Shown piece after piece: positions 1-64,000 of a stretch of DNA of 64,000 nucleotides. The stretch is from a virus (lineage: Duplodnaviria > Caudoviricetes). The position numbers and the translations under genes are program-made. How positions within the stretch are numbered: the stretch's first letter is position 1; each line of letters begins with the position of its first letter. The notes beneath the pieces were generated by a model, which searched no databases, was not told the DNA's origin, and worked only from the letters and a program-made list of their open reading frames with translations. The stretch lies in the IMG/VR virus record IMGVR_UViG_3300050821_008548, positions 1,562 to 65,561 of that record; one strand, given 5' to 3'.

Positions 1-53
1 GTTGGGCCTTCATCACCCAAGCGTGGCGAGCGTGTGAGACGGCTCAAGGACGC

Positions 54-419
54 GTGTACGAATTCGGCCCCGTTCAGCGCACCACTGATCCGCCGTATGA
101 GTTCCCGAAGGCGTGCTCAGTGACTGTCGATGTCCACAACACGGTTCCGGCCGGTGGTTTGCCGCCCGATCATGGCAAGTATGCTCACTGGTTCTCACCG
201 GCCAGGCTGGCGCGCCTGCTATGGGAGACCAACCCCCGCGTCACCGCCTTCATCGCCCAGGTCTCCGACAGCATCCTGCGTGAAGGCCCGGGCGAGTACG
301 TGATCGACGCGGGGCGGGCGTCGGTGGCGAGAGAGCGGGCGTGGACCCGAGACGAAGGGAATTGGCGTAGCGAAGCCGAAATCCGCGCTGCGGCCATCTT
401 CGCGGAGGCCTCGAAGTAG
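54..419 (+). CDS. Hypothetical early protein (start uncertain)
   Basis: 121-aa ORF in the same orientation as the downstream operon. Confidence 0.5.
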   Translation: MYEFGPVQRTTDPPYEFPKACSVTVDVHNTVPAGGLPPDHGKYAHWFSPARLARLLWETNPRVTAFIAQVSDSILREGPGEYVIDAGRASVARERAWTRDEGNWRSEAEIRAAAIFAEASK

Positions 420-501
420 TCGTGACCCCCGACGACGCCAGCGCGTTTCTGTTCTGCCTCGGCCTCATGCTGGTCCTGGCGGGGTGGGTGGGGAGGATGC
501 C

Positions 502-846
502 GTGAGTCGCCAGGCCATCCTCATCTCGCGCGGCGAGGCGGCGGAGCTCTGCGGTGTTTCGGTCGACACGTTCGACGAACGGGTGCGGCCGTACGTGCTG
601 ACGAAACGGATCGGGAGACGGGTTCTGATCGAAGAAGGGAGCTTGCTCGAATGGGTCGGCCATCAAAAGGGCTCAAACTCGAATGGCGCCGCGGCATCGG
701 CTACGCGCGGTTCACGCACGGGCGCCGCGAACACCTTGTCAGCACCGGCAAAAGAGATCCTGGGGCGGCTCAGGAAGAGGCAGATCGCATCTTCCGGCGC
801 GTCGTCGGAGGCACCGCCGCCAGGCCCTCGTCCACCCGAGACCTGA
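502..846 (+). CDS. xis: Excisionase / recombination directionality factor (HTH_17-like)
   Basis: LISRGEAAELCGVSVDTF...KRIGRRVLI...LLEW winged-HTH pattern; GGAGGA before GTG 502; overlaps the 5' end of the integrase. Confidence 0.75.
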   Translation: MSRQAILISRGEAAELCGVSVDTFDERVRPYVLTKRIGRRVLIEEGSLLEWVGHQKGSNSNGAAASATRGSRTGAANTLSAPAKEILGRLRKRQIASSGASSEAPPPGPRPPET

Positions 847-2072
847 AGACCGCGGACTTGCCGGTGCTCTTCGCTGAGTGGCTCGCCTCGCTACAGGGCC
901 AGCTCGACGTCGAGACGCTCCGCACCTACGAGGTCACCTACTGCGGCAAGCACTGGCCCGCGCACTACAGCACCCTGGCCGACATGTGCTCGCGGATGGC
1001 GCGCGAGCGCTACCGGACCGCGCGCCTCAAGGTGGCCACTGCCAAGACGGTGAAGAAGGAGACGTGGTCGCAGGACAAGTTTCTGCGCTGGTGTGAGGAG
1101 CGGGAGCTGATTCCCGAGGAGATGCTGCCGAGGCGGCTGCGGTGGAACAAGGGGACGCTCGGCACCAGGACCGGCCGCCAGCGAGAGCACGCGCGCCAGC
1201 TCACCGAGGTCGACGTGGTGACGTTCCTGGGGGAGCTCCCGGCGTGGCGAGAGGTCGGTGGGCGGGCGGTGAAGAAGAAGCCGTTCCCGGTTCGCGATCG
1301 ATACCTCTTCGGGTACGAGACGGGCTTCCGCCCGGCGACGCTCGACGGGCTCGTATGGGCCGACTGGGTAGACCCGTCCGCGCTACGCGTCCGTGACGAG
1401 GTCGACAAGATCCGGTTTGGACGCATTGTCCCCCTCAGCGTCCCCGCTAAGAACGCCTTGCTGCGGGTCCAGTTCGAGAGCCGCGAGCGCGGTCTGCCCA
1501 CCGGGCCGCAGGATGCCATCTTCGGCAAGCACCGGAGCGGCAAGACCATCGCCAAGGCCGCCAAGGCGGCGGGGCTCGACGGCGTCGCCCCCTACGACCT
1601 CCGCCATGCGCGAGCCACCCACCTGGCGGACGCTGGTGCCCCCATCACCGGCATCGGCTACCTCGTCGGACACCGGCAGGCGACCACCACCAACCGCTAC
1701 CTCCACCAATCCGAGCGCGCGGCGCGTCTGGCCCTCGGTACCGACAACTCATCCGGGAATCCGGTACGTACCGCAAACACCGAGGAGAAAACAGGGTGGC
1801 CGACGGGCTCTGACCCCGCGACCTCTGGAGCCACAAGGCAGTTGCCGGCGGCTGGCGACTCGGTAATTACGCCTGATCGGAAACCGGTTTCCGGTACAGA
1901 CGCCGCCCAAAACCGTTTAGGAGGGCCTGACGCGGAGGTTGGGCCGGATACTCGCGAGGCGTTCGCGGAGGCGATCCTGGGGCCTCGTGGGGCCACCAAA
2001 CCGTGGCTCTATGAGGCGGCCTGCGGGCTCGTCTGTCGGCGCCCGGACGTGGTGACTGGGGGCGCGTCATGA
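651..2072 (+). CDS. int: Tyrosine recombinase (phage integrase) with long C-terminal extension
   Basis: TGFR (catalytic R), YDLRHARAT (HxxR box, H replaced by Y), VGHRQATTTNRY (H and Y nucleophile). Confidence 0.93.
   Translation: MGRPSKGLKLEWRRGIGYARFTHGRREHLVSTGKRDPGAAQEEADRIFRRVVGGTAARPSSTRDLKTADLPVLFAEWLASLQGQLDVETLRTYEVTYCGKHWPAHYSTLADMCSRMARERYRTARLKVATAKTVKKETWSQDKFLRWCEERELIPEEMLPRRLRWNKGTLGTRTGRQREHARQLTEVDVVTFLGELPAWREVGGRAVKKKPFPVRDRYLFGYETGFRPATLDGLVWADWVDPSALRVRDEVDKIRFGRIVPLSVPAKNALLRVQFESRERGLPTGPQDAIFGKHRSGKTIAKAAKAAGLDGVAPYDLRHARATHLADAGAPITGIGYLVGHRQATTTNRYLHQSERAARLALGTDNSSGNPVRTANTEEKTGWPTGSDPATSGATRQLPAAGDSVITPDRKPVSGTDAAQNRLGGPDAEVGPDTREAFAEAILGPRGATKPWLYEAACGLVCRRPDVVTGGAS
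1794..1836 (-). other. attP core: 3' half of a tRNA-His(GTG) gene, inside int
   Basis: Reverse complement reads TTGTGGC TCCAG AGGTC GCGGG GTCAGAG CCCGT CGGCCAC CC = anticodon loop, 3' anticodon stem, variable loop, T-arm and acceptor 3' strand; no 5' half present. Confidence 0.8.
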
Positions 2073-2248
2073 GCGTCGTGATCGAATCCCTCCGCCTCCC
2101 CAACCGCACCCGCGCGACCTACCGCGTCCGCTGTGGCGGTTGCAACCGCACTTACATCACTACCCAGCCGCGCACCAACATCGAGCGCCTGCGCCACTGC
2201 CAGGGGTGCGTGAAGCGCGACCGGCTCGGACGGAGGGTCCGGACGTGA
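2069..2248 (+). CDS. Small zinc-finger protein (59 aa)
   Basis: ATGA-coupled to int stop; CGGC...CQGC. Confidence 0.6.
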   Translation: MSVVIESLRLPNRTRATYRVRCGGCNRTYITTQPRTNIERLRHCQGCVKRDRLGRRVRT

Positions 2249-2448
2249 ACTCCCGCACCGACTACTTCGCCGATCTCTATTGGCGCGCCCCTGCCCTCTG
2301 GGCCCACCACGCGCGTCTGGTGCGCCCCTGCCTTCGGGCGGCCGCCGCGCGCGCGCTGTGGGCTGCCCTGGCGGGAGATGAGGTCCGCTTTGCCGACGCG
2401 ATGCGGAGCGTAAACGACTGTCTCGCGCAGCTCGGAGGCGCCCCGTGA
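2245..2448 (+). CDS. Hypothetical protein
   Basis: GTGA-coupled on both sides. Confidence 0.55.
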   Translation: MNSRTDYFADLYWRAPALWAHHARLVRPCLRAAAARALWAALAGDEVRFADAMRSVNDCLAQLGGAP

Positions 2449-2642
2449 ACTACCGCACCGACCCTCGACTAAGCGACCGCGCCTTCTTCATCGTGACGGT
2501 CTCGGTCCTGGCCGTCGTCATCGGCCTGGTCACCGCGGGACTCTACGAGTCGGCGTCGTCGGAGTGCGACAGCCGCCACGGGGTGCTGGTGCGGGATGCG
2601 TGGGGGTTCGGGTGGGATTGCGTCCGCGAGGCCAAGCCATGA
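2445..2642 (+). CDS. Small membrane protein
   Basis: One hydrophobic helix (FFIVTVSVLAVVIGLVTAGL); coupled overlaps. Confidence 0.6.
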   Translation: MNYRTDPRLSDRAFFIVTVSVLAVVIGLVTAGLYESASSECDSRHGVLVRDAWGFGWDCVREAKP

Positions 2643-2902
2643 GCGCCATCGTCACCGACCCGCGCTGCCCGAAGCATCCGGGCCATCAGGTGTATCTGAG
2701 CTGGCAGAGCTGGCACGACTGGGGGCAGTGGGTCTGCTCCGCCTGCCGACGGCCGCTCGGACTCGCGGCGCGTTCGGGGATTTGCGGCGGCCGCGCGCCG
2801 TGGCCCCAGGGTCGCACCCAGAAGCCGCGGGACATGGCGACCGACAAGGTCGACTGGGACTGGGTCTTTGCAGAGCAAGAGAGAAGGAGCAACGCGACAT
2901 GA
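2639..2902 (+). CDS. Hypothetical Cys/His-rich protein
   Basis: CPKH...CSAC; ATGA coupling. Confidence 0.55.
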   Translation: MSAIVTDPRCPKHPGHQVYLSWQSWHDWGQWVCSACRRPLGLAARSGICGGRAPWPQGRTQKPRDMATDKVDWDWVFAEQERRSNAT

Positions 2903-3165
2903 CCACCACCCAACCCAACCCCCGCCGCGGCTTCGCGGCCATGCCACCCGAGCGCCGTCGCGCCATCGCCAGCGCCGGAGGCAAGGCCTCGCAGGCGTCC
3001 GGCCGCGCGCACCACTTCACGCCCGACACGGCGAGCGACGCGGGGCAGCTCGGGGGAGCGGCGCTCGTGGCGAGCCGGGGCGATGGGTACATGGCGGAGA
3101 TCGGTAGGCGCGGGGGGAAGAAGAGGGCGGGGAATGCGGCGGCGCGGAAGGGAGAAGCGACGTGA
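2899..3165 (+). CDS. KGG-motif (YciG/GsiB-like) small stress-type protein
   Basis: RRGFAAMPPERRRAIASAGGKAS...AHHFT...MAEIGRRGG; AGGAG upstream. Confidence 0.75.
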   Translation: MTTTQPNPRRGFAAMPPERRRAIASAGGKASQASGRAHHFTPDTASDAGQLGGAALVASRGDGYMAEIGRRGGKKRAGNAAARKGEAT

Positions 3166-3389
3166 AGTCCCTCGCCCCCATCTTCCCGCCGACGCCGAGC
3201 CCGCAGCTTCCGCGCATCGGCCCCTGGCGCCGCGTCGTCGAGTGCATCGGCTACCTCGCCCGAGGCAACGCGCGCGTCCTGTTCTTCAAGCTCGAGTGCG
3301 ACCACGAGGTGGGAAGGGTTGATGATCGGAGCGGGGCGGTGAGGGCGGGGTGCTACTGCGAGCACTGTGGGACGCGGGAGGGGCGATGA
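3162..3389 (+). CDS. Hypothetical protein
   Basis: GTGA/ATGA coupled; LECDH...CEHC. Confidence 0.55.
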
Positions 3390-4207
3390 CCGAGGCCGCG
3401 TCCATCCCCGACGTGCTCGAGGGCCGCGCCACGTGGTGCGTCGTCGAGGGCGATTGCCTGCCGGTTCTTGGCAAACTGACCGAGCTGTCGATCGACGCCA
3501 TCATCACGGATCCGCCATACAGCGCTCACGTCCACAAGTCCGTGCGCTCCGCGAAGACCAACGACCTGCCAGACGTCGCGGAGTTCGAGTGCCGGACGCG
3601 GCGCCAAGTCGATCTTGGGTTCGAGCACCTAACGGCCACGCTCCGGCGTCGGTGCGCGCGCGAGTTCTCTCGCCTTGCTCGGCGCTGGGTCTGCGTCTTC
3701 TCCGACGAGGATTCGATGTGGAAGTGGCGGCTCTCACTGGAGTCTTCTGGGCTGCAGCACGTCCGGTCGTGCTTCTGGGTTCGCGTCGGCGGAGCTCCGC
3801 AGTTCACAGGAGATCGGCCCGCCGTCGGCGTCGAGGCCATCACGGTCGCCCACCCGCCCGGGCGCAAGCGGTGGAACGGTGGCGGTAAGGTTGGCATCTA
3901 CGCCCACCCGATTGTTGCCAACCGGCTAGGCCAGAGAGGCAGCCGCGTGCACCCGACGCAGAAGCCGGTCGAGTTGATGCTCGACCTGATCCAAGACTTC
4001 ACCGAGCCAGGGGAGGTTGTTTTGGATCCGTTCGCGGGATCGGGAACCACTGGGGTGGCGGCCCTCCGTCGTGGACGGAGGTTCATCGGGATCGAGCGCA
4101 TGCCGGATCATGCGGCGACGGCTCGCGAGCGGCTGGCGGCGGAAGCGCTGGGGGATTCGGTGAATTCTGTACGGGCGAAGCAGGTGCCCATGTTCGGAGT
4201 GAAGTAA
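3386..4207 (+). CDS. N4-cytosine/N6-adenine DNA methyltransferase (beta class)
   Basis: [33 protein letters not shown] motifs. Confidence 0.92.
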
Positions 4208-4231
4208 CGCGATGACGCCCGGAAAGGCCCG

Positions 4232-4984
4232 TTGATCTACGTCATGCAAGGAGACCCCGGAAAAGTAAAGATTGGTCTGACCTCAGGTCCGGTGGAGAAA
4301 CGGCGCCGCGGCCTCGCCACGGGACACGCAAGCCTCCTTAGGGTGCTCCACACCATGCCCGGAGGCAGGCCAGAGGAGACGGCGCTCCACCGAAGGTTTG
4401 CGCAGTACAAGGTTAGAGGAACTAAGGAGTGGTTCTGGGAGACTGAGGAGGTCCTCGCTTGGTTGGAGACGCTGGATCGTCATGCGGAGCTCTCTGACGA
4501 AGAGACGGCGCTGGAGTGGCTCGCCCGGGTTGGCAGCAAAGAGTCTCTGGCGGCTAAGGCCGAGTGGGATCGGCTGCGCGCGTTCCTCCTCGAGAGTAGG
4601 GGCCGAATTGTTGGTGGATGGACCCTGTGGGACATCTTGGCTGGGGCTCACAAGGGCGTCTACGAGCCGCTGTATGGGCGCAACGTCGTCCTGGTACGAA
4701 AGCGTGGCCCCAGGGGGCCTAGCGCCAAAGACGAGATGTTTTCATTTCCCATCTTCGTCGAGGCCTGTCGCCGTCAGGGTATGTCTGAGCCGGCAAACGC
4801 CATCGTCACCGGAGTCCGTCCACGAAGCCACCGCAAGCCGCAACCGGGGCGGTGGTCGGGCTCATCGCTTCGCGGCTACCGATCCCCATCGGCTGCCGAC
4901 ACGCCGAGCCAGACGACGCCGGTCTCGAGGACCGCCGACACGGTGTTGGATGGCCAAACCACCCTCTTCGGAGCCGCCAAGTGA
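4232..4984 (+). CDS. T5orf172/MUG113-like GIY-YIG domain protein
   Basis: IYVMQ...VKIGLT...RR..L.TG...E..LHRRF...EWF. Confidence 0.8.
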   Translation: MIYVMQGDPGKVKIGLTSGPVEKRRRGLATGHASLLRVLHTMPGGRPEETALHRRFAQYKVRGTKEWFWETEEVLAWLETLDRHAELSDEETALEWLARVGSKESLAAKAEWDRLRAFLLESRGRIVGGWTLWDILAGAHKGVYEPLYGRNVVLVRKRGPRGPSAKDEMFSFPIFVEACRRQGMSEPANAIVTGVRPRSHRKPQPGRWSGSSLRGYRSPSAADTPSQTTPVSRTADTVLDGQTTLFGAAK

Positions 4985-5247
4985 CCCCCCACCCCATCAC
5001 CCAACCCGACGCCGGCGCTACGATCCACCTCTTCACGACCTGCAGGGTGTGCCTGCGCCTGCGGCGCGCGCTGAAGGAGCCGGAGTTCGTGTGTTCAGAG
5101 TGCGAGGCGGCCAGTGTGGCAGCCATCCGGGCCGCGGCCCGGAGAGATTCCGATGCATGGGTCCGGGAGCTCGTGGTGAGCCTGCTGATCGTCGGGGCGT
5201 TCGTGGCCTTGATGGCGTTTGCTAACGCGGTGAGGCCGTGGCTGTGA
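4981..5247 (+). CDS. Zn-finger membrane protein
   Basis: CRVC...CSEC plus C-terminal hydrophobic helix; GTGA coupled. Confidence 0.55.
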   Translation: MTPHPITQPDAGATIHLFTTCRVCLRLRRALKEPEFVCSECEAASVAAIRAAARRDSDAWVRELVVSLLIVGAFVALMAFANAVRPWL

Positions 5248-6215
5248 CCGAACCTCTCCGCGCCCCCTTCCCGTACTTCGGCGGCAAGCGCACGATCGCC
5301 GAGACGGTCTGGCGCGCCTTCGGGCGCCCCAAGCAGTACATCGAGCCGTTCTGCGGCAGCGCCGCGGTGCTCCTCTCAGCGCCGGAGCCTGCCTCGCTAG
5401 AGGTCATCGGAGACGCCAACGGCTTCATTGCGAATTTCTGGCGCGCGACCGTGGCTCAGCCAGAGGAGGTCGCGCGATGGGCAGACTATCCCGTCTCCCA
5501 CGTCGACCTCGGCGCGCGCCACGTCTGGATGATGGGCGAGCGCGATCGTGTTGGCGCCGAGCTGCAGGACCCCAACTGGCCCGGGGACGCCAAGCTCGCC
5601 GGCTGGTGGCTTTGGGGTCAGTGCTCCTGGATCGGCAGTGGGTGGTGCGAATGGACCGGCCAGGTCCCGCATGTCGGCAACGCAGGGAGGGGCATCCAGG
5701 CCACCGGCCAGGTCCCGCATGTCGGCAACGCAGGGAGGGGCATCCAGGCCACCGGCAAGGTCCCGCATGTCAGCGACGCAGGGAGGGGCCCAGATCTCTG
5801 GACCTCTTCGGGACATGTAGCGATGCGGTGGCTCCGGGAGCTCGCCGACCGGATGGAGCGCGTCCGTGTCGTCCACGGAGCCTGGGACCGGTGCCTAAAC
5901 TCGCACTACGGAGGGGCCGACACCGCGGTATTCCTCGACCCTCCGTACAAGGCGTTCGAGAAGCTGTACGGGGCGGGTGAGGCGCTAGTCGCCGCCGAGG
6001 CCGAGGCATGGGCACGCGAGAATGCGTCGCTTCGCGTGGCGCTCTGCGGGCACCGCGGTGACTACGAGCTTGATGGCTGGGTGCAGCACAACTGGGACCG
6101 CTGTCGGATGACGTACGCGGGGAACAAGACGAGCGCGGAGGAGTGCATATGGTTCTCGCCCGCGTGCCTGCCATTGCTCGATAAGCAGCGGAAGCTGTTT
6201 GGAGATGCGGCATGA
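5244..6215 (+). CDS. Dam-like (D12 class) N6-adenine DNA methyltransferase
   Basis: PFPYFGGK, YIEPFCGSAAV, FLDPPY, C-terminal E-x-x-W. Confidence 0.88.
   Translation: MTEPLRAPFPYFGGKRTIAETVWRAFGRPKQYIEPFCGSAAVLLSAPEPASLEVIGDANGFIANFWRATVAQPEEVARWADYPVSHVDLGARHVWMMGERDRVGAELQDPNWPGDAKLAGWWLWGQCSWIGSGWCEWTGQVPHVGNAGRGIQATGQVPHVGNAGRGIQATGKVPHVSDAGRGPDLWTSSGHVAMRWLRELADRMERVRVVHGAWDRCLNSHYGGADTAVFLDPPYKAFEKLYGAGEALVAAEAEAWARENASLRVALCGHRGDYELDGWVQHNWDRCRMTYAGNKTSAEECIWFSPACLPLLDKQRKLFGDAA
5655..5789 (+). repeat. 48-bp in-frame tandem repeat (2 exact copies plus 1 partial, diverged copy)
   Basis: Units start at 5655, 5703 and 5751 and encode TGQVPHVGNAGRGIQA. Confidence 0.95.
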
Positions 6216-6481
6216 GCCATCAGAGCATCCATCCGGCGTGCTGCCCTGCGTGCGGCTGCAAGAGCCCGGAGACCGCGGCCGGGGAGCGGTGTGCGTACTG
6301 CCGATGCGTCAAGTCGGAGTTCGGAACGCCGTGGATCGTGGGTGGGGAGCCGCGGGCGCCGGCCCCCGCGCCAGAGACGGCGTCGTGGGCTTGCGACGCG
6401 TGCGGGACGGAGAGCGTGAGCCTTGAGGCGGTCGTGGCGTGCTGGCGGTGTGGTGGGGGGTTGAGGAGGGTGGCTGTTTGA
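6212..6481 (+). CDS. Cys-rich zinc-finger protein
   Basis: Four CxxC pairs; coupled overlaps. Confidence 0.55.
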   Translation: MSHQSIHPACCPACGCKSPETAAGERCAYCRCVKSEFGTPWIVGGEPRAPAPAPETASWACDACGTESVSLEAVVACWRCGGGLRRVAV

Positions 6482-7422
6482 GCGACTGGGTCCGATTCCA
6501 CAGAGAGCTCCGCCAGGGCGACAAGCGGGGGCTCCCGCGCTCCACGCGCTTCATCTACATGGAGCTCAGCCAAGAGGCTCGTCGCCTTCACGGAGTCATC
6601 CCGTTACCGATCGGTATGGGTGGTCTCGACGGCGTCTGCGACATCCTCGGTGGCAACCGACGAGAGGTCGTCGAGGCACTCCGAACGCTCACGGACGGCC
6701 CCACCCCGATGCTCTCTTTCCAGGAGATCGACGGGAAAAGGGTGCTTGTGGTGACGGAGTGGGAGAAGTGGAACCCGGCCGACAGGACCGCGGCGGAGAG
6801 GCAGCAGAGGAGGCGTGACGAGGAGAAGAGAAAGCGTGACGCGAATCGTGACGTCACGCGTGACAGTCACGGTTTGGATCGTGACATGTCACGGGGCGTC
6901 ACGGACCCGCGCGCGCACGCGCGCCTCTCCTCTCCTCTTCCTGATCTCGGAGAGGGGGTCCAGGGGGAGCCCCCAACCCCGGAGCCGGCAGAGTCCGGGA
7001 CGATGCCCATCAGGACTGCGCACGACGCCATGGGTATGTGTGCGGACACATGGGTCGAAGGCGTCAAGGCATTCACCGGAAAGCCGTTCTCGGGCATGAC
7101 GCACGGACAACGACGAACGCTCGTCGAGACGCTCGAGGCTCACTGCCCGAAGGGGACGGAGATCACCGAATGGGCCCGCGCAAGGGGCTCAGCGTTCGCC
7201 AAGGCGCGCGCTGGCAAGACCCTGAGCGCCCTGACCTTCGCCGACTGGATGAACAGTCCTGAGGCCATCCCCGCGTTAGCAAACCCGTACGACGGGCCCA
7301 CGGTCCGCGCCGACCGCGCGCGCAGACAGCAGAGCGATCGCGAGCACCAGGAGAAGGCCATACCGGCAGCTCAGGCCCTGAAAGACATCTTGCCTGCCCT
7401 CGCCAAACGCGGAGCCGCATGA
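6478..7422 (+). CDS. Phage replication initiation protein (lambda O-like architecture)
   Basis: N-terminal W-x-R-F HTH-type domain, WEKWN then AERQQRRR linker, internal iteron cluster, helical C-terminal domain. Confidence 0.7.
   Translation: MSDWVRFHRELRQGDKRGLPRSTRFIYMELSQEARRLHGVIPLPIGMGGLDGVCDILGGNRREVVEALRTLTDGPTPMLSFQEIDGKRVLVVTEWEKWNPADRTAAERQQRRRDEEKRKRDANRDVTRDSHGLDRDMSRGVTDPRAHARLSSPLPDLGEGVQGEPPTPEPAESGTMPIRTAHDAMGMCADTWVEGVKAFTGKPFSGMTHGQRRTLVETLEAHCPKGTEITEWARARGSAFAKARAGKTLSALTFADWMNSPEAIPALANPYDGPTVRADRARRQQSDREHQEKAIPAAQALKDILPALAKRGAA
6814..6903. promoter_or_regulatory. Putative replication origin (CGTGAC/GTCACG iterons)
   Basis: Nine copies in 90 bp: forward at 6814, 6835, 6847, 6859, 6880; reverse at 6853, 6866, 6888, 6898. 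Confidence 0.65.
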
Positions 7423-7661
7423 ACGCCACCCTCAAAATAGGCCGCCGCCATCGCTACAACCTCAACCTCAAGCTGTCCGGCCGCTGCAGGGTCTGCGGCG
7501 CCCCCGCCGTGGTGGTTCGGTTCTGCAAGGAGCACAACGACCAGGAGAACGCCCGCCGACGGGCTCGCTGGGCCAACGGCCCCAAGAACCGAAGCGACGG
7601 CACCCCGGAGGCGCTCGAGCGGCGACGCATCGCGCAGCGGGCGCGGAGGGCCGCCCAATGA
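7419..7661 (+). CDS. Basic zinc-finger protein
   Basis: CRVC...CKEH, Arg-rich; ATGA coupled. Confidence 0.55.
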   Translation: MNATLKIGRRHRYNLNLKLSGRCRVCGAPAVVVRFCKEHNDQENARRRARWANGPKNRSDGTPEALERRRIAQRARRAAQ

Positions 7662-7921
7662 CCTCCTGCCCCTCCGGCCACCCCTACACGAAGGCCAACG
7701 CTCGCCGGCGACGCGACAGGCCAGGGCCCCAGTGCTGGACGTGCCTCCGCGATCGCGCCAACCGCGTCTGGCGCCAGCGCATCGCCTCGGGCCTCTGCGG
7801 CTACTGCGGCGTGGCGGCGCTCGAGAGTAAGACCCGATGCAGCTGGTGCCTTGGGGACCATCGGGCGGCGCAGAAGGTGCGCCGGGCCGAGAGGCGGGAG
7901 GGGGTGGCGAATGTCGCCTAG
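7658..7921 (+). CDS. Cys-rich basic protein
   Basis: CPSGHPY...CWTC...CGYC...CSWC. Confidence 0.55.
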   Translation: MTSCPSGHPYTKANARRRRDRPGPQCWTCLRDRANRVWRQRIASGLCGYCGVAALESKTRCSWCLGDHRAAQKVRRAERREGVANVA

Positions 7922-8309
7922 ACCGCTCCTCGACATCACGATCCCGGGCCTGCGTCTCGTGAGCGAAGCGAACTCTCACACGCACTGGAGAAGCCGCCAG
8001 CAGCGGGCGCGAATGCAGCGCGAGACAGCCCGCGCCCACGTGCTGTCGAAGGTGATGGGAGCGCGTCCGCAGTCGTGGAGCACCGCGTGGTCGCTGGACG
8101 CCGCCACCCCGCTGCGAGTCACCATCACGCGCATCGCTCCGCGCCGACTCGACAGCGACAACGCGGTCGGATCAGCAAAGGCGGTCAGGGATGGGATTGC
8201 CGACGCGTTCAGAGTCGACGACAACGACCCGCGCATCGAGTGGGTCGTCTGCCAGAGCGCGGGCGGGGCCAAGGAGTACGCAGTGAACATCAGAATCGAG
8301 GCCGTATGA
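7911..8309 (+). CDS. RusA-like Holliday junction resolvase
   Basis: SEAN...VTITRIAPRRLDSDN...KAVRDGIAD...DDND. Confidence 0.75.
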   Translation: MSPRPLLDITIPGLRLVSEANSHTHWRSRQQRARMQRETARAHVLSKVMGARPQSWSTAWSLDAATPLRVTITRIAPRRLDSDNAVGSAKAVRDGIADAFRVDDNDPRIEWVVCQSAGGAKEYAVNIRIEAV

Positions 8310-8452
8310 GCCACCACCCCGTCACCCGCTGCCAGGAAGGCCACACCGTCCGCGTCACCGTCTACGTGTGGGACGGCGACTCGGAGTACGTCGAGGCCGA
8401 GGCGGAGTATTGCCCGATCTGCGGGACGGAACTCGAGGAGGCGGAGTCATGA
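8306..8452 (+). CDS. Small zinc-ribbon protein
   Basis: CQEGH...CPICG; coupled. Confidence 0.5.
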   Translation: MSHHPVTRCQEGHTVRVTVYVWDGDSEYVEAEAEYCPICGTELEEAES

Positions 8453-8658
8453 GATACGAGCGCCTCACGCTGCCCCAAGTCCCCGCGCGCCTCGCGTCCC
8501 GCTGCCAGCTCGGCTGCGTCATGTGGAATTGGATCGGCTACCAGCGCGCGCAGGAGGCGATCGACCGCGCCATCGCCGCCCTGCCCATGCGCGAGGTCAC
8601 CGTCGGCGGCGAGACGTATCTGCAGATTGACCAGGCGGGGATGGAGGCGAGATCGTGA
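8449..8658 (+). CDS. Hypothetical protein
   Basis: GGAGG upstream; coupled. Confidence 0.5.
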   Translation: MRYERLTLPQVPARLASRCQLGCVMWNWIGYQRAQEAIDRAIAALPMREVTVGGETYLQIDQAGMEARS

Positions 8659-8840
8659 AAAGACCCCACGAAGCCCCAGACTGCCGATGCAGTGTCTGCA
8701 TGGCCTTCGCGGCGCGCATGTCCGAGCGGTACATGCAGATCATGAGTCGCGCGTTCGGACTAGAGCGCGTCGCTGGCGAGAAGATCCAAGCGTTCATCGT
8801 GAGACTGGAGGCATCTGAGGCATGGAAGGGATCGCAATGA
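8655..8840 (+). CDS. Hypothetical protein (KRPHE-CxCxxC N-terminus)
   Basis: GGAGG upstream; N-terminus shared with the next ORF. Confidence 0.55.
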   Translation: MKRPHEAPDCRCSVCMAFAARMSERYMQIMSRAFGLERVAGEKIQAFIVRLEASEAWKGSQ

Positions 8841-9055
8841 AACGCCCCCACGAAGACCCCGCGTGCCACTGCCCCGCGTGCGAGGCGTACGACAATCGGG
8901 GGAGTGATGTTGAGAAGGACGCCGACCCGTACTGGTGTGGCGGCTTCCTAACGATCAACGCGAGGCAGTACGTCGGCATCGAGAGAACGCCTGGCGAGAC
9001 GGACGCCCAACTTCGGGCGCGCTGCTATCAGATACTGGGTAGGGGCTATCGATGA
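8837..9055 (+). CDS. Hypothetical protein (KRPHE-CxCxxC N-terminus)
   Basis: ATGA coupled; N-terminus shared with the previous ORF. Confidence 0.55.
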   Translation: MKRPHEDPACHCPACEAYDNRGSDVEKDADPYWCGGFLTINARQYVGIERTPGETDAQLRARCYQILGRGYR

Positions 9056-9270
9056 ACCACGACGCCCTCAACCTCGACGACGTCCCGCTCACATCGGACG
9101 CCGACGACCCCGATCTGGACACCGAGATCCCCGAGACGCGCGGCAAGCCCGGAAGGCCCAAGAGGGTCAAGCCGAAGGGGTGGGATGTGCCGAGGCCGGA
9201 GCAACGTTTCGTACCAGCGTGGAGTCTCGATCCGGGATTGTTGCCACGGAAGCCCCCGGGCTCGCGATGA
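9052..9270 (+). CDS. Hypothetical protein
   Basis: ATGA coupled on both sides. Confidence 0.5.
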   Translation: MNHDALNLDDVPLTSDADDPDLDTEIPETRGKPGRPKRVKPKGWDVPRPEQRFVPAWSLDPGLLPRKPPGSR

Positions 9271-9896
9271 GCCACCCCGATCTCGAAAGACCCTACGGCA
9301 CCCGCCCCGTCGTCGCCCAGCTCGTCGAGGTGCTGGCCGAGAAGCACCGCCTTCTCGTCCACACCGTGCTGCGTGGCCAGACGCCCGAGGCCATCCACGC
9401 CAGGGCGGACTTGTGTCACCTGCTGATCGAGCGCTGCTGGATCCCAGACGCGGTCGACCGATTCTTTGGATTCCCGCCGGGGACGGCGGCCGCGGGAAAG
9501 GCCCACTGGAAAGCGAAGCTCGCCGACGACGAGGCGCGGCGCATCGAGGCCGAGGCGTTCGCGGCTGCGGGGGGCGGCCTGCCGCCGATTCGGGAGCGAA
9601 TGGCGGACATGGAGAGGCGGCAGGAGCTCAACGCCGAGCGTCGGGCGCAGTACGCGGCGGCGAAGGAGGGCCGGCGGGTTGTGGTCGGTGCGCCCAAGCC
9701 GCGGAGGCATCGAGAGAGGCCGTTGACGGCGTCGATCATCGAGTCGGCGTTGATGGGGCACGGGGTGGCGTCAGGCTGCACGGCGCATGTGCGGACCGGG
9801 ACACGGAACCGTCGAGGGACGTGCGGTCGGCCGGTGGCCGAGGGGTGCGGTGGGCTGTGTGGGTGGCATGCGGCGCAGGGTAGGCGGGTTGGATGA
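9267..9896 (+). CDS. Hypothetical protein with C-terminal Cys/His finger
   Basis: ATGA coupled; C...C...CGWH. Confidence 0.55.
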   Translation: MSHPDLERPYGTRPVVAQLVEVLAEKHRLLVHTVLRGQTPEAIHARADLCHLLIERCWIPDAVDRFFGFPPGTAAAGKAHWKAKLADDEARRIEAEAFAAAGGGLPPIRERMADMERRQELNAERRAQYAAAKEGRRVVVGAPKPRRHRERPLTASIIESALMGHGVASGCTAHVRTGTRNRRGTCGRPVAEGCGGLCGWHAAQGRRVG

Positions 9897-9986
9897 CCCG
9901 ATGCGCTTGCTCGAAGTCCCCAGCCACTCAATAGATCCAGAGTCGGGTAATGCGTCCGAGCTGGCCTCGGGCAGAAAGCGGAGACC

Positions 9987-10712
9987 ATGGCTGTTGTCGA
10001 AGTCACGCGCCCCCGTCGAGGGGACGGTGGGCAGGCCGAGAGCTACGAAGACCACAAGCCGGCGACGCGGATCCGGCTGACCACCGACGAATCGCGGACA
10101 ATATCCTACGTCTTCTCCGACTGGGACTCGGAGATCGGCCTGGCCAGCAACTTCGAGGCGATGCGAGCGGCCATCGCGAGCCAAGGCCAGCCCGACACCC
10201 CCGCCCAGGCGCGTCGGCGCGCGGCATCCAAGGAGCCGCAGACGGCGGTTCCCAAGGCCGTCGCCCAGGTGTTCGACGCCGGCGCCATGTCGGCGATCGA
10301 GCGCTGGGCCGACCGCAAGCTCGACGACCGGATCAAGATCCTCCGGTGCTGGCGGGCCCTCTGCGCCATGGGGCGAGCGCGCAACCCTTCGGTCATCATC
10401 CTGCACGCGCTGTATGGCGACATGCCCCCGGGGCTCCCAGCGCGCGGCACCTGGGCCAAGGACGTCGACCTCGAGTACCGCAGGGTCGTTCGCTACGTCG
10501 ACGCCTCAGGGGGCTCAGGGGCCGCGCTGGACGCAATGCTGCTGGTCGACAGGCGCCGACGGCCAGGGGACACCGACGAATCGCTCAAGGCCCGCAACGT
10601 GGCGGCGGATGCGAGCAAGCGGCGCCTGGTTGCCGAGCTTGGGCGAGCGGCGGAGCACCTCATCGTCGCTGCAGCGCACGCGTACAGGGCGGCGATTCGG
10701 GAGCAGCCGTGA
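9987..10712 (+). CDS. Hypothetical protein (position typical of a late-transcription regulator)
   Basis: 241-aa ORF with GGAG upstream; last large early gene. Confidence 0.6.
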   Translation: MAVVEVTRPRRGDGGQAESYEDHKPATRIRLTTDESRTISYVFSDWDSEIGLASNFEAMRAAIASQGQPDTPAQARRRAASKEPQTAVPKAVAQVFDAGAMSAIERWADRKLDDRIKILRCWRALCAMGRARNPSVIILHALYGDMPPGLPARGTWAKDVDLEYRRVVRYVDASGGSGAALDAMLLVDRRRRPGDTDESLKARNVAADASKRRLVAELGRAAEHLIVAAAHAYRAAIREQP

Positions 10713-11023
10713 CCGTCGTCACGGTCGCCGACATCGCCAAAGCCCGAGGATGGCACCGCGCCTATGCCTACAAGTGGCTCCGGCGCATCGAACTCGAGCA
10801 CGGGGAGCCCACCGTCTGGCGAAAAGGCCGGGCGCTCATGGCCGACGCGGAACGCTTGGCCCACGTGACCGAACCCGATCTGCACGAGTTGCTTGCCCAG
10901 GCGATCAACCGCATCGAGCTACTCGAATCTGCCTACACGGGGCAGGACAAACGAATCGACGGGATTTCTCGAGACTTGGTCGACATCAGGCGACGCGAGC
11001 GCGAGCGCAGCAAGCGAAAATAG
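10709..11023 (+). CDS. HTH plus coiled-coil protein
   Basis: VTVADIAKARGWHRAYAYKWL HTH-like segment. Confidence 0.6.
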   Translation: MTVVTVADIAKARGWHRAYAYKWLRRIELEHGEPTVWRKGRALMADAERLAHVTEPDLHELLAQAINRIELLESAYTGQDKRIDGISRDLVDIRRRERERSKRK

Positions 11024-11152
11024 TTAGTTGCCTAAAGGCAACACGGCCACCCATACGCGCGCGTGCGCGATCTCAGTCAGGAGCCTTGTTTCCACGGAGA
11101 GCGAGAGCCGAAGCGGGCCACGGACCCCGAAGCACCGCGTAGCCCATAGGGT

Positions 11153-11332
11153 ATGGGGGACAGTCTCAATCGCCCCAGCCTCGCCAAGGCCCACCCCGAA
11201 GTCGTCTATGAGTTCGGGTGGCAGGGCGACGCGGAGTGCCAAGAGTACGCACGAGACCACCTGCTGTCCGATACGGTGCGGCGGTGGATGCGAGCGGTAG
11301 CAGCAGAGACCGGCGGGCTCGCGAGAGCCTGA
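11153..11332 (+). CDS. Hypothetical small protein (59 aa)
   Basis: MGDSLNRPSLAKAHPEVVYEFGWQ...; fills the intergenic gap. Confidence 0.35.
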   Translation: MGDSLNRPSLAKAHPEVVYEFGWQGDAECQEYARDHLLSDTVRRWMRAVAAETGGLARA

Positions 11333-11427
11333 AACCAACACGTGACGCCAGGACGCCCACAGCGCGCCCGAGCCTGGCAGTAGGAGTCACGGTAAAAACG
11401 AGCTGCGCTTGAATCGAGAGCGCGGCG

Positions 11428-11985
11428 ATGTCGGACATACCCGGCGGGGACTCGCCTCGAAAGAAGCCGCGACGCAAAGCTTCACGCGCGCGTGATAGAG
11501 CGGAGGCCTCGGTCGCTGGCCTTGAGCGGCGCCTGCACGGCGAGCAAGAGGCGCCGCCGCCACCGCCCGGGCCCAAGCCCTCGGTCGCCGAGCGCGTCGA
11601 ATACTGCATGCTTCTGATGGTCAAGGGGCTCTGGAACGGCTACGCGACGCGCCAGACGCTCATGGAAGCCTGGGGCATCTCGGACGTGTCGGTGCGGGCC
11701 CACTCGGCCGAGGCCAGTCGACGCCTGCGGCTTGACCAGAACGAGCTCGAGGCGGCCCGCGTGTCGCACGCGTTCTTCTGCGAGCGCATCCAGCGTGAAG
11801 CGCTGGCGATGTGCAACGAGATCACTGGCTTGCCCGACTTCGCGTCGGCGCTGAAGGCCACGGAGCTCGCCGCGCGGTTCAAGGGCATCGACATCGATGC
11901 GCCAGCGCAGCACGGAGACGGCGCCCCCCAGCGAATCGAAATCAAGGTCCTCCCACCCGACGAGCCCCCCGAAGAACCCTCATGA
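11428..11985 (+). CDS. Putative terminase small subunit
   Basis: First late-operon gene; HTH-like middle, helical body, C-terminal RIEIKV strand. Confidence 0.55.
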   Translation: MSDIPGGDSPRKKPRRKASRARDRAEASVAGLERRLHGEQEAPPPPPGPKPSVAERVEYCMLLMVKGLWNGYATRQTLMEAWGISDVSVRAHSAEASRRLRLDQNELEAARVSHAFFCERIQREALAMCNEITGLPDFASALKATELAARFKGIDIDAPAQHGDGAPQRIEIKVLPPDEPPEEPS

Positions 11986-12506
11986 AACTATATTTCATGA
12001 GGCACGGCCCCGCGGGCCCCACGGTGGACGACCCGAAGCAGGAGCGCGAGAGGCCCCTGCTCCCGCGAGGCAAGAAGCTCGTGCAGGCCGTGGCCGACGC
12101 CATGGTGGCCGCGGGTGAGGTCCCCAACGTGGGCTTCGCCTCGCCGCTCATGCGCGCCAGCCAGACGGCTGACATCCTCGGCGCAACGATGCTGTTCCAG
12201 GTGAACGTCATCGACGACATCGCGCCCAACCGCCCGCTCGAGGACCGACTGCTCGAGATGATGATGCACGGCGAGGTCAAGAAGGTCTTGCTCGTCGGGC
12301 ACGTGGACAACTCGTCGCCCGCGTTCAGCAACCTCGGCGGCGACATGGGCAAATGCGCCCGCGACACCGACCAGGGCGACGGCGACTGGCCCGATCTCGT
12401 CAAGGGCGAGGTACGCCGCATACGAATCGATCGGAAGACGGGCAAGTGGAAGTGCCGCTGGCGCCTGCTTCCGAGCGACCTTGGATTCCCGGACGAGACG
12501 GTATGA
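11982..12506 (+). CDS. sixA: SixA-like phosphohistidine phosphatase (histidine phosphatase superfamily)
   Basis: MKLYFMRHG, ERPL..RG, SPLMRASQTA, VLLVGH. Confidence 0.82.
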   Translation: MKLYFMRHGPAGPTVDDPKQERERPLLPRGKKLVQAVADAMVAAGEVPNVGFASPLMRASQTADILGATMLFQVNVIDDIAPNRPLEDRLLEMMMHGEVKKVLLVGHVDNSSPAFSNLGGDMGKCARDTDQGDGDWPDLVKGEVRRIRIDRKTGKWKCRWRLLPSDLGFPDETV

Positions 12507-12631
12507 CGATCCAAGAGCTCGAGGCCCCGTTCCGCGCAACGTTCCTGGACTGGCTCAGGGCACGCGCTCGCGTGTCCGGCCTGTCATGGCGCGCCCAGCT
12601 CGAGATGGCCTGGCGATGTGAGGGCTGGTGA
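12503..12631 (+). CDS. Hypothetical small protein
   Basis: ATGA/GTGA coupled. Confidence 0.4.
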   Translation: MTIQELEAPFRATFLDWLRARARVSGLSWRAQLEMAWRCEGW

Positions 12632-12816
12632 AAGCCCGCCTATACCTCGACGGCCAGACGCTCGGCGAGATTGACGTCGCGGAGCACGCCTCAGGCCTTC
12701 GGCCTGGCGCCCGCCTCACGCTCGCGCTGGTCGAACTGCACCCCACGCGGCCCCACCGGCCGCTGTTCATGAGCGGACTGCTGGAGACGGCGGAGCCGAT
12801 GCGAACCTACCGATGA
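12628..12816 (+). CDS. Hypothetical protein
   Basis: Coupled overlaps. Confidence 0.45.
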   Translation: MKARLYLDGQTLGEIDVAEHASGLRPGARLTLALVELHPTRPHRPLFMSGLLETAEPMRTYR

Positions 12817-13145
12817 TCTCCTTCCACAACAACGCCGATGGCACCCGGGTCGCCGACGCGACCTGCGTCATGTGCAAGGCGAAGTTCGACGCGGTGACGC
12901 AGGTCCGGGACGCTGCGGGCGAGTGGTCGCCGGACGTTCAGAAAATCTTCACGATGAGCGGCTGGCTGGCGCGAGGCGACAGCGCCTACTGCGGCCGGTT
13001 CTGCTCGGACCGTCACGCCTACGCGATGCGCGGAGCCACCCAGGCGACAGCCTCGGACATCCGCCAGCCTGTCGCTGTGACCAAGCCCATCATCGCCTCT
13101 CCGGTGCGCAAGGCGATGCCCGCACCGCAGGCGCAAAAGAGGTAG
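12813..13145 (+). CDS. Hypothetical Cys-containing protein
   Basis: CVMC...YCGRFCS. Confidence 0.55.
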   Translation: MISFHNNADGTRVADATCVMCKAKFDAVTQVRDAAGEWSPDVQKIFTMSGWLARGDSAYCGRFCSDRHAYAMRGATQATASDIRQPVAVTKPIIASPVRKAMPAPQAQKR

Positions 13146-13147
13146 CG

Positions 13148-13405
13148 ATGCGCGTTTGCAAGCTCAGACTCGACACGGTCCGCAAGGTGTGGCTACACGA
13201 GCCCACGGGCCTTCAGGTTACCCACTGGGACGACACTGAGAGCGGCAACCGTGAGCGCGTGCATGCGGCCGCGGCGAAGATGTTCTCCGAGCGCCTGAAC
13301 GAGCCGTGCTCGATCGAGTTTCTCGACGCGCCATTCCCGTCGTCCCAGACGATGACCGAGGTTCGGATGACCAACTTCGGGGGCGCCAGACTTCCCAGCG
13401 CCTAG
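13148..13405 (+). CDS. Hypothetical protein
   Basis: GAGG upstream; fills the gap before terL. Confidence 0.5.
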   Translation: MRVCKLRLDTVRKVWLHEPTGLQVTHWDDTESGNRERVHAAAAKMFSERLNEPCSIEFLDAPFPSSQTMTEVRMTNFGGARLPSA

Positions 13406-13407
13406 CG

Positions 13408-14733
13408 GTGCAGTTCTCGCTCGAGACGCCCCAGTTCGAGGCGTACAAGGCGCTGCAGCCCGGCATGACCGTCGGGATTGGCTGGGGCCGCGGTGGCGGT
13501 AAGAGCCAGTTCATTCGGCTCATGTGGTACCTGCTGGTCGCTCAGTGGGACGGGCACTACCGGACGGGCTCCCCGTTCCCTGGCGTCCGTATCGTGCTGC
13601 TGATGGCCGACCTCAACGCGGCCAAACGCGTTCACGCGAGCCTGTTTCTGTCCGAGCTAGCCAACGAGTGGTCGATGCTCCGCGGCAAGACGGACCGCAC
13701 GACGTGGCGGACCAACTTCCCCGGCGGGTCTTGGATCCAGTGGGTGAGCGCCGCGCAGGCCCTGTCGATCAAGGGTCTCCGGTGCGACATCATCTGCGTC
13801 GATGAGTGTGACCAGATCGACACGTCGGTCATCGACGCGCGGTGTGGCCCCTGGCTCACCGAGCCGCATTCGCTCGACATCCAGCTCATTGCGGGCACCC
13901 CGGAGAAGGGGCGCTACGGCCTGCTGTACCGAACCTGGGCGCGCGCGAACGGCAAGCTGCTGGACAACGACGGGCACGAGTTCGAGCGCCACGCCTTCAG
14001 CCACGCGACCAGCTACGAGTTCCCGCACTTCGTCAGCCGCAAGAAGCTCGACAAGGAGCGCAAGGAGCTCACGCCGCAGCTCTTCGAGCGCGAGTACCTG
14101 TGCAACTGGGACGCGGCCGAGGGCCTGGTTTACCCGCACTTCCGCGAAGACTTCCACGTCAGGAAGCCTCCGCCGGACATCGTCTGGCGAGAGCACATCG
14201 TGGGCGTCGACTGGGGGTTCGAGGATCCTGCGGTCATCAACGTTTACGGGCTGGCGGGCAGCGGTCGAGACGTCACCATCCACCAATTGGCGGAGTGGTA
14301 TATCGTCCACAAGACGGACTCTCAGATCGCAGAGATCTCCATCCAGGTCGACACGCTCTACCCGGGCGCTCGCTGGTACGCCGATCCGAGCCGACCTCAG
14401 TCGATCGCCGCGGTGAAACACGAGGCCGGCGTCCGCATCGTGCAAGCCGACAACTCGATCGAGGACGGGGTCGCGACGGTCGCTGACGCGCTTCTGGTGC
14501 GAGAGCGAGACGACGGCGAGCGATGGGCCCAGCTGTACATCAGCCCCAACTGCACCAACACGATCCGCGAGTTCAGCGAGTACCGGCGCAAGCGGGACCC
14601 GAAGAACCGGGAACGCGTGCTCGACGACATCGAGGACAAGAACAACCACGCCATGGACGCCACCAGATACGCCCTGTTCACGCACTTCGGCGGCCCCGAG
14701 CGGCGCCTGGTGACCGGCTACGGCGTCGGCTGA
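13408..14733 (+). CDS. terL: Terminase large subunit
   Basis: Walker A GRGGGKS, Walker B IICVDE, coupling motif GTP, nuclease GVDWG...ADPS...NHAMDATRY. Confidence 0.95.
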   Translation: MQFSLETPQFEAYKALQPGMTVGIGWGRGGGKSQFIRLMWYLLVAQWDGHYRTGSPFPGVRIVLLMADLNAAKRVHASLFLSELANEWSMLRGKTDRTTWRTNFPGGSWIQWVSAAQALSIKGLRCDIICVDECDQIDTSVIDARCGPWLTEPHSLDIQLIAGTPEKGRYGLLYRTWARANGKLLDNDGHEFERHAFSHATSYEFPHFVSRKKLDKERKELTPQLFEREYLCNWDAAEGLVYPHFREDFHVRKPPPDIVWREHIVGVDWGFEDPAVINVYGLAGSGRDVTIHQLAEWYIVHKTDSQIAEISIQVDTLYPGARWYADPSRPQSIAAVKHEAGVRIVQADNSIEDGVATVADALLVRERDDGERWAQLYISPNCTNTIREFSEYRRKRDPKNRERVLDDIEDKNNHAMDATRYALFTHFGGPERRLVTGYGVG

Positions 14734-14736
14734 ACC

Positions 14737-16533
14737 ATGGCGGTGCCCGTCACGGCATCCCGTCGCCGCAAGCTGACGGAGAGCGAGGCCGACAAACTCG
14801 TCGTGGCGGGCAAGACGCCGCGGGCCTGCGAACTCGAGAGACTCCAGGCCTACTACGAGGGTACGCAGGACGACGGCAAGCCGCCCTACCTCGACGTCAA
14901 CGGCGACACGCCGCGGCTCGAGCGCAAACCCTGTATCAACTACAAGATCGTCAAGGCCGCCGTGCGCAGCCGCGTGGCGCTGGCGATGGGCGGCACACGG
15001 TTCCCGGTCATCCTGTCGCAGTCGAGCGAGGACGACTCTAAGTTCGACCCTCGGTTCGGACTCGATCAGAAGTCCAGCGAGACGCTCGACCAGTTCAACG
15101 CCAAGCTCTTTGACGTCTGCGGGCTCGCCGCGTGCCTCCGCGAGGCGATGCGGATCGCGCTCGCCAGCCGGTCCGTTGCCCTCATCGGCTGCATGCGCAG
15201 GGGCATGCCATACATCGACACGGTATGGCCGGCCATCTGTACGCCAACGTTCGACCCGAACGATCCGGACACCGTGGTCTCTCTGGAGATCCGGTTTCGC
15301 TTCAAGGAATACTGGCGCGACGCGCAACTCACGTCGATGCAGTGGGCGCCGCTCGTCAAGGAGTACCGGCGCGTCATTGACGCGAAGACCGACACGACTT
15401 TCGTTGCGAAAGAGGTGTGGGACATCGAGGACGTCGATCCGAGCCAGACGGCCGACACCGTCATCGCTCACGGCTTCGGCTTTTGCCCCGTCGCCTGGTA
15501 CGCGCGAGGGAAGACGAGCTACGCGGTCGGTAGCTACGACGGGGCCGCGATTCACGACGGGATGTTCACCGACGTCGACGGAATCAACCACGCACTGTCG
15601 TCCCGACACCTGGCGGCGATGTACACCGGCGATCCGGTGCGTGTCGCGACGGGCGTCAGCCAGGCCGACCCCATGGGCACTCTGGCCCGCACGGCCAGAA
15701 GCCCCGCGATCCCGGGTCAGCCAAAGACTGAGTGGGACAACGCGCTTTACGGATCCAACGGAAAGCAGGCCATCCGGATCGGCCCCGGTGAGCTGCTGCG
15801 CGTCGAAGACCCCAGCGCCAAGGTCCAGATCCTGACACTGCCCCCTGGGGCGCTCGAGGCCGTCAGCGCCCATGCCGCGGACGTTTGCAGCAAGACCCGC
15901 GAGAATCTCCAGTACGTCTGGCTCGATCCGGAGCAGTTGACCGGCGCCGGCGACGTGAGCGGCAAGACGCTCGCGTTCATCTTCGCCACCGAGGTCAACG
16001 CGGTCAACGAGGACCGCGACAACTTCGGCCGCCGGTGCCTGTTGCCTTCCCTCGGACTCGTTTACCGCATGATGCTCGCCAAGGACCCAGCCGAGCTCTA
16101 CGTTCCAGGCATCGCCAAAGCCGTTCCGGTCCTGCAGAAGTTTCTGGTCAAGTTCGACGGGGGCCAGCAAGCGTTCATCGCCCCTCAGCTGAAAATCAAG
16201 TGGGGCGCGATGTTCGAGCCGTCCGACGTGGACGAGGCGACGCGAGCCGCCACCGCCACCAGCGCCCTCACCGCGGGCATCATCACCAAGAAGTCGGCCG
16301 TCGAGCACGTGAAAGACGTGTTCGAGATCGGCAACACCGATCAGTACGTCGACGCGCTCGACAAAGAGGCCGACGACAAGGCCGCGAAAGCTGTTGACCA
16401 GGCCCAGAAGATGGCGTCGGTCACCGGTCCACCCAAACCGGGCGCAGCGGGGGCCTCCAAGCCGGCACCGAATGCCGCCAAGCCAGCCGCGCTCGCGCCG
16501 CTCGGCCTGCAAAAGCAGAAGAAGGCGTCGTGA
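14737..16533 (+). CDS. Portal protein
   Basis: 598 aa directly after terL; YYEG near the N-terminus, HGFGFCPV, SGKTL, SPP1-type pattern. Confidence 0.85.
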   Translation: MAVPVTASRRRKLTESEADKLVVAGKTPRACELERLQAYYEGTQDDGKPPYLDVNGDTPRLERKPCINYKIVKAAVRSRVALAMGGTRFPVILSQSSEDDSKFDPRFGLDQKSSETLDQFNAKLFDVCGLAACLREAMRIALASRSVALIGCMRRGMPYIDTVWPAICTPTFDPNDPDTVVSLEIRFRFKEYWRDAQLTSMQWAPLVKEYRRVIDAKTDTTFVAKEVWDIEDVDPSQTADTVIAHGFGFCPVAWYARGKTSYAVGSYDGAAIHDGMFTDVDGINHALSSRHLAAMYTGDPVRVATGVSQADPMGTLARTARSPAIPGQPKTEWDNALYGSNGKQAIRIGPGELLRVEDPSAKVQILTLPPGALEAVSAHAADVCSKTRENLQYVWLDPEQLTGAGDVSGKTLAFIFATEVNAVNEDRDNFGRRCLLPSLGLVYRMMLAKDPAELYVPGIAKAVPVLQKFLVKFDGGQQAFIAPQLKIKWGAMFEPSDVDEATRAATATSALTAGIITKKSAVEHVKDVFEIGNTDQYVDALDKEADDKAAKAVDQAQKMASVTGPPKPGAAGASKPAPNAAKPAALAPLGLQKQKKAS

Positions 16534-17015
16534 TCGACTCCCCTATACTCAAGGAGGCTGGGCGACGACCGCTCCCGCCGTGGCTCTCGATGCTGCACGC
16601 GGAAATGGGCAAGCTGGCTGACAAGACGAGCCGGCCGGGGTGGGATCGCGACGTGGACGTGCTGGATTCCGCGACCCCGGGACAGGTCGGCGCCCTACCG
16701 ATCGGGGTCCGTCTCTGGTCCGAGGCGCTCATGCTGGCCATTGCGGTCTCGATGGAGACTCCCGGACTGCCTGTTCCGGTGCCCGGAGCCGACCCCAAGG
16801 GCTTCATCTGGCTTACGTGGTCCCAGGACACCACCGACCTCGCGCTGCAGCTGCAGCAGGGGCTCTTGGCGAGATACAGCTACGTGTGGGACACGACGCT
16901 GTGGGGCGTTCGTTCGCGACACGAGAGCGTTCGCCTGAAGGACGTAATGGAGGCGCTACAGGCGGCCTTCGGATACCGCGAGTCGGACAGAAGGGCGGTC
17001 GCCAATGGCTCGTGA
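16530..17015 (+). CDS. Hypothetical protein
   Basis: GTGA coupled to portal. Confidence 0.55.
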   Translation: MIDSPILKEAGRRPLPPWLSMLHAEMGKLADKTSRPGWDRDVDVLDSATPGQVGALPIGVRLWSEALMLAIAVSMETPGLPVPVPGADPKGFIWLTWSQDTTDLALQLQQGLLARYSYVWDTTLWGVRSRHESVRLKDVMEALQAAFGYRESDRRAVANGS

Positions 17016-17481
17016 GTTCATCTGCCCCCTGTGCCAGTGGCACGGCGCGCCGTCGTTCGAGCTCGTCGACGACCCGGGCTCCCAGAAGGGGGGGCGGCTG
17101 GCGGCTAAATGCCAGGGCAAGACGTGCTCCTACGTCGACCCGTACCTGACGGCCTCCGACTTCAACGAGGGCCGCGACGAGAATGGCGAATCGACGGGCG
17201 ACGTGGAGCCACTGAGCCAACCCGCAGCCAGGATCGTCCCGGCCGATCGCAGACTCACCCCCAAGGCGGCACCATCGGCACCGCCGCGGGCCTTCCCAGA
17301 ACCTTTCGACGTCATCGCCCGCATGCGCGAGCGGCGCGACTTCCTGGAGATGGAGATCGCTCGGCTCGAGGCCATGAAACTGGAGCACCGTAAGCTCGTG
17401 AAGATGCTGCGGGTCGCGCAGAGCGAAGAGGCGAAGGCCCAGATCGAGACCAACGTCATGCACATGGGAGTCGCGCAATGA
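17005..17481 (+). CDS. Zn-finger/coiled-coil hypothetical protein
   Basis: CPLC...C...C plus helical C-terminus. Confidence 0.55.
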   Translation: MAREFICPLCQWHGAPSFELVDDPGSQKGGRLAAKCQGKTCSYVDPYLTASDFNEGRDENGESTGDVEPLSQPAARIVPADRRLTPKAAPSAPPRAFPEPFDVIARMRERRDFLEMEIARLEAMKLEHRKLVKMLRVAQSEEAKAQIETNVMHMGVAQ

Positions 17482-17606
17482 AGACCTGTCAGGTCTGCGG
17501 AAAGCCGTTCGACGCGCCCACGTGCCCCAATGACGGAGAAGCCTCTTGGGCTGAACCGAAGCCCGTGAAGCCGCCGCCCACGCCCGCACAGAAGAAGGCC
17601 AGCTGA
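17478..17606 (+). CDS. Small zinc-ribbon protein (42 aa)
   Basis: MKTCQVCG...CPNDG; ATGA and TGATG coupled. Confidence 0.45.
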   Translation: MKTCQVCGKPFDAPTCPNDGEASWAEPKPVKPPPTPAQKKAS

Positions 17607-17989
17607 TGGCGATCAAGTCGCTAAGCGGCACGCCGTTCATCGGCTACCTGAGTCTGACAAGCGCAGCCACGCCGACGAACGTGCCCGTCTTCGTGCCGAT
17701 GGGCTCCACGGCGTACACGCTCAAGGCTACCGAGAAGCTGATGATCACCAACATCACCCTCTCGAGCAACGACTCCACCGGTGGCCTGTTCGTGCTCGAT
17801 ACGGCCGGCACGACGCCGACCAAGTTCGTCAGTGCCTACCTGAGCACGACACAGTTTCTTCAGCCAGAGCAGATCCCGCCCGGCGTTTGCGTGGGCCTCC
17901 TGGGCACACTGCTACGCGCCCAGGTCAGCGCCCTGACAGCCACGAAGACCGTCGAAATTGTGATCAAGGGCGCGATCGTCTCGACGTAA
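17606..17989 (+). CDS. Putative virion (head decoration-type) protein
   Basis: Thr/Ser-rich beta protein in the head module. Confidence 0.5.
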   Translation: MAIKSLSGTPFIGYLSLTSAATPTNVPVFVPMGSTAYTLKATEKLMITNITLSSNDSTGGLFVLDTAGTTPTKFVSAYLSTTQFLQPEQIPPGVCVGLLGTLLRAQVSALTATKTVEIVIKGAIVST

Positions 17990-18079
17990 CAAGACATCCG
18001 AACGCGCAGAAACGACGGTGGCCATGGTGGCGCCGTACGCCCGCGCGCGTACGCAGCAGCGATTTCAGGACTATCCCCA

Positions 18080-18520
18080 ATGGCTACCAAGTTCGCAAAC
18101 GTCAAGAGCATCCGGTTCGACGAGTTCCCGATGGGCACCGAGAGGGGTGGCATCGCCACGGTCACCTTTGATCTCTCCGGCACCGTCTACACAGGCGGCG
18201 CAGACACCGTCTCTCTCGGCGGCGGCGGGACGGACGGCGGGGTCTCGACCAGCGCAACGCTGGCCTCCATTCTTTCGACCCGCGCGCGTGACGGCAAGGC
18301 GTACACCATCCAAGGCGTCGCCGGATCCCCGAACGTGGCGCCTGGCAACCAGTCCGTGGCCACCAACGGTCCGCTGATTTACGCGCAGAGCGCGGCGGTA
18401 TCCTCCAGCAACGTGACGCTGAACCTGTTCAGCCTCCCCGCCGGCGGCTCCGCCATCACCACCACCACGGCCACATGGGAGCGCGCCGCCCAGATCGCCA
18501 TCTCTTTCACCGCAGCGTAA
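18080..18520 (+). CDS. Putative virion (head decoration-type) protein
   Basis: Gly/Thr-rich beta protein; strongly biased codon use. Confidence 0.5.
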   Translation: MATKFANVKSIRFDEFPMGTERGGIATVTFDLSGTVYTGGADTVSLGGGGTDGGVSTSATLASILSTRARDGKAYTIQGVAGSPNVAPGNQSVATNGPLIYAQSAAVSSSNVTLNLFSLPAGGSAITTTTATWERAAQIAISFTAA

Positions 18521-18608
18521 TCGCCAACCCGGCTCACTACCCTACGGCCACGCGTCCGGTACCACGCGGCAAAGAAAACCGCGCCAGTAGGCGCGCCACG
18601 GAGACACC

Positions 18609-19325
18609 ATGAGTGAAGCCACGACGGCGACGACGCCTGACGCGTCAGCCACGACCCCCGCAGCCACGCCCGCTGCAGCCGCTGCGGCCGCAGCCACAGC
18701 CCCGGCGTCCACGGTCGTCAAAGACCCTCCGTACATGAGCGATCGGCTAGAGCGAGAGCGCCGATCGGTGCTCAAGCAGCTCGGGGTCAAGGCGCCCAAG
18801 GACATTCCGGCAGCCTCCGCCATCCAAGAGGCGAAGAAGAACATCCAGGGACAGAAAGAGCGACGGCGCGCGGCCGAAAAGGACGCGAACGAGTCGAAGG
18901 CGAAGTTGGCCGATCTCGAGTCGAAAGTCGGTGTGATCAAGACCTACGCCGATCTCGAGATGCAGTCCCTGGACGACAAGACCCGCGACATCGTCAAGGC
19001 TCTGGCGGGAGAAGACCCGGCCGAGCAGCTTCGGCAGATCGGGGCCATGAGGGCGCTAGGCAAAGCCACGCAAGCGGCAACGGCCGCCCCCGCGACTGCC
19101 GACAAGCCCAAGGATACGCCCGCCGCGGTGGCCACCAACCCGGCGCCCGCGAACACGGCGCCTCCCGGCGCCCCGGCTCCGTCGACCACGCAGGCCCAGC
19201 TGCCCGTATCCGAGCGGTACGCGCAGATCAAGGCCATCTCCGACCCGACGCAGCGCGAAGCCGCAAAACTGTTCTTCGTCCTCGAGAACGAGGCGGAGCT
19301 CCTGACACTCGCCTCGAAACGATAA
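18609..19325 (+). CDS. Capsid scaffolding protein
   Basis: Ala/Pro/Thr-rich ends and central coiled coil; immediately before the capsid gene. Confidence 0.7.
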   Translation: MSEATTATTPDASATTPAATPAAAAAAAATAPASTVVKDPPYMSDRLERERRSVLKQLGVKAPKDIPAASAIQEAKKNIQGQKERRRAAEKDANESKAKLADLESKVGVIKTYADLEMQSLDDKTRDIVKALAGEDPAEQLRQIGAMRALGKATQAATAAPATADKPKDTPAAVATNPAPANTAPPGAPAPSTTQAQLPVSERYAQIKAISDPTQREAAKLFFVLENEAELLTLASKR

Positions 19326-19372
19326 CGACGGCCCGCATCTGGCGGGTTCGCACCTACGAATAGGACCCCCGG

Positions 19373-20509
19373 ATGGCAATCATCAATCGCGCTTCTCTTG
19401 CTGAAGAGTTCTACGACACGACGAGCGCCCGCATGCTCGTTCAGCCCGAGCCGCAGTACGTCTACGCCTTCTTGGCGAAGATGTCCCTGGGCAGCGCCCT
19501 CGCGGTCTCCCTTCCCGGGGGGTTCGCGGGCATCAGCGCCCAGCGCGGCGTTCAGTCGCAGGGCCCCTCGGCCGCGCAGTACCAGGCTGGCGCCAGGCTC
19601 ATGCTCGCCTCGCCCGACCCCATGTCGACGCAGTCGATCGCCACGGTCGCGGAGATCGGCAAGGCTCCGGGCCACACCGTTCGACTGAACCGCCCGAAGT
19701 ACGGCAGCGGCGGGTTCACCCTCGGATCGCGCGAGATCACGAGCGGCACACAGATCTCGGTCACCCCGATCGACCTCAGCTCCGAGCAGGTAACGCTCAC
19801 CCTCAAGCGCTACGGCGGCCCGTACGACGCGGTCGTGCAGAATGCCGTCGCGCCCTTCGCGCTCGACAAGTTCGACACGTCCGTCGCCCTGCACAGCCTC
19901 GTCGACTATGTCGGCCTGCACATGCAGCGCGACTTCGACAAGTGGCTGGACAGCGTCTACTCGCTGTTCTTCGCATCCGGGTCCACCACGCTCTGGCCGA
20001 ACGGTTTCACCGCCGACAGCCAGTCGACCGCGCAGAACGACATGCCCTGCGACGGGGATATGCTCTTCCGCGGAATCGAGACCCTGAAGAACGCGAACAT
20101 CCCGCTCTTCCCGAACGGGCGTTACCGTGGCTTCCTGTCGCCCACCCAGGCGCGGCAGATCAAGGAAGACCCCCTCGTCGGCACGTACTTCCGCTACGAC
20201 GTGAACGGAAAGAACCCGATCACCGGCAGCACCGCGGTGGGCCTCGGCGGATCCTTCATCGGCACCATCCCAGGCTGCGACTTCTACGAGAGCACGACCA
20301 ATCAGGTCGCCGCAAACGGCAACGGGGTCAACATCACGACCGGCGTAATCGTCGGCCCGTCAATGGTCGGTCAGGGCTTTGGGCAGCTGCCCCAGGTCCA
20401 GTTCTCCACGGACGACAACTACGGCGAGCACGCGAAGATGGTGTGGCTGCAGTACAGCGCCCACGGCCTGCTCGACAACCGCTTCGCGGTCCAGCTTCAC
20501 ACATCGTAA
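19373..20509 (+). CDS. Major capsid protein
   Basis: 378 aa after the scaffold; GHTVRLNR, QVTLTLKRYG, YRGFLSP..ARQI, FIGTIPG patterns of HK97-fold capsids. Confidence 0.85.
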   Translation: MAIINRASLAEEFYDTTSARMLVQPEPQYVYAFLAKMSLGSALAVSLPGGFAGISAQRGVQSQGPSAAQYQAGARLMLASPDPMSTQSIATVAEIGKAPGHTVRLNRPKYGSGGFTLGSREITSGTQISVTPIDLSSEQVTLTLKRYGGPYDAVVQNAVAPFALDKFDTSVALHSLVDYVGLHMQRDFDKWLDSVYSLFFASGSTTLWPNGFTADSQSTAQNDMPCDGDMLFRGIETLKNANIPLFPNGRYRGFLSPTQARQIKEDPLVGTYFRYDVNGKNPITGSTAVGLGGSFIGTIPGCDFYESTTNQVAANGNGVNITTGVIVGPSMVGQGFGQLPQVQFSTDDNYGEHAKMVWLQYSAHGLLDNRFAVQLHTS

Positions 20510-20521
20510 TCCACCGAATAG

Positions 20522-20553
20522 CGCGCGGGCCGGGGCGTAAAGCCCGCGCGTTT
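20522..20553 (+). terminator. Stem-loop after the capsid gene (weak terminator or mRNA stabiliser)
   Basis: CGCGCGGGC-N11-GCCCGCGCG followed by TTT. Confidence 0.45.
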
Positions 20554-20610
20554 GGTGTCGCCCCGAGGTCAGTTTACGCGCCCGGTGCGGGGCGCTGACG
20601 GGATAGTTCC

Positions 20611-21108
20611 ATGTCTTTCGCCAACACGCTCAAGAAGGCCAACTTCACCGGTGCCGGCGTCGCGTATACCGCGCCGTTCGCGGCCTACAAGGGCACGCAA
20701 ATCGCGCTCAACACGATCACCGCGGGCACGACTGTCAGTTCCGCAGGAGCCGTGCTGAACTGCGCGAACCCTGGCCTCCAGATCGAGTGGGATTCGCTGC
20801 ACGCGCTGATCGAAACGGACCTGACGACCAGCACCATCACGGCCACCCCGAAGTGGCAGGTGAGCCCAGACGGAGCGGCCACGACGTGGGTGGACTACGT
20901 CGGCGTCAACGCGGCGGCGAACGTCACGAAGGCCGCGGCCGGCACGGGCTCACTCATCACCACGCAGTGGGTGCAAGGGTTCCCCGGCATGAATCCGGCA
21001 TTCCCGTTCATCCGCATCGCGGTCCTGGTCGGTGTAGTCACCGGCGGCGCCGGTGACAACGTGACGGTCTCCTACTTCTTCAAGAACCGCGTCCTGTTCG
21101 GCTCGTAA
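20611..21108 (+). CDS. Virion structural protein
   Basis: Beta-rich, WQVSPDG...TWVD motif, follows the capsid gene. Confidence 0.6.
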   Translation: MSFANTLKKANFTGAGVAYTAPFAAYKGTQIALNTITAGTTVSSAGAVLNCANPGLQIEWDSLHALIETDLTTSTITATPKWQVSPDGAATTWVDYVGVNAAANVTKAAAGTGSLITTQWVQGFPGMNPAFPFIRIAVLVGVVTGGAGDNVTVSYFFKNRVLFGS

Positions 21109-21112
21109 GCCG

Positions 21113-21757
21113 ATGGCGCTTCGCCCCGAAGAGGTACTCCGCATCAAGTTCCAGCTTGGTGTGTCGGTCACCCTCATCGGAGCGGAGCCGTACATAACCT
21201 ATTTGGCGGTTTTCGACCGCGCGATCCAGCCCTACATCATCGACCCGTCGACCACGTCGACGACGCCGGTCGTCGCCGGCGCGACGCAGAGCATCGCGCT
21301 CGCTGCGGTGCCGCTCGTCGCCGGGACAACCAACCCGGCCATCGTGGTCGGCTCCTTCGCCACCGTCGACGTCGGCCCAGCCCAAGAGGTCGTCCAGGTC
21401 CAGATCCTCACCGGGACCACGGCCTGGGCGACCTTCGCGAATGCCCACGGCGCGAACGGCGCCTATCCCGTCGTCATGGCCGGCGGCGAGCAGGTGGTGC
21501 GTGAGATCCTCGCGCGCATCGCCCTCATCGAATCGCTCCTCGGCTCGGTGGCCCCGGTCTCCGCGGGTGTCCAGGAAGCCGACGAGGCCAAGCTCTACCC
21601 GTCCAGTACGACTGGTTCGCGTCGCGGTTCTCGCGACACCCACGAATCGCTCATCCAGCAGCGCGAGGCGGCCCGCAACGACCTCGGCGAGGCGGTGGGC
21701 TTCCCCAACCTCCGGAACCTGAAGAGGGCCGCTGGCGGGCGCGTGGAGCTCTACTAG
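21113..21757 (+). CDS. Putative head-tail adaptor
   Basis: Position; L..EEVLRIKFQLG N-terminal helix. Confidence 0.55.
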   Translation: MALRPEEVLRIKFQLGVSVTLIGAEPYITYLAVFDRAIQPYIIDPSTTSTTPVVAGATQSIALAAVPLVAGTTNPAIVVGSFATVDVGPAQEVVQVQILTGTTAWATFANAHGANGAYPVVMAGGEQVVREILARIALIESLLGSVAPVSAGVQEADEAKLYPSSTTGSRRGSRDTHESLIQQREAARNDLGEAVGFPNLRNLKRAAGGRVELY

Positions 21758-22270
21758 GTGGCCGCCACGACCTTTGCGTCGGCGATCAAGGTCGCTCTCG
21801 ACACGCGGCGCGCCATCGCGGGCCTCATGGGCCTGCGGATCTACTCCGTCTTCGTTCGCCAGCGGCGCTGGTCAGGCAAGCGCGTCGGGGTCGGAACGTC
21901 CGTCGACAACAACGGCGGCCCGGACGTCCAGCTGACCAACAGCCTGCCCCCGCCTCTGGGCAAGCAACCGGTCCGCGTCCGCGCCGTGTCCAACAAGGAC
22001 ATCATCGCGAGCGGTGGGCTTTACCGCGACCTGGACCTCCGCGTCGGCCCCATCACCCCGGCCTACCTAGCCAGCATCCTCCCCGCCGGTGGCTTCAGCG
22101 ACGCAACCGTTGATCCCCCGCAGGTCGGCTCGGTCCCGACCGAGATCTTCTGGCTCGTCAAGGGTCCGGGCCTGCCTCCCGGAGGCTCGATCCACGAGCG
22201 CATTGGCTTCGAGGAAACGGCCCTTCACATCTACCTCATCCTCCGGGCGAAGGGCACGCAGGTCACATGA
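21758..22270 (+). CDS. Putative head closure (stopper) protein
   Basis: Position in the neck module. Confidence 0.45.
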   Translation: MAATTFASAIKVALDTRRAIAGLMGLRIYSVFVRQRRWSGKRVGVGTSVDNNGGPDVQLTNSLPPPLGKQPVRVRAVSNKDIIASGGLYRDLDLRVGPITPAYLASILPAGGFSDATVDPPQVGSVPTEIFWLVKGPGLPPGGSIHERIGFEETALHIYLILRAKGTQVT

Positions 22271-22596
22271 CTTCGATGACTTGCCCGTCCTGCGGCCACA
22301 CCGACGACTGCGAGATCGACGCACGCCACGCCGTTCTGACCTGCACCGAGTGCAAGGCGCGAATCGCGTTCGGCGCGCTGATGCCCCGCGTGGTCATCGA
22401 ACCGCACGTCGACAGGCGCTTCGTCACGCTTCGCTTCCAGACCGCGGCAAACGGGCAGGTGGCGCTTACGCAGCACGTGCTCGACCGCGAGTTCGCCTAC
22501 GCGGTGGCGCGGGAGATCGCGAGCATCACCGCGCCCCCAAAGACTTCCGCTGATGCGTCGGCGGCCGCAGCACGGCCCGAGCTGGCCTCGGACTGA
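22267..22596 (+). CDS. Zinc-ribbon hypothetical protein
   Basis: CPSC...CTEC. Confidence 0.55.
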   Translation: MTSMTCPSCGHTDDCEIDARHAVLTCTECKARIAFGALMPRVVIEPHVDRRFVTLRFQTAANGQVALTQHVLDREFAYAVAREIASITAPPKTSADASAAAARPELASD

Positions 22597-22609
22597 CAGG
22601 AGAGATGCA

Positions 22610-22948
22610 ATGAGCGGCGACTACATGGTGCTGGCCAACAACACCATCTGGACGGGTCAGACGACGACCATCGGGTGCTACGCGTGCGCCGTCTGCAACG
22701 GATGGCACGCGATCGGCTGCTGCCCATGCAACTCCAACCAGTGGACGATCTACCCCCAGGTCGGCGTCCCATACCCGGTGCCCTACCCGGTCCCGGTTCC
22801 AGTCGCGCCGCTCGTCAACCCGAGCGCCGCCACCCTCGTTGCGCACGCGAAAGCGAGGCTCATCGAGGTCGAGGCCAGGCTCGCAGAATTCAAGGCGCTA
22901 GAGGCCGAGCGCGATCAGCTGCGGCGCATCGTCGACTCGGCCAAGTGA
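22610..22948 (+). CDS. Hypothetical protein
   Basis: AGGAG upstream; Cys cluster, PYPV repeats, coiled coil. Confidence 0.55.
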   Translation: MSGDYMVLANNTIWTGQTTTIGCYACAVCNGWHAIGCCPCNSNQWTIYPQVGVPYPVPYPVPVPVAPLVNPSAATLVAHAKARLIEVEARLAEFKALEAERDQLRRIVDSAK

Positions 22949-23382
22949 CCGCCCATGTCCGCACCGAGAAGACGCGCGAAGGCCTCCTGAGAACGTCGGC
23001 CGCCGTCGTGGAGGCCTCCCGCGCCATTCTCTTCAGCGCAGTCACCGCGGCCCAGTCGAGCGCGGCATCGACCACGCTCTTCAAGGACCAGACGGGCGCA
23101 ACGCGCCAGAGCATCAAGGCGACGGTCCTGGGCGACAGCGGCCGCGTCGTCGCGCGCGGAGCCGCGAGCCTACTCGAGAACGGGACTCGCGCCCATGACA
23201 TCTCAGCGCGCAGCGGCGGCAAGCTGCGGTTTTTCGCGAACGGTCAGGCGGTGTTCCGGCGGCGGGTTCACCACCCGGGCACGAGCCCACGTCCGTTCAT
23301 GGCGCAGGCGCTGTTTCATGCTGAGACGGTCGTGGCGTATGCGGCCGAGGTGTACCTAAACGAAGCCGTTGCGAGGGCGTAG
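22945..23382 (+). CDS. HK97 gp10-like neck/tail completion protein
   Basis: DQTGATRQSI...LENGT...VHHPGTSPRPFM. Confidence 0.75.
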   Translation: MTAHVRTEKTREGLLRTSAAVVEASRAILFSAVTAAQSSAASTTLFKDQTGATRQSIKATVLGDSGRVVARGAASLLENGTRAHDISARSGGKLRFFANGQAVFRRRVHHPGTSPRPFMAQALFHAETVVAYAAEVYLNEAVARA

Positions 23383-23385
23383 TCC

Positions 23386-24981
23386 GTGGTCCAGCCGATC
23401 CTCGACGGCCGCAACTTCCAGATCGCCGGCGCCCTCCAGCCGTTCAACGACGACGATCTCCCGCTTCTCCAGAAAGCTGACCCCGTACTTTTCTACGCAC
23501 TCGATTTTTGGACGTACATCATTCGGCGCTACCCCGGCGCTGCGCTCGTCGACGCTTCGCTGGTCGGCTCCGGCCTGCTCGACACCCAAGCCGTCCCGAT
23601 CGATGACGCGGTCGCGCAAGCGTACCCCTACGACATCGTCCCGTACCTGCCGAGCGAGTACATCCGTTTTCCCTGCCTCGCGGTCTACCGCAAGGGCGCG
23701 GAGTACACGAAGCACTCGGCGATCTACTACTCGGACGACTGCTCGTTCGACCTGATGTACATCCTGCCGCCGCTGACGCCCTCGCAGGCGGAAAGCGTGC
23801 TGCCCATCCTCCGCGCCGTGGAGATGGCGATCAAGGAGAAGACGGTCCAGTCGCTCGACCCAGGCTACACGCCGCCCGGCGGCACGCTCGGGCAGACGCC
23901 TTGGGGCCTCTCCTTCGCGGCGGTCCAGAAGATTGGATTTGAACGCGGCTCGCTCGGCCATTTGCCCGTCGGGAACCAAGTCTTCCCGTACTTGCTGATG
24001 AGCGGCAAGTTCCTCGAGCGGGACATGTACCAGGCCGCCCAGAACCAGTTCACGGGCGTCGACATCAGCGTCGATCTCGTCGCGACCGACGGCACGCGCG
24101 TCCCGGCATTCATGGCTGTCTCGACGCAGCGGGCGCCGGCTATCACGTCGGTCACGCCTGCGGTCGGGCCCATCGCTGGCGGCACGACGATCACGATCCT
24201 GGGGTCGCTGTTCCTACCGGGCGCGCAAGTCGTCATCGGCACGCAGCCGGCCACGAACATCCACGTCTCCTCGGACGGCACCACGATCGTGTGCGCGACG
24301 CCAGCGGTCGGGGGCTCGGGTGCAGTCGATATCAACGTCCTCAACCCGGACGGGCAGACCAGCAACTTCCCACTGGGGTTCTTCTTTGGTGCCCCGACGT
24401 TCCTTCAGGGCACGTCGAACAACAACACGGGGTCGGCCTCGACGCTATCGCAGGCCTTCGGCGTCAGCGTCACCAAGGGCAGCGCGCTTGTGGTGTCCGT
24501 TGGGTGGGCCACCCCGGGAGCCACCGTCACAAGCGTGACGGACGGCGTGAACACGTACCACGCGCAGCCCGCGGCGGTGGGGGCGACGTCCGCCCAGCAA
24601 TTCGTCGCCTACAACGTCCCGGCGGGCGCCACGACGGTTGTGGTCAACTGGTCTGGCTCGGTGTCGAGGCCTGAGCTCGTGATCGCCGAGTACGCCAACC
24701 TGTCGGCGACGCCGTTTGATGCGAGCGGCAGCAACACGAGTTCAGGCCCCATCGCCTCGGCGTCGCTGATCACGACGGGGCAGACTGAACTGCTGGTCGC
24801 GTACTCGTACCAGGCGCAGCGATCCATCAGCATCGGCGCAGGCTGGAGTGACCGGGTCTTCACTGCGTTCGGCGACGTCCTGCAAGACTTCATCACGGCG
24901 CCGCCAGGGCTGTACACGGCGACCTCGCAACTCAACGCGGTCGGCACCTTCGCAATGGTCGTCACCGCGCTGCACACGTAA
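23386..24981 (+). CDS. Putative tail terminator fused to an IPT/TIG domain and a C-terminal beta domain
   Basis: FPCLAVYR N-domain; PAITSVTPAVGPIAGGTTITILGSLFLPGAQVVIG IPT/TIG signature. Confidence 0.6.
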   Translation: MVQPILDGRNFQIAGALQPFNDDDLPLLQKADPVLFYALDFWTYIIRRYPGAALVDASLVGSGLLDTQAVPIDDAVAQAYPYDIVPYLPSEYIRFPCLAVYRKGAEYTKHSAIYYSDDCSFDLMYILPPLTPSQAESVLPILRAVEMAIKEKTVQSLDPGYTPPGGTLGQTPWGLSFAAVQKIGFERGSLGHLPVGNQVFPYLLMSGKFLERDMYQAAQNQFTGVDISVDLVATDGTRVPAFMAVSTQRAPAITSVTPAVGPIAGGTTITILGSLFLPGAQVVIGTQPATNIHVSSDGTTIVCATPAVGGSGAVDINVLNPDGQTSNFPLGFFFGAPTFLQGTSNNNTGSASTLSQAFGVSVTKGSALVVSVGWATPGATVTSVTDGVNTYHAQPAAVGATSAQQFVAYNVPAGATTVVVNWSGSVSRPELVIAEYANLSATPFDASGSNTSSGPIASASLITTGQTELLVAYSYQAQRSISIGAGWSDRVFTAFGDVLQDFITAPPGLYTATSQLNAVGTFAMVVTALHT

Positions 24982-25048
24982 CCCGCGCCGCCTGAGCGCC
25001 CCGCTTTCGGCCCCGCAAGTCCGCGGGAGCCCCGGAGACCCACGTCCC

Positions 25049-25492
25049 ATGGCCCAAGACACGTTGCGCGTCCTGCCGCGAGGCACGGCGATGGTCCAGC
25101 ACTACGAGCGCTCCGCCAAACAGGGGCAGCCCGCATCCTTCCACGGCTGGAAGCACGACTCGCAGCTCGGTGGCGAGTACGTCGACGTCGAGTTCTCGAC
25201 CAAGGACAAGAAGGTCATCCGGCGCGATGGCGGGTTCGTCAAGCACGCGCCCGAGGTCATCGAAGTCCCCAACTCTGTCGAGTACCGACGGGCGCTGGTC
25301 GACCTCTCTCTCTGGCCGGCCGACCAAGCGACCGCGCAAGCCGCGGGCGTGCCGTTCGACCCATTCTTCGGTGGGGAAGAGGACGTTGCGCATCACGCGC
25401 CGAAGATCGCAGCCAAGGCCGAGGTGACGTACCGGCCGGCGCCGCCAGTTCCAGAACACATCGACGCGGCGTTCGACGCCGAGAAGGTCTGA
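25049..25492 (+). CDS. Pre-sheath small protein (possibly Mu gp38-like)
   Basis: EVPNSVEYRRALVD motif; directly before the sheath gene. Confidence 0.5.
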   Translation: MAQDTLRVLPRGTAMVQHYERSAKQGQPASFHGWKHDSQLGGEYVDVEFSTKDKKVIRRDGGFVKHAPEVIEVPNSVEYRRALVDLSLWPADQATAQAAGVPFDPFFGGEEDVAHHAPKIAAKAEVTYRPAPPVPEHIDAAFDAEKV

Positions 25493-25495
25493 GCC

Positions 25496-27070
25496 GTGGC
25501 ATCGATCATTCTTGTCGGCCTCGGCGCCCAATGGGCAGTTCCGGGCGTTTACGTTGAGCTTGATTTCGCTCAGGGCCCCGTCGCCGGCTTCGGCTCGGTC
25601 CGCAAGATCCTGCTGCTCGGCAACAAGTCGGCTGCGGGCACCGCGACCAACGACACCGTCGTCTACGGGCCGGACACGCAGACGCCCTGCCAGACGGAGT
25701 CCGACGTCATTGGCCTCTTCGGCACCGGCAGCCAGCTGCACCGCATGTACCTGCGGTTTGTGGCGATCAACACTGTCTCGTCGCTGTACTTCCTGGCCGT
25801 CACCTCGAGCGCCGGCGTCGCCGCGACGATCAACGAGACCATCGCCACGACTGCGACGAGCTCCGGGAATCACCGCTTCTGGTGCGTCGACCAGTTCGTC
25901 GACACCACGATCAACACGGGCGACACGGCGATCACGATCGCGACCAACATCGTCGCGTCGATCAATCAACAGACTCGCTGGCCCGTCACGGCGTCCAACG
26001 GCGGAACCGCGGTCGTCGCCATCACGGCCAAGATCCCTGGGCCCGAGGGGAACTGGATCCGCGTCCAGGCGCTCATCACGCCGACGACCGCAACGATCGG
26101 GACGACCACAACCCTCACGGCCAACACGTTCCTGTCGACGGGCGCGACGGCCGACGTCAACACGACGGCGCTCACCACGATCGCCTCGGCCCGCTACTTC
26201 TACATCGTCTCGGGCGACTCGGACGCAACCAACCTCGGTCGGCTCGTTACCCAGGTCAACAGCCAGGCGCTGCCACTCAACGGCATGCGCCAAAACGTGG
26301 TCTTCGGGAGCATGGACACGCTCGCGAACACCATCACGGTGTGCACCGGGCTCAATGCCGCGCGCGCCGAGTGCGTCTGGGGCAGCTCCACCGACTTCAC
26401 CCCAGCGGAGCTCGCGGCGAACAACTGCGCGATCTACTCGCTGCTCGAGCAGGGTTCGCCCTTCGGCGTGGCCCGCAAGAACTTCTCCAACTTCCCGGCC
26501 AACCCCACCGATCAAACGGTCTGGCTGGTCGCCGCGGGCCGCGCCGGCGTCGGTGGCTCCCCCACGCCCACGCAGCAGCAGTCGGCCCTGCAGAACGGCC
26601 TGAGTCCCATCGCCGTACTGCCCAACGGCGCGTCGTACCTCGTCAAGCGCTGCACCACGCGCAGCCTCAACGGCGCGGTCAACGACTTCCGCGTGCGCGA
26701 CAAGCACAAGGTGATCGTGTGCGACTACTGGTGCGACGACGCGGCGACTATCACGGCGCTGCAGTTCGGTGGCAAGGACCTCTTGCCCGACCCGGTGCAG
26801 GGCCAGCCCCCGCCGCCCCCGACGGCCACGACCCCCAAGCGCTGGGCGGGTGCCATCAAGAGCCTGACGAGCAACTACGGCAGCGCGGGCCAGTGGAGCT
26901 TCCCGCCCGGGGAGACGCCGCAGCCCGGAGAGTCGCCGGCGGACACGATCAACCGGCTCACGATCGTCCAGGCGGAGACCAACCCGCCGACGAGGATGAG
27001 CGCACTTGTTGGGCTGAGCCCCGTGAACGTCCTGGATCAACTCGCGGTTCTCGCGCAACAGGTGGGGTAA
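25496..27070 (+). CDS. Contractile tail sheath protein (Mu gpL-like)
   Basis: VPGVYVELDF, KILLLG, LFGTGSQLHRM, ITAK.PG.EGN.I, ALQNGLSPI. Confidence 0.92.
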   Translation: MASIILVGLGAQWAVPGVYVELDFAQGPVAGFGSVRKILLLGNKSAAGTATNDTVVYGPDTQTPCQTESDVIGLFGTGSQLHRMYLRFVAINTVSSLYFLAVTSSAGVAATINETIATTATSSGNHRFWCVDQFVDTTINTGDTAITIATNIVASINQQTRWPVTASNGGTAVVAITAKIPGPEGNWIRVQALITPTTATIGTTTTLTANTFLSTGATADVNTTALTTIASARYFYIVSGDSDATNLGRLVTQVNSQALPLNGMRQNVVFGSMDTLANTITVCTGLNAARAECVWGSSTDFTPAELAANNCAIYSLLEQGSPFGVARKNFSNFPANPTDQTVWLVAAGRAGVGGSPTPTQQQSALQNGLSPIAVLPNGASYLVKRCTTRSLNGAVNDFRVRDKHKVIVCDYWCDDAATITALQFGGKDLLPDPVQGQPPPPPTATTPKRWAGAIKSLTSNYGSAGQWSFPPGETPQPGESPADTINRLTIVQAETNPPTRMSALVGLSPVNVLDQLAVLAQQVG

Positions 27071-27142
27071 TTGCCATTCGCGAATAGCGAATAGCAAAGT
27101 CGAAATAACCGGCGCGCGACCTGCGCGCCAAGGGACACATCC

Positions 27143-27526
27143 ATGCCGGCCTCGTCGCTTCAGCTGTATACACTGCTCTACATCGGCATCAACGGGACGC
27201 TGTTGGCCGAAGAGCAGGAGATCGATCTCACCCGCACGACCAACTCGCAGGCCATCAGCACGGTCGCGAAGGGCTACGCGGGAGAGTCCCCAGGCGCGCA
27301 GATGATCGAGGTCGACTGCTCCAACGCCATCCCGGCGGGCGGCTTCGAGTTCGACATGGGCAAATCGATGTTTGGCCTGATCCCCATCGACGTGCAGGTG
27401 GACGGCCCCGGCGGCACGCAGCTGCGAGGCAAGGCGTTCGTCATCTCCGATACCATCCGGCACGGCGTGAACCAGGAAGCGAAATACAGCTTCAAGGCGC
27501 GCATGTCGGGCGCGCTCTTTAGCTGA
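27143..27526 (+). CDS. Tail tube protein
   Basis: 127 aa after the sheath; KGYAGESPG. Confidence 0.7.
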   Translation: MPASSLQLYTLLYIGINGTLLAEEQEIDLTRTTNSQAISTVAKGYAGESPGAQMIEVDCSNAIPAGGFEFDMGKSMFGLIPIDVQVDGPGGTQLRGKAFVISDTIRHGVNQEAKYSFKARMSGALFS

Positions 27527-28176
27527 TGAGCGGGCCCCCGAAGGAGACGCCGCCGAGCGAGCTGTGGCTGAAGCTCACCGAGCGGCCGCGGCCCACGTGC
27601 GACTTCCAGTTTCCGGGGCCGGGGGCAGACGGCGAACCGCTGCCGAAGGCGAAGATCGTCATTCTGTACGAGGCCGAGCTGCACGCTTGCCGGGCGAACG
27701 CGACGAAGGTGGCGCGCGAACTCGTGGGCGACAACGGTCGCATGGGCGACCTGGGCTACGAGGAGATCTACCGCAACGAGATGGCCTCCCAGATGGTGGC
27801 CCTCTGCTTGCGAGCACACGACAACCCGACGTACTTCGTATTTCCTTCCCCGAAAGCGGTCCGCCAGAAGCTGACGACCGATGAAGTGACTTCCGTCGCC
27901 GCGGCGTACACGCAATTCCGGATCGAGTCGGGGCCGATGGTCTCGGAGCTCTCCCCGGCGGAACTGGACGCGTGGCTCAAGGTCTCCATGGAGGGGGCCA
28001 GCCGCGTCCCTTTCTCTGCTCTGTCTGGGGAGGCGCTGATCGACTTCGTGATGTACCTGGTCTCCAAGATCAAGAGCCTCTCGACTGCCACTGGATCGCC
28101 TGGATCGGGGCCAAGCGAGCAATCGCCGCCAGCAAGTGAACTCGTAGACGACAGCGAAAAGCGCGCCCTCGAGTAG
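27526..28176 (+). CDS. Tail assembly chaperone
   Basis: Lies between tube and tape measure genes. Confidence 0.6.
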   Translation: MSGPPKETPPSELWLKLTERPRPTCDFQFPGPGADGEPLPKAKIVILYEAELHACRANATKVARELVGDNGRMGDLGYEEIYRNEMASQMVALCLRAHDNPTYFVFPSPKAVRQKLTTDEVTSVAAAYTQFRIESGPMVSELSPAELDAWLKVSMEGASRVPFSALSGEALIDFVMYLVSKIKSLSTATGSPGSGPSEQSPPASELVDDSEKRALE

Positions 28177-28179
28177 CCC

Positions 28180-30408
28180 ATGTCCCTCGAGCCCGTCATC
28201 ATCGCGTTCACTACCGCCGGCATCCCCCAGGTCGAGCGCGCCTTCGCCACAGTTGAGCAGCAACTGGCGAGGATGGAGCGAAACTCCACGCAGGTGGCCG
28301 ACCGCGGCGCCCGCTCTCGCGTCAAGACCGCCCAGACCGAGGCGCGGGACCGCGAGCGCGCGGCGGCGAAGATCCAGAAGGACGCCGAGCGCCTCGAGCG
28401 CCAACACACGCGCGAGGTCGAGAAGGAGACCAAGCGCCGCCAGGCCATCGTCCGCAAATCGTCGGAGATGGCAGGCCAGTTCGCGCGTCAGGAGGCGAAA
28501 GCCGCCGAGCGCTCACAGGCCGAGCAGACCCGAAACGTTCAGCGCGAATCCGAGCGCCGAATGCGACTGCAGATCCGCTCCTCGGAGATGGCCGGTCGGT
28601 TCGCGGCTCGCCAGGCGGCGGAAGACCTTCGGCGCCAGGAGGGCGCAGCGAGTATCTGGGGGCAGCGTGGCCGCCGGGTGGGCGGCATCGTGACCAACAG
28701 CGCCGGGCGGACGCTGAGCGGCATGGCGACGCTCGTGGGGGCGGGGCTGGGCATCGGCGGCGGGATGATGCTGGCGGACGCGGCGCGCGGCGAGATGTCG
28801 GCGCACAAGTCGGCCCAGCTCATCATGAACGCCGTGACTACGGGCGGCGTGACCCCGGAGGGTGCATCCGTGGATGCCATCCTGGGCAAGGCGAGCCAGG
28901 TGGCTCGCGCGAACGGCCTGAGCAAGGACGAGGTCGCACAGGCGGGTCTCGCGTACTCCAGGAGTGCTACCGGAGGCGACTTTCAGGGCGTCCTCGGCAA
29001 CATGGACTTCTTCGCGAAGGTCCACAACGTGACCGGAGCGGACATGAGCGATCTCGCCTCGTCGGCGGGAATGCTCCAGAGCCAGAACCCGAAGCTCGGT
29101 GGAGCCAACAACGGCGCCATGCAGCAACTACTGCTCGACGTGATCGCCCAGACCCATATGGGGTCGCTGTCGATGCCGGAGGTCGCCAAGATGGCTGGCG
29201 TCATCGGCTCCGGCCGAGGGGCGTTCGGTGGCGACCAGGGGGGCAATCAGCGCAAGCTCCTGGCCCTCGCGCAGCTCGTGGCTCCCGAGACCAACCCAGA
29301 CGAAGCGGGGATCATGGTCAAGGACTTCGCCACCGAGGGGCAGAAGCACTTCAAGGCGCTCGGAAAGCTCGGCGTCAAATACAACGCACGCGGGCAGATG
29401 GACTCGATCGAGCAGGCGATCGACGCGGTGCTGACGGGCACCGGTGGCAACCAAGGCAAGATCATCGAGGCCTTCGGATCGGACCGAGCCGCGAAGCTCT
29501 TCGCCCACCTGGCCCCGATCTTCAACGAAGCGGGCGGCGGAGCCGCGGGCCTCGCCAAGGTCCACGAAGCTGTCACCAACGTGACAGCCGCGACCACAAC
29601 GCCAGATCAGCTCAATCAGGCCAACGCCGACACCCTCAACGAGCCGGCACGCAAGTTTGAGGTCGCTCTCAACAACATCAAGACAACCCTCGAGGACAAG
29701 CTCAGTCCGGGAATGACCCGCCTTGCCGACAAGATGCCCTATCTGGTCGACAAGGTCACCGGGTTCATCGACGCCGTGTCGGGCGCGGCGTCCTGGATGA
29801 CCGACAGTTGGCCGCACACGTTCATCGGCATCGGCGGCATCGTCATGGCCGTCATCACCAAGGACCTCGCGTCAGCGGGCATCAGCGCGGCCGCTGAAGC
29901 CGGCGTCGCGGCGATCATGAAGAAGATCGCGGCCTCGATGGGCGCCGGTGCGCCAAGCGTCCCGACGCCTCCGGGCGGCGTGCCACCCATCTCAGGGGCA
30001 GGGCCCGTCGCCGGACCCGTGGGCGGCGCACTGGCCGGAGCCGGCTTCTTCAACTTCGCAGCCAACCTTGTGACGGGCGACAAGGACATCCTCAACCACC
30101 AGATCACCGACGATCCGAAGCAGGACCCCAGCAAGCTGGCGTTCTGGCAATCGCTCCCCGACGACGCCAAGAAGAAGTTCGAGGAGGCCAAGAAGGACCC
30201 CTGGCACTTCTTCATGACGGATCCGAACAAGGAGCCGTCGCCGAGCGCGGGTGGCTCCAGCCCCAAACAGGCCACCGGAGACGTCGTGGCGTTCTCCAAC
30301 GCAGTGCAGGACGCCACCAAGAAGCTGGCGCTGTTGAGCACCCAGGCGACGAACACGGCCCCTGGCAATCCGGCACTGCACGTTCCGATCGGCACCGCGA
30401 GCCGCTGA
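28180..30408 (+). CDS. Tape measure protein
   Basis: 742 aa, Ala/Gly-rich helical, charged N-terminal coiled coil, hydrophobic segments. Confidence 0.85.
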   Translation: MSLEPVIIAFTTAGIPQVERAFATVEQQLARMERNSTQVADRGARSRVKTAQTEARDRERAAAKIQKDAERLERQHTREVEKETKRRQAIVRKSSEMAGQFARQEAKAAERSQAEQTRNVQRESERRMRLQIRSSEMAGRFAARQAAEDLRRQEGAASIWGQRGRRVGGIVTNSAGRTLSGMATLVGAGLGIGGGMMLADAARGEMSAHKSAQLIMNAVTTGGVTPEGASVDAILGKASQVARANGLSKDEVAQAGLAYSRSATGGDFQGVLGNMDFFAKVHNVTGADMSDLASSAGMLQSQNPKLGGANNGAMQQLLLDVIAQTHMGSLSMPEVAKMAGVIGSGRGAFGGDQGGNQRKLLALAQLVAPETNPDEAGIMVKDFATEGQKHFKALGKLGVKYNARGQMDSIEQAIDAVLTGTGGNQGKIIEAFGSDRAAKLFAHLAPIFNEAGGGAAGLAKVHEAVTNVTAATTTPDQLNQANADTLNEPARKFEVALNNIKTTLEDKLSPGMTRLADKMPYLVDKVTGFIDAVSGAASWMTDSWPHTFIGIGGIVMAVITKDLASAGISAAAEAGVAAIMKKIAASMGAGAPSVPTPPGGVPPISGAGPVAGPVGGALAGAGFFNFAANLVTGDKDILNHQITDDPKQDPSKLAFWQSLPDDAKKKFEEAKKDPWHFFMTDPNKEPSPSAGGSSPKQATGDVVAFSNAVQDATKKLALLSTQATNTAPGNPALHVPIGTASR

Positions 30409-30411
30409 CCC

Positions 30412-31407
30412 ATGCCGACGCCCCAGCCTGACTCGATCAGTACGATCATCGGGCCTAGCGCGGGCGCGTCCGCGCAAGACTACAACGAACTTTTCGCGGC
30501 GCTCCTTGAACTCTCGTGGAAGGGGATCGCGTTCCCTTACACCAAGCTCCGGACGGAATTCAGGCAGGACCTCGCGATCCACAAGTTCGCGGACCGCGAC
30601 GGCGCGCACATCGAGGGCATGGGCTCGGCCCCGCTCGAGATCACCGCGCGCGTTCCGCTGATCAACGGCCTGGACGCGGGCAAGAACGAGCACTGGACTC
30701 GCCCGCTCTACCCGACCGTTCGAGACAACCTGCTCCGCGCATGCGCCGACAAGTCGTCGGGGCCGCTGCAGCACCCCGAGTTCGGGGTCCTGAACTGCAA
30801 AGTTCAGACGATGGCCTGGGAGCTCGAGGCCCAGACCAGACAGGGCGTCTGGGTCGACTTCAAGTGGCTCCAGACCGACGACACGGCCGACGACCAGCTG
30901 CAGCAGGCCCTTAGCCAGCCCTCGCCGCTGGCGAACATGGCGGCGGCGGCTAACGATCTGGACTCCAACCTCGCGAACGTCTCGCCGATCGTTGTCCCGA
31001 CGCCGTATGTGCCCCCGATCGGGTTCTCGGATCTGGCCAACCAGATCCGAGCGGTCGTGGACCAGACGACGCAGCTCCAGAAGTCCTCTGCGGGCCGCGT
31101 CGATAACATGATTTACGAAGCGAACGCCCTGCGCGATTCGCTCAATCGGCTAGCGAGCGCCCTCAACTGGCCGATGATCCAGTCCTGCGAGCGCGCGAAA
31201 GAGTCCTGCTACGACCTGAAGGCGTCGATCCTCAAAAAAGGGCGCCCGATCGGGTTCTACACGACCCAGAAGGACGCGACACTCGCGCAGATCGCCGCCG
31301 CCCTTGGCGTCAACGTCATGGACACCATCTCGCTCAATCCGGCGTACGCGATGCAGCCCCTGGTGCCAAAGCTGTCGGTGGTCCGGTACTACACCCAACC
31401 GGCCTGA
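30412..31407 (+). CDS. DNA circularisation/tube initiator protein (Mu gpN-like)
   Basis: SWKGIAF...HKFADRDGAHIEGMG...GPLQHPEFG; LysM-like C-terminus (TLAQIAA...LNP). Confidence 0.85.
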   Translation: MPTPQPDSISTIIGPSAGASAQDYNELFAALLELSWKGIAFPYTKLRTEFRQDLAIHKFADRDGAHIEGMGSAPLEITARVPLINGLDAGKNEHWTRPLYPTVRDNLLRACADKSSGPLQHPEFGVLNCKVQTMAWELEAQTRQGVWVDFKWLQTDDTADDQLQQALSQPSPLANMAAAANDLDSNLANVSPIVVPTPYVPPIGFSDLANQIRAVVDQTTQLQKSSAGRVDNMIYEANALRDSLNRLASALNWPMIQSCERAKESCYDLKASILKKGRPIGFYTTQKDATLAQIAAALGVNVMDTISLNPAYAMQPLVPKLSVVRYYTQPA

Positions 31408-31410
31408 GAA

Positions 31411-32886
31411 GTGGTCGAGCTCTACGACAACACGCCGCCGGAAAACGCGTCGATCACCATCCGCGTATTCCCCGCCGCGGCGTCCGCGAGCCTGTCGGCT
31501 ACCGGGTCGACCACGAAGGTGGTGCGCAACCCGACTTCGCAATTCGTTACGTCGACCAACACGGTCGATCCGGCTCTCATCCCGTTCGGATCGACGGCGC
31601 CAGGCCCGTTCTCCGGGCTGATGCTCAACCCGGCGGCCCCGTCGCCGAACATCACGGTCACGACCAACGCGTCGACGACCGCCTCGTCGGGCTCGTTCAG
31701 TCAGTCCGCGGTTCAGTACACGCGCTTCCTGAGCTACGAACTCTTCGAGGACTACCTGACGCCCGCGGCGGCCGGGAACTTCTCACTGGCGGCCGACGAG
31801 CTGTCAGACAGCGGTCGCAACGCGCTGCTTCCTGGCTCCAGGGTCGAGGTCTCGATCGGCGACCAGGTCCAGATCATCGGCTACATCGACGACATCCGAT
31901 CGTTCGGTAACCACAGCTCGGGCTCGGTCTGGACGATCGAGTTTCGCGACTGGCTCTCGTCGGCCGTCGACGCGCACATCGATCCACAGACGCGCGTCAA
32001 GCCAAACGACACGTTCGAGCAGGCGGTCATCAAGATTCTGGGGCCCTTCGGCGTCACGGTCATCGCCGAGGACGCGATCGCCAACCGCAACGCGATCACC
32101 GGCGCCATCTACGGCACGCCCACCACGAAGTCGGGTAAGCCAAGCAAGAGAGCGATCTCCCACGAATGCAAACCGTACCCCGCCGAGGGTGCCCTTGCGT
32201 TCGCCTCTCGCATCACGCAGCGGGCTGGGCTCTGGATCCGACCCGCGGTCGACGGCAAGACCGCCATCGTCGCGGCCCCTGACTTCGAGCAGCCGTCGCG
32301 ATACGCGATCCGTCTCAAAACAGACGGCTCGGGCCGCAACAACGTCACCGATTGGGACGTCCGCAAGAGCCGGCTCGATCAGCCCAGCATGATCTTCGGC
32401 GTGGGCTTCGGCGGCGGCGGGGAGTGGCCCAAGTCCACGCTCCGAGGCGCGATCATCAACCCGCTGATCGCGCTCGCCAACGACAACATCGTCGCTCAGC
32501 TGCTGTCGGCCTACCCAGGCCTCGTGGGGACCACGCCGCCGGCGCCGGCTATCGTGTCGGCCATCGCGTCGATCATGCTCGACCCGAACGCGCGCCCCCT
32601 ATACCTCTACGATTCCGAGAGCAAGACGGCCGACGAGCTCCGGGCCTACCTGCGGAGAGAGCTCGCGCTCCGGATGCGCAAGAGTCTCGTCGCGCAGTAC
32701 ACGATCGAGGGCCACACCCTCGGCGGGCAGCCGATTGCGGTCGATACCATGATGGACGTCGAAGACGACATCGCTGGGATCAACGGCCCGCTCTGGGTGC
32801 TGAGCCGCCGGTTCACGAAGGTCTCTGGCGAGCAGGGAACCAAGACGCAAGTGCACTTGATACGCCCCGGCACGCTGCTGTTCTGA
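31411..32886 (+). CDS. Baseplate hub protein (Mu gp44/gpP-like)
   Basis: IIGYIDD...RD..S.AVD; position. Confidence 0.75.
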   Translation: MVELYDNTPPENASITIRVFPAAASASLSATGSTTKVVRNPTSQFVTSTNTVDPALIPFGSTAPGPFSGLMLNPAAPSPNITVTTNASTTASSGSFSQSAVQYTRFLSYELFEDYLTPAAAGNFSLAADELSDSGRNALLPGSRVEVSIGDQVQIIGYIDDIRSFGNHSSGSVWTIEFRDWLSSAVDAHIDPQTRVKPNDTFEQAVIKILGPFGVTVIAEDAIANRNAITGAIYGTPTTKSGKPSKRAISHECKPYPAEGALAFASRITQRAGLWIRPAVDGKTAIVAAPDFEQPSRYAIRLKTDGSGRNNVTDWDVRKSRLDQPSMIFGVGFGGGGEWPKSTLRGAIINPLIALANDNIVAQLLSAYPGLVGTTPPAPAIVSAIASIMLDPNARPLYLYDSESKTADELRAYLRRELALRMRKSLVAQYTIEGHTLGGQPIAVDTMMDVEDDIAGINGPLWVLSRRFTKVSGEQGTKTQVHLIRPGTLLF

Positions 32887-32887
32887 C

Positions 32888-33607
32888 ATGAGCGCGCACG
32901 ACGTATTCGCCCAGATGTTCGACGTCGGCAAGGACATCCTTGTGACGTACCTGAACGCGGAAACAAACGTCATCCTTGCGCAGATCGGCGACTCGACCGC
33001 GTCAGTTCCAGACGCCGACGCCGCCGAGTGGTGGCAGCACACTGGATTCTGGAGCCGGCCGGCGCTGCCGACGCAGGGCGGCGCGTCGTGCCAGGGACTC
33101 ATCATCAAGCGAGGCGATCGCGACGTCGTCTACGCGACACGCGACACCCGCAACTCCTCGATCTATGGCAAGCTCGCCGATGGTGAAACCTGCGTCGGTG
33201 CCTCGACGGGGCAGGCGCGGACGTTCTACAAGGCCGACGGGTCGATCCAACACGTCACGAGCGTCGGCAACACGGCTGGGGGCACCACCTTCATCGTTAG
33301 CCAGGCCTCCGACGGCTCATACACGATCCAGGCGCCCACCGCGCTCTTCAAGATGGCCGCGGACGGCTCGATCACGCTCGGCAACACGACCGGTGGCATC
33401 ACCATCGACGCGGCGGGCAACGTCAAGATCTTCGGCGTCGCCGTCCACGTCCAAGCGAGCGCCGTCGCCGCTATCTCTGGTGACGTCGTGACGCAGCTCG
33501 GGCCCGTACCGGCTATCGCCGGGCTCGGGTCGATCGGCGTCGCATACACATCGACCGCGACGGCTGGCCCGGCGACGGGATCCAAGAACGTCGTTGTCAG
33601 TCCGTGA
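32888..33607 (+). CDS. Baseplate spike/assembly protein (Mu gp45-like)
   Basis: WQHTGFWSRP...RD.R...L.DGET, beta-repeat C-terminus. Confidence 0.75.
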   Translation: MSAHDVFAQMFDVGKDILVTYLNAETNVILAQIGDSTASVPDADAAEWWQHTGFWSRPALPTQGGASCQGLIIKRGDRDVVYATRDTRNSSIYGKLADGETCVGASTGQARTFYKADGSIQHVTSVGNTAGGTTFIVSQASDGSYTIQAPTALFKMAADGSITLGNTTGGITIDAAGNVKIFGVAVHVQASAVAAISGDVVTQLGPVPAIAGLGSIGVAYTSTATAGPATGSKNVVVSP

Positions 33608-33615
33608 GGTAAGTC

Positions 33616-33798
33616 GTGGCAGCAAGCCAATGTAATATGCCGCAGTTCTTCCTGCCGTCGCCCCCGGACATCCTGTCGATCCTGCTCTCGCTCTTGCCGG
33701 CGATCCCGAAGTTCCCGGCCATCCAGCTCCCCTCTCTCCCGTGCCCCCTGGACGCGCTGCCTGTGCCCGGGTCGAACACGCCCACGACCCTCCCCTAG
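33616..33798 (+). CDS. Small Pro-rich baseplate-region protein
   Basis: GAGGT upstream; lies between spike and wedge genes. Confidence 0.45.
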   Translation: MAASQCNMPQFFLPSPPDILSILLSLLPAIPKFPAIQLPSLPCPLDALPVPGSNTPTTLP

Positions 33799-33801
33799 CT
33801 C

Positions 33802-34281
33802 ATGCCCATCGGCGCAGGATACGCCCCGGCGGGAACGTCGTCGGCCGGCTACGGCGTACCCGATGCGGCCGCCGTCCCGAACAACGCCATCCTTCCGGCG
33901 ATCCTGACGGGGCTGCCGCAGACGGGCCGCTACATCAACCCGCAGACGGGCGACTATGTCTTCACGTCCGACGGGCGGCTGATGGGCATGGACACCGTGC
34001 CGCAGCTGGTCCTGCTGGCGCTGACGACGACGCTCGGCTCCTCGGCGCTGCCCGCGCTCGGTGAGACCTTCACGCTCATTCGTGAGCAGGGCCCAAACTT
34101 CGGCCAGCAGCTGACGGCGACGGTCAACGCGGCACTCGCAGACCTGGTGAGGCGAAAGTTCGTGAAGGTCAATAGCGTCACCACGCAGCAGTCGCCGAGC
34201 AATCCGGACGCGGGGACGGTCCTTGTGAAGTGGTCGGACCTCACAACCGGGCTTTCGTATACGAACACGGTGGGGCAGTAG
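33802..34281 (+). CDS. Baseplate wedge/sheath initiator (gp46/gp25-like)
   Basis: TGDYV...L.L.T..GS..P..G pattern; position. Confidence 0.65.
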   Translation: MPIGAGYAPAGTSSAGYGVPDAAAVPNNAILPAILTGLPQTGRYINPQTGDYVFTSDGRLMGMDTVPQLVLLALTTTLGSSALPALGETFTLIREQGPNFGQQLTATVNAALADLVRRKFVKVNSVTTQQSPSNPDAGTVLVKWSDLTTGLSYTNTVGQ

Positions 34282-35880
34282 ATGGCGACGCCCAGCCAGC
34301 CGCTATACACGTTTGCGGCCAAAAGTAACGTCCAGATCCGCGACGATATCCTTAGAACGATCAAATCGGGACTTATCGCTCAAGGTATCCCAACTCCGAA
34401 CATCGGCCCCAATTCAGACTACTACCTGATCGCCACCGCGCTCGGCAACGAGCTCGCGGTCCCCCAGGCGAACGCAGTCATCCTCGCCGATCAGTTGATG
34501 CCCGACACGGCGGCCGGGTCGTTTCTCGATCGCTGGCTGGCCCTCGTGGGCCTAGCGCGCAACGGGGCGACCAGCAGCTTCGGCAACATCACGATCACGA
34601 CGTCCGCAAACAGTCTCGTCCCGACCAACGCACAGCTCGTCGACAACGCGGGTCTGCGCTACCAGGTCACCGTCGGCGGCACGTACGCCAACCAGGCGCA
34701 GATCCCCGTCCAGTCGATCGACACGGGCGCCGCCACCGATCACGCCAACGGCGACACGCTCACCTGGGTCACGGCCCCGCCGTTCGCCCAGCAGAACGTC
34801 ACGGTGGGCCTGCCGGGTGGCACCGACGGCCTGACGGGCGGCGCGGACAGCGAGGTAGGCGTCGACGAGCCGCCGCGCGCACGCCTCTTCGCGCTCCTGC
34901 AGGTTCCGCCCAAGGGTGGCAACTCGTCGGACCTGATCCTCTGGGCCCAGCAGTCGTCGACGAGCGTGCAGGCGGCCTTCGCCTACCCGGCGCTGCTCGG
35001 GGCATCGACATCCTTCTTCGCGGTCACCGGTCACCCGCAGACCTCGCCGCCGCTGACGAGCACGAGCAAGAACCGGGACCTCCCGGGCGCGCTCCTGACC
35101 GGAACGATCCTTCCGTATGTGCTGGGCCTGATGCCCGAGCATTCGCTCTGCGTCGGCACGAGCGTCGCCAACCAGCCGGCGGACGTGGCGATCCAGCTGT
35201 CGCTGCCGTCTTCGCCGACCGCGTCGCCTGCGGGGCCGGGCGGTGGGTGGCTCGACGGGACGCCATGGCCGACGTCGACGACTCCTGGGGTGCCCGGCAC
35301 GAAGCCCTGCACCGTCATCGCGTTCGCGACCTCCACCCAGTTCACGGTCAACGCGCCGACGCCGCCTACGAAGTTCGTCAGCCATATCGCGTGGATCTCC
35401 CCGCTCACCTGGCAGCTCTACACCGCCACAGTGGTGGACGTTTCCGGTAGCACCGGGAACTACACGATCACGATCGACACGCCGATGCCAGGCATTGCGG
35501 TCCACAACATCATCTTTCCGCAGTCGGCCAACCAGGCGACCTACTTCGCGACGCTGCTCTCGTCCTTCGCGGCCATGGGCCCCGGCGAGTGGCTGCCGCC
35601 CGGATCGGCGGGCCTCAAGCGCTCGTTTCGGCATCCGCTGCCCGCGCTCACGTGGCCGTATGCGCTCGGCCCGACGCAGCTCTCGGCCCTCATCCGCTCC
35701 GGCCCCGAGGTGCAGAACGCTCAATTCCTCTTCACGGGCGACATCACACTCGGCAGCCCGTCGACGTTCAACGTGCCTGTGATCGGCGGCCAGCCGATCC
35801 TCGTGGATGGCAGCGGGAACCTGACCACGACGCCCCCCTCCGTGTTCGTGCCACGCAACATCGGATTTTACGCCTCATGA
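34282..35880 (+). CDS. Baseplate J-like wedge protein
   Basis: PDTAAGSFLDRW...GL.R..AT; LTGGADSE...RARL...PPKGGN. Confidence 0.88.
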   Translation: MATPSQPLYTFAAKSNVQIRDDILRTIKSGLIAQGIPTPNIGPNSDYYLIATALGNELAVPQANAVILADQLMPDTAAGSFLDRWLALVGLARNGATSSFGNITITTSANSLVPTNAQLVDNAGLRYQVTVGGTYANQAQIPVQSIDTGAATDHANGDTLTWVTAPPFAQQNVTVGLPGGTDGLTGGADSEVGVDEPPRARLFALLQVPPKGGNSSDLILWAQQSSTSVQAAFAYPALLGASTSFFAVTGHPQTSPPLTSTSKNRDLPGALLTGTILPYVLGLMPEHSLCVGTSVANQPADVAIQLSLPSSPTASPAGPGGGWLDGTPWPTSTTPGVPGTKPCTVIAFATSTQFTVNAPTPPTKFVSHIAWISPLTWQLYTATVVDVSGSTGNYTITIDTPMPGIAVHNIIFPQSANQATYFATLLSSFAAMGPGEWLPPGSAGLKRSFRHPLPALTWPYALGPTQLSALIRSGPEVQNAQFLFTGDITLGSPSTFNVPVIGGQPILVDGSGNLTTTPPSVFVPRNIGFYAS

Positions 35881-36383
35881 CCCTTCCGGACGTGGACACA
35901 TTGCCGAGTGTTGGCGGTGGTCTTTTTGACTATTCCGCCGTCATCGACCCAACGAGGGACCGGCCGGCGGCGGGGGCAAACGTGGCTTATGCCGACGCTG
36001 TGGCCGCGACGCACACGATCGTGCGCGCGTGGGTCCGGTTCACGCTCAACGGCTCCGCCACGCCCGTGCTTGTGGCTCACGACTCCGTCTGGGGCAACGC
36101 GATTGGCGTGGCGCCCACGTTCACGCGGACGAGCGCAGGGATCTACACCGTCACTTGGCCGGCCACGGTCGTGGACGAGATCCCGAACGGGGTCCCTGGC
36201 TTTCAGGCATCCCACACTGTCAACTTCCGCGCGGCGCTCGGCAACGTGCGCGCCGGCGCCACAGCGTTCGACATCTTCTGCGCCCCCACGTCAGCGAACG
36301 TCGTGACGGTCCGGATCTTCAATGTCGCCGGGAGCGCCGCCGATCCAGGCAGCGCGACCGATTGCGACGTCACGGCCTGGTAG
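35877..36383 (+). CDS. Tail/baseplate-associated protein
   Basis: RAWVRF...RTSAGIYTVTW (H-type lectin-like/fibre C-terminal pattern). Confidence 0.55.
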   Translation: MTLPDVDTLPSVGGGLFDYSAVIDPTRDRPAAGANVAYADAVAATHTIVRAWVRFTLNGSATPVLVAHDSVWGNAIGVAPTFTRTSAGIYTVTWPATVVDEIPNGVPGFQASHTVNFRAALGNVRAGATAFDIFCAPTSANVVTVRIFNVAGSAADPGSATDCDVTAW

Positions 36384-36386
36384 CCA

Positions 36387-37367
36387 GTGCCCCCCTTCAC
36401 CGGCGGCTGGTCCCCGAGCCCTGAGCGCTACGGCGGCGGCGAGGGCAGCTCCGATGAGCCGCTCGTCCAGCGAATATTCGAGAGCATCGCCGCCCAGCGC
36501 GGCAGCGCCTACTCGACCAGCCCGACGTCGATCGTCGGCATCGAGATGCGGGCGTGGGCGCGCGCCATCGCGTTCGATGCGTGGGGCGTCAACGCCAGGC
36601 TCGCGAACCAGTTCATCCCTAGCAAGCTCACGGCGGCCAGCGGTATGCTGCAGCGCTGGGAGCGCATCTTCGCGGTGCCCCCGCTGCCGACCGATACCGA
36701 GCCGGTGCGCCGCGCTCGCGTCGCGGCGGCCTGGGCGAGCATCGGTCAACCCAACAGCGTTCAGCCCGTTATCAGCGCGCTGCAGGCAGCCCTCGGCCCT
36801 GTCTACGTGGGGCTAGTCCACCAGACGGCTCTCACCGAGACATCGTACACGGGCGGCCTGTCCAACGTCGTCGCGACCGGCACGACGCCTCCGACGGTGA
36901 CGATCTCCGGCACGCCCACGGGGCTCGACTACTTCGAGATCGACATCACGACGGGCGGCGCACTGGGCGCGGCGCTGTTCACATGGAAGCGGCACGGCGC
37001 CACGATCGCCACTGGCCAGACCACGTCAGCCGCGTTCACGCTGCCCGGCACGGGCGTCGTCGTCGCCTTCGGCGCGGGACCGCCGAACTACGCGACGGAC
37101 AACGTTTACAAGTTCACGACCAACCCGCAGGTGCCTTGGCTCAGCTCCTTGGCACACGTCGACGTCCAGGTGACGCAGAACGTGGCCGGATACAACAACG
37201 CCGGGGCCCCGAACGCAGCGTTTTACCAGCTGGTGGCGAACGTCGCTCCGATCCTCGACGAGATCCTGCCGGCGTGGGCCACGTACGACTGGTTCATCCA
37301 AGACTCCGCGTCGGTGTCGGCCTTCAAGCTCGACGAGCGCAACCTTGATCTCGAGGTCCTGACCTAA
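36387..37367 (+). CDS. Baseplate wedge subunit (Mu gp48/DUF2313-like) with insertion
   Basis: MLQRWERIF...RRARVAA...LDEILPAW. Confidence 0.7.
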   Translation: MPPFTGGWSPSPERYGGGEGSSDEPLVQRIFESIAAQRGSAYSTSPTSIVGIEMRAWARAIAFDAWGVNARLANQFIPSKLTAASGMLQRWERIFAVPPLPTDTEPVRRARVAAAWASIGQPNSVQPVISALQAALGPVYVGLVHQTALTETSYTGGLSNVVATGTTPPTVTISGTPTGLDYFEIDITTGGALGAALFTWKRHGATIATGQTTSAAFTLPGTGVVVAFGAGPPNYATDNVYKFTTNPQVPWLSSLAHVDVQVTQNVAGYNNAGAPNAAFYQLVANVAPILDEILPAWATYDWFIQDSASVSAFKLDERNLDLEVLT

Positions 37368-38209
37368 TGGCATTCGTCAGAGCGAACTCGAGCGGGTGGG
37401 CCGTCGGCGACATTTTGACGTCGGCGCAGCAGAACGCGCTCGACATCGACCACGCGCTCGCGCTCGACAAGTCCGTCGCGGGCGACACGCTCTCAGGCGT
37501 CATCACGGTCGCTTCGACCGGAGAGATCCTCCTCAACTTCGCCGACGGCGTCGTCGGCAACGCAAACGCCTCAATCCTGGCGAATGCGACCGGGGCGCTC
37601 ATCAGTACAACGCCCGGGGGCATCCTCTGCGCGGGCGGCCCCACCGACTTCGTCGCGCTCTCTTCGCGCTCGCGCATCGTGCGCACGCCCCTCATCGTCC
37701 TCGGGACGCTCACCGGCACGCACTTCTCGGCGGCCGCGGAGGGCGGCTCAAACTTCGCGGCCGCCGGTACTCCTCCGGGGCCGCCGACGATCGTGGGAGT
37801 CGCCGCCGACGGCGTCGGCGTCAACCTCTTCTGCCCCGTGCACAACGGCGCGACGCTAACGGGCGTCAAGTTCTTCCTCGAGGTCGGCCAATCCCACGCG
37901 AACGTCCCCGCGACGTTTCCCGCATTCGACATCCGGCGCACACCCATCGCGACCTACGCCGGCACGACGCAGTCGCTCTTCTCCGGGGGTCCCGCGACCG
38001 CGTCCGCCGGGAGCGGCGCCGCCTGGTTCAACGGCGGCAACATCCAGCTCTGGGCCGGTGTCTGCAACCAGAACAACGTCATCGACACGACGACGTACGT
38101 CTACAACATGGTGCTCTTCGACGAGAGCGGCGCGAACTCGAAAACGGGTAACGTCTTCTTCGGCGCGGAGCTCACGTTCGCGTCGATCACGACGTCGGCT
38201 TTCCCCTGA
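37367..38209 (+). CDS. Tail fibre-type protein
   Basis: GWAVGDILTSAQQN N-terminal attachment motif. Confidence 0.6.
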   Translation: MAFVRANSSGWAVGDILTSAQQNALDIDHALALDKSVAGDTLSGVITVASTGEILLNFADGVVGNANASILANATGALISTTPGGILCAGGPTDFVALSSRSRIVRTPLIVLGTLTGTHFSAAAEGGSNFAAAGTPPGPPTIVGVAADGVGVNLFCPVHNGATLTGVKFFLEVGQSHANVPATFPAFDIRRTPIATYAGTTQSLFSGGPATASAGSGAAWFNGGNIQLWAGVCNQNNVIDTTTYVYNMVLFDESGANSKTGNVFFGAELTFASITTSAFP

Positions 38210-38212
38210 GCC

Positions 38213-39079
38213 GTGGCTACCCGCACCATCAATTGGCCCGCGACGGTCTCGGCAGTCCAGGCCATCCTCGACAACTCCAACCCGAGGCCGACGCAGGCGA
38301 CGATCAACTCCGGCGTTGTTATCCGCAACGCGCTGAGCGCGGCGGGCGCTACGTACGACACGACGTCTAACGACGGGATCCTCAACTTCACCCCCTACGC
38401 GGGTGCGCCCCTCACACCGAACGGTCTGCCGCAGCCGGGGAGCGTCCAGGCGTGGGCAGCGGCCGCCGCACCCGTGTGGGTTGAGACGGACCGCGTCGCG
38501 CGGGCGATCTACAAGCTCACGCCGCCGCCAAGCAACGTCATGCTCGCGGCCTTCGGGATGCCGGGCGTCACGCCCTGGCGAGCGAAGACACTCTACGGGT
38601 CCGGGCCCCCGCCTTCGGCCGTCACCCCGACGCCGGCGAACGGCTTCGGCTACATCTTCGCGAGCGTGAACGGGGACCTCGTGGCGCAGAGCGCGGCGTT
38701 CCAGCCGCCGTTTCTGACGACGCTCGGGTCTCTTACGACAGAGACTCCGCCGGCTCCGGGCGCATTTCCGGCGGTCTGGCAGTGCGTCGCTGCCGTCACT
38801 GGCTCGAGCGGGGGCCAGCCCGTGGCGCTGCCGTGGGACGTCACACAGGCCTCGCTCATCAGCCTCTTTTCGCGCGCCGCACTCGCGTCAGTCGCCGCGG
38901 CTAGCAACCCCGGGCTCGTCTCGCTCATCACCAACCAGTTCACCGCGCTCAACGCCGTCCTGCTGACGCAGCCGACGCCGAACCCGTCGGCGGACGCGGC
39001 GTCACTCTCGGCCATCAACGCGCTGAACGTCGCGATTGCGAACGCGAACGCGTGGATCGCGGCGGCGGCGATTCAGTAG
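38213..39079 (+). CDS. Tail-associated hypothetical protein
   Basis: 288 aa in the tail operon. Confidence 0.55.
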   Translation: MATRTINWPATVSAVQAILDNSNPRPTQATINSGVVIRNALSAAGATYDTTSNDGILNFTPYAGAPLTPNGLPQPGSVQAWAAAAAPVWVETDRVARAIYKLTPPPSNVMLAAFGMPGVTPWRAKTLYGSGPPPSAVTPTPANGFGYIFASVNGDLVAQSAAFQPPFLTTLGSLTTETPPAPGAFPAVWQCVAAVTGSSGGQPVALPWDVTQASLISLFSRAALASVAAASNPGLVSLITNQFTALNAVLLTQPTPNPSADAASLSAINALNVAIANANAWIAAAAIQ

Positions 39080-39080
39080 C

Positions 39081-40007
39081 TCAATTCGTCTGCACGCAAA
39101 GTGGGAAGTCGCCGAGCTGGCCGGGCGCATACGAGAAGGCACCAGTCCCGTCCGACGTGTATATGGCGACGGGGGAGAACGAGAACGAGGACGTATCGAT
39201 CTCAGGCTCGCAAACCGAGACCGTTCTGCCGCCAACGACAACAGGCGGCCCAATCAAAAGGGTCTGCGCCTCAGACGTAGTGGGCGGGCGCCACGCATGC
39301 CCCCCGAGCCGAGAGCATGCGCACTGGGCTGCCGGGTTGACGTTGTCGACCGGACAGTCTGCGGGCCCCCAAACAAGCCCGGTGGTCGAGTCCGTAACAG
39401 TCGCCGCTGTGCCGCTCGCCGTTATGGATCCGGTGATGGTTCCATCGGGCAAAAGCGTTGTATCGCAGCCGCTGGCCGTCTGGACGCACCCATAGCTGGT
39501 CTCAGTGGACTTCGTATACCGCGGCAGGTTATGGCAGCACGAGGCAGCGGCGCTCCCCTGCATCCACTGCCACTGTTGCGAACCATCACACTGGTAGAAT
39601 CGGAAGTCGTCGGCGCACTTGGTGGCGCCGGTCAAGCACTCAGGCGGGGGGCCGGATTCGACGAGAGTCGTCACGGCGTCTGTCGCCTCGGCCTCGGCAG
39701 GCGGATCAGAGGGCGACGCATCCGTCGCCGGATCCACGGGCGCCCCCGCATCCTCTCCGCACGTGTGGCACGTAATCGTCCCCCCGCACTCGTCGTTCCA
39801 AGTCGCGCACGAGGGCCCGACCTGAGCGCATGTGATCGGACTGCACGCCGGCGGGAGCCCCGCGTCGGGCGCCGGTTTCGGGTCCGCTGAGACGGCCGAT
39901 GGAGCAGTCGCCGTTGGCGCGGGCCCCGGCTGACCATCGATCGTGGTCGACGCGGCCCCGCCGCATCCGAGCACCACCACCGCCACCGCTGTCATCCACG
40001 CTCGCAT
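39081..40007 (-). CDS. Cys-rich lipoprotein with C-terminal DUF1566 (Lcl-like) domain
   Basis: MRAWMTAVAVVVLGC lipobox; CSPITC...NDECGGTITC..C; TVTDSTTGLVW...C...WRPPT.SE..TL...LCV. Confidence 0.7.
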   Translation of the reverse strand: MRAWMTAVAVVVLGCGGAASTTIDGQPGPAPTATAPSAVSADPKPAPDAGLPPACSPITCAQVGPSCATWNDECGGTITCHTCGEDAGAPVDPATDASPSDPPAEAEATDAVTTLVESGPPPECLTGATKCADDFRFYQCDGSQQWQWMQGSAAASCCHNLPRYTKSTETSYGCVQTASGCDTTLLPDGTITGSITASGTAATVTDSTTGLVWGPADCPVDNVNPAAQCACSRLGGHAWRPPTTSEAQTLLIGPPVVVGGRTVSVCEPEIDTSSFSFSPVAIYTSDGTGAFSYAPGQLGDFPLCVQTN

Positions 40008-40076
40008 TTGGTCGATCCCCTCACCAGAAACGTAGCGCATCCGTAGGCGCGCGCGAGGTGAACGCCTGAACACCCA

Positions 40077-40856
40077 ATGACGACACCGAACCCCGCCTGC
40101 ACGGTGAACTCCCTGTCGCCGCCGCAGAATGTGACGGCTGGGGCGACGGTATCCTTCGGGCTCGTATCGACGGCGGGGGCGAATTTCTGGTCGGTCTCGG
40201 TCACTGGGACCGACGAACTCAATACCGTTGCCGCTGTACAGGCCACGGTCACCCTCGACCAGACCCACAAGACCGGGACCTTCACGGCGCCCGCGGGCCT
40301 CGGGAGCGCCGTCCAGCTGACGAGCGTCGTGGGCATCGCAGGCATGGGCCTCGACGCCAACGGCGCGTCGGTCAAGGCGTTCACCACGACCTTCAAGGTC
40401 AACGTCCTTTGCGCGTCCGGTCTCGAGGTTTTCCACACCAACGAGACGATCGAGCAGTCCGCCCCCTTCGGCTGGCTCGCAGTCGTCAATCCGGCGATCC
40501 GAAACGCCAGTGGCGGCGGCGGCGGACCCGCTACGGCCGTCGTCTGGACTCGCGTCTCGACGACGCCACACCAGCTCGTCGCGGGCGAAGAGGCGCTCGT
40601 CGACGTCTCCAGCCTCAACATCGTCTGCCGCACCCCGGTCGCTCCGGCCGACGCGGCTGAATTCGCGGTGACCGTCATCGACGGTCTTGGCGGCCACTCG
40701 CTCACCATCGATCCCAACGCCCTCGGCTCGTCGCTCAACGATCCGAACGGAGTACCCGGGACGATCCTCGCAGCGAATACGACGCTGACGATTCCCTACA
40801 AGGGTCGTTTCAAGTGGAAATACGACAACGCGCACACCCGCTGGCTCCTTGTATGA
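40077..40856 (+). CDS. Tail fibre-associated protein
   Basis: Beta-rich, poly-Gly hinge, C-terminal YD...WLLV; GAGGT upstream. Confidence 0.6.
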   Translation: MTTPNPACTVNSLSPPQNVTAGATVSFGLVSTAGANFWSVSVTGTDELNTVAAVQATVTLDQTHKTGTFTAPAGLGSAVQLTSVVGIAGMGLDANGASVKAFTTTFKVNVLCASGLEVFHTNETIEQSAPFGWLAVVNPAIRNASGGGGGPATAVVWTRVSTTPHQLVAGEEALVDVSSLNIVCRTPVAPADAAEFAVTVIDGLGGHSLTIDPNALGSSLNDPNGVPGTILAANTTLTIPYKGRFKWKYDNAHTRWLLV

Positions 40857-43183
40857 GGCGGCTGTCGCTCACCCTCCTGCCGCTCGCCCTCTGGGCCTGC
40901 GTCGGCTTCACCACGTCCGGCGTTCCGGACGCGAGCTCGCCGGCAGGGATTCCTGCGGCCCCGACGGCCGCGGTGGGCGTCGTGGTGTCGCCACCGGCGC
41001 CCACGCACAACGTCGGCGCGAGCTACCCGGCCATCCCCATCCCCGCGGCCCAGGCCGAGGGGGACATCCTGGCCTACCACTCGGGAGCCTGGAACGGGCT
41101 CGCCCCAGGCACCAGCGGCTTCGTGCTCACGAGCACCGGCACGTCCTCGCTCCCCTCTTGGCAGGCGGCGGGCGCGGGCGCTTCGGTCACGGGCTCCGGT
41201 CTCTGGCACTCGACGAGTGGCACGCTCGACGCGGCGGCGTCGAAGGGGACGGCGGCGCAGATCGTCGTCACCAACGCGGGCGCGACCGACACGCCTTGGG
41301 TGACCGTCTCCGGCGACTGTACGCTCGCGGCCTCGGGCGCCGTCACGTGCACTAAGGTCAACGGCGCGAGCTACGGCGCGGGCGGCGCGCTGACGACGGG
41401 CAACAGCGCCTACGTCTCCGGGGCCAGCGCGACGACCTACTCCGCCCTCAATCTCGCCGGCGGCTCCGGCTGGGTCACGGGCGTCCTACCGACCGCGAAC
41501 CAGGCGAATCAAGCGCTCGTCGGAGACGTCACCGGCAACACCGGGGCGGACACAGTCGTCGCGCTCCAGGGTTTCGGCGTCGCGACGTCTACCCCGACGA
41601 GTAATCAGGTACTGACGTGGAACTCGGGCACCTCAAAGTGGACGGCCACGACGCCCGCGAGCGCCCCCTCCGTCACGGGCTCCGGTCTCTGGCACTCGAC
41701 CTCGGGGACGCTCGATAGCGCGGCGTCCCACGGCACGGCGGGGCAGATCTACGTCAGCAATGCGGGCGGCACCGACGCCGCCTGGGTGACGATGAGCGGC
41801 GCCGCGACGCTCTCGTCATCGGGCGCGCTGACGCTCGGAAGCATCTCGCTCTCGGGCGACGTCACCGGGACGAACAGCGCCACGGTTGTCTCCGCGATCT
41901 CCGGCAACTCGCCGATCTCGATCGCGCCGAACAACTTTCAGTGGGGCGCGGGCGCGACGTCGCCGACGCTCCTGGAGGCGCAGCAGGCCAACGGTAGCAA
42001 CCCCGCCAACTTCACGATCCAACCGCAAGCTCCGGGCGCGGGCGCCGTCACGACGCCCACGGGGACGCCGGGCTCGCTCGTCGTCGCGCTCTCCGCGCCC
42101 GTATCGACGGGAAACGAGGCCTCGTTTCAGGTCACCCGCAGCGGCGCAAGCCAGACGGTCATGTCTGTCACCGGCGGCTCGGGGAACGCGAACTATGTCC
42201 TGAACCTCGGCGCCCAGCTCCTCGCCGAATACAACGCGACTAGCGGCGCGACCGACCTTTCGGGCTCCGGCGGGTCGCTTTACTTCCAGATGTCCGGCAC
42301 CCGCCTTGGGTTGTGGACCGGTAGTGGGCTGCAGCTCTTCCCGGTGTCCAGCGCCGCCAACTTCGGCGGCGGCTCCGGGGTCCTGGGGATCAACAACGCG
42401 ACGACCAACTCGACATCCACGATCACTAACGGTCTGACGCTCTCCTCGGACGGCGGCAAGCTCGAGGTTGACGCTCCCGCGATCCAGTTTCCAAAGTTCG
42501 TAGGGAACCCGAAGTTCACGCAGCTGGCGCAGACGACCGACACGGCGACGAACGCGCTGCAGATCTCCGCGCAAGCAGCTTTCGCCAGCGCGTCGACGAA
42601 CGTCACGGGCGGCAACGTGACGGTCACCGCCGGCGCCGGGACGACGAACGCGAACGGCGGCTCAGCATCCCTCACCGCGGGAGACAGTCTCACGACCATC
42701 CAGGTCTCGCCGAACGCCATCACCGGGTCTTCCGGGAACGGCTCGGAAAAGATCGTCTACAACGGCGCGGGGTCCATCAATTCGCAAACCGCCGTCGTCG
42801 AGAAGTTCTCCACGTACGGCCAAACTAACTCCGGCGGCCAGCTCCTCACGGCGACTTCCGGTCGCACGCTCGCGACTGGCCATAGCGTATTCGTTCACTG
42901 CCACGGCGTCGCCAGGACGACCGCCGCGGGCGGCAGCAGCTTGAGCGTCGGCGACACCTTCTCGGAGAACGCCGACTTCACCCTAAAGAACGTCAGCGGT
43001 ACGATCGCGCAGGTCTCGACGCAGACGGTCGTGTCGAAGATCTTGGATGCGAGCTTCAACGCCGCGAGCGTGATCGGGTGGAATAACAATGGCACGGTGA
43101 ATTGCTTTCTCGCGATCACCGCGAACAGCGGCGGCGGCGCGACGCTCGACGACAGCATCTGGGTCACGGCCGAATACAACTGA
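40853..43183 (+). CDS. Long Gly/Ser/Thr-rich tail fibre/adhesin with internal duplication
   Basis: GDILAY..GAW and NQVLTWN...KW fibre motifs, GDVTG repeats, SVTGSGLWHSTSGTLD twice. Confidence 0.7.
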   Translation: MRRLSLTLLPLALWACVGFTTSGVPDASSPAGIPAAPTAAVGVVVSPPAPTHNVGASYPAIPIPAAQAEGDILAYHSGAWNGLAPGTSGFVLTSTGTSSLPSWQAAGAGASVTGSGLWHSTSGTLDAAASKGTAAQIVVTNAGATDTPWVTVSGDCTLAASGAVTCTKVNGASYGAGGALTTGNSAYVSGASATTYSALNLAGGSGWVTGVLPTANQANQALVGDVTGNTGADTVVALQGFGVATSTPTSNQVLTWNSGTSKWTATTPASAPSVTGSGLWHSTSGTLDSAASHGTAGQIYVSNAGGTDAAWVTMSGAATLSSSGALTLGSISLSGDVTGTNSATVVSAISGNSPISIAPNNFQWGAGATSPTLLEAQQANGSNPANFTIQPQAPGAGAVTTPTGTPGSLVVALSAPVSTGNEASFQVTRSGASQTVMSVTGGSGNANYVLNLGAQLLAEYNATSGATDLSGSGGSLYFQMSGTRLGLWTGSGLQLFPVSSAANFGGGSGVLGINNATTNSTSTITNGLTLSSDGGKLEVDAPAIQFPKFVGNPKFTQLAQTTDTATNALQISAQAAFASASTNVTGGNVTVTAGAGTTNANGGSASLTAGDSLTTIQVSPNAITGSSGNGSEKIVYNGAGSINSQTAVVEKFSTYGQTNSGGQLLTATSGRTLATGHSVFVHCHGVARTTAAGGSSLSVGDTFSENADFTLKNVSGTIAQVSTQTVVSKILDASFNAASVIGWNNNGTVNCFLAITANSGGGATLDDSIWVTAEYN

Positions 43184-43557
43184 TGCGTCCCGCTCAGCTC
43201 AACCTGACGGTCTACCAGTACGCGAGCTTCACGCGCTCGTTTACTTGGAAGTCCGGATCGCCACCGCTCCCCGTAGACCTGACGGGCTGCGCCGCGCGCT
43301 TCATGGCGCGCGTGAACCACTCGGACGCCTCGCCACTCATCAGCCTGACCACCACGCTCAACGCGCAGGGCGTCATCGTCGTTCAGCCGTCGCTCTCGCA
43401 GCTCGGGTACATCAACGTGGCGCTCCTCAGCGCGTTCACCGGGACCCTGCCCACCAACGTCGCGCCGTTCTTTCAGCTCTTCGTCGACTTCGCGAACGGG
43501 ACTACGACGACTCTCGTCACGGGTCGGATCATCATCCTGCCAGAGGACGTTCATTAG
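43183..43557 (+). CDS. Ig-like (BppU/DUF7264-type) fibre adaptor protein
   Basis: LTVYQ...F.W...PVDLTG..A.F..R...LVTGRI. Confidence 0.6.
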   Translation: MRPAQLNLTVYQYASFTRSFTWKSGSPPLPVDLTGCAARFMARVNHSDASPLISLTTTLNAQGVIVVQPSLSQLGYINVALLSAFTGTLPTNVAPFFQLFVDFANGTTTTLVTGRIIILPEDVH

Positions 43558-45261
43558 ATGACCGACGTCATCGAAGTATCCGAGCAGGGACCGGCCGGAC
43601 CGCCGGGGCCCTTCGGCTCGACGAACACGGCGGCGAACTTCACGATGCCGCCGTCCGACGGCGTGACGACCGCCACCGTGCAGTTCTTGACGACGGTGTT
43701 TTTCGCGCCCGGCATGTCGCTCTTCATCGCGAGCGCTGGCTACCTCGTCGTCGCGGCCGTCATCGACCAGACGCACGCGACGCTGGTCAACAACGGCGTC
43801 AACAGCAACACGGTCCCAGGGAACACGATCGCGAGCGGCTCGTCGGTGGTCCCCGGCGGTCCGACCTTACCCGTCCCGATCCTCGGTACTGCCCTCGTCG
43901 GGAATAACTCCCGGGTCAACGAGCTGTCTTTCGACTGGATCAGCGTGCCGTCCGGACAGACGGTCACGATCGCGACGCTGCCGCAGCCGGCCATCGCCTT
44001 CCACGAGACCGTCGCGATGTCGGCGTTCATCGAGGTCGTCAATCTCGCCGGGACCGCGCACGGCCGGATCGCTCGGATGATCCAGGTCCAGAACGTCTCC
44101 GGCGTCATCACGACGCCGAACGGGGGCACGAGCGATTCGAACATCACCCCGGACACCGCCAACGCGATGGCGACATCGCTGACGGGAGTTGTCGGCGCCA
44201 TCGTCATCTCGGCCGCGACGCTGCTCGTTCAAGTCACCAACCCCACGGGCGCGCAGATCTGGGCCCGGTGCGACGTCAGCGTGAGCCGGGGACTCTTGCC
44301 CGGAACTGGGCCGATCCCCGTCGTCTCTTCGACGTCCGTCGCGAGCGGGCCGGGGGCGGGAGGGACCAACGGGGCGCTTACCGGGCTGCACTTTACGGGC
44401 GCGTCCTCGGTCACCCTGTTTGGCGTCGCCGCAACGTTCAGTGTCATCAGCGACACGCAGATCAACTTCACGTCCGGCCCCTTCTTTGGCGTCCCAGGCG
44501 CGGGCGACATCGTCGTCACGAACCTCAATGGCCCCGGGTCACTCGTCGGCGGCTGGACGTACACGTCTACCCAACTCACGCCCCTCACCATCTTCGGCGC
44601 GAGCCTGCAAGGCTGGTATCCGAACAGCAATATCCAGCACTCCGGCGCGGCGATCACCGGGTGGAACGACGGGACGTCGAACGCGGAAAACCTCACCGTA
44701 GGATCGGGCCTCGCCACAGGCTACGTCGCGAGCTCCACACACATCACGCCGAACGGTCCGGCCGTCACGTTCAACGGATCGTCGGACTATCTCACGAAAG
44801 CGAGCTTCGTCTGGGGTGCCGCGACGAACCCGAATACGTTCGTCTATATCATCTGTCGATCCACCGCGACGGCCGGTCAGTACGTCGGCAAGGCGGGCGA
44901 CGGCATCGACTTCGTCATCTCGGCGAACAACCCAGTGCTCGGCGGGCCACTCGGCGCCCTCACCAACTCGGCTACGGTACAGAACAACCTTCAAATCGTC
45001 TGGGCTTACTGGGATGGCCTGTCGGTGGGTGGAAGCAACGTCGAGTTCGTCACTGTGAACAACGGCACGCCAGCGACTCGCTCGGGGACGAACGGGATCA
45101 ATTGCGTGAAGACGGCGACGCTCAACCTCGGCGGGACGACGCAGCACTTCGGCGGCGAGATCTACGAGATGGGCGTCGTCGAGGCGCCGACGGGCGGACC
45201 TACGGCCAACCAGCTCTCGCTGCTCCACTCTTACGCGCAGATCACGTACGGGACCCCGTGA
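43558..45261 (+). CDS. Fibre/appendage protein with IPT/TIG and LamG-like domains
   Basis: QGPAGPPG start; SGPGAGGT...LTG..FTGASSV.FG; LQGWY...ITGWND...P.VTFNG...FGGEIYE. Confidence 0.65.
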   Translation: MTDVIEVSEQGPAGPPGPFGSTNTAANFTMPPSDGVTTATVQFLTTVFFAPGMSLFIASAGYLVVAAVIDQTHATLVNNGVNSNTVPGNTIASGSSVVPGGPTLPVPILGTALVGNNSRVNELSFDWISVPSGQTVTIATLPQPAIAFHETVAMSAFIEVVNLAGTAHGRIARMIQVQNVSGVITTPNGGTSDSNITPDTANAMATSLTGVVGAIVISAATLLVQVTNPTGAQIWARCDVSVSRGLLPGTGPIPVVSSTSVASGPGAGGTNGALTGLHFTGASSVTLFGVAATFSVISDTQINFTSGPFFGVPGAGDIVVTNLNGPGSLVGGWTYTSTQLTPLTIFGASLQGWYPNSNIQHSGAAITGWNDGTSNAENLTVGSGLATGYVASSTHITPNGPAVTFNGSSDYLTKASFVWGAATNPNTFVYIICRSTATAGQYVGKAGDGIDFVISANNPVLGGPLGALTNSATVQNNLQIVWAYWDGLSVGGSNVEFVTVNNGTPATRSGTNGINCVKTATLNLGGTTQHFGGEIYEMGVVEAPTGGPTANQLSLLHSYAQITYGTP

Positions 45262-46748
45262 GGTCCACGCGATTCGGCAACCTCGGTCCCGCGGGTGAGT
45301 GGGGCCTCAATCACGTCATCAGCACGGGTCAGTCGCTCAGCGTGAGCACCGAGAGCAACGTCTCGATCTCGACGCAGCCCTACAACAACAAGATGCTGCA
45401 CGACGGATCGGCTACGTACGACATCACGCTCCCGAACGCGGCAACGCTCTCGCTGCAGCCGCTCGTTGGGCCGCAGAGGACTACGGGGCCAGGTCAGACC
45501 GCGTACCCGGCGAACCTCGAGGGGAGCGACGCGGTCGACATCAGCTTCGCCAACGAGGTCACGCGTATCGCCATCGCGAACGACTACAACGATTACCGGA
45601 TCGCGACCAGCACCGTCGGCGTGGGCGGGCAGCCGATGTCGGTCATCCAGAAGGGCGGCAGCGGGACGTCCTACGCTGCGAGTCTCTATGAGTGCCGCGC
45701 GATCAAGCGGCTCGCGGGATTGGCGGGTCTCACCTTCGGTACGCGCGCCGTGATGCTTCGCCACGGCGAGACCGACGACGAGAACCAGAACCTCAGCTAC
45801 GCGACGCAGCTCGCGACGCTCGCGTCGAACTACCAGACGGACCTGCAGACCATCACCGGCCAGACGGTGGGCGTCTACCTCTTCGGGACGCAGTGCAATC
45901 AGAACCCGCAGTCGTTTCACGTCGGCGAGAACGTCACGGCCCTGGCCTTCTGGGCCGCCGCGGTGGCCAACCCGGGATTGGTGGTCCTGGTCGGCCCCCA
46001 GTACCAGTTCGCGTATAGCCCCTTCACCTTCGAGCACATGCAGAACTACGGGCCGCTCGGCGAGCTGCACGCCAAGGTCTTCTGGATCATTGAGCGCACC
46101 GGCACATGGACGCCGCTCTGGCCTACGTCCGTCGTGCGCGTCGGAACGGCCGTCACGATTACCTTCAACGTTCCGGTCGGACCGCTCGTCTTCGATGGCG
46201 TTGCGTCTCCTCCGCACGCTGGCGGCACCCCGTGGAACGCGTGGTGGGGCGGCGCCAAGGGATTCGAGGCGTACGACCGCCTGCTTACGGTCTCGAGCGC
46301 GACCAACGCATCGCCGATCGTTATCGGCTTCACAACGCCGCACGGCCTGAACACGGGAGACCCGTACGCGCTGACGGCCGTCGTGGGGAACACGGCGACC
46401 AACGGCGTCTGGTCCGCGGTGACCTTCGTGGACTCGACCCATGTGAGCCTCAACGGCTCTACAGGCAACGGCGCGTATACGTCGGGAGGCATCGGCTTCT
46501 CGCCGATCGGCGTCGGTGCGCCTTCGATCTCCGGCAATCAAGTCAGCTTCACCATGGCGCGCTCCCCCGTCGGGACACCAACGATCGCCTACGCGCACCA
46601 CTCCGATCGCCTGTACGGCGCGGGCCTAAACACCGGCGGGTTTCCGCTCGGCCGCTGCGGACTGCTTCGGGACTCCGATCCGTGGGTGAGCGGATCGGGA
46701 TTTCAACAGTTCAACTGGTGCATCGAGTTTGCGCAGGCGGCGCCATGA
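45258..46748 (+). CDS. SGNH-type carbohydrate esterase-like virion protein
   Basis: GQSLS (block I), HGETD (block III), late H motif; ATNASPIVI...HGLNTGD beta-barrel insert. Confidence 0.6.
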   Translation: MRSTRFGNLGPAGEWGLNHVISTGQSLSVSTESNVSISTQPYNNKMLHDGSATYDITLPNAATLSLQPLVGPQRTTGPGQTAYPANLEGSDAVDISFANEVTRIAIANDYNDYRIATSTVGVGGQPMSVIQKGGSGTSYAASLYECRAIKRLAGLAGLTFGTRAVMLRHGETDDENQNLSYATQLATLASNYQTDLQTITGQTVGVYLFGTQCNQNPQSFHVGENVTALAFWAAAVANPGLVVLVGPQYQFAYSPFTFEHMQNYGPLGELHAKVFWIIERTGTWTPLWPTSVVRVGTAVTITFNVPVGPLVFDGVASPPHAGGTPWNAWWGGAKGFEAYDRLLTVSSATNASPIVIGFTTPHGLNTGDPYALTAVVGNTATNGVWSAVTFVDSTHVSLNGSTGNGAYTSGGIGFSPIGVGAPSISGNQVSFTMARSPVGTPTIAYAHHSDRLYGAGLNTGGFPLGRCGLLRDSDPWVSGSGFQQFNWCIEFAQAAP

Positions 46749-46897
46749 CTGGTCGCGCCGAGACGCTGCTCCCGCCCCCGCCGGACCGGGCCCCGAAGCC
46801 GCTTGAGATCCCACGATGGGATCTCGAGGACCGGTTTACGAAGTCCGACGTCAAGCCGACGTGGCGGCCCTCGCCGAAACCCGATGAGCGAAGGTGA
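46745..46897 (+). CDS. Hypothetical small protein
   Basis: ATGA coupled. Confidence 0.35.
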   Translation: MTGRAETLLPPPPDRAPKPLEIPRWDLEDRFTKSDVKPTWRPSPKPDERR

Positions 46898-47240
46898 TAC
46901 GCCGGCCGAATCTCCGGCGGCCAAGAGGACGATGGACACGCGCTTGTCAGGCACGAACGAGGAACTGAACGGGAATCGGCCGAGGCTCTCGCGCACGCCT
47001 CCGGAGCTCGCGCCACTGCCGCTCAGTCCGACCGCAATGGACGTCGCCATTCGTTACGGGTCGGACTCGGCTTTCCTCCGTCAGAACTGGCCCCGGCTGG
47101 TGGACGCCGTCGTGGACCTGCAGCAGACCGTGCGCGCCCAGCGCGTGACCCCCTGGGTGTGGCCCCTGCTCTGCGGCCTGTTCGCGAGCGCGGCGATCGC
47201 GGCGTGGATGCCTCGGATCCTCGCGCACTTCGGGCACTAG
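46884..47240 (+). CDS. Membrane protein (C-terminal TM)
   Basis: WVWPLLCGLFASAAIAAW. Confidence 0.5.
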   Translation: MSEGDTPAESPAAKRTMDTRLSGTNEELNGNRPRLSRTPPELAPLPLSPTAMDVAIRYGSDSAFLRQNWPRLVDAVVDLQQTVRAQRVTPWVWPLLCGLFASAAIAAWMPRILAHFGH

Positions 47241-47242
47241 CC

Positions 47243-47671
47243 GTGCCCAGCTGGCTCGAGGTCATCGGCGCCCTCATCGGCGCGGTGTTCGGGGTCGGCG
47301 TCGCCTGGGGGGCATTCCGCGGGCGCCTCAAGACGGCGGAGGAGCGCGCCTCGACGGCGATCCAGCAGACTGACACAGCGCTCACGAAGATCGCCAAGAT
47401 CGAGCTCACCATCGCCGACGAGCGCACCGAGCGCGTTCGACTCGAGGGGAAGCTCGAGCGACTTGAGCGTGAGTCCCAGCTACGCGAGGAGTTCCGCCAG
47501 CAGAACGCCGTCCTGGACGTTCAGACCGCGTACCTCGACGCGATCGCTAGGCGCACCGGGTCGGTCCCATCGATGACCGCGGCGCGCCCGATACCGCGGC
47601 AAGAGCCACCCAGTTCGCCCATTCCCCCGCCGCCCATGCGGCCACGGCTCGGCAGCCGGCGCGGCGAGTAA
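47243..47671 (+). CDS. TM-anchored coiled-coil protein (lysis-associated candidate)
   Basis: N-terminal TM, long coiled coil. Confidence 0.55.
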   Translation: MPSWLEVIGALIGAVFGVGVAWGAFRGRLKTAEERASTAIQQTDTALTKIAKIELTIADERTERVRLEGKLERLERESQLREEFRQQNAVLDVQTAYLDAIARRTGSVPSMTAARPIPRQEPPSSPIPPPPMRPRLGSRRGE

Positions 47672-47747
47672 CCGCCGCACGAATAACGGCCGTTTATTCG
47701 GCGAACGAATCAACCGCGCGCCAAGGCGCGCACAGGAGAGAAGCATC

Positions 47748-47936
47748 ATGTTGTCGAATATCAAGCTCCCCCATTGGGCCATGGTCCTCGTGTCTCTCGT
47801 GAGCATTGTGCTCGCGTGGGGCCTCAAGGAGAACGCGTCGGGCGAGCTCGTCCTGCCGGCCGTTGTCCTTGGGATCGTTCCGATCGTTCAGACCCTGCTC
47901 GGGTTCTTCTCGCCGAGCGTCACGGGGGCGAAGTGA
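47748..47936 (+). CDS. Putative holin
   Basis: 62 aa, two TM helices, AGGAG upstream. Confidence 0.55.
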   Translation: MLSNIKLPHWAMVLVSLVSIVLAWGLKENASGELVLPAVVLGIVPIVQTLLGFFSPSVTGAK

Positions 47937-48220
47937 TCCGCTCCTGGCCTGCCGCCGTGGCCCTCTGCGGCCTGCTGGCTCTCGTTGACGTCGGCTGTCC
48001 CCAAGCCGTTCCCTTCGTCGCGCCCTCGGCCGCCCTGGCCGCCTGCGTGGCCGCCGACGCCCTCAAGGGCGACTCCGTCGCCCAGATGGCCACCGACTGC
48101 GGCTCGGATGCCCTCAGCGTCATCATGGCGCTCCTGGCCTCCGAGGACGCCGCGGTGAAGACCAGTCCCGCTTACCACGAGGCCGAGGCGACGCGCAAAG
48201 CCATGAAGGCGGCGCCTTGA
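47933..48220 (+). CDS. Small putative lipoprotein
   Basis: Hydrophobic N-terminus ending VGC. Confidence 0.55.
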   Translation: MIRSWPAAVALCGLLALVDVGCPQAVPFVAPSAALAACVAADALKGDSVAQMATDCGSDALSVIMALLASEDAAVKTSPAYHEAEATRKAMKAAP

Positions 48221-49023
48221 GCTTCTCCAGGGGCCTGCACCGGTCGCCGCCTGAGAAGGTTGCGCACCGGCTCGGGGCGCATCTGTTGGGCCTCGGCGCC
48301 GTTCCCAAGGGGGCGGCGAGTCTGACCCCGTGTCAACGGATGGACCAAGGCCAGAGCTCCACCTGCCATGCCCACAGCGCCGCTGGGGCCGTCTGGACGG
48401 CCTGCAACGCGAAGGGTCGGCCGATGACCTTCGTCCCCTCCCCGAGGGAGATTGCGTCTACGACATACGCGGACGTCCGGGCTGCGGCGACGCCACCGGG
48501 GCAGCCGCTGCCGCCTCTGCAGGACCAGGGGGCCGACCTGCAGGACGACGCCACGGCGATGGCCAAGTGGGGCGTCTGCCCCATGGGCGCGACCGTTGGG
48601 CGCTTCAGCGACGTCCCAGACGACAACGGCTACGGCTTCCCTGAGCCAGTCGTCTCAGAGCTCCAGATTGCGGGGCAGGACCTGATCGGCGGCGAGTATC
48701 AGATTCCCGTCGACGACAGCGCCCCGACAACCGTAGCCCTCTGCCTGGACGCAGGGATCCCCATCTGGCTCGGAACTTTCGTCGGGTCGGCATTCGAGAA
48801 CCTCGGCGCGACGGGCATCGCCCAGCCGCCCGACGAGAGCGACCCGAAGGGCGGCGGCCATGCGATGTACATTTCGGGCTACCGGACCGCGGCCGACGGC
48901 TCGTTCGAGTTTCGCGTCGAGAACTCCTGGGGCTCTGGCTGGGCCGACGGCGGCGCCGTGTGGGCCTCCTCGGCGTGGCTGAAGGCTTGTTGGAGTTTGT
49001 GGCCCATGGCGGTGTGCCCGTGA
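48217..49023 (+). CDS. Papain-like (peptidase C1) cysteine protease
   Basis: DQGQSSTC (oxyanion Q and catalytic C), GGHAM, ENSWG..W...G..W. Confidence 0.88.
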   Translation: MSFSRGLHRSPPEKVAHRLGAHLLGLGAVPKGAASLTPCQRMDQGQSSTCHAHSAAGAVWTACNAKGRPMTFVPSPREIASTTYADVRAAATPPGQPLPPLQDQGADLQDDATAMAKWGVCPMGATVGRFSDVPDDNGYGFPEPVVSELQIAGQDLIGGEYQIPVDDSAPTTVALCLDAGIPIWLGTFVGSAFENLGATGIAQPPDESDPKGGGHAMYISGYRTAADGSFEFRVENSWGSGWADGGAVWASSAWLKACWSLWPMAVCP

Positions 49024-49226
49024 TCCGCCTCCGCTGGCTCCTGCTCGCCATTCTCGCCGGATGCGAGGGCGCGGCCGCCTGCAAGCCGCCACTGCCGGGC
49101 CCCGTCGCGCCCGACGCCACACCGGATGGCGGATGTCAGGTCGACGACGCAATCACGAAAGCACGGCTGATTCGCAACCCGGACGGGACGCCGCTGGTCA
49201 TCCACTGCGATGCGGGTGCCCCATGA
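49020..49226 (+). CDS. Small lipoprotein
   Basis: MIRLRWLLLAILAGC lipobox. Confidence 0.6.
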   Translation: MIRLRWLLLAILAGCEGAAACKPPLPGPVAPDATPDGGCQVDDAITKARLIRNPDGTPLVIHCDAGAP

Positions 49227-49447
49227 GGTGGCTGCTGCTCCTACTGGCCGGCTGCACCGTTGGCCCCTTCTACCCACCGCACCCCAAGGCGTGCCACGCG
49301 GACCCGGATTGCCCGGATCACAGCGCGTGCCGGTTCCCCTGCCGCATGCCGGACCTCCACGGTACCCAGTGCGCGCCCGTCTGCATGCCCAGCCGCGAGT
49401 CCGACGTGTACGGCTGGAGCCCAACGCCCGGTCCGTCTGGCGAGTGA
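49223..49447 (+). CDS. Small Cys-rich lipoprotein
   Basis: MRWLLLLLAGC lipobox; C..D.DC....C. Confidence 0.6.
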   Translation: MRWLLLLLAGCTVGPFYPPHPKACHADPDCPDHSACRFPCRMPDLHGTQCAPVCMPSRESDVYGWSPTPGPSGE

Positions 49448-49608
49448 TCCGCGCGGCCGTCGCCTGGATGGCCGCCGTCGCCTTCGCGTCGACCCTGACG
49501 GTCCGCGCGCCCAAGCCGCCCCCTCTCCCACCTGACGCCCCACCGGCGTCAGCGCCATCGGGAGACGTGTGCCCGGCGTTCTACGACCCGTGCGAGGCGG
49601 ACGCGTGA
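49444..49608 (+). CDS. Small exported Pro-rich peptide
   Basis: Signal-like N-terminus; GTGA coupled. Confidence 0.45.
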   Translation: MIRAAVAWMAAVAFASTLTVRAPKPPPLPPDAPPASAPSGDVCPAFYDPCEADA

Positions 49609-49611
49609 CCC

Positions 49612-49707
49612 ATGATCCGGCAGCACCCGTGGGCCATCGCGGTGATTCTGATCTGCATGGCGATTCTCGTATTCATCATTGCTTTTTCGGAGACCGAGGA
49701 TGGTTGA
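49612..49707 (+). CDS. 31-aa single-TM peptide
   Basis: MIRQHPWAIAVILICMAILVFIIAFSETEDG. Confidence 0.4.
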   Translation: MIRQHPWAIAVILICMAILVFIIAFSETEDG

Positions 49708-49812
49708 TCGAATCGCTGTTGCGGTCTTCAGGTACGCCGTGGTGCTCCTCTGCACGACGGCCTTCGGCGTCTTCGTGCTCAACGCATGGCTTTCGGCCGG
49801 GCGTGAGCGCTC

Positions 49813-49998
49813 TTGACCGCGCCCACAGCGACAGAGCGTCGCGTCCTGCTCCTCGCGGAGCGTTGGGTGTACGCGCGCGTCCATCAGCTCCCGAGAAAAA
49901 CTCTCTTAGACGCTGAGCGCGCGCTGGCGATCGCCGTCGAGCGCATGCAGGCCGAGCGTACTTCGCTCGCGGGGGCTGTCGATCGCGCCGCGGAGTAG
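49813..49998 (+). CDS. Hypothetical protein
   Basis: Helical 61-aa ORF in operon orientation. Confidence 0.4.
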   Translation: MTAPTATERRVLLLAERWVYARVHQLPRKTLLDAERALAIAVERMQAERTSLAGAVDRAAE

Positions 49999-50028
49999 TC
50001 GCGCGCGGCCAAACGCAGGAGACCCAGC

Positions 50029-51303
50029 ATGAAGTTGCGCAGGTGGTCACCCGAGGAGGACGCGGCGCTAGAGCGCCTGTACCAGACGCTGTCGGTTCCT
50101 CGCGTCACGGTCGAACTCAACAAGCTGTTTCCACGGGCGTTCAGCGAGTCAGGGGTCACCGCTCGATTGTACGTCCTGCGTCACGGCTGGAAGCACAAGC
50201 ACCAGAAGCGGATCGAGTCGAGCGAGGCGGCGCAATCGGCTAGGGCCGCGGAGATCGCGATCCCGATCGAGTTCGAGGATGAGGCCGAGCCCGCGCCCGT
50301 TCCAACTGCGCCGCCATCGCGTCCAGCCGTCGAACCGGCTGCTAGCGTCGATCGGCTCATGGCCGCGATCAAGCGTGTCAAGTCCTTCGAGGCGCTCTGC
50401 GACTACCTCGACGTCTCTCCCAAGCGCCTGCGCGAGACGATCGCCGAAGCGCGCGCAGCGGGCTACGGGGTCGATCTCGCCGGCGACACCGTGGCCGTGC
50501 GCCCGGCGGAGCCATCATCAGACGTCACCGACATCTCGGTCGTCTCGCAGCCAGGCGAGCCGCGCATGTTCGCCGTGGCGTCCGACCTGCACTTCGGGAG
50601 CAAGTACCACCTCCGGTCCTACCTGCTCGACTTCATCGGCAACGCCTACGAGCGCGGCGTCCGGCTCATCCTGCTGCCTGGCGACAACCTCGACGGCTGC
50701 TACCGGCACGGCCGGTGGGAGCTCACACATCACGGCTTCAAGGACCAGGCCGATGACTTCCTGTCGGGGCTCCCGCGGCACAAGGGGCTTCGTTACATCG
50801 GAATCACGGGCAACCACGACGAGACCTTCGAGAAGGAGTCGGGGCTCGTCGTCCACTACGCGCTCAACGACATGGCGCGCGCCCGCGGGCGCAACGACTT
50901 CGAGCTTCTCGGGGCCCGGGGCGCGTACATCCGGCTGAAGGCCCCCGGCGAGCGTCGCGGCTGCGTGGTAGAGCTCTGGCATCCGCTCAAGGGCCCGGCG
51001 TACGCGCTGACGTACGGGATGCAGAAGCACGTCGAGGCGTATCCCGTAGGACGGAAGCCCGACATGCTCTTCACCGGGCACTGGCATCAGGCCTGCTACT
51101 TCGTGTCTCGCGGCGTGCACTGCTTCTCATCCGGTACCTTCCAGGGCGGGGGTTCGAGCTTCGGGAAGGCGTTGGGGGGCGCGCCGACGATCGGCGGCTG
51201 GGCGGTCAGGTACGCCCTGACAGGTGAGGGAACTGTCCGCGACGTCGATATCAACTTCCGCAGCTACTACGAGACCGAGACGCCGCGCGAAGTCGAACTC
51301 TGA
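50029..51303 (+). CDS. Calcineurin-like metallophosphoesterase with N-terminal HTH-like domains
   Basis: SDLHFG, GDNLDG, GNHD, late H, GHWH. Confidence 0.85.
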   Translation: MKLRRWSPEEDAALERLYQTLSVPRVTVELNKLFPRAFSESGVTARLYVLRHGWKHKHQKRIESSEAAQSARAAEIAIPIEFEDEAEPAPVPTAPPSRPAVEPAASVDRLMAAIKRVKSFEALCDYLDVSPKRLRETIAEARAAGYGVDLAGDTVAVRPAEPSSDVTDISVVSQPGEPRMFAVASDLHFGSKYHLRSYLLDFIGNAYERGVRLILLPGDNLDGCYRHGRWELTHHGFKDQADDFLSGLPRHKGLRYIGITGNHDETFEKESGLVVHYALNDMARARGRNDFELLGARGAYIRLKAPGERRGCVVELWHPLKGPAYALTYGMQKHVEAYPVGRKPDMLFTGHWHQACYFVSRGVHCFSSGTFQGGGSSFGKALGGAPTIGGWAVRYALTGEGTVRDVDINFRSYYETETPREVEL

Positions 51304-51533
51304 TGCTTCTGCGCGCGCTCATCGTCTTCGTCGCGGTAACCACGAGCGACGTCTGCTGGGTGCGCTGCGTGAGCCACGCCTCGGGAGGCCGTCGCTGGTC
51401 GGCCGCCTGCTGGTCGGTGGCGCTCTACGCCCTGACGGCGCTCTCGGTGGTCGCGTACGTCGGGGACCATCGGATGATAGCGCCCGCACTGCTCGGCGCG
51501 TTCGTGGGGACGGCTCTGGGGGTCAGGAAGTAG
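51303..51533 (+). CDS. Small membrane protein
   Basis: Three hydrophobic segments; GAFVGT. Confidence 0.6.
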   Translation: MLLRALIVFVAVTTSDVCWVRCVSHASGGRRWSAACWSVALYALTALSVVAYVGDHRMIAPALLGAFVGTALGVRK

Positions 51534-51545
51534 GAGGCGCGGCCC

Positions 51546-51776
51546 ATGCCGAACGAGTCCGACGTCACGATCGAGATCGCCAAGACCGTGGCGGCCCTGG
51601 GTCCCAACGAGCGGGAAGTGCTGCTCGTGCTCGCGCGGCGACTGTTCGTGGGGCAGCAGCGTTACGGCCTGCTCAACCCGAAGGACGGGCGTGACTGGCG
51701 AACGGAGCGCGCCTACGAGATCCAGGATCTCCTAATCTATTCAGCCATCGCGGAATTAGCGGCGGTGAGCAAGTGA
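51546..51776 (+). CDS. Possible all-alpha NTP pyrophosphohydrolase-like protein
   Basis: RL..G..RYG...RDW..E...E..D...Y pattern; AGGAGG upstream. Confidence 0.45.
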   Translation: MPNESDVTIEIAKTVAALGPNEREVLLVLARRLFVGQQRYGLLNPKDGRDWRTERAYEIQDLLIYSAIAELAAVSK

Positions 51777-52228
51777 CCACGCTCGCGTGGGACGGCGCCA
51801 CCCTCGCCGCCGACCGGCGCATGGACACCGGCAACGGATTCACCGCCTGCAGCAAGATCCACAAGTGCGGCCGCTTCTGGTACGGCGACGCCGGCGGCGC
51901 GGCCGACGCCGAGATGTGCAAGGAGTGGCTGTCCGGTGGCGCGAAGCCCGACGAGCGCCCCGAGCTATCCGCTCCCGGTCAGCACGGCCTCGCGGTGGAG
52001 GCGCGGACGGGCCATCTATTCATCGTCGAGGGCGCCCGCCCGACGCTCGTGCGCGTGATGGATCCGCAATTCGCCGTGGGCTCCGGCGGCGACTTCGCCC
52101 GAGCTGCCATGGCGTTCGGCAAGACCGCCGTGGAGGCTGTGGAGTTCGCCGCCAAGTTCGACTCGAACACGGGCAACGGCACCGAGCACGTTGTCATTCG
52201 CAAGCGCCCGGGGGCGAAGCGCAAGTGA
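51773..52228 (+). CDS. HslV/proteasome-beta-like Ntn hydrolase
   Basis: N-terminal M-T-T, LAADRR, KI, AVGSGG..A.AAM...A..AV..A..FD..TG. Confidence 0.8.
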   Translation: MTTLAWDGATLAADRRMDTGNGFTACSKIHKCGRFWYGDAGGAADAEMCKEWLSGGAKPDERPELSAPGQHGLAVEARTGHLFIVEGARPTLVRVMDPQFAVGSGGDFARAAMAFGKTAVEAVEFAAKFDSNTGNGTEHVVIRKRPGAKRK

Positions 52229-52524
52229 GCCGCCACGTCCTGAATTTCGCGGCAGAGCTAACGCTGGCTAACACCTTTTTCCTCCTGACCGACGGCCGCA
52301 CCATCCGCGCGTCGATCAAAGAAGCCGAGTCCGTTCGCCACACCGTCGAGTTCCCGGTGCGATTCCGCAAGCCGTATGCCGGGGGGCTGCACATCCGGCC
52401 GCTGGACTCCGAACTCGCCACGTGGTTCGTGGAGTCGGCCGTCATCCACCGAGACCTGGCGCGGCTCGAGCTTCAACTGGCGAACGTACCCGCCCACGTA
52501 AGCTGGGCGTTTTTGGAAATCTAG
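52225..52524 (+). CDS. Hypothetical protein
   Basis: GTGA coupled. Confidence 0.5.
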   Translation: MSRHVLNFAAELTLANTFFLLTDGRTIRASIKEAESVRHTVEFPVRFRKPYAGGLHIRPLDSELATWFVESAVIHRDLARLELQLANVPAHVSWAFLEI

Positions 52525-52526
52525 CA

Positions 52527-52784
52527 ATGGCCAACACCCCGCAGCCGAGACGGTACGAGTCTGCCGACACCGTGCCGATGATGAAAGAGGAGATCGCGGC
52601 GGCCCTCGCCGGTCTGCACGAGTTGCGGTGTCCCGCGTGCGCGCCGACGTGGGACAAGCCGGCGTGTGCCTGCTGCAACTCCACGCGGTTTGTGTCACGT
52701 GGAACCTTCGCAGCCTGGCACCAGCGCGAGCAGGGCCGCGTCAGCGAGACGCGGCTGGACTCGTACGACAACGGTGAGGGTTGA
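52527..52784 (+). CDS. Cys-rich hypothetical protein
   Basis: CPAC...CACC. Confidence 0.5.
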   Translation: MANTPQPRRYESADTVPMMKEEIAAALAGLHELRCPACAPTWDKPACACCNSTRFVSRGTFAAWHQREQGRVSETRLDSYDNGEG

Positions 52785-53569
52785 TGCTCCGAGGTATTGA
52801 CGTCTCTTCGATCCAGCGCGACGTGCCCTGGGAGAAGGTCGCCGCCGCCGGCTGCAGCTTCGCGATCGTCAAGGGCGCCTCGGGCAACGCCCCCGGCCCC
52901 GATCCGATGTTCGCCAAGAACGTCGCCGGCGCCCAGGCCGCTGGCCTCATCGTGGGCGCCTACCACGTGGCGTTCCCCCTGCCGCCGGACACCACGAAGG
53001 CCAACCGGGACCCGGCCGACCAGGCCAAGTACCACTTCGACCTGTGCAGGGGTTTCGGCTCTCACGACGGGGAGCTCGGCCCGATGCTGGACTGTGAGTG
53101 GCCCGAGCCCGCCGACTGGAACCGGTGGGGCTGCAGCGCGCCACAGATCCGCGCGTGGCTTCTGGCCTACCTCGACGCCGCGACCACGCTGTGGGGCCGT
53201 CTGCCGACGGTGTACACCTATCCCGATTGGGCGACCCACGTCGGCCTGGCCAGCGAGCCCGCGTTCGCCAAGTACCCGCTCTGGGCGGCCTCGTATACGC
53301 ACCCGGACAGGTGGCCTGGGGCTGGGGAGGCCCCGGCGTCGATCGCCCCGTGGGGAGGCTCCTGGCGCTTCTGGCAGTCGTCCGGCGGCACGCAGTCACT
53401 CTGGAGCGGCGTCCCGGTCGACTGCGATGTCTTCAACGGGACGCTCGAGGAGCTACACGCGCTCACCGTTGGGAGCGGCACCGCTGCCCTCGCCCAAGCC
53501 GCCATCCTCCAGGCCGCCGACGAGATCCCAGTGATCCCGCCGCCCGAGCCGCCAGACGAAGTGGCTTAG
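52784..53569 (+). CDS. GH25 muramidase (endolysin)
   Basis: GIDVS, FAIVK, GAYH, LDCE, VYTY, LWAASY, FWQ, VDCDVFNG. Confidence 0.93.
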   Translation: MLRGIDVSSIQRDVPWEKVAAAGCSFAIVKGASGNAPGPDPMFAKNVAGAQAAGLIVGAYHVAFPLPPDTTKANRDPADQAKYHFDLCRGFGSHDGELGPMLDCEWPEPADWNRWGCSAPQIRAWLLAYLDAATTLWGRLPTVYTYPDWATHVGLASEPAFAKYPLWAASYTHPDRWPGAGEAPASIAPWGGSWRFWQSSGGTQSLWSGVPVDCDVFNGTLEELHALTVGSGTAALAQAAILQAADEIPVIPPPEPPDEVA

Positions 53570-53645
53570 GCCCCCACAGCACTTCCTTCGCCCCCGACTC
53601 GTCGCGCGACCTCCTGCGCTGCGGCGTTTCGGGGGCACCTCTACC

Positions 53646-53676
53646 GCCCTGGTGGCTTCGGCCGCCGGGGCTTTTT
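53646..53676 (+). terminator. Rho-independent terminator ending the late operon
   Basis: GCCCTGGTGGC-TTCG-GCCGCCGGGGC followed by TTTTT. Confidence 0.8.
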
Positions 53677-53726
53677 CTCGTCCGGGGACGCCTAGCCATA
53701 GCGCCTCGCGCGCAGTGGGGCGCGGC

Positions 53727-53918
53727 CTAACCGACCTCAATCTCCTTGAAGCACGCACATCTCGGCGGACCCTTGTGGAGGTCGGAGTACAGGCCGCACT
53801 TGGCACAGTACCCGACCAGCCACCCACGAAGCCGACGGACGACGTAACGCACCTCGTCCGGAGTCGACCCGCATAGCTTGTCCTCAAGCGCCGCCTCCCA
53901 TCTCTCTTGCTCCGGCAT
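53727..53918 (-). CDS. Hypothetical protein
   Basis: AAGGAG upstream; CAKC...H...CAC. Confidence 0.6.
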   Translation of the reverse strand: MPEQERWEAALEDKLCGSTPDEVRYVVRRLRGWLVGYCAKCGLYSDLHKGPPRCACFKEIEVG

Positions 53919-53964
53919 CGAGGTCTCCTTTCAGATGGCGCGCAGTGTGGCGCGGGGGCCTTGT

Positions 53965-54273
53965 CTACGTGTTCTTGAATCCTGGGAGGAACCGCACTCC
54001 CACGGTCGCTATCACTGCAGGTCGCCAAACGGCGCCGCACGACTGACAGGCGTGCGTGTGGTGCGGCTTCGTGGCGAACTCGCCTTCGTCTACGTGAAGC
54101 TCGCCGCACGCGGGACATTCGAGCCGGATGGGGACCGGCTCCGACACCTCCCATGAACCCCGATGCATCTGGAGAGCGGCGAGACACACCGGGCATATCT
54201 CCGGGTGACCCTCGCCGCCCTTCGGTATCGGCCTCCCGCATCCAGGGGTATCGCACGTCGGTCGCTTGCTCAT
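53965..54273 (-). CDS. Zinc-finger protein (start uncertain)
   Basis: CDTPGC...CPVC; CPACGELHVDEGEFATKPHHTHACQSCG. Confidence 0.6.
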   Translation of the reverse strand: MSKRPTCDTPGCGRPIPKGGEGHPEICPVCLAALQMHRGSWEVSEPVPIRLECPACGELHVDEGEFATKPHHTHACQSCGAVWRPAVIATVGVRFLPGFKNT

Positions 54274-54412
54274 CGGTCCCTTCTTGCCCTCACTGAGGAT
54301 CTCCTTCGTTCGTCCGAACATCGCGCGCAGTGCAGTCACGGGAATGTGCTGCCTTCCCACCCACCGTCGGGCATGACGGCAATGGCCTTCCGGCCCTTCT
54401 GCGGCAGCAGGG

Positions 54413-54673
54413 TTACTTGGTACATCTTGAACACGTGCACACGCACGTGCCGCCTTCCTGTAGAAGTCTGCACCCTCGGCCGAACTGGCGGCAGTGCCGC
54501 TGACCCGTAGACCATTCGGCGAAGGTCTCTCCCTTCACCATAGCTTCTGTCGCAGAGGACCGGAGCAAAAGGGCGCCAGTGGGGCAAAGGTCGAACGGGT
54601 GATCCGCGCACTGCTCGCAGACGCCGAGATGCGCGTGGAACGTATCTCCGAACTTGTTTGGCTCCGTCCCCAT
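54413..54673 (-). CDS. Cys/His-rich hypothetical protein
   Basis: FHAHLGVCEQC...LCPTG; GGAGG upstream. Confidence 0.6.
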   Translation of the reverse strand: MGTEPNKFGDTFHAHLGVCEQCADHPFDLCPTGALLLRSSATEAMVKGETFAEWSTGQRHCRQFGRGCRLLQEGGTCVCTCSRCTK

Positions 54674-54699
54674 CGTCTCATCCTCCTTCGCGCGCAGTG

Positions 54700-54981
54700 T
54701 TATGCGGCGATCTTCTCTACAGTGACCGTCCTCTTCTCCACCTTCGCCTCGGTGTCGCGGGTTGCGCGTGCTGCCACCGACGCGCCCCACTCCGTATCCC
54801 ACCGCGAGGCATTCTCCGGCTCCGGCACCCACGTAATCATCTCTGGGTTCGGTCCGCAGTACGGACCATCACTGATGACCGGGTACCGCACGCCGACCAG
54901 ATAGTCCTTGTGCGTGTGGATCTGACCGTGTGACTGCCACTTGAAGTTTCGCGTCACGAAGTACCATGTTTCTGTTTGCAT
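54700..54981 (-). CDS. Hypothetical protein
   Basis: AGGAGG upstream. Confidence 0.6.
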   Translation of the reverse strand: MQTETWYFVTRNFKWQSHGQIHTHKDYLVGVRYPVISDGPYCGPNPEMITWVPEPENASRWDTEWGASVAARATRDTEAKVEKRTVTVEKIAA

Positions 54982-55010
54982 CGTCCGTTCCTCCTGAACA
55001 TTCGCGCGCA

Positions 55011-55193
55011 TTATGCTGAATCCGGCTTCCGTGTGGCATAGCCCGTGCGTGGCCTCGGCATCTCGGTCTCGCGCACGAGCTTTTCGACCATGCCGCTGCG
55101 GGTCTCGCCGCACCGCGTTGCCATCTCGTCCAGGCGCGCGATGGCGTCGGGCGAGAGGGAGATGTGGACGAGTGGGCGCCTACGCTTCGTCAT
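55011..55193 (-). CDS. Ribbon-helix-helix (CopG-like) regulator
   Basis: VHISLSPDAIARLDEMATRCGETRSGMVEKLV. Confidence 0.75.
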   Translation of the reverse strand: MTKRRRPLVHISLSPDAIARLDEMATRCGETRSGMVEKLVRETEMPRPRTGYATRKPDSA

Positions 55194-55434
55194 CGTCCTC
55201 GGGCTCCGGGCGCACGTTGTCGCCCGTCGGGTCGTAGAAGCAGTGCCAACCCTTGCCAGGGCAAGGCGCATCACATTCCCCCTCGCACTCGCGCACTTCG
55301 CCGATGATGGCACCGTGGTCGCTGCGAAGAGTGGCGCTCGCCCGCAGGCGCATCATCCGGGTGCCGAGCTCCGCGGCCGTCCCTTGCAGGACGACCCCGG
55401 CTCCGCGCTTGGTCATGTAGGCGAGCTGGCTCAT
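55180..55434 (-). CDS. Hypothetical protein
   Basis: ATGA coupled; CEGECDAPC. Confidence 0.55.
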   Translation of the reverse strand: MSQLAYMTKRGAGVVLQGTAAELGTRMMRLRASATLRSDHGAIIGEVRECEGECDAPCPGKGWHCFYDPTGDNVRPEPEDDDEA

Positions 55435-55703
55435 CGACGGGTACCGCTGGGCGCGAGGATCTTCTGCGGCAGGGGGTATTCCATGTCGTCCTCATCCATG
55501 CGCACGAGAGCCGTATCCGGCCCATCGATGGCAGATACCGTCCCTCGCTCCCCGGCCAGAAACGACTCCATGTCGCGGCCCCTGGTGTAGCTCCTTGTCA
55601 GGTGTACGCGCATTCCGATCTTGAGGATCGGTCGAGGCCACGAACCTCCGCACGTGCACGGGGTTTCGACGCAGTCGGTATGGTGCAGGCTTGAATTGCT
55701 CAT
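55431..55703 (-). CDS. Hypothetical protein with SH3/KOW-like C-terminus (probably leaderless)
   Basis: LKIGMRV...GERGTV...ALVRMD. Confidence 0.55.
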   Translation of the reverse strand: MSNSSLHHTDCVETPCTCGGSWPRPILKIGMRVHLTRSYTRGRDMESFLAGERGTVSAIDGPDTALVRMDEDDMEYPLPQKILAPSGTRR

Positions 55704-55709
55704 ACCTGT

Positions 55710-55738
55710 ACTGTAGCCGCAGTGTAGCCACACGTCAA
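55710..55738 (-). promoter_or_regulatory. Sigma70-type promoter with GGCTACA direct-repeat operator
   Basis: TTGACG-N17-TACAGT with 6 nt to ATG 55703; GGCTACA twice, 11 bp apart. Confidence 0.7.
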
Positions 55739-55787
55739 GTGCGTCATGGTCGATTCTTGGGGCCGGAATGGCTGCACGTGGCGCGCA

Positions 55788-55964
55788 TTATGCAGAATCC
55801 TTCGCCCTGCGTTCCTCGCTCCGGTAGTCGTGCTTCGACCCGAAGCAGATCGGGCACTCTAGCGGCGGCAGCCCACCGCAACGCACTAATCCGTCATCCT
55901 CGCAGTAGGTGCAAAGCGCCCACGTATGCTTGCCATCCTTTGAGGTTCCGCTGAGGGCGCGCAT
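55788..55964 (-). CDS. Small zinc-finger protein
   Basis: CTYC...CPIC; TAATG coupled. Confidence 0.55.
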   Translation of the reverse strand: MRALSGTSKDGKHTWALCTYCEDDGLVRCGGLPPLECPICFGSKHDYRSEERRAKDSA

Positions 55965-56332
55965 TATCGCCTCCCCGCCTCCCGACGCGGATCGAGTCTC
56001 GCCAGCAGCTCGTCCGCTTCCCTGCTCGTGTGGATCCGCGTCAGGTTCCGCAGCGCCGCGAGCAGGTCGTCGCGGTCGGTCACTACGCGATGGGCGGCCT
56101 CGTACGCGGTCTCTTCGCCAGCACGAAGCGTCTTGCAGACGTCGTCGAGCTCCTTGTCGAGGTCCGCGGCTCGGGCCAGCGAAGCTTCGTGGATGTCGGA
56201 TCGCACGTACGTCGGTCCCTCCGGGTTGAGCAGTCGACCGGTCGCCCATGCGGACTTGAATCGCCATTGGTCACGTTCGTAGACGATCTCCACACCTTCG
56301 GGCGGCGCCATCTTCCGCAGATCAGCGGTCAT
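55964..56332 (-). CDS. Hypothetical protein
   Basis: YVRSD motif; ATGA coupled. Confidence 0.55.
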   Translation of the reverse strand: MTADLRKMAPPEGVEIVYERDQWRFKSAWATGRLLNPEGPTYVRSDIHEASLARAADLDKELDDVCKTLRAGEETAYEAAHRVVTDRDDLLAALRNLTRIHTSREADELLARLDPRREAGRR

Positions 56333-56535
56333 CGGGCCGATCCTTGAATCGCCGCGTCGAAGGCGTCGAGCTCCACATCGGGAAACGGTGCGTCGGCGTT
56401 CCGATAGCGCTCCGCAGCCTCGACCACATCCAGCGCAGCAATCAGAGTTCTCGTTGCGACCGACGCACTGCAAGCCTCGCTCGTGCAGCGGCAGCCGGTA
56501 GTCAGTACGTGCTCTCGAAGATCGTCGATGGTCAT
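56329..56535 (-). CDS. Hypothetical protein
   Basis: ATGA coupled; LIAALDVVEAA. Confidence 0.55.
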   Translation of the reverse strand: MTIDDLREHVLTTGCRCTSEACSASVATRTLIAALDVVEAAERYRNADAPFPDVELDAFDAAIQGSAR

Positions 56536-56975
56536 CCTTCCTCTCCTCCCGCCAGCGCGGCGCGGGCTGCCTTGACTCCAAGGTCGAACGCCATCGCCAG
56601 TGTGACTGACAGCCTGTCCTGATCCGCACGAACTTCATCGCGAAGCTTCGTGAGTTCGACCACCGGCAACGGTACGTCCAGCTCGCGCAGCTCCCTCGCC
56701 TGCTCCTCGAGCGCGGCGATAAGGGCGGGGATGTCGGTGCGGGCGTGGGCGATGAACGGCCCGTCGATGTCCCGGTCCGCCTCATAGTCCTGCTCGCAGG
56801 TAGCGATGACGAATTCGTGCTCTGGCTCGTCCAGTTCGCAGTCCTCGAATGGGCACTCACCCTCTCCTGGGCACTTCATCGTCGCATGAACGTATGCTCC
56901 GCCTGACGTCCACGGCCCCGGCGTCGCCCTCTGCTCTCGCTCTCGAATGGCCGCGAGTTGGGTGGGGGAGATCAT
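56532..56975 (-). CDS. Ead/Ea22-like early protein
   Basis: ATPGPW...FIAHARTDIPALIAAL. Confidence 0.65.
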   Translation of the reverse strand: MISPTQLAAIREREQRATPGPWTSGGAYVHATMKCPGEGECPFEDCELDEPEHEFVIATCEQDYEADRDIDGPFIAHARTDIPALIAALEEQARELRELDVPLPVVELTKLRDEVRADQDRLSVTLAMAFDLGVKAARAALAGGEEG

Positions 56976-57052
56976 GGCTGTCCCGAATACCAGATGGCCC
57001 ATCCGATGAAAGAGAGCACCGCGAGAAACAGCACCACATCAGGCCACGGCAT
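56972..57052 (-). CDS. 26-aa TM peptide
   Basis: MPWPDVVLFLAVLSFIGWAIWYSGQP; coupled on both sides. Confidence 0.45.
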   Translation of the reverse strand: MPWPDVVLFLAVLSFIGWAIWYSGQP

Positions 57053-57300
57053 CACCCCCGCCTCCTTCCCACCCGCACAACCCGCACCACCTCGCGCCAG
57101 TCCGGGCCCCACATGCGCGCCGTGCGGAATGCGTCGCTGCGGGACATCGCGAACGCGTGGGCGCGGTCGTACCAGAGCGCGACGCCGCGGTAGAAGGACG
57201 ACCAGCCCTGCAAGTAGGATGTCGCTGCGGTCCTGGAGAGGCCGCGGCGGAGGCGCAGGAGGTAGTGGGTCACCTCCGCCACCACTTCGCAAACAGCCAC
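57052..57300 (-). CDS. Hypothetical basic protein (start may be 57273)
   Basis: ORF fits the coupled leftward operon. Confidence 0.45.
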   Translation of the reverse strand: MAVCEVVAEVTHYLLRLRRGLSRTAATSYLQGWSSFYRGVALWYDRAHAFAMSRSDAFRTARMWGPDWREVVRVVRVGRRRG

Positions 57301-57383
57301 GCGTCGCGGCGCGCGTTGTAGGCTGGGAGGTTGTCTACGTAGACGCCGAGGATGGGGCAGCGGTAGGCGATGAGGTGGATCAT
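57270..57383 (-). CDS. Hypothetical small protein
   Basis: Fills the operon gap. Confidence 0.35.
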   Translation of the reverse strand: MIHLIAYRCPILGVYVDNLPAYNARRDAWLFAKWWRR

Positions 57384-57390
57384 GGGGAGC

Positions 57391-57849
57391 TCAGAACGGC
57401 AACGGCGTCTCTCCGCCCGAGTCGAAGTCGCCCCCATGTGACGCCCCAGGTGCGGCAGGCGCCGGCATGGGCCGCCCGGAGTTCCTGCGGGCCCACGCCC
57501 GGCAGATCTTGGCCTCGAAGGTGTCGGCCTCGTGCCACGGCTTGCCATTGTTGTTCAGGCGCACCGGGTTCTCCTTGCGCCCCTGCTCCGCCTTCCAGTC
57601 GAGGAAGGACGCCTGCGCCTCGTGCCAGGCAGCGGGGGCCTGGCTGTAGCGAAGTCCGACCATCGTCGGGCCCGAGTAGCGCTTCGGGTCTTTCTTGATC
57701 TCCTTGTCGGCCCACGCGTTGTCGAGCTGGTGGTCGGGCAGCGCGTCGCCAGATGCGGAGGCGGCGGCCGATGGGACGGCGGCCAGCAGCCGGTCGACCT
57801 TCGCCTCGATGATCTCGAGGCGGCGCAGTATCTCCTCCCCAGCGCCCAT
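57391..57849 (-). CDS. Hypothetical protein with SSB-like C-terminal tail
   Basis: TGATG coupled to recT; ends GGDFDSGGETPLPF. Confidence 0.6.
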   Translation of the reverse strand: MGAGEEILRRLEIIEAKVDRLLAAVPSAAASASGDALPDHQLDNAWADKEIKKDPKRYSGPTMVGLRYSQAPAAWHEAQASFLDWKAEQGRKENPVRLNNNGKPWHEADTFEAKICRAWARRNSGRPMPAPAAPGASHGGDFDSGGETPLPF

Positions 57850-58739
57850 CAGGACGCCGTCTCCGGCTTGGTCTCCACCAACTCGCCGGTGGCCGGATCG
57901 TGCGCCCCGCCGCCCATGAGCGCGGCCTCGAGCGAGGCGGTGTCCCCGGGGGTCATCGCGCTCGGCAGTGCGGGGCGGTCGTCGAAGTCCCCGTCGGCCG
58001 TCATGGCCAGTGCCTGCTCCATGACCGGGTCGTAAACGGGCAGGTGCTTGCACAAGCGGCGGATCGCGCTCTTTCGCACCATCTCCTCTTCCCAGTTGGC
58101 CCACGGACCCGCGGTGGTCCCGCTCGCGGGGGAGGCTGCGCGGATCTTCGCGATGTCCTTCTTGGACAGAGGCTCGATCTGCTTGGCGCCATCGACGTAG
58201 ATGGCGATCGCGTACCCGGCCACGATGGCGCCTCGGTCCTCGACGTCGTAGTTGGGGACGTGCGTAAGCGTCGGATTGTCACCGAGCGTCACCTGGTACT
58301 CGTCTTGGTCGTAGACCGCGTGGGCGTCGAATCGAGCGACCTTCCCCGTGCGTCGGGCGATGTCCTCGAAACCGCGCCACCCGGGGTCGAAGGTGGCCTC
58401 GAGCTTCTTGGTGTGCTTGTTAGCCCGAGGGATGAGGTAGCCACGTCCGTTGGTGCCACCTGGGACGATGCCCATCGCCGCTGCATCCATGAGGCACCGG
58501 AGCACGCTCTCTGGGGAGCACTTGAGCAGATCCGGGGAACGCGAAGCCGCCATGAGCGCCAGGCGGATCAGGTCGTCGGGTTTCATGAACTTCGCTGCAA
58601 CCTCGGCGAGCTTCGCTTTGACGTCCTGTCGCTCGAGGAACGCGTGCAGCGTGTTCGCGTACTTCGGGGCCTCCTGGATCGGCGCGCTGCCGTTTGCGGC
58701 TGGCGTCATTGCCTGATTCGTGGCGTTGCTAGTGGCCAT
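57849..58739 (-). CDS. recT: RecT family ssDNA annealing protein
   Basis: PDLLKCSPESV...AA.MG..P....GYLIP; GWRG..IARR; VY..DE; PW.NW.EEM.RKS.IRRL.K.LP. Confidence 0.92.
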   Translation of the reverse strand: MATSNATNQAMTPAANGSAPIQEAPKYANTLHAFLERQDVKAKLAEVAAKFMKPDDLIRLALMAASRSPDLLKCSPESVLRCLMDAAAMGIVPGGTNGRGYLIPRANKHTKKLEATFDPGWRGFEDIARRTGKVARFDAHAVYDQDEYQVTLGDNPTLTHVPNYDVEDRGAIVAGYAIAIYVDGAKQIEPLSKKDIAKIRAASPASGTTAGPWANWEEEMVRKSAIRRLCKHLPVYDPVMEQALAMTADGDFDDRPALPSAMTPGDTASLEAALMGGGAHDPATGELVETKPETAS

Positions 58740-58755
58740 GATCTGTTCTCCTGTT

Positions 58756-59296
58756 CTATTCTTGTACCCGTACCGTTTTCCGGATGTACCGACTGACCGA
58801 CGCTAGGCTGACGCCGAACTCCGTGGCCAATGCCAGCATCGTCACGCCGCCGGCGGCATATCGAGCGCGAATGGTAGCGACTGCGGCAAAGTCTGGCGCA
58901 GATGGCTTATTCCGTTGTCCTCTGGCCAGACGATCTGGATACAGGCGCGCCCCATTATTGTCCCCGCGGGCCGCCCTCTCGGGGTGCAGGCGCAGGCCGG
59001 CGCGGTCCCCGCGAGCCTGTCGGCCCTTGCTCCGGCCTGACGCAGGACGGGTTGTCACACCTGTGACATACGCACGTGCCGTGAAAACCGGGTCCCGACG
59101 GGATCGGGCCATATGCCCACTCCCACGACAGCCTGTGGGCCTTCACGGAAGGCCTGGCAGTGCTGAGACCAAATACGCCATAGCCTGGCCCCATGCGCGC
59201 ACCAGTCCATACCCAACACGGTCCGAGATTGGGCCTGTGTGGCGGGACGGGCCCGCTCTTGTCCACCTTGTTCCAAAATCTCTCCAGTGGCGTCAT
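58756..59296 (-). pseudogene. HNH homing endonuclease inactivated by an internal deletion/frameshift
   Basis: RFWNKV...CWVWTG...GYG...AHRLSW...HRCDNPSCVRPE in one frame; KGRQARG...IRARY...LATEFGVS in another; HL..GT..DN segment missing. Confidence 0.8.
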
Positions 59297-59306
59297 CGGT
59301 GGGCCC

Positions 59307-60191
59307 CTAGTACCAGACAGGTAGCTCCAGCTCCTGGATGGCATCGGAGAAGCCTGGCCAACTACCGGTCGCCACGCAGTCGGCCATGGTTCTCATCAAC
59401 TCACGCACTCTCCCATACGTTATGGCAATGTCCACTGCTCTCATGGTGTAGATCGCCACCGCGTGAGGCGGCGCCGATTCGACGGCTATGTACAGAAAAT
59501 ACCGAACTTCCTTGCCGATGGCGCCGAAGCCCGCGCGGTAGTGCGTATCCTGGATTCCGTATCCGTACTTCGCCACGTCGCGCGCGAAGGCTCGGGGTGA
59601 CGCGTCTCGACACGACTTGATGTCGATGACCGCGCCCAGGTCCGGGCGGTACCTGTCCGCTCGCAGGCGGCACGGCAGCCCCGTTTCCTTGTCGGCCCAG
59701 GCCACCGTGACCTCTGGCAGCCCGCCGGAGAGCAGGCGACTCGCCTTGGGGTGACGCTGGATCGCGGAGACCATGCCCATCAGCGCAGCGCCCTCGGCGC
59801 CCGACAGAACCTCGTGATTTGCGTGGACCCTGCGGAACTCGTCGCGGCGTGTCTTGTTGATCTTCGCCTGCTCCGAGCCGCAGTCGTCCGTCTTGCGGCA
59901 GGGGCCGAAGTCGGGGGCCATGATGTACTCCTGCGCGAACCGCTCCGGCTCGAGCAGGGCCATGTGCGTGGCGCGCCCGAGCGACAGCGACGGCGTGTCC
60001 TCGTCCTCGGTCGAGGTCGCCCACGTGTAGTAGTGCAGGGGCGATTGCGCCATGTACTGGAGGGCCGTCTTGCGGACCACGCCGAGCTCGCGTGCGAGGT
60101 AGCGGTGAGCAGGTACGTCCGGGTGAAGGCCCGGCGGAAGGGCGAGCGGCGGCGCCCCGCGGATTGAGATCGCGGCGGTCATGCGGGCCAC
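59307..60191 (-). CDS. RecE/exonuclease VIII-like PD-(D/E)XK nuclease (DUF3799-type)
   Basis: SP.HY...LGRATH..LLEP; EV...W.D.ETG..CR.R.D...IDIKS; Y..Q..HY; F.YIAVE..PP. Confidence 0.88.
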   Translation of the reverse strand: MARMTAAISIRGAPPLALPPGLHPDVPAHRYLARELGVVRKTALQYMAQSPLHYYTWATSTEDEDTPSLSLGRATHMALLEPERFAQEYIMAPDFGPCRKTDDCGSEQAKINKTRRDEFRRVHANHEVLSGAEGAALMGMVSAIQRHPKASRLLSGGLPEVTVAWADKETGLPCRLRADRYRPDLGAVIDIKSCRDASPRAFARDVAKYGYGIQDTHYRAGFGAIGKEVRYFLYIAVESAPPHAVAIYTMRAVDIAITYGRVRELMRTMADCVATGSWPGFSDAIQELELPVWY

Positions 60192-60207
60192 CAGATGAGA
60201 GACAGCT

Positions 60208-60459
60208 TCATTCGCTCACCCCAGTCTGCGTCACCGTGTCGTACGCGAACCCCTCGGCGATCTCGAGGTCGATCCAGTGCTGGAAAAACTCCCGGTGCGC
60301 CGCCTCCAGCTTGGCCCTGGCCGCCTCGCAAGCGTCGTCGGACTCGAGCATGGCGCTCTCGTCATCGGCCGAAATGAGGCATCGGGCCTCGGCCACGCGT
60401 CGGCGCTCGGCTTTGGCGTCCAGGACGCGAATGGCGAGTTGGGTCAGGCGGTCCTTCAT
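60208..60459 (-). CDS. Hypothetical helical protein
   Basis: ATGA coupled. Confidence 0.55.
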   Translation of the reverse strand: MKDRLTQLAIRVLDAKAERRRVAEARCLISADDESAMLESDDACEAARAKLEAAHREFFQHWIDLEIAEGFAYDTVTQTGVSE

Positions 60460-60629
60460 GGCCCATTCTCCAGCAGCTCCTCGATCACCATCACGAGGTG
60501 CCCGACAGCCAGGGCGACTGAGTGAAGCGCCTCGGCCGGATCTCGAAGCTCTTCTTGCTTCGCGTCGTTGAGCAGCTGGCGGACGTCGTCGAGGACGGTG
60601 CGCAGCTGGGCGCGGGCTTCGGGGCTCAT
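60456..60629 (-). CDS. Hypothetical protein
   Basis: ATGA coupled. Confidence 0.5.
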   Translation of the reverse strand: MSPEARAQLRTVLDDVRQLLNDAKQEELRDPAEALHSVALAVGHLVMVIEELLENGP

Positions 60630-60904
60630 GGAGCCACCCCGACCGACGCCCTGAGCTCCATCCCCAGCCGCGTCTCTTCCGCCGCGTCCCGCCAGGCCGA
60701 GAACGCGTCGTTGGCCAGACGGATCGCCCGGTCGAGCCATGGGTCCTCGACGGTGGCCACGAGGCACTCGCCGACCATGACGCGCACGACGTAGCTGCCG
60801 GGGATGCTCTCGATCGAGAGGCGCCACTCGGCGGCGCGCTTGCACATCTTCTCTCCGGCGCGGAGATCGGAGAGGGAGTCGAGGAGGCGGTCGGTGGGGG
60901 TCAT
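60626..60904 (-). CDS. Hypothetical protein
   Basis: GGAGG upstream; coupled. Confidence 0.55.
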   Translation of the reverse strand: MTPTDRLLDSLSDLRAGEKMCKRAAEWRLSIESIPGSYVVRVMVGECLVATVEDPWLDRAIRLANDAFSAWRDAAEETRLGMELRASVGVAP

Positions 60905-61107
60905 GATGCGGCCTCCGGATCGACAAGCTCAATCTCGGAGGACACGGCATACCCGCGCGCACCCCACACCCTCTCAAGCCGCGCGAGCTCGTCGGGGGTA
61001 CGAAGAACGGGAAGCCGAACGGTCAGAGCGCCCAGCGTCAGCGAGACGCGGCGCATCTCGGCGAAGCCCGCAAGGCGGGCGGTGCGGCTGGAGAGCCAGG
61101 GGATCAC
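60901..61107 (-). CDS. Hypothetical protein
   Basis: GTGA coupled; GGAGG upstream. Confidence 0.5.
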   Translation of the reverse strand: MIPWLSSRTARLAGFAEMRRVSLTLGALTVRLPVLRTPDELARLERVWGARGYAVSSEIELVDPEAAS

Positions 61108-61475
61108 GCGACCTCCATGTCGCCCGGGGGCCCGCATGGTGTCGTCGAGTGGACCGAAGCCGGTGGCTCGGTCTTGGTCGGCGCCTCCGTCCACTCGCCA
61201 CACACGTTGCACACGAGGCGTGTGGCACCATCGACGGTCGGCCAGGGCAGCCAGTCGGCTTTGCCGCAGCAGGAGCAGGCGGGCGTTGTCGACGGGCCCC
61301 ATGCGAGGGCGTCGTAGTCGACGAGCTCTCCGGAGCCGCCGCAGTCCAGGCAGTCGAACGACGGACCGGCCGGGCAGTCGCTGTCGTCGCGCTGGTACTG
61401 GACGCGGCCGGAGCCGGAGCAGGCTCCGCACTCGGTGATGGGGGACGGGGGCGGGGGGATGGCGGGACGGGGCAT
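61104..61475 (-). CDS. Zinc-finger protein with DnaJ-type CxxCxGxG motifs
   Basis: CGACSGSG, CLDCGGSG, CSCC, CNVC; GGAGG upstream. Confidence 0.6.
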   Translation of the reverse strand: MPRPAIPPPPSPITECGACSGSGRVQYQRDDSDCPAGPSFDCLDCGGSGELVDYDALAWGPSTTPACSCCGKADWLPWPTVDGATRLVCNVCGEWTEAPTKTEPPASVHSTTPCGPPGDMEVA

Positions 61476-61499
61476 CTTCGTGACCTCCAGCTAACGGAT

Positions 61500-61527
61500 A
61501 GCTTACGCCCGTAGTAGTGACGCGCAA
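61500..61527 (-). promoter_or_regulatory. Leftward early promoter with embedded operator
   Basis: TTGCGC-N16-TAAGCT overlapping CTACTACGGGCGTAA. Confidence 0.55.
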
Positions 61528-61890
61528 TAATAAAGCGCCCGCCCCATGTCGATTCTTGGGACGGGCCCCGGCTAACGCAGCGGGATGGTGGCGGACTGAC
61601 GGGTAACGCTCGGCGCGTCTCGGCGCACACCGGTCAGCGCCGCCTCGATGCGATCAAGAAACCAGCACCACTCGTCGATGGTGGCGACCTGATCGGCGAA
61701 CGTCTCGGCGCACGCGATCGCGGGCTCGCTCCACCGCAACGGATGCCTGTCGAGGGCACAAGCAAACGTGTCTGCAGCGACGCTCTCCCGCACCCCAGAA
61801 GCGAGCCTAGCCATGTTTGGTGCGTGGCACCATGCCACGCACGCCGCGTGTTGCTAACGCGTTTCGCTCGCGTCGCGAAAAAAGGTGGGA

Positions 61891-62304
61891 CTACCGACCC
61901 GAGCGTGGGCCGCCGCGGATTATTTCCGCGAGAGACTCATCCGTTCGCCTCAGAAGGTCGTGCCAGTCTTCGGGCGTGTAGCTGCGCGATCGAGGGATGG
62001 TCAGCGCCATTTTGCTCACAGCGGCGATCACGTGCGCCGCCCACCGACGAGAGGCCATGGCCCTATACAGATCCGGCGGTGCCCCGCCGAGCAGCACCTC
62101 TACCGGGACGCGATCGGCATCGGCGATCTTTGTAGCCGTGTGGTAGCCGGGCGTCGCGGTGCGGTTCTTGATCTTGCCGACGGTCTGCTGGGAGATGCCG
62201 GTGTGCTCACCCACAGCCTTCTCGGAACCCTTCTCATTGAGAAGGTCCACGATGCGATCCCGGACACGTTCGGCTTCGACTTGATTGAGGGCACGGGCTG
62301 ACAC
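61891..62304 (-). CDS. XRE-family HTH repressor (cI-like; start inferred)
   Basis: SEKAVGEHTGISQQTVGKIKN...PGYHTATKIADA..VPVEVLL; divergent from the cro-like gene. Confidence 0.75.
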   Translation of the reverse strand: MSARALNQVEAERVRDRIVDLLNEKGSEKAVGEHTGISQQTVGKIKNRTATPGYHTATKIADADRVPVEVLLGGAPPDLYRAMASRRWAAHVIAAVSKMALTIPRSRSYTPEDWHDLLRRTDESLAEIIRGGPRSGR

Positions 62305-62330
62305 TTGGCCGACACTATCAGGCGGGGCTA

Positions 62331-62446
62331 CGCCTAGAAGCGTAAGCGTCCGGTGGCCATCGAGTCGGTGTTTCATGCGGAAAACGGCCCCCGACACGGC
62401 CGGTTCGCATTTTCCCATTGCACGTTCACGCCTACGGGCGTAATAC
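62331..62446. promoter_or_regulatory. Lysis/lysogeny switch operators and rightward promoter
   Basis: CGCCTAGAAGCGTAA at 62331 and CGCCTACGGGCGTAA at 62429; TTGCAC at 62418. Confidence 0.55.
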
Positions 62447-62454
62447 GAAAGTCC

Positions 62455-62733
62455 ATGGACGAGTACCACCGTCGGTTCGCGAACACGGCTGGGGCCAAGC
62501 TTCTGCGGGCCTTCTTCGCGGCCCAGGCGGATGGGGATGGGTCCTGGACCCAGGTCGGATTGTCCACGGTTCTTGGGGTGCACAAGAACACCGTCCACTT
62601 CTGGACGATCGGCTTTCGGCGCCCCCACTCGCACGATCTGCGCCTGGCGCTCCTGCGCATCGCTGGCATTCCGACCGAGGCGTGGATGACCAGGGACGAG
62701 AAGGTGAAGGCGAAAAGGCTTCGTGCGGCGTAG
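62455..62733 (+). CDS. Cro-like HTH protein
   Basis: WTQVGLSTVLGVHKNTVHFWTIGFRRP...GIPTEAW. Confidence 0.72.
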   Translation: MDEYHRRFANTAGAKLLRAFFAAQADGDGSWTQVGLSTVLGVHKNTVHFWTIGFRRPHSHDLRLALLRIAGIPTEAWMTRDEKVKAKRLRAA

Positions 62734-62823
62734 GCGCGAGGCATGCCCAACTACTACGCCAGTAAAACCGTGTGCGCAAGCGTGCGCATCCGCCCAGTAC
62801 CTCAACGAAACCAGGAGACCCCC

Positions 62824-63090
62824 ATGCCCCCGACAACCCAGCAGTCCCCATCAACCCCCACCCGCAAGCCTCGCGGCTTCGCCGCCATCGACCCCAAGCT
62901 CCGCTCTGAGATCGCCCGCAAAGGCGGCCTCGCCGCCCACGCATCCGGCGTCGCCCACGAGTTCACCTCGGAGGAAGCCCGCGCCGCAGGTCGCCTCGGG
63001 GGCCGAGCCGCGCAGGCCAACTTCCGAGCGCGCATGGCGAAGGCCAAGCTGGGCGAGCCGGTGGCGGCGCCGGAGCAGGAGTCGCGATGA
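62824..63090 (+). CDS. KGG-motif small protein (second copy)
   Basis: PRGFAAIDPKLRSEIARKGGLAAHASGVAHEFTSEEARAAGRLGG; AGGAG upstream. Confidence 0.8.
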   Translation: MPPTTQQSPSTPTRKPRGFAAIDPKLRSEIARKGGLAAHASGVAHEFTSEEARAAGRLGGRAAQANFRARMAKAKLGEPVAAPEQESR

Positions 63091-63458
63091 AGCCGATGCA
63101 GATGAGGCCGGGCGACGTCGTGCGCCAGGGCGATATCGCGTTGGTCCGCCTGCCCGTTTCCCCCACCGACAAGGGCAAGGAGATCCCCCGCGAGCACGGC
63201 GCCGTAGTCCTGGCCTACGGGGAAAGCTCGGGGCATCGCCACCAGCTCGCCGCCCGCGGCTGCAAACTCTTCCAGCGCGGCTCGGCGCGAATGCTGGAGA
63301 TCTCCGCGCGCGGCGGGGCGCTGCTCGAGGTGACGAGCGATCGCGGCGCTCCCATCACGCCGGCGCGGCACTCGCCGGTGAAGCTGGCGCCAGGGTCCTA
63401 CGAGGCGATTCGTCAGAGGGAGTACCACGAAGAGGATGTGGTCAATGCGCAAGACTAA
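63087..63458 (+). CDS. Conserved phage protein (RQGD...LAYGE.SGH.H...QREY family)
   Basis: Motif pattern recalled as typically adjacent to DUF6745-type genes. Confidence 0.7.
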   Translation: MKPMQMRPGDVVRQGDIALVRLPVSPTDKGKEIPREHGAVVLAYGESSGHRHQLAARGCKLFQRGSARMLEISARGGALLEVTSDRGAPITPARHSPVKLAPGSYEAIRQREYHEEDVVNAQD

Positions 63459-64000
63459 CCTTCCCGCGAAGCGCACGCGCATCGACTCCCTGACAGACGC
63501 CGAGAAGGCGCGGATGCCGGAGTGGCGAGATCGTTGGATATCGATCGGCCTACGCACCGGTCCAGCCGACCGCCCCGCCTTCGAGCGGCACGTCGCCGAC
63601 TGCTACCGCGCCGCGGGTCTCGAGCCGCCGAAGCGCGTCGTCTGGGTCCCGTCGCCGCTCGCGCTCGCGTTCGCGGCGCCGGCGGCAGCCATCGCGATCG
63701 AGTGGAGGAAGAACCCGGAGATCGTCGCGTGGCTCGCGAAGCGCGTCGGGCCCGCGCCAGCGGCCGTCGACTCGGCCGTCGACTCGGCCGTCCGCTCGGC
63801 CGTCGACTCGGCCGTCCGCTCGGCCGTCGGCTCGGCCGTCCGCTCGGCCGTCGACTCGGCCGTCGGCTCGGCCGTCGACTCGGCCGTCGGCTCGGCCGTC
63901 TACTCGGCCGTCGACTCGGCCGTCCGCTCGGCCGTCTACTCGGCCGTCGGCTCGGCCGTCGACTCGGCCGTCCGCTCGGCCGTCGGCTCGGCCGTCGACT
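63445..64000 (+). CDS. DUF6745-type protein with V-x-S-A repeats (truncated by window end)
   Basis: IDSLT..E...PEWRDRW..IGL.T.PADR..FE....Y..AGL.PP..VVWVPSP then repeats; no stop before 64000. Confidence 0.75.
   Translation, partial: MRKTNLPAKRTRIDSLTDAEKARMPEWRDRWISIGLRTGPADRPAFERHVADCYRAAGLEPPKRVVWVPSPLALAFAAPAAAIAIEWRKNPEIVAWLAKRVGPAPAAVDSAVDSAVRSAVDSAVRSAVGSAVRSAVDSAVGSAVDSAVGSAVYSAVDSAVRSAVYSAVGSAVDSAVRSAVGSAVD
63761..64000 (+). repeat. 12-bp in-frame tandem repeat with one variable codon, at least 20 units
   Basis: CGGCCGTC-(GAC/CGC/GGC/TAC)-T. Confidence 0.97.

What the first reader, a model, noticed from the sequence alone, without database searches (positions are those of the whole stretch)
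53708..55967. Array of small genes punctuated by a conserved gene-end motif: candidate phage gene-cassette system
Seen: on the coding (-) strand, (C/T)A(C/A)TGCGCGC occurs 7 times in 2.3 kb. Every copy overlaps or lies within 17 nt downstream of a stop codon (stops at 53727, 53965, 54336, 54700, 55011, 55788, 55964), and it usually precedes the next ribosome-binding site. Some pairs share longer context on the + strand: GAACAT(T)CGCGCGCA at the 54323 and 55004 copies, and GCGCGCAGTG(G/T)GGCGCGG at the 53708 and 53938 copies. The intervening genes are unrelated, short and often Cys/His-rich, whereas the rest of the leftward arm is mostly joined by ATGA-type overlaps. Inference: these could be recombination scars of a cassette insertion/exchange system, driven by the nearby RecE/RecT on microhomologies or by a site-specific recombinase. 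The alternative is a repeated regulatory or RNA-processing element like mycobacteriophage start-associated sequences.
Basis: partly seen in the sequence, partly recalled or inferred. Interest (0 to 1): 0.8.

Follow-up and report, generated by a model that had tools for sequence, protein, structure and literature searches.

The report
Repeated gene-junction motif in phage accessory genes
A short DNA word sits at the end of almost every unit in one block of small accessory genes of a temperate phage, and it most likely marks junctions that were copied each time a new gene unit was spliced in, giving a candidate hot spot for phage gene shuffling.

Summary
A(C/A)TGCGCGC occurs 7 times in the 65,561-bp phage record. 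All 7 lie on the minus strand within 53708-55966, at or just after stop codons. Shuffles expect 1.55. An unbiased k-mer scan ranks CACTGCGCGC as the most tightly clustered repeated 10-mer.

There is no shared RNA hairpin, no Rfam match, and no copy at the cro/cI control region or at any other junction. The intervening genes are not paralogs.

Two units are flanked by direct repeats of about 20 nt that end exactly at the motif's 3' end: c2/c3 around a promoter+3-gene unit, and c6/c7 around the last gene. The RHH gene at the right end of the first unit matches its near-identical homologs up to codon 55. It then switches to a copy of the upstream gene's tail plus the motif.

At >=90% identity, U2b, RHH and U5 have relatives elsewhere, whereas RecT, g68, g122 and U1 have none.

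Best reading (about 0.45): these are junction sequences duplicated during serial insertion of gene units. Whether the motif is an active hot spot is unproven.

No DNA of close relatives could be fetched, so the breakpoint test remains undone. A stoperator/SAS-like cis-signal remains a live rival.

The parts
55957..55966 (-). Motif copy c1 (TAATGCGCGC). TAA is the stop of the 122-aa gene and ATG is the start of U1.
   Evidence: The U1 homolog P0005 also begins MRA.
55781..55803 (-). Motif copy c2 with the left copy of the 20-23-nt direct repeat AAG-GATTCTGCATAATGCGCGC. TAA is the stop of U1, and ATG starts a 14-codon mini-ORF.
   Evidence: (D7)
55004..55029 (-). Motif copy c3 with the right copy of the direct repeat AAG(CCG)GATTCAGCATAATGCGCGC. 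It supplies the last codons and the stop of the RHH gene. Its ATG is in frame with U3, 10 codons upstream of U3's RBS-served start.
54690..54699 (-). Motif copy c4 (CACTGCGCGC), directly after the TAA of U3. AGGAGG follows 2 nt later.
54323..54332 (-). Motif copy c5 (CACTGCGCGC), followed by G-ATGTTC as at c3.
53936..53956 (-). Motif copy c6 with the left copy of the ~20-nt repeat CCGCGCC-A-CACTGCGCGC. It lies after the stop of U5 and before the RBS of U6.
   Evidence: (D1)
53706..53726 (-). Motif copy c7 with the right copy of the ~20-nt repeat. It starts at the TAG of U6, the last gene of the arm, and no gene follows it.
   Evidence: (D1)
55964..56332 (-). 122-aa gene just upstream of the array, joined upstream by ATGA overlaps.
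   Evidence: two homologs, 80-87% identical over the N-terminal half
55788..55964 (-). U1: 58-aa Cys-rich (zinc-ribbon-like) protein.
55011..55780 (-). U2: the inserted unit. It holds a promoter-like site (TTGACG-17-TACAGT, 55738-55710), two mini-ORFs chained by ATGA overlaps (55744-55788, 55700-55747), U2a (55431-55703), U2b (55180-55434) and an RHH protein (55011-55193).
54700..54981 (-). U3: 93-aa protein of a conserved small family (8 homologs, 63-80% identity). Its native C-terminus ..IAA is shared with the homologs.
54336..54673 (-). U4: an 86-aa Cys-rich protein (54413-54673) plus a doubtful 29-aa ORF (54336-54425).
53965..54293 (-). U5: a 102-aa double zinc-ribbon protein (53965-54273), preceded by an 8-codon mini-ORF (54270-54293) whose TGA overlaps U5's ATG.
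53727..53918 (-). U6: 63-aa protein of a small conserved family, and the last gene of the leftward arm.
53646..53671 (+). Terminator-like hairpin with a T-run on the plus strand, closing the convergent endolysin gene. It marks the end of the array.

Best explanation
The seven copies are descendants of one short gene-junction sequence: a stop codon, then (CAC)TGCGCGC, then the leader or start of the next gene. The junction was copied each time a new small-gene unit was spliced into the far end of the early leftward operon of this temperate myovirus.

Each insertion left the junction on both sides of the newcomer. This kept the upstream gene's stop and the downstream gene's start signals intact. 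The result is a co-oriented row of unrelated accessory genes separated by the same word.

The two youngest events are still visible as repeats of about 20 nt around U2 and U6. Both repeats end exactly at the 3' end of GCGCGC, which points to that position as a preferred joining point.

Shown: the motif statistics; the flanking repeats; the breakpoint in the RHH gene; the different spread of the units in public data.

Inferred: that all seven copies arose this way; that the motif is a recombination hot spot rather than a passively copied junction; and that short-homology recombination (the phage's own RecE/RecT, 2-4 kb away, or host functions) did the joining.
For: 1. The motif is confined to this 2.3-kb block on one strand: 7 of 7 copies in 65.5 kb.
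2. U2 is flanked by a repeat matching 19 of 20 nt (D7). Counting AAG and a 3-nt indel, the match is 22 of 23 nt. Its upstream-flank score of 10.5 equals the maximum of 560 control pairs taken at the other 34 TGCGCGC sites.
3. The RHH protein matches its three >=90%-cluster homologs through ...GYATR. It then reads KPDSA* where they read TTDKT*/TTGKT*. The switch falls on the first codon of the repeat, which copies the U1 tail KDSA*.
4. U6 is flanked by a repeat matching about 17 of 20 nt. Its score of 8.5 sits near the control 99th percentile of 8.7.
5. In both pairs, similarity stops right after GCGCGC. The left copy is followed by C plus new DNA, and the right copy by G plus old DNA.
6. The units have separate histories. 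U2b has 7 relatives in its 90% cluster, one of them seen on 49 contigs. RHH has 3 and U5 has 2. RecT, g68, g122, U1, U4a and U6 have none at that level.
7. The array proteins are not paralogs.
8. A U3 homolog (66% identical) in another viral contig is joined to its neighbours by ATGA/GTGA overlaps without the motif. The word therefore does not belong to the gene.
9. Stubs after the motif fit leftover starts of displaced genes: a 14-codon MRA... ORF at c2, a 10-codon in-frame extension at c3, and ATGTTC at both c3 and c5.
Against: - No DNA of a close relative was obtained, so no gain or loss breakpoint at the motif has been seen. The one other contig that carries these genes encodes identical array proteins.
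- Only c2/c3 is individually strong. c6/c7 and the downstream similarities (c3/c4, c3/c5, c5/c6) sit near the 99th percentile of controls, and part of that comes from shared AGGAG ribosome sites.
- The invariant core (A-TGCGCGC, 8 columns) is better conserved than its flanks. That is what selection on a functional site would also give.
- 9-10 nt is very short for homologous recombination.
- The record has no recombinase other than the integrase: Resolvase, RVT_1, HNH and rve gave 0 hits, and Phage_integrase gave 1.
- Five more distant relatives found through the terminase share only structural genes and show no clustering of the motif.
Confidence: 0.45

Rival explanations
1. The motif is a cis-acting gene-end signal: an asymmetric binding site on DNA or mRNA for a phage or host protein. 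It would act like a mycobacteriophage stoperator (a transcription roadblock in the lysogen) or a start-associated sequence (a translation aid). The longer repeats would be incidental.
For: - All copies share one orientation, sit at a fixed place next to stops, and have 8 invariant columns while the flanks vary.
- The block has its own promoter-like site in U2 and no terminator until the end of the arm, so roadblocks could limit read-through.
- The block encodes an RHH protein and several zinc-ribbon-like small proteins that could bind nucleic acid.
- Stoperators and SAS are likewise short, asymmetric, one-way and next to gene ends or starts (PMC9283540 passages; PMC3203893 passages).
Against: - The motif is absent from every other junction of the genome and from the cro/cI control region, whose inverted repeats look different.
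- The distance to the next start runs from 0 to 85 nt, and the motif does not contain the SD sequence.
- The last copy has no gene after it.
- The likely RHH operator is a different sequence: two GGCTACA words 11 nt apart over the -10 of the U2 promoter (read; this is inference).
- A binding site does not explain why the similarity runs about 13 nt into the coding 3' ends of U1 and RHH, or why RHH loses its native C-terminus there.
Confidence: 0.27
2. Two unrelated functional contexts were lumped together. TAATGCGCGC would simply be a stop-start overlap plus the first codons (Met-Arg-Ala) used for translational coupling. It may also act as a -10-like CATAAT/GATAAT box with a GC-rich discriminator. 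CACTGCGCGC would be a separate leader element.
For: - At c1 the ATG is the real start of U1, and the homolog P0005 also starts MRA.
- At c2 the ATG opens a chain of two mini-ORFs linked by ATGA overlaps that runs exactly into the U2a start. My rough estimate, made by reasoning and not by any search, is that such a chain arises by chance about 0.003-0.01 of the time.
- At c3 the ATG is in frame with U3.
- The promoter scan lists ATGCCA-18-CATAAT at c3.
Against: - The 5 other TAATG sites in the window carry no CGCGC after them, so coupling does not need it.
- The two word types share TGCGCGC at the same place relative to stops. c4 (GCATAA-CAC-TGCGCGCGAA) bridges them to c3 (GCATAA-TGCGCGCGAA).
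- Only 1 of 3 TAATG copies has even a 4-of-6 -35 box.
- U3 homologs start at the later ATG.
Confidence: 0.13
3. Chance or a compositional artefact of GC-rich DNA.
For: GCGCGC is common in this genome (134 sites, counted as 268 on both strands). The degenerate pattern was also defined after the fact.
Against: - 0 of 100 shuffles reach 7.
- Two exact 10-mers occur 4 and 3 times, only here and only on one strand.
- The word is the top-ranked cluster in an unbiased k-mer scan.
Confidence: 0.02

Closest known systems
PeSL (promoter-early stem-loop) cassettes in the hyperplastic regions of T4-type phages (Arbiol et al. 2010, PMC2839356, passages read; Comeau et al. 2014, PMC4122927, abstract and introduction read)
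   Same: Short conserved sequences lie between small, mostly ORFan, co-oriented early genes in a variable region. They are proposed as points of exchange that insert, delete or swap single genes without breaking neighbours.
   Different: PeSLs are composite elements made of a sigma-70 promoter and a stem-loop terminator, and their role was shown by comparing phage pairs and by inverse-PCR mini-circles. Here the word is 9-10 nt (up to about 21 nt) and has no promoter in it and no hairpin. It lies inside a translationally coupled operon. Neither relatives nor circles could be examined.
Stoperators of Cluster A mycobacteriophages (L5 gp71 sites; PMC9283540, passages read)
   Same: Short asymmetric sites in short intergenic spaces, all oriented with transcription.
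   Different: There are more than twenty 13-mers spread over the whole genome, and they are identical to the operator at the early promoter. Here there are 7 copies in one 2.3-kb block and none at the cro/cI region. No binding protein is known.
Start-associated sequences (SAS/ESAS) of Cluster K mycobacteriophages (PMC3203893, passages read)
   Same: An asymmetric repeat restricted to the non-structural genes, in one orientation, sometimes overlapping the upstream stop codon. Its function is unknown.
   Different: SAS is a 13-mer that contains AGGAG and sits 3-7 bp before the start codon, and it is conserved across subclusters. Here the motif lacks the SD sequence, tracks the stop rather than the start (0-85 nt to the start), and also follows the last gene.
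Integron cassette arrays (attC sites). Features are recalled, not taken from a call.
   Same: A row of co-oriented, mostly promoterless, unrelated small genes, each followed by a shared site.
   Different: There is no IntI next to the array, no 57-141-bp attC inverted repeat and no GTTRRRY core. The spacers here are 0-85 nt with no common fold.

Membership tests
PeSL mobile regulatory cassette | Each element carries a sigma-70-type early promoter | tested here: not met
   Only 2 promoter-like sites lie in 53300-57300. One is inside U2 and not at a motif. The other (weak) uses the CATAAT of c3.
PeSL mobile regulatory cassette | An adjacent stem-loop terminator | tested here: not met
   Folds of the 7 junctions give z-scores of -0.57 to +1.01 with no shared hairpin. 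No minus-strand terminator-like site lies at a motif.
PeSL mobile regulatory cassette | Lies between small ORFan genes of a variable region | tested here: met
PeSL mobile regulatory cassette | Indel breakpoints between close relatives fall in the element, and mini-circles form | not testable with these tools
Collection scans found no close relative. No sequencing run was listed.
Integron cassette array | IntI-type integrase with attI next to the array | tested here: not met
   There is one Phage_integrase hit in the record, at the other end of the genome, and no Resolvase.
Integron cassette array | attC: an imperfect inverted repeat of tens of nt after each ORF | tested here: not met
   Spacers are 0-85 nt and no common structure is present.
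Stoperator (Cluster A mycobacteriophage) | The same site serves as the operator at the early lytic promoter | tested here: not met
   No motif copy lies outside 53708-55966. The cro/cI divergent region 62300-62456 holds different inverted repeats.
Stoperator (Cluster A mycobacteriophage) | Many sites spread over both arms of the genome | tested here: not met
   7 sites lie in 2.3 kb of a 65.5-kb record.
Stoperator (Cluster A mycobacteriophage) | Asymmetric, in short intergenic spaces, one orientation relative to transcription | tested here: met
Stoperator (Cluster A mycobacteriophage) | Bound by the immunity repressor | not testable with these tools
   Needs a binding assay.
Start-associated sequence (Cluster K) | Contains the SD core and lies 3-7 bp upstream of the start codon | tested here: not met
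   The motif has no AGGAG. Distance from the motif to the start is 0, 85, 30, 16, 49 and 19 nt, with none for c7.
Start-associated sequence (Cluster K) | Conserved at the same gene families in related phages | not testable with these tools
   No relatives' DNA was available. The only hint is that the U1 homolog also starts MRA.

The most novel reading that the evidence does not exclude
The word TGCGCGC marks a true site-directed gene-capture point in a phage. An enzyme would join incoming small-gene DNA immediately 3' of the motif and duplicate about 20 nt of the target. Candidates are the phage's RecE/RecT, its integrase acting on a secondary site, or one of the unknown small Cys-rich proteins. 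The phage would then build an integron-like row of accessory genes without attC hairpins or an IntI integrase.
Probability: 0.12. Interest if true: 0.85.

Novelty: new variant of a known kind. Interest (0 to 1): 0.48.

Why it matters
How tailed phages gain and swap their many small, unknown accessory genes without wrecking neighbouring genes is still poorly understood. This is especially true for GC-rich temperate phages, where random illegitimate recombination is usually assumed. This block shows a concrete footprint of that process. A junction sequence is copied at each insertion, so the stop and start signals on both sides survive. There is one datable event in which a promoter-bearing three-gene unit, also found elsewhere in nature at >=90% protein identity, landed between two genes and lost its own last five codons to the duplicated junction.

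If the motif proves to be a preferred joining site, it would be a minimal, promoter-free counterpart of the T4 PeSL cassettes. It would also be a handle for predicting where new genes enter such phages. If it proves instead to be a binding site, it would be a new stoperator-like or SAS-like signal outside the actinobacteriophages.

Tried and rejected
**RNA element.** Folds of all 7 junctions were no more stable than shuffles and shared no hairpin. Rfam at gathering thresholds gave 0 matches in the window.

**Paralogous genes from tandem duplication.** All-against-all BLASTP of the 12 proteins found nothing among U1-U6 (best E 0.12).

**Looser copies elsewhere.** Variants with up to 2 mismatches were fewer than expected. 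The TGCGCGC at 60955 lies inside coding sequence with no stop nearby.

**Relatives by DNA.**
- Phage collection: one 51-nt hit only.
- Plasmid collection: no match.

**Relatives by protein.**
- RecT gave one viral contig at 37% identity.
- U3 alone and g156 gave none.
- The terminase gave 34 viral loci. The five longest records share only structural genes plus, in some, RecT, endolysin and integrase. None shares an array gene, and the motif is scattered on both strands in them.
- The g122 family alignment found nothing in metagenome, viral or genome contigs.
- The U1 alignment found nothing in metagenome or viral contigs.
- The U2b alignment found nothing in viral contigs.
- The U3 alignment found one viral locus, L050, which lacks the motif at that gene.
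- U3 by tblastn against the phage collection: no match.

**Host.** A degenerate pattern from the tRNA-His-like stretch inside int found nothing in genome contigs, so the host remains unknown.

**Sequencing runs.** None was listed, and no RNA holder was listed.

**ESM Atlas for U3.** The best score was 0.86 to unnamed clusters, which is not informative.

**Earlier notes of this scan.** No look-alike stretch in other genomes.

**Papers.** A search for myxophage genome papers gave only a listing, and nothing from it was read. No search was made for prior reports of this motif, so I make no claim that it is unpublished. Supplementary files of papers were not consulted.

**Not used.** Structure prediction, fold search, complex prediction, RNA model tools.


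Full report
**What the record is.** The window is bases 1562-65561 of a single 65,561-bp virus record. PHROG matches show a temperate myovirus:
- integrase, 651-2072
- large terminase, 13306-14733
- tail sheath, 25496-27070
- tape measure and baseplate genes
- GH25-type endolysin, 52781-53569
- on the minus strand, RecT-like (57849-58739) and RecE/exonuclease VIII-like (59307-60191) genes

The finding lies at the far end of the leftward (minus-strand) early arm. That arm ends head-to-head with the endolysin gene at a terminator-like hairpin at 53646-53671. The host is unknown. G+C is about 67%, against 63.6% in 54001-56000.

- YAMTGCGCGC has 7 matches in the window, all on the minus strand between 53708 and 55966. 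Shuffles expect 1.55, and 0 of 100 reach 7.
- In the whole record, AMTGCGCGC occurs 7 times, CACTGCGC 4 times and TAATGCGC 3 times, with none elsewhere.
- The shorter 8-mers and the 2-mismatch neighbours are not enriched.
- Each copy overlaps a stop codon or follows one within 17 nt. One caveat applies: the stop before c5 belongs to a 29-codon ORF that is not in the protein collection.
- GC3 is the highest codon position in all ten genes of the block (0.70-0.84), so the frames are plausible genes. The bias is weaker than in late genes (sheath 0.91).

**Anatomy.** Reading the minus strand, the order is:
- g122
- c1, then U1 (58 aa)
- c2, then U2: a promoter-like TTGACG-17-TACAGT site, then 90-aa, 84-aa and 60-aa RHH genes
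- c3, then U3 (93 aa)
- c4, then U4 (86 aa plus the doubtful 29 aa)
- c5, then U5 (102 aa)
- c6, then U6 (63 aa)
- c7, then the terminator

Copies c1-c3 read TAATGCGCGC, where TAA is the upstream stop. Copies c4-c7 read CACTGCGCGC. c4 (GCATAA-CAC-TGCGCGCGAA) bridges the two types to c3 (GCATAA-TGCGCGCGAA). Eight alignment columns are invariant. The RHH call is just under Pfam's threshold (20.3 against 20.5 bits). U1 and U5 give weak zinc-ribbon hits, and the rest match nothing. The proteins are not related to one another.

**What it is not.**
- The seven junctions fold no better than shuffles (z from -0.57 to +1.01) and share no hairpin.
- Rfam finds nothing.
- The cro/cI divergent region (62300-62456) carries different inverted repeats and no copy of the motif.
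- The 5 other TAATG sites in the window lack the CGCGC extension.
- The record has one tyrosine integrase and no hit to Resolvase, RVT_1, HNH or rve.

**Evidence for junction duplication.**

*The U2 repeat.* repeat finder reports a 20-nt direct repeat matching 19 of 20 nt at c2 and c3, on either side of U2 (D7). Counting the preceding AAG and a 3-nt indel, the match is 22 of 23 nt. As a control I compared the flanks of the other 34 TGCGCGC sites in the genome. The c2/c3 upstream score of 10.5 equals the maximum of 560 control pairs.

*The RHH breakpoint.* This repeat runs into coding sequence. U1 ends ...AKDSA* and the RHH protein ends ...RKPDSA*. The three other members of the RHH protein's 90% cluster are identical to it through ...PRTGYATR and then end TTDKT* or TTGKT*. 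The RHH gene therefore lost its own last five codons exactly where the copy of the U1 tail begins. This is a recombination breakpoint at the edge of the repeat.

*The U6 repeat.* A second pair, c6 and c7, flanks U6 with about 17 of 20 nt matching. Its score of 8.5 is close to the control 99th percentile of 8.7, so this pair is suggestive only.

*A fixed right end.* In both pairs the similarity stops right after GCGCGC. The left copy continues with C and the inserted DNA, and the right copy with G and the older downstream DNA.

*Downstream flanks.* The downstream flanks of c3/c4, c3/c5 and c5/c6 are also above the control 99th percentile or close to it. Part of that is the shared AGGAG ribosome site.

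**The units have separate histories.**

*Exact look-ups.* These show >=90% identical relatives for:
- U2b: 7 relatives, one of them seen on 49 contigs
- RHH: 3 relatives
- U5: 2 relatives

They show none for RecT, g68, g122, U1, U4a or U6.

*Homology searches.* These give:
- g122: two homologs at 80-87% identity over its N-terminal half
- U1: one homolog at 60% identity, which also begins MRA
- U3: eight homologs at 63-80% identity, which start at the later ATG and share the ..IAA C-terminus
- U6: 15 distant hits in a library of 1.84 billion representatives

*Context of one U3 homolog.* One U3 homolog could be seen in DNA (L050, 66% identity). There it is joined to its neighbours by ATGA and GTGA overlaps, with no motif.

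**Translational coupling.** From g156 to the long form of U3, every junction is a stop-start overlap. The 85-nt gap between U1 and U2a is tiled by two mini-ORFs linked TAATG, ATGA, ATGA. U5 is preceded by an 8-codon ORF ending in ATGA. The TAATG copies therefore do supply usable start codons. This is a functional reason to keep the junction intact when DNA is inserted.

**What could not be done.**
- No sequencing run was listed.
- A second contig encodes identical array proteins.

**Verdict.** The motif is real and specific. The best-supported reading is a junction sequence copied during serial insertion of accessory gene units, with GCGCGC as the recurrent joining point (about 0.45). A stoperator/SAS-like cis-signal is the main rival (about 0.27). 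A purely translational or promoter reading of the TAATG copies explains only part of the data (about 0.13). Chance is excluded.

The nearest published concept is the PeSL cassette of T4-type phages (PMC2839356, PMC4122927). The defining promoter and stem-loop of PeSLs were tested here and are absent, so this is a resemblance in mode of action, not membership.

Noticed in passing
window 63761-64000 and the first ~190 bases of the record (before the window): Both ends of the 65,561-bp contig lie in the same 12-bp tandem array (shared 12-mers at both ends). The assembly probably closes on itself there. The 'linear, 78% complete' label may therefore understate completeness.
   Followed up: partly
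window 55707-55730 (minus strand): Two GGCTACA words 11 nt apart span the spacer and the -10 of the U2 promoter-like site. This looks like a tandem operator for the RHH protein of the same unit. The -10 ends 6 nt before the U2a ATG, which would give a leaderless mRNA.
   Followed up: no
window 55700-55788 and 54270-54293 (minus strand): Mini-ORFs of 14, 15 and 7 codons are chained by TAATG/ATGA overlaps and carry ribosomes from U1 into U2a and into U5.
   Followed up: partly
window 62300-62733: The divergent control region holds ACGCC-N3-GGCGT-type inverted repeats, and a Cro-like HTH gene on the plus strand starts near 62457. The 304-aa minus-strand ORF 61891-62805 matches repressors only at residues 171-242, so its real start is probably near 62300.
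   Followed up: no
window 56329-57002 (minus strand): The neighbouring genes g156 and g68 share a 26-residue stretch at 54% identity (E 0.002 in a 12-protein database). This may be a partial duplication.
   Followed up: no
window 53727-53918 (U6): 8 of 10 aligned distant homologs of U6 carry a (K/R)GxW stretch after the CxC motif. U6 instead ends FKEIEVG. Its C-terminus may also have been replaced.
   Followed up: partly
L050 7614-7640: In an unrelated 127.5-kb viral contig, a gene starts ATGCGCGCG (MRA...) 12 nt after a TAG stop. This is a single look-alike of the TAATG-type junction, and there is no array there.
   Followed up: partly
A degenerate 40-nt pattern of it matched no species-representative genome.
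   Followed up: partly
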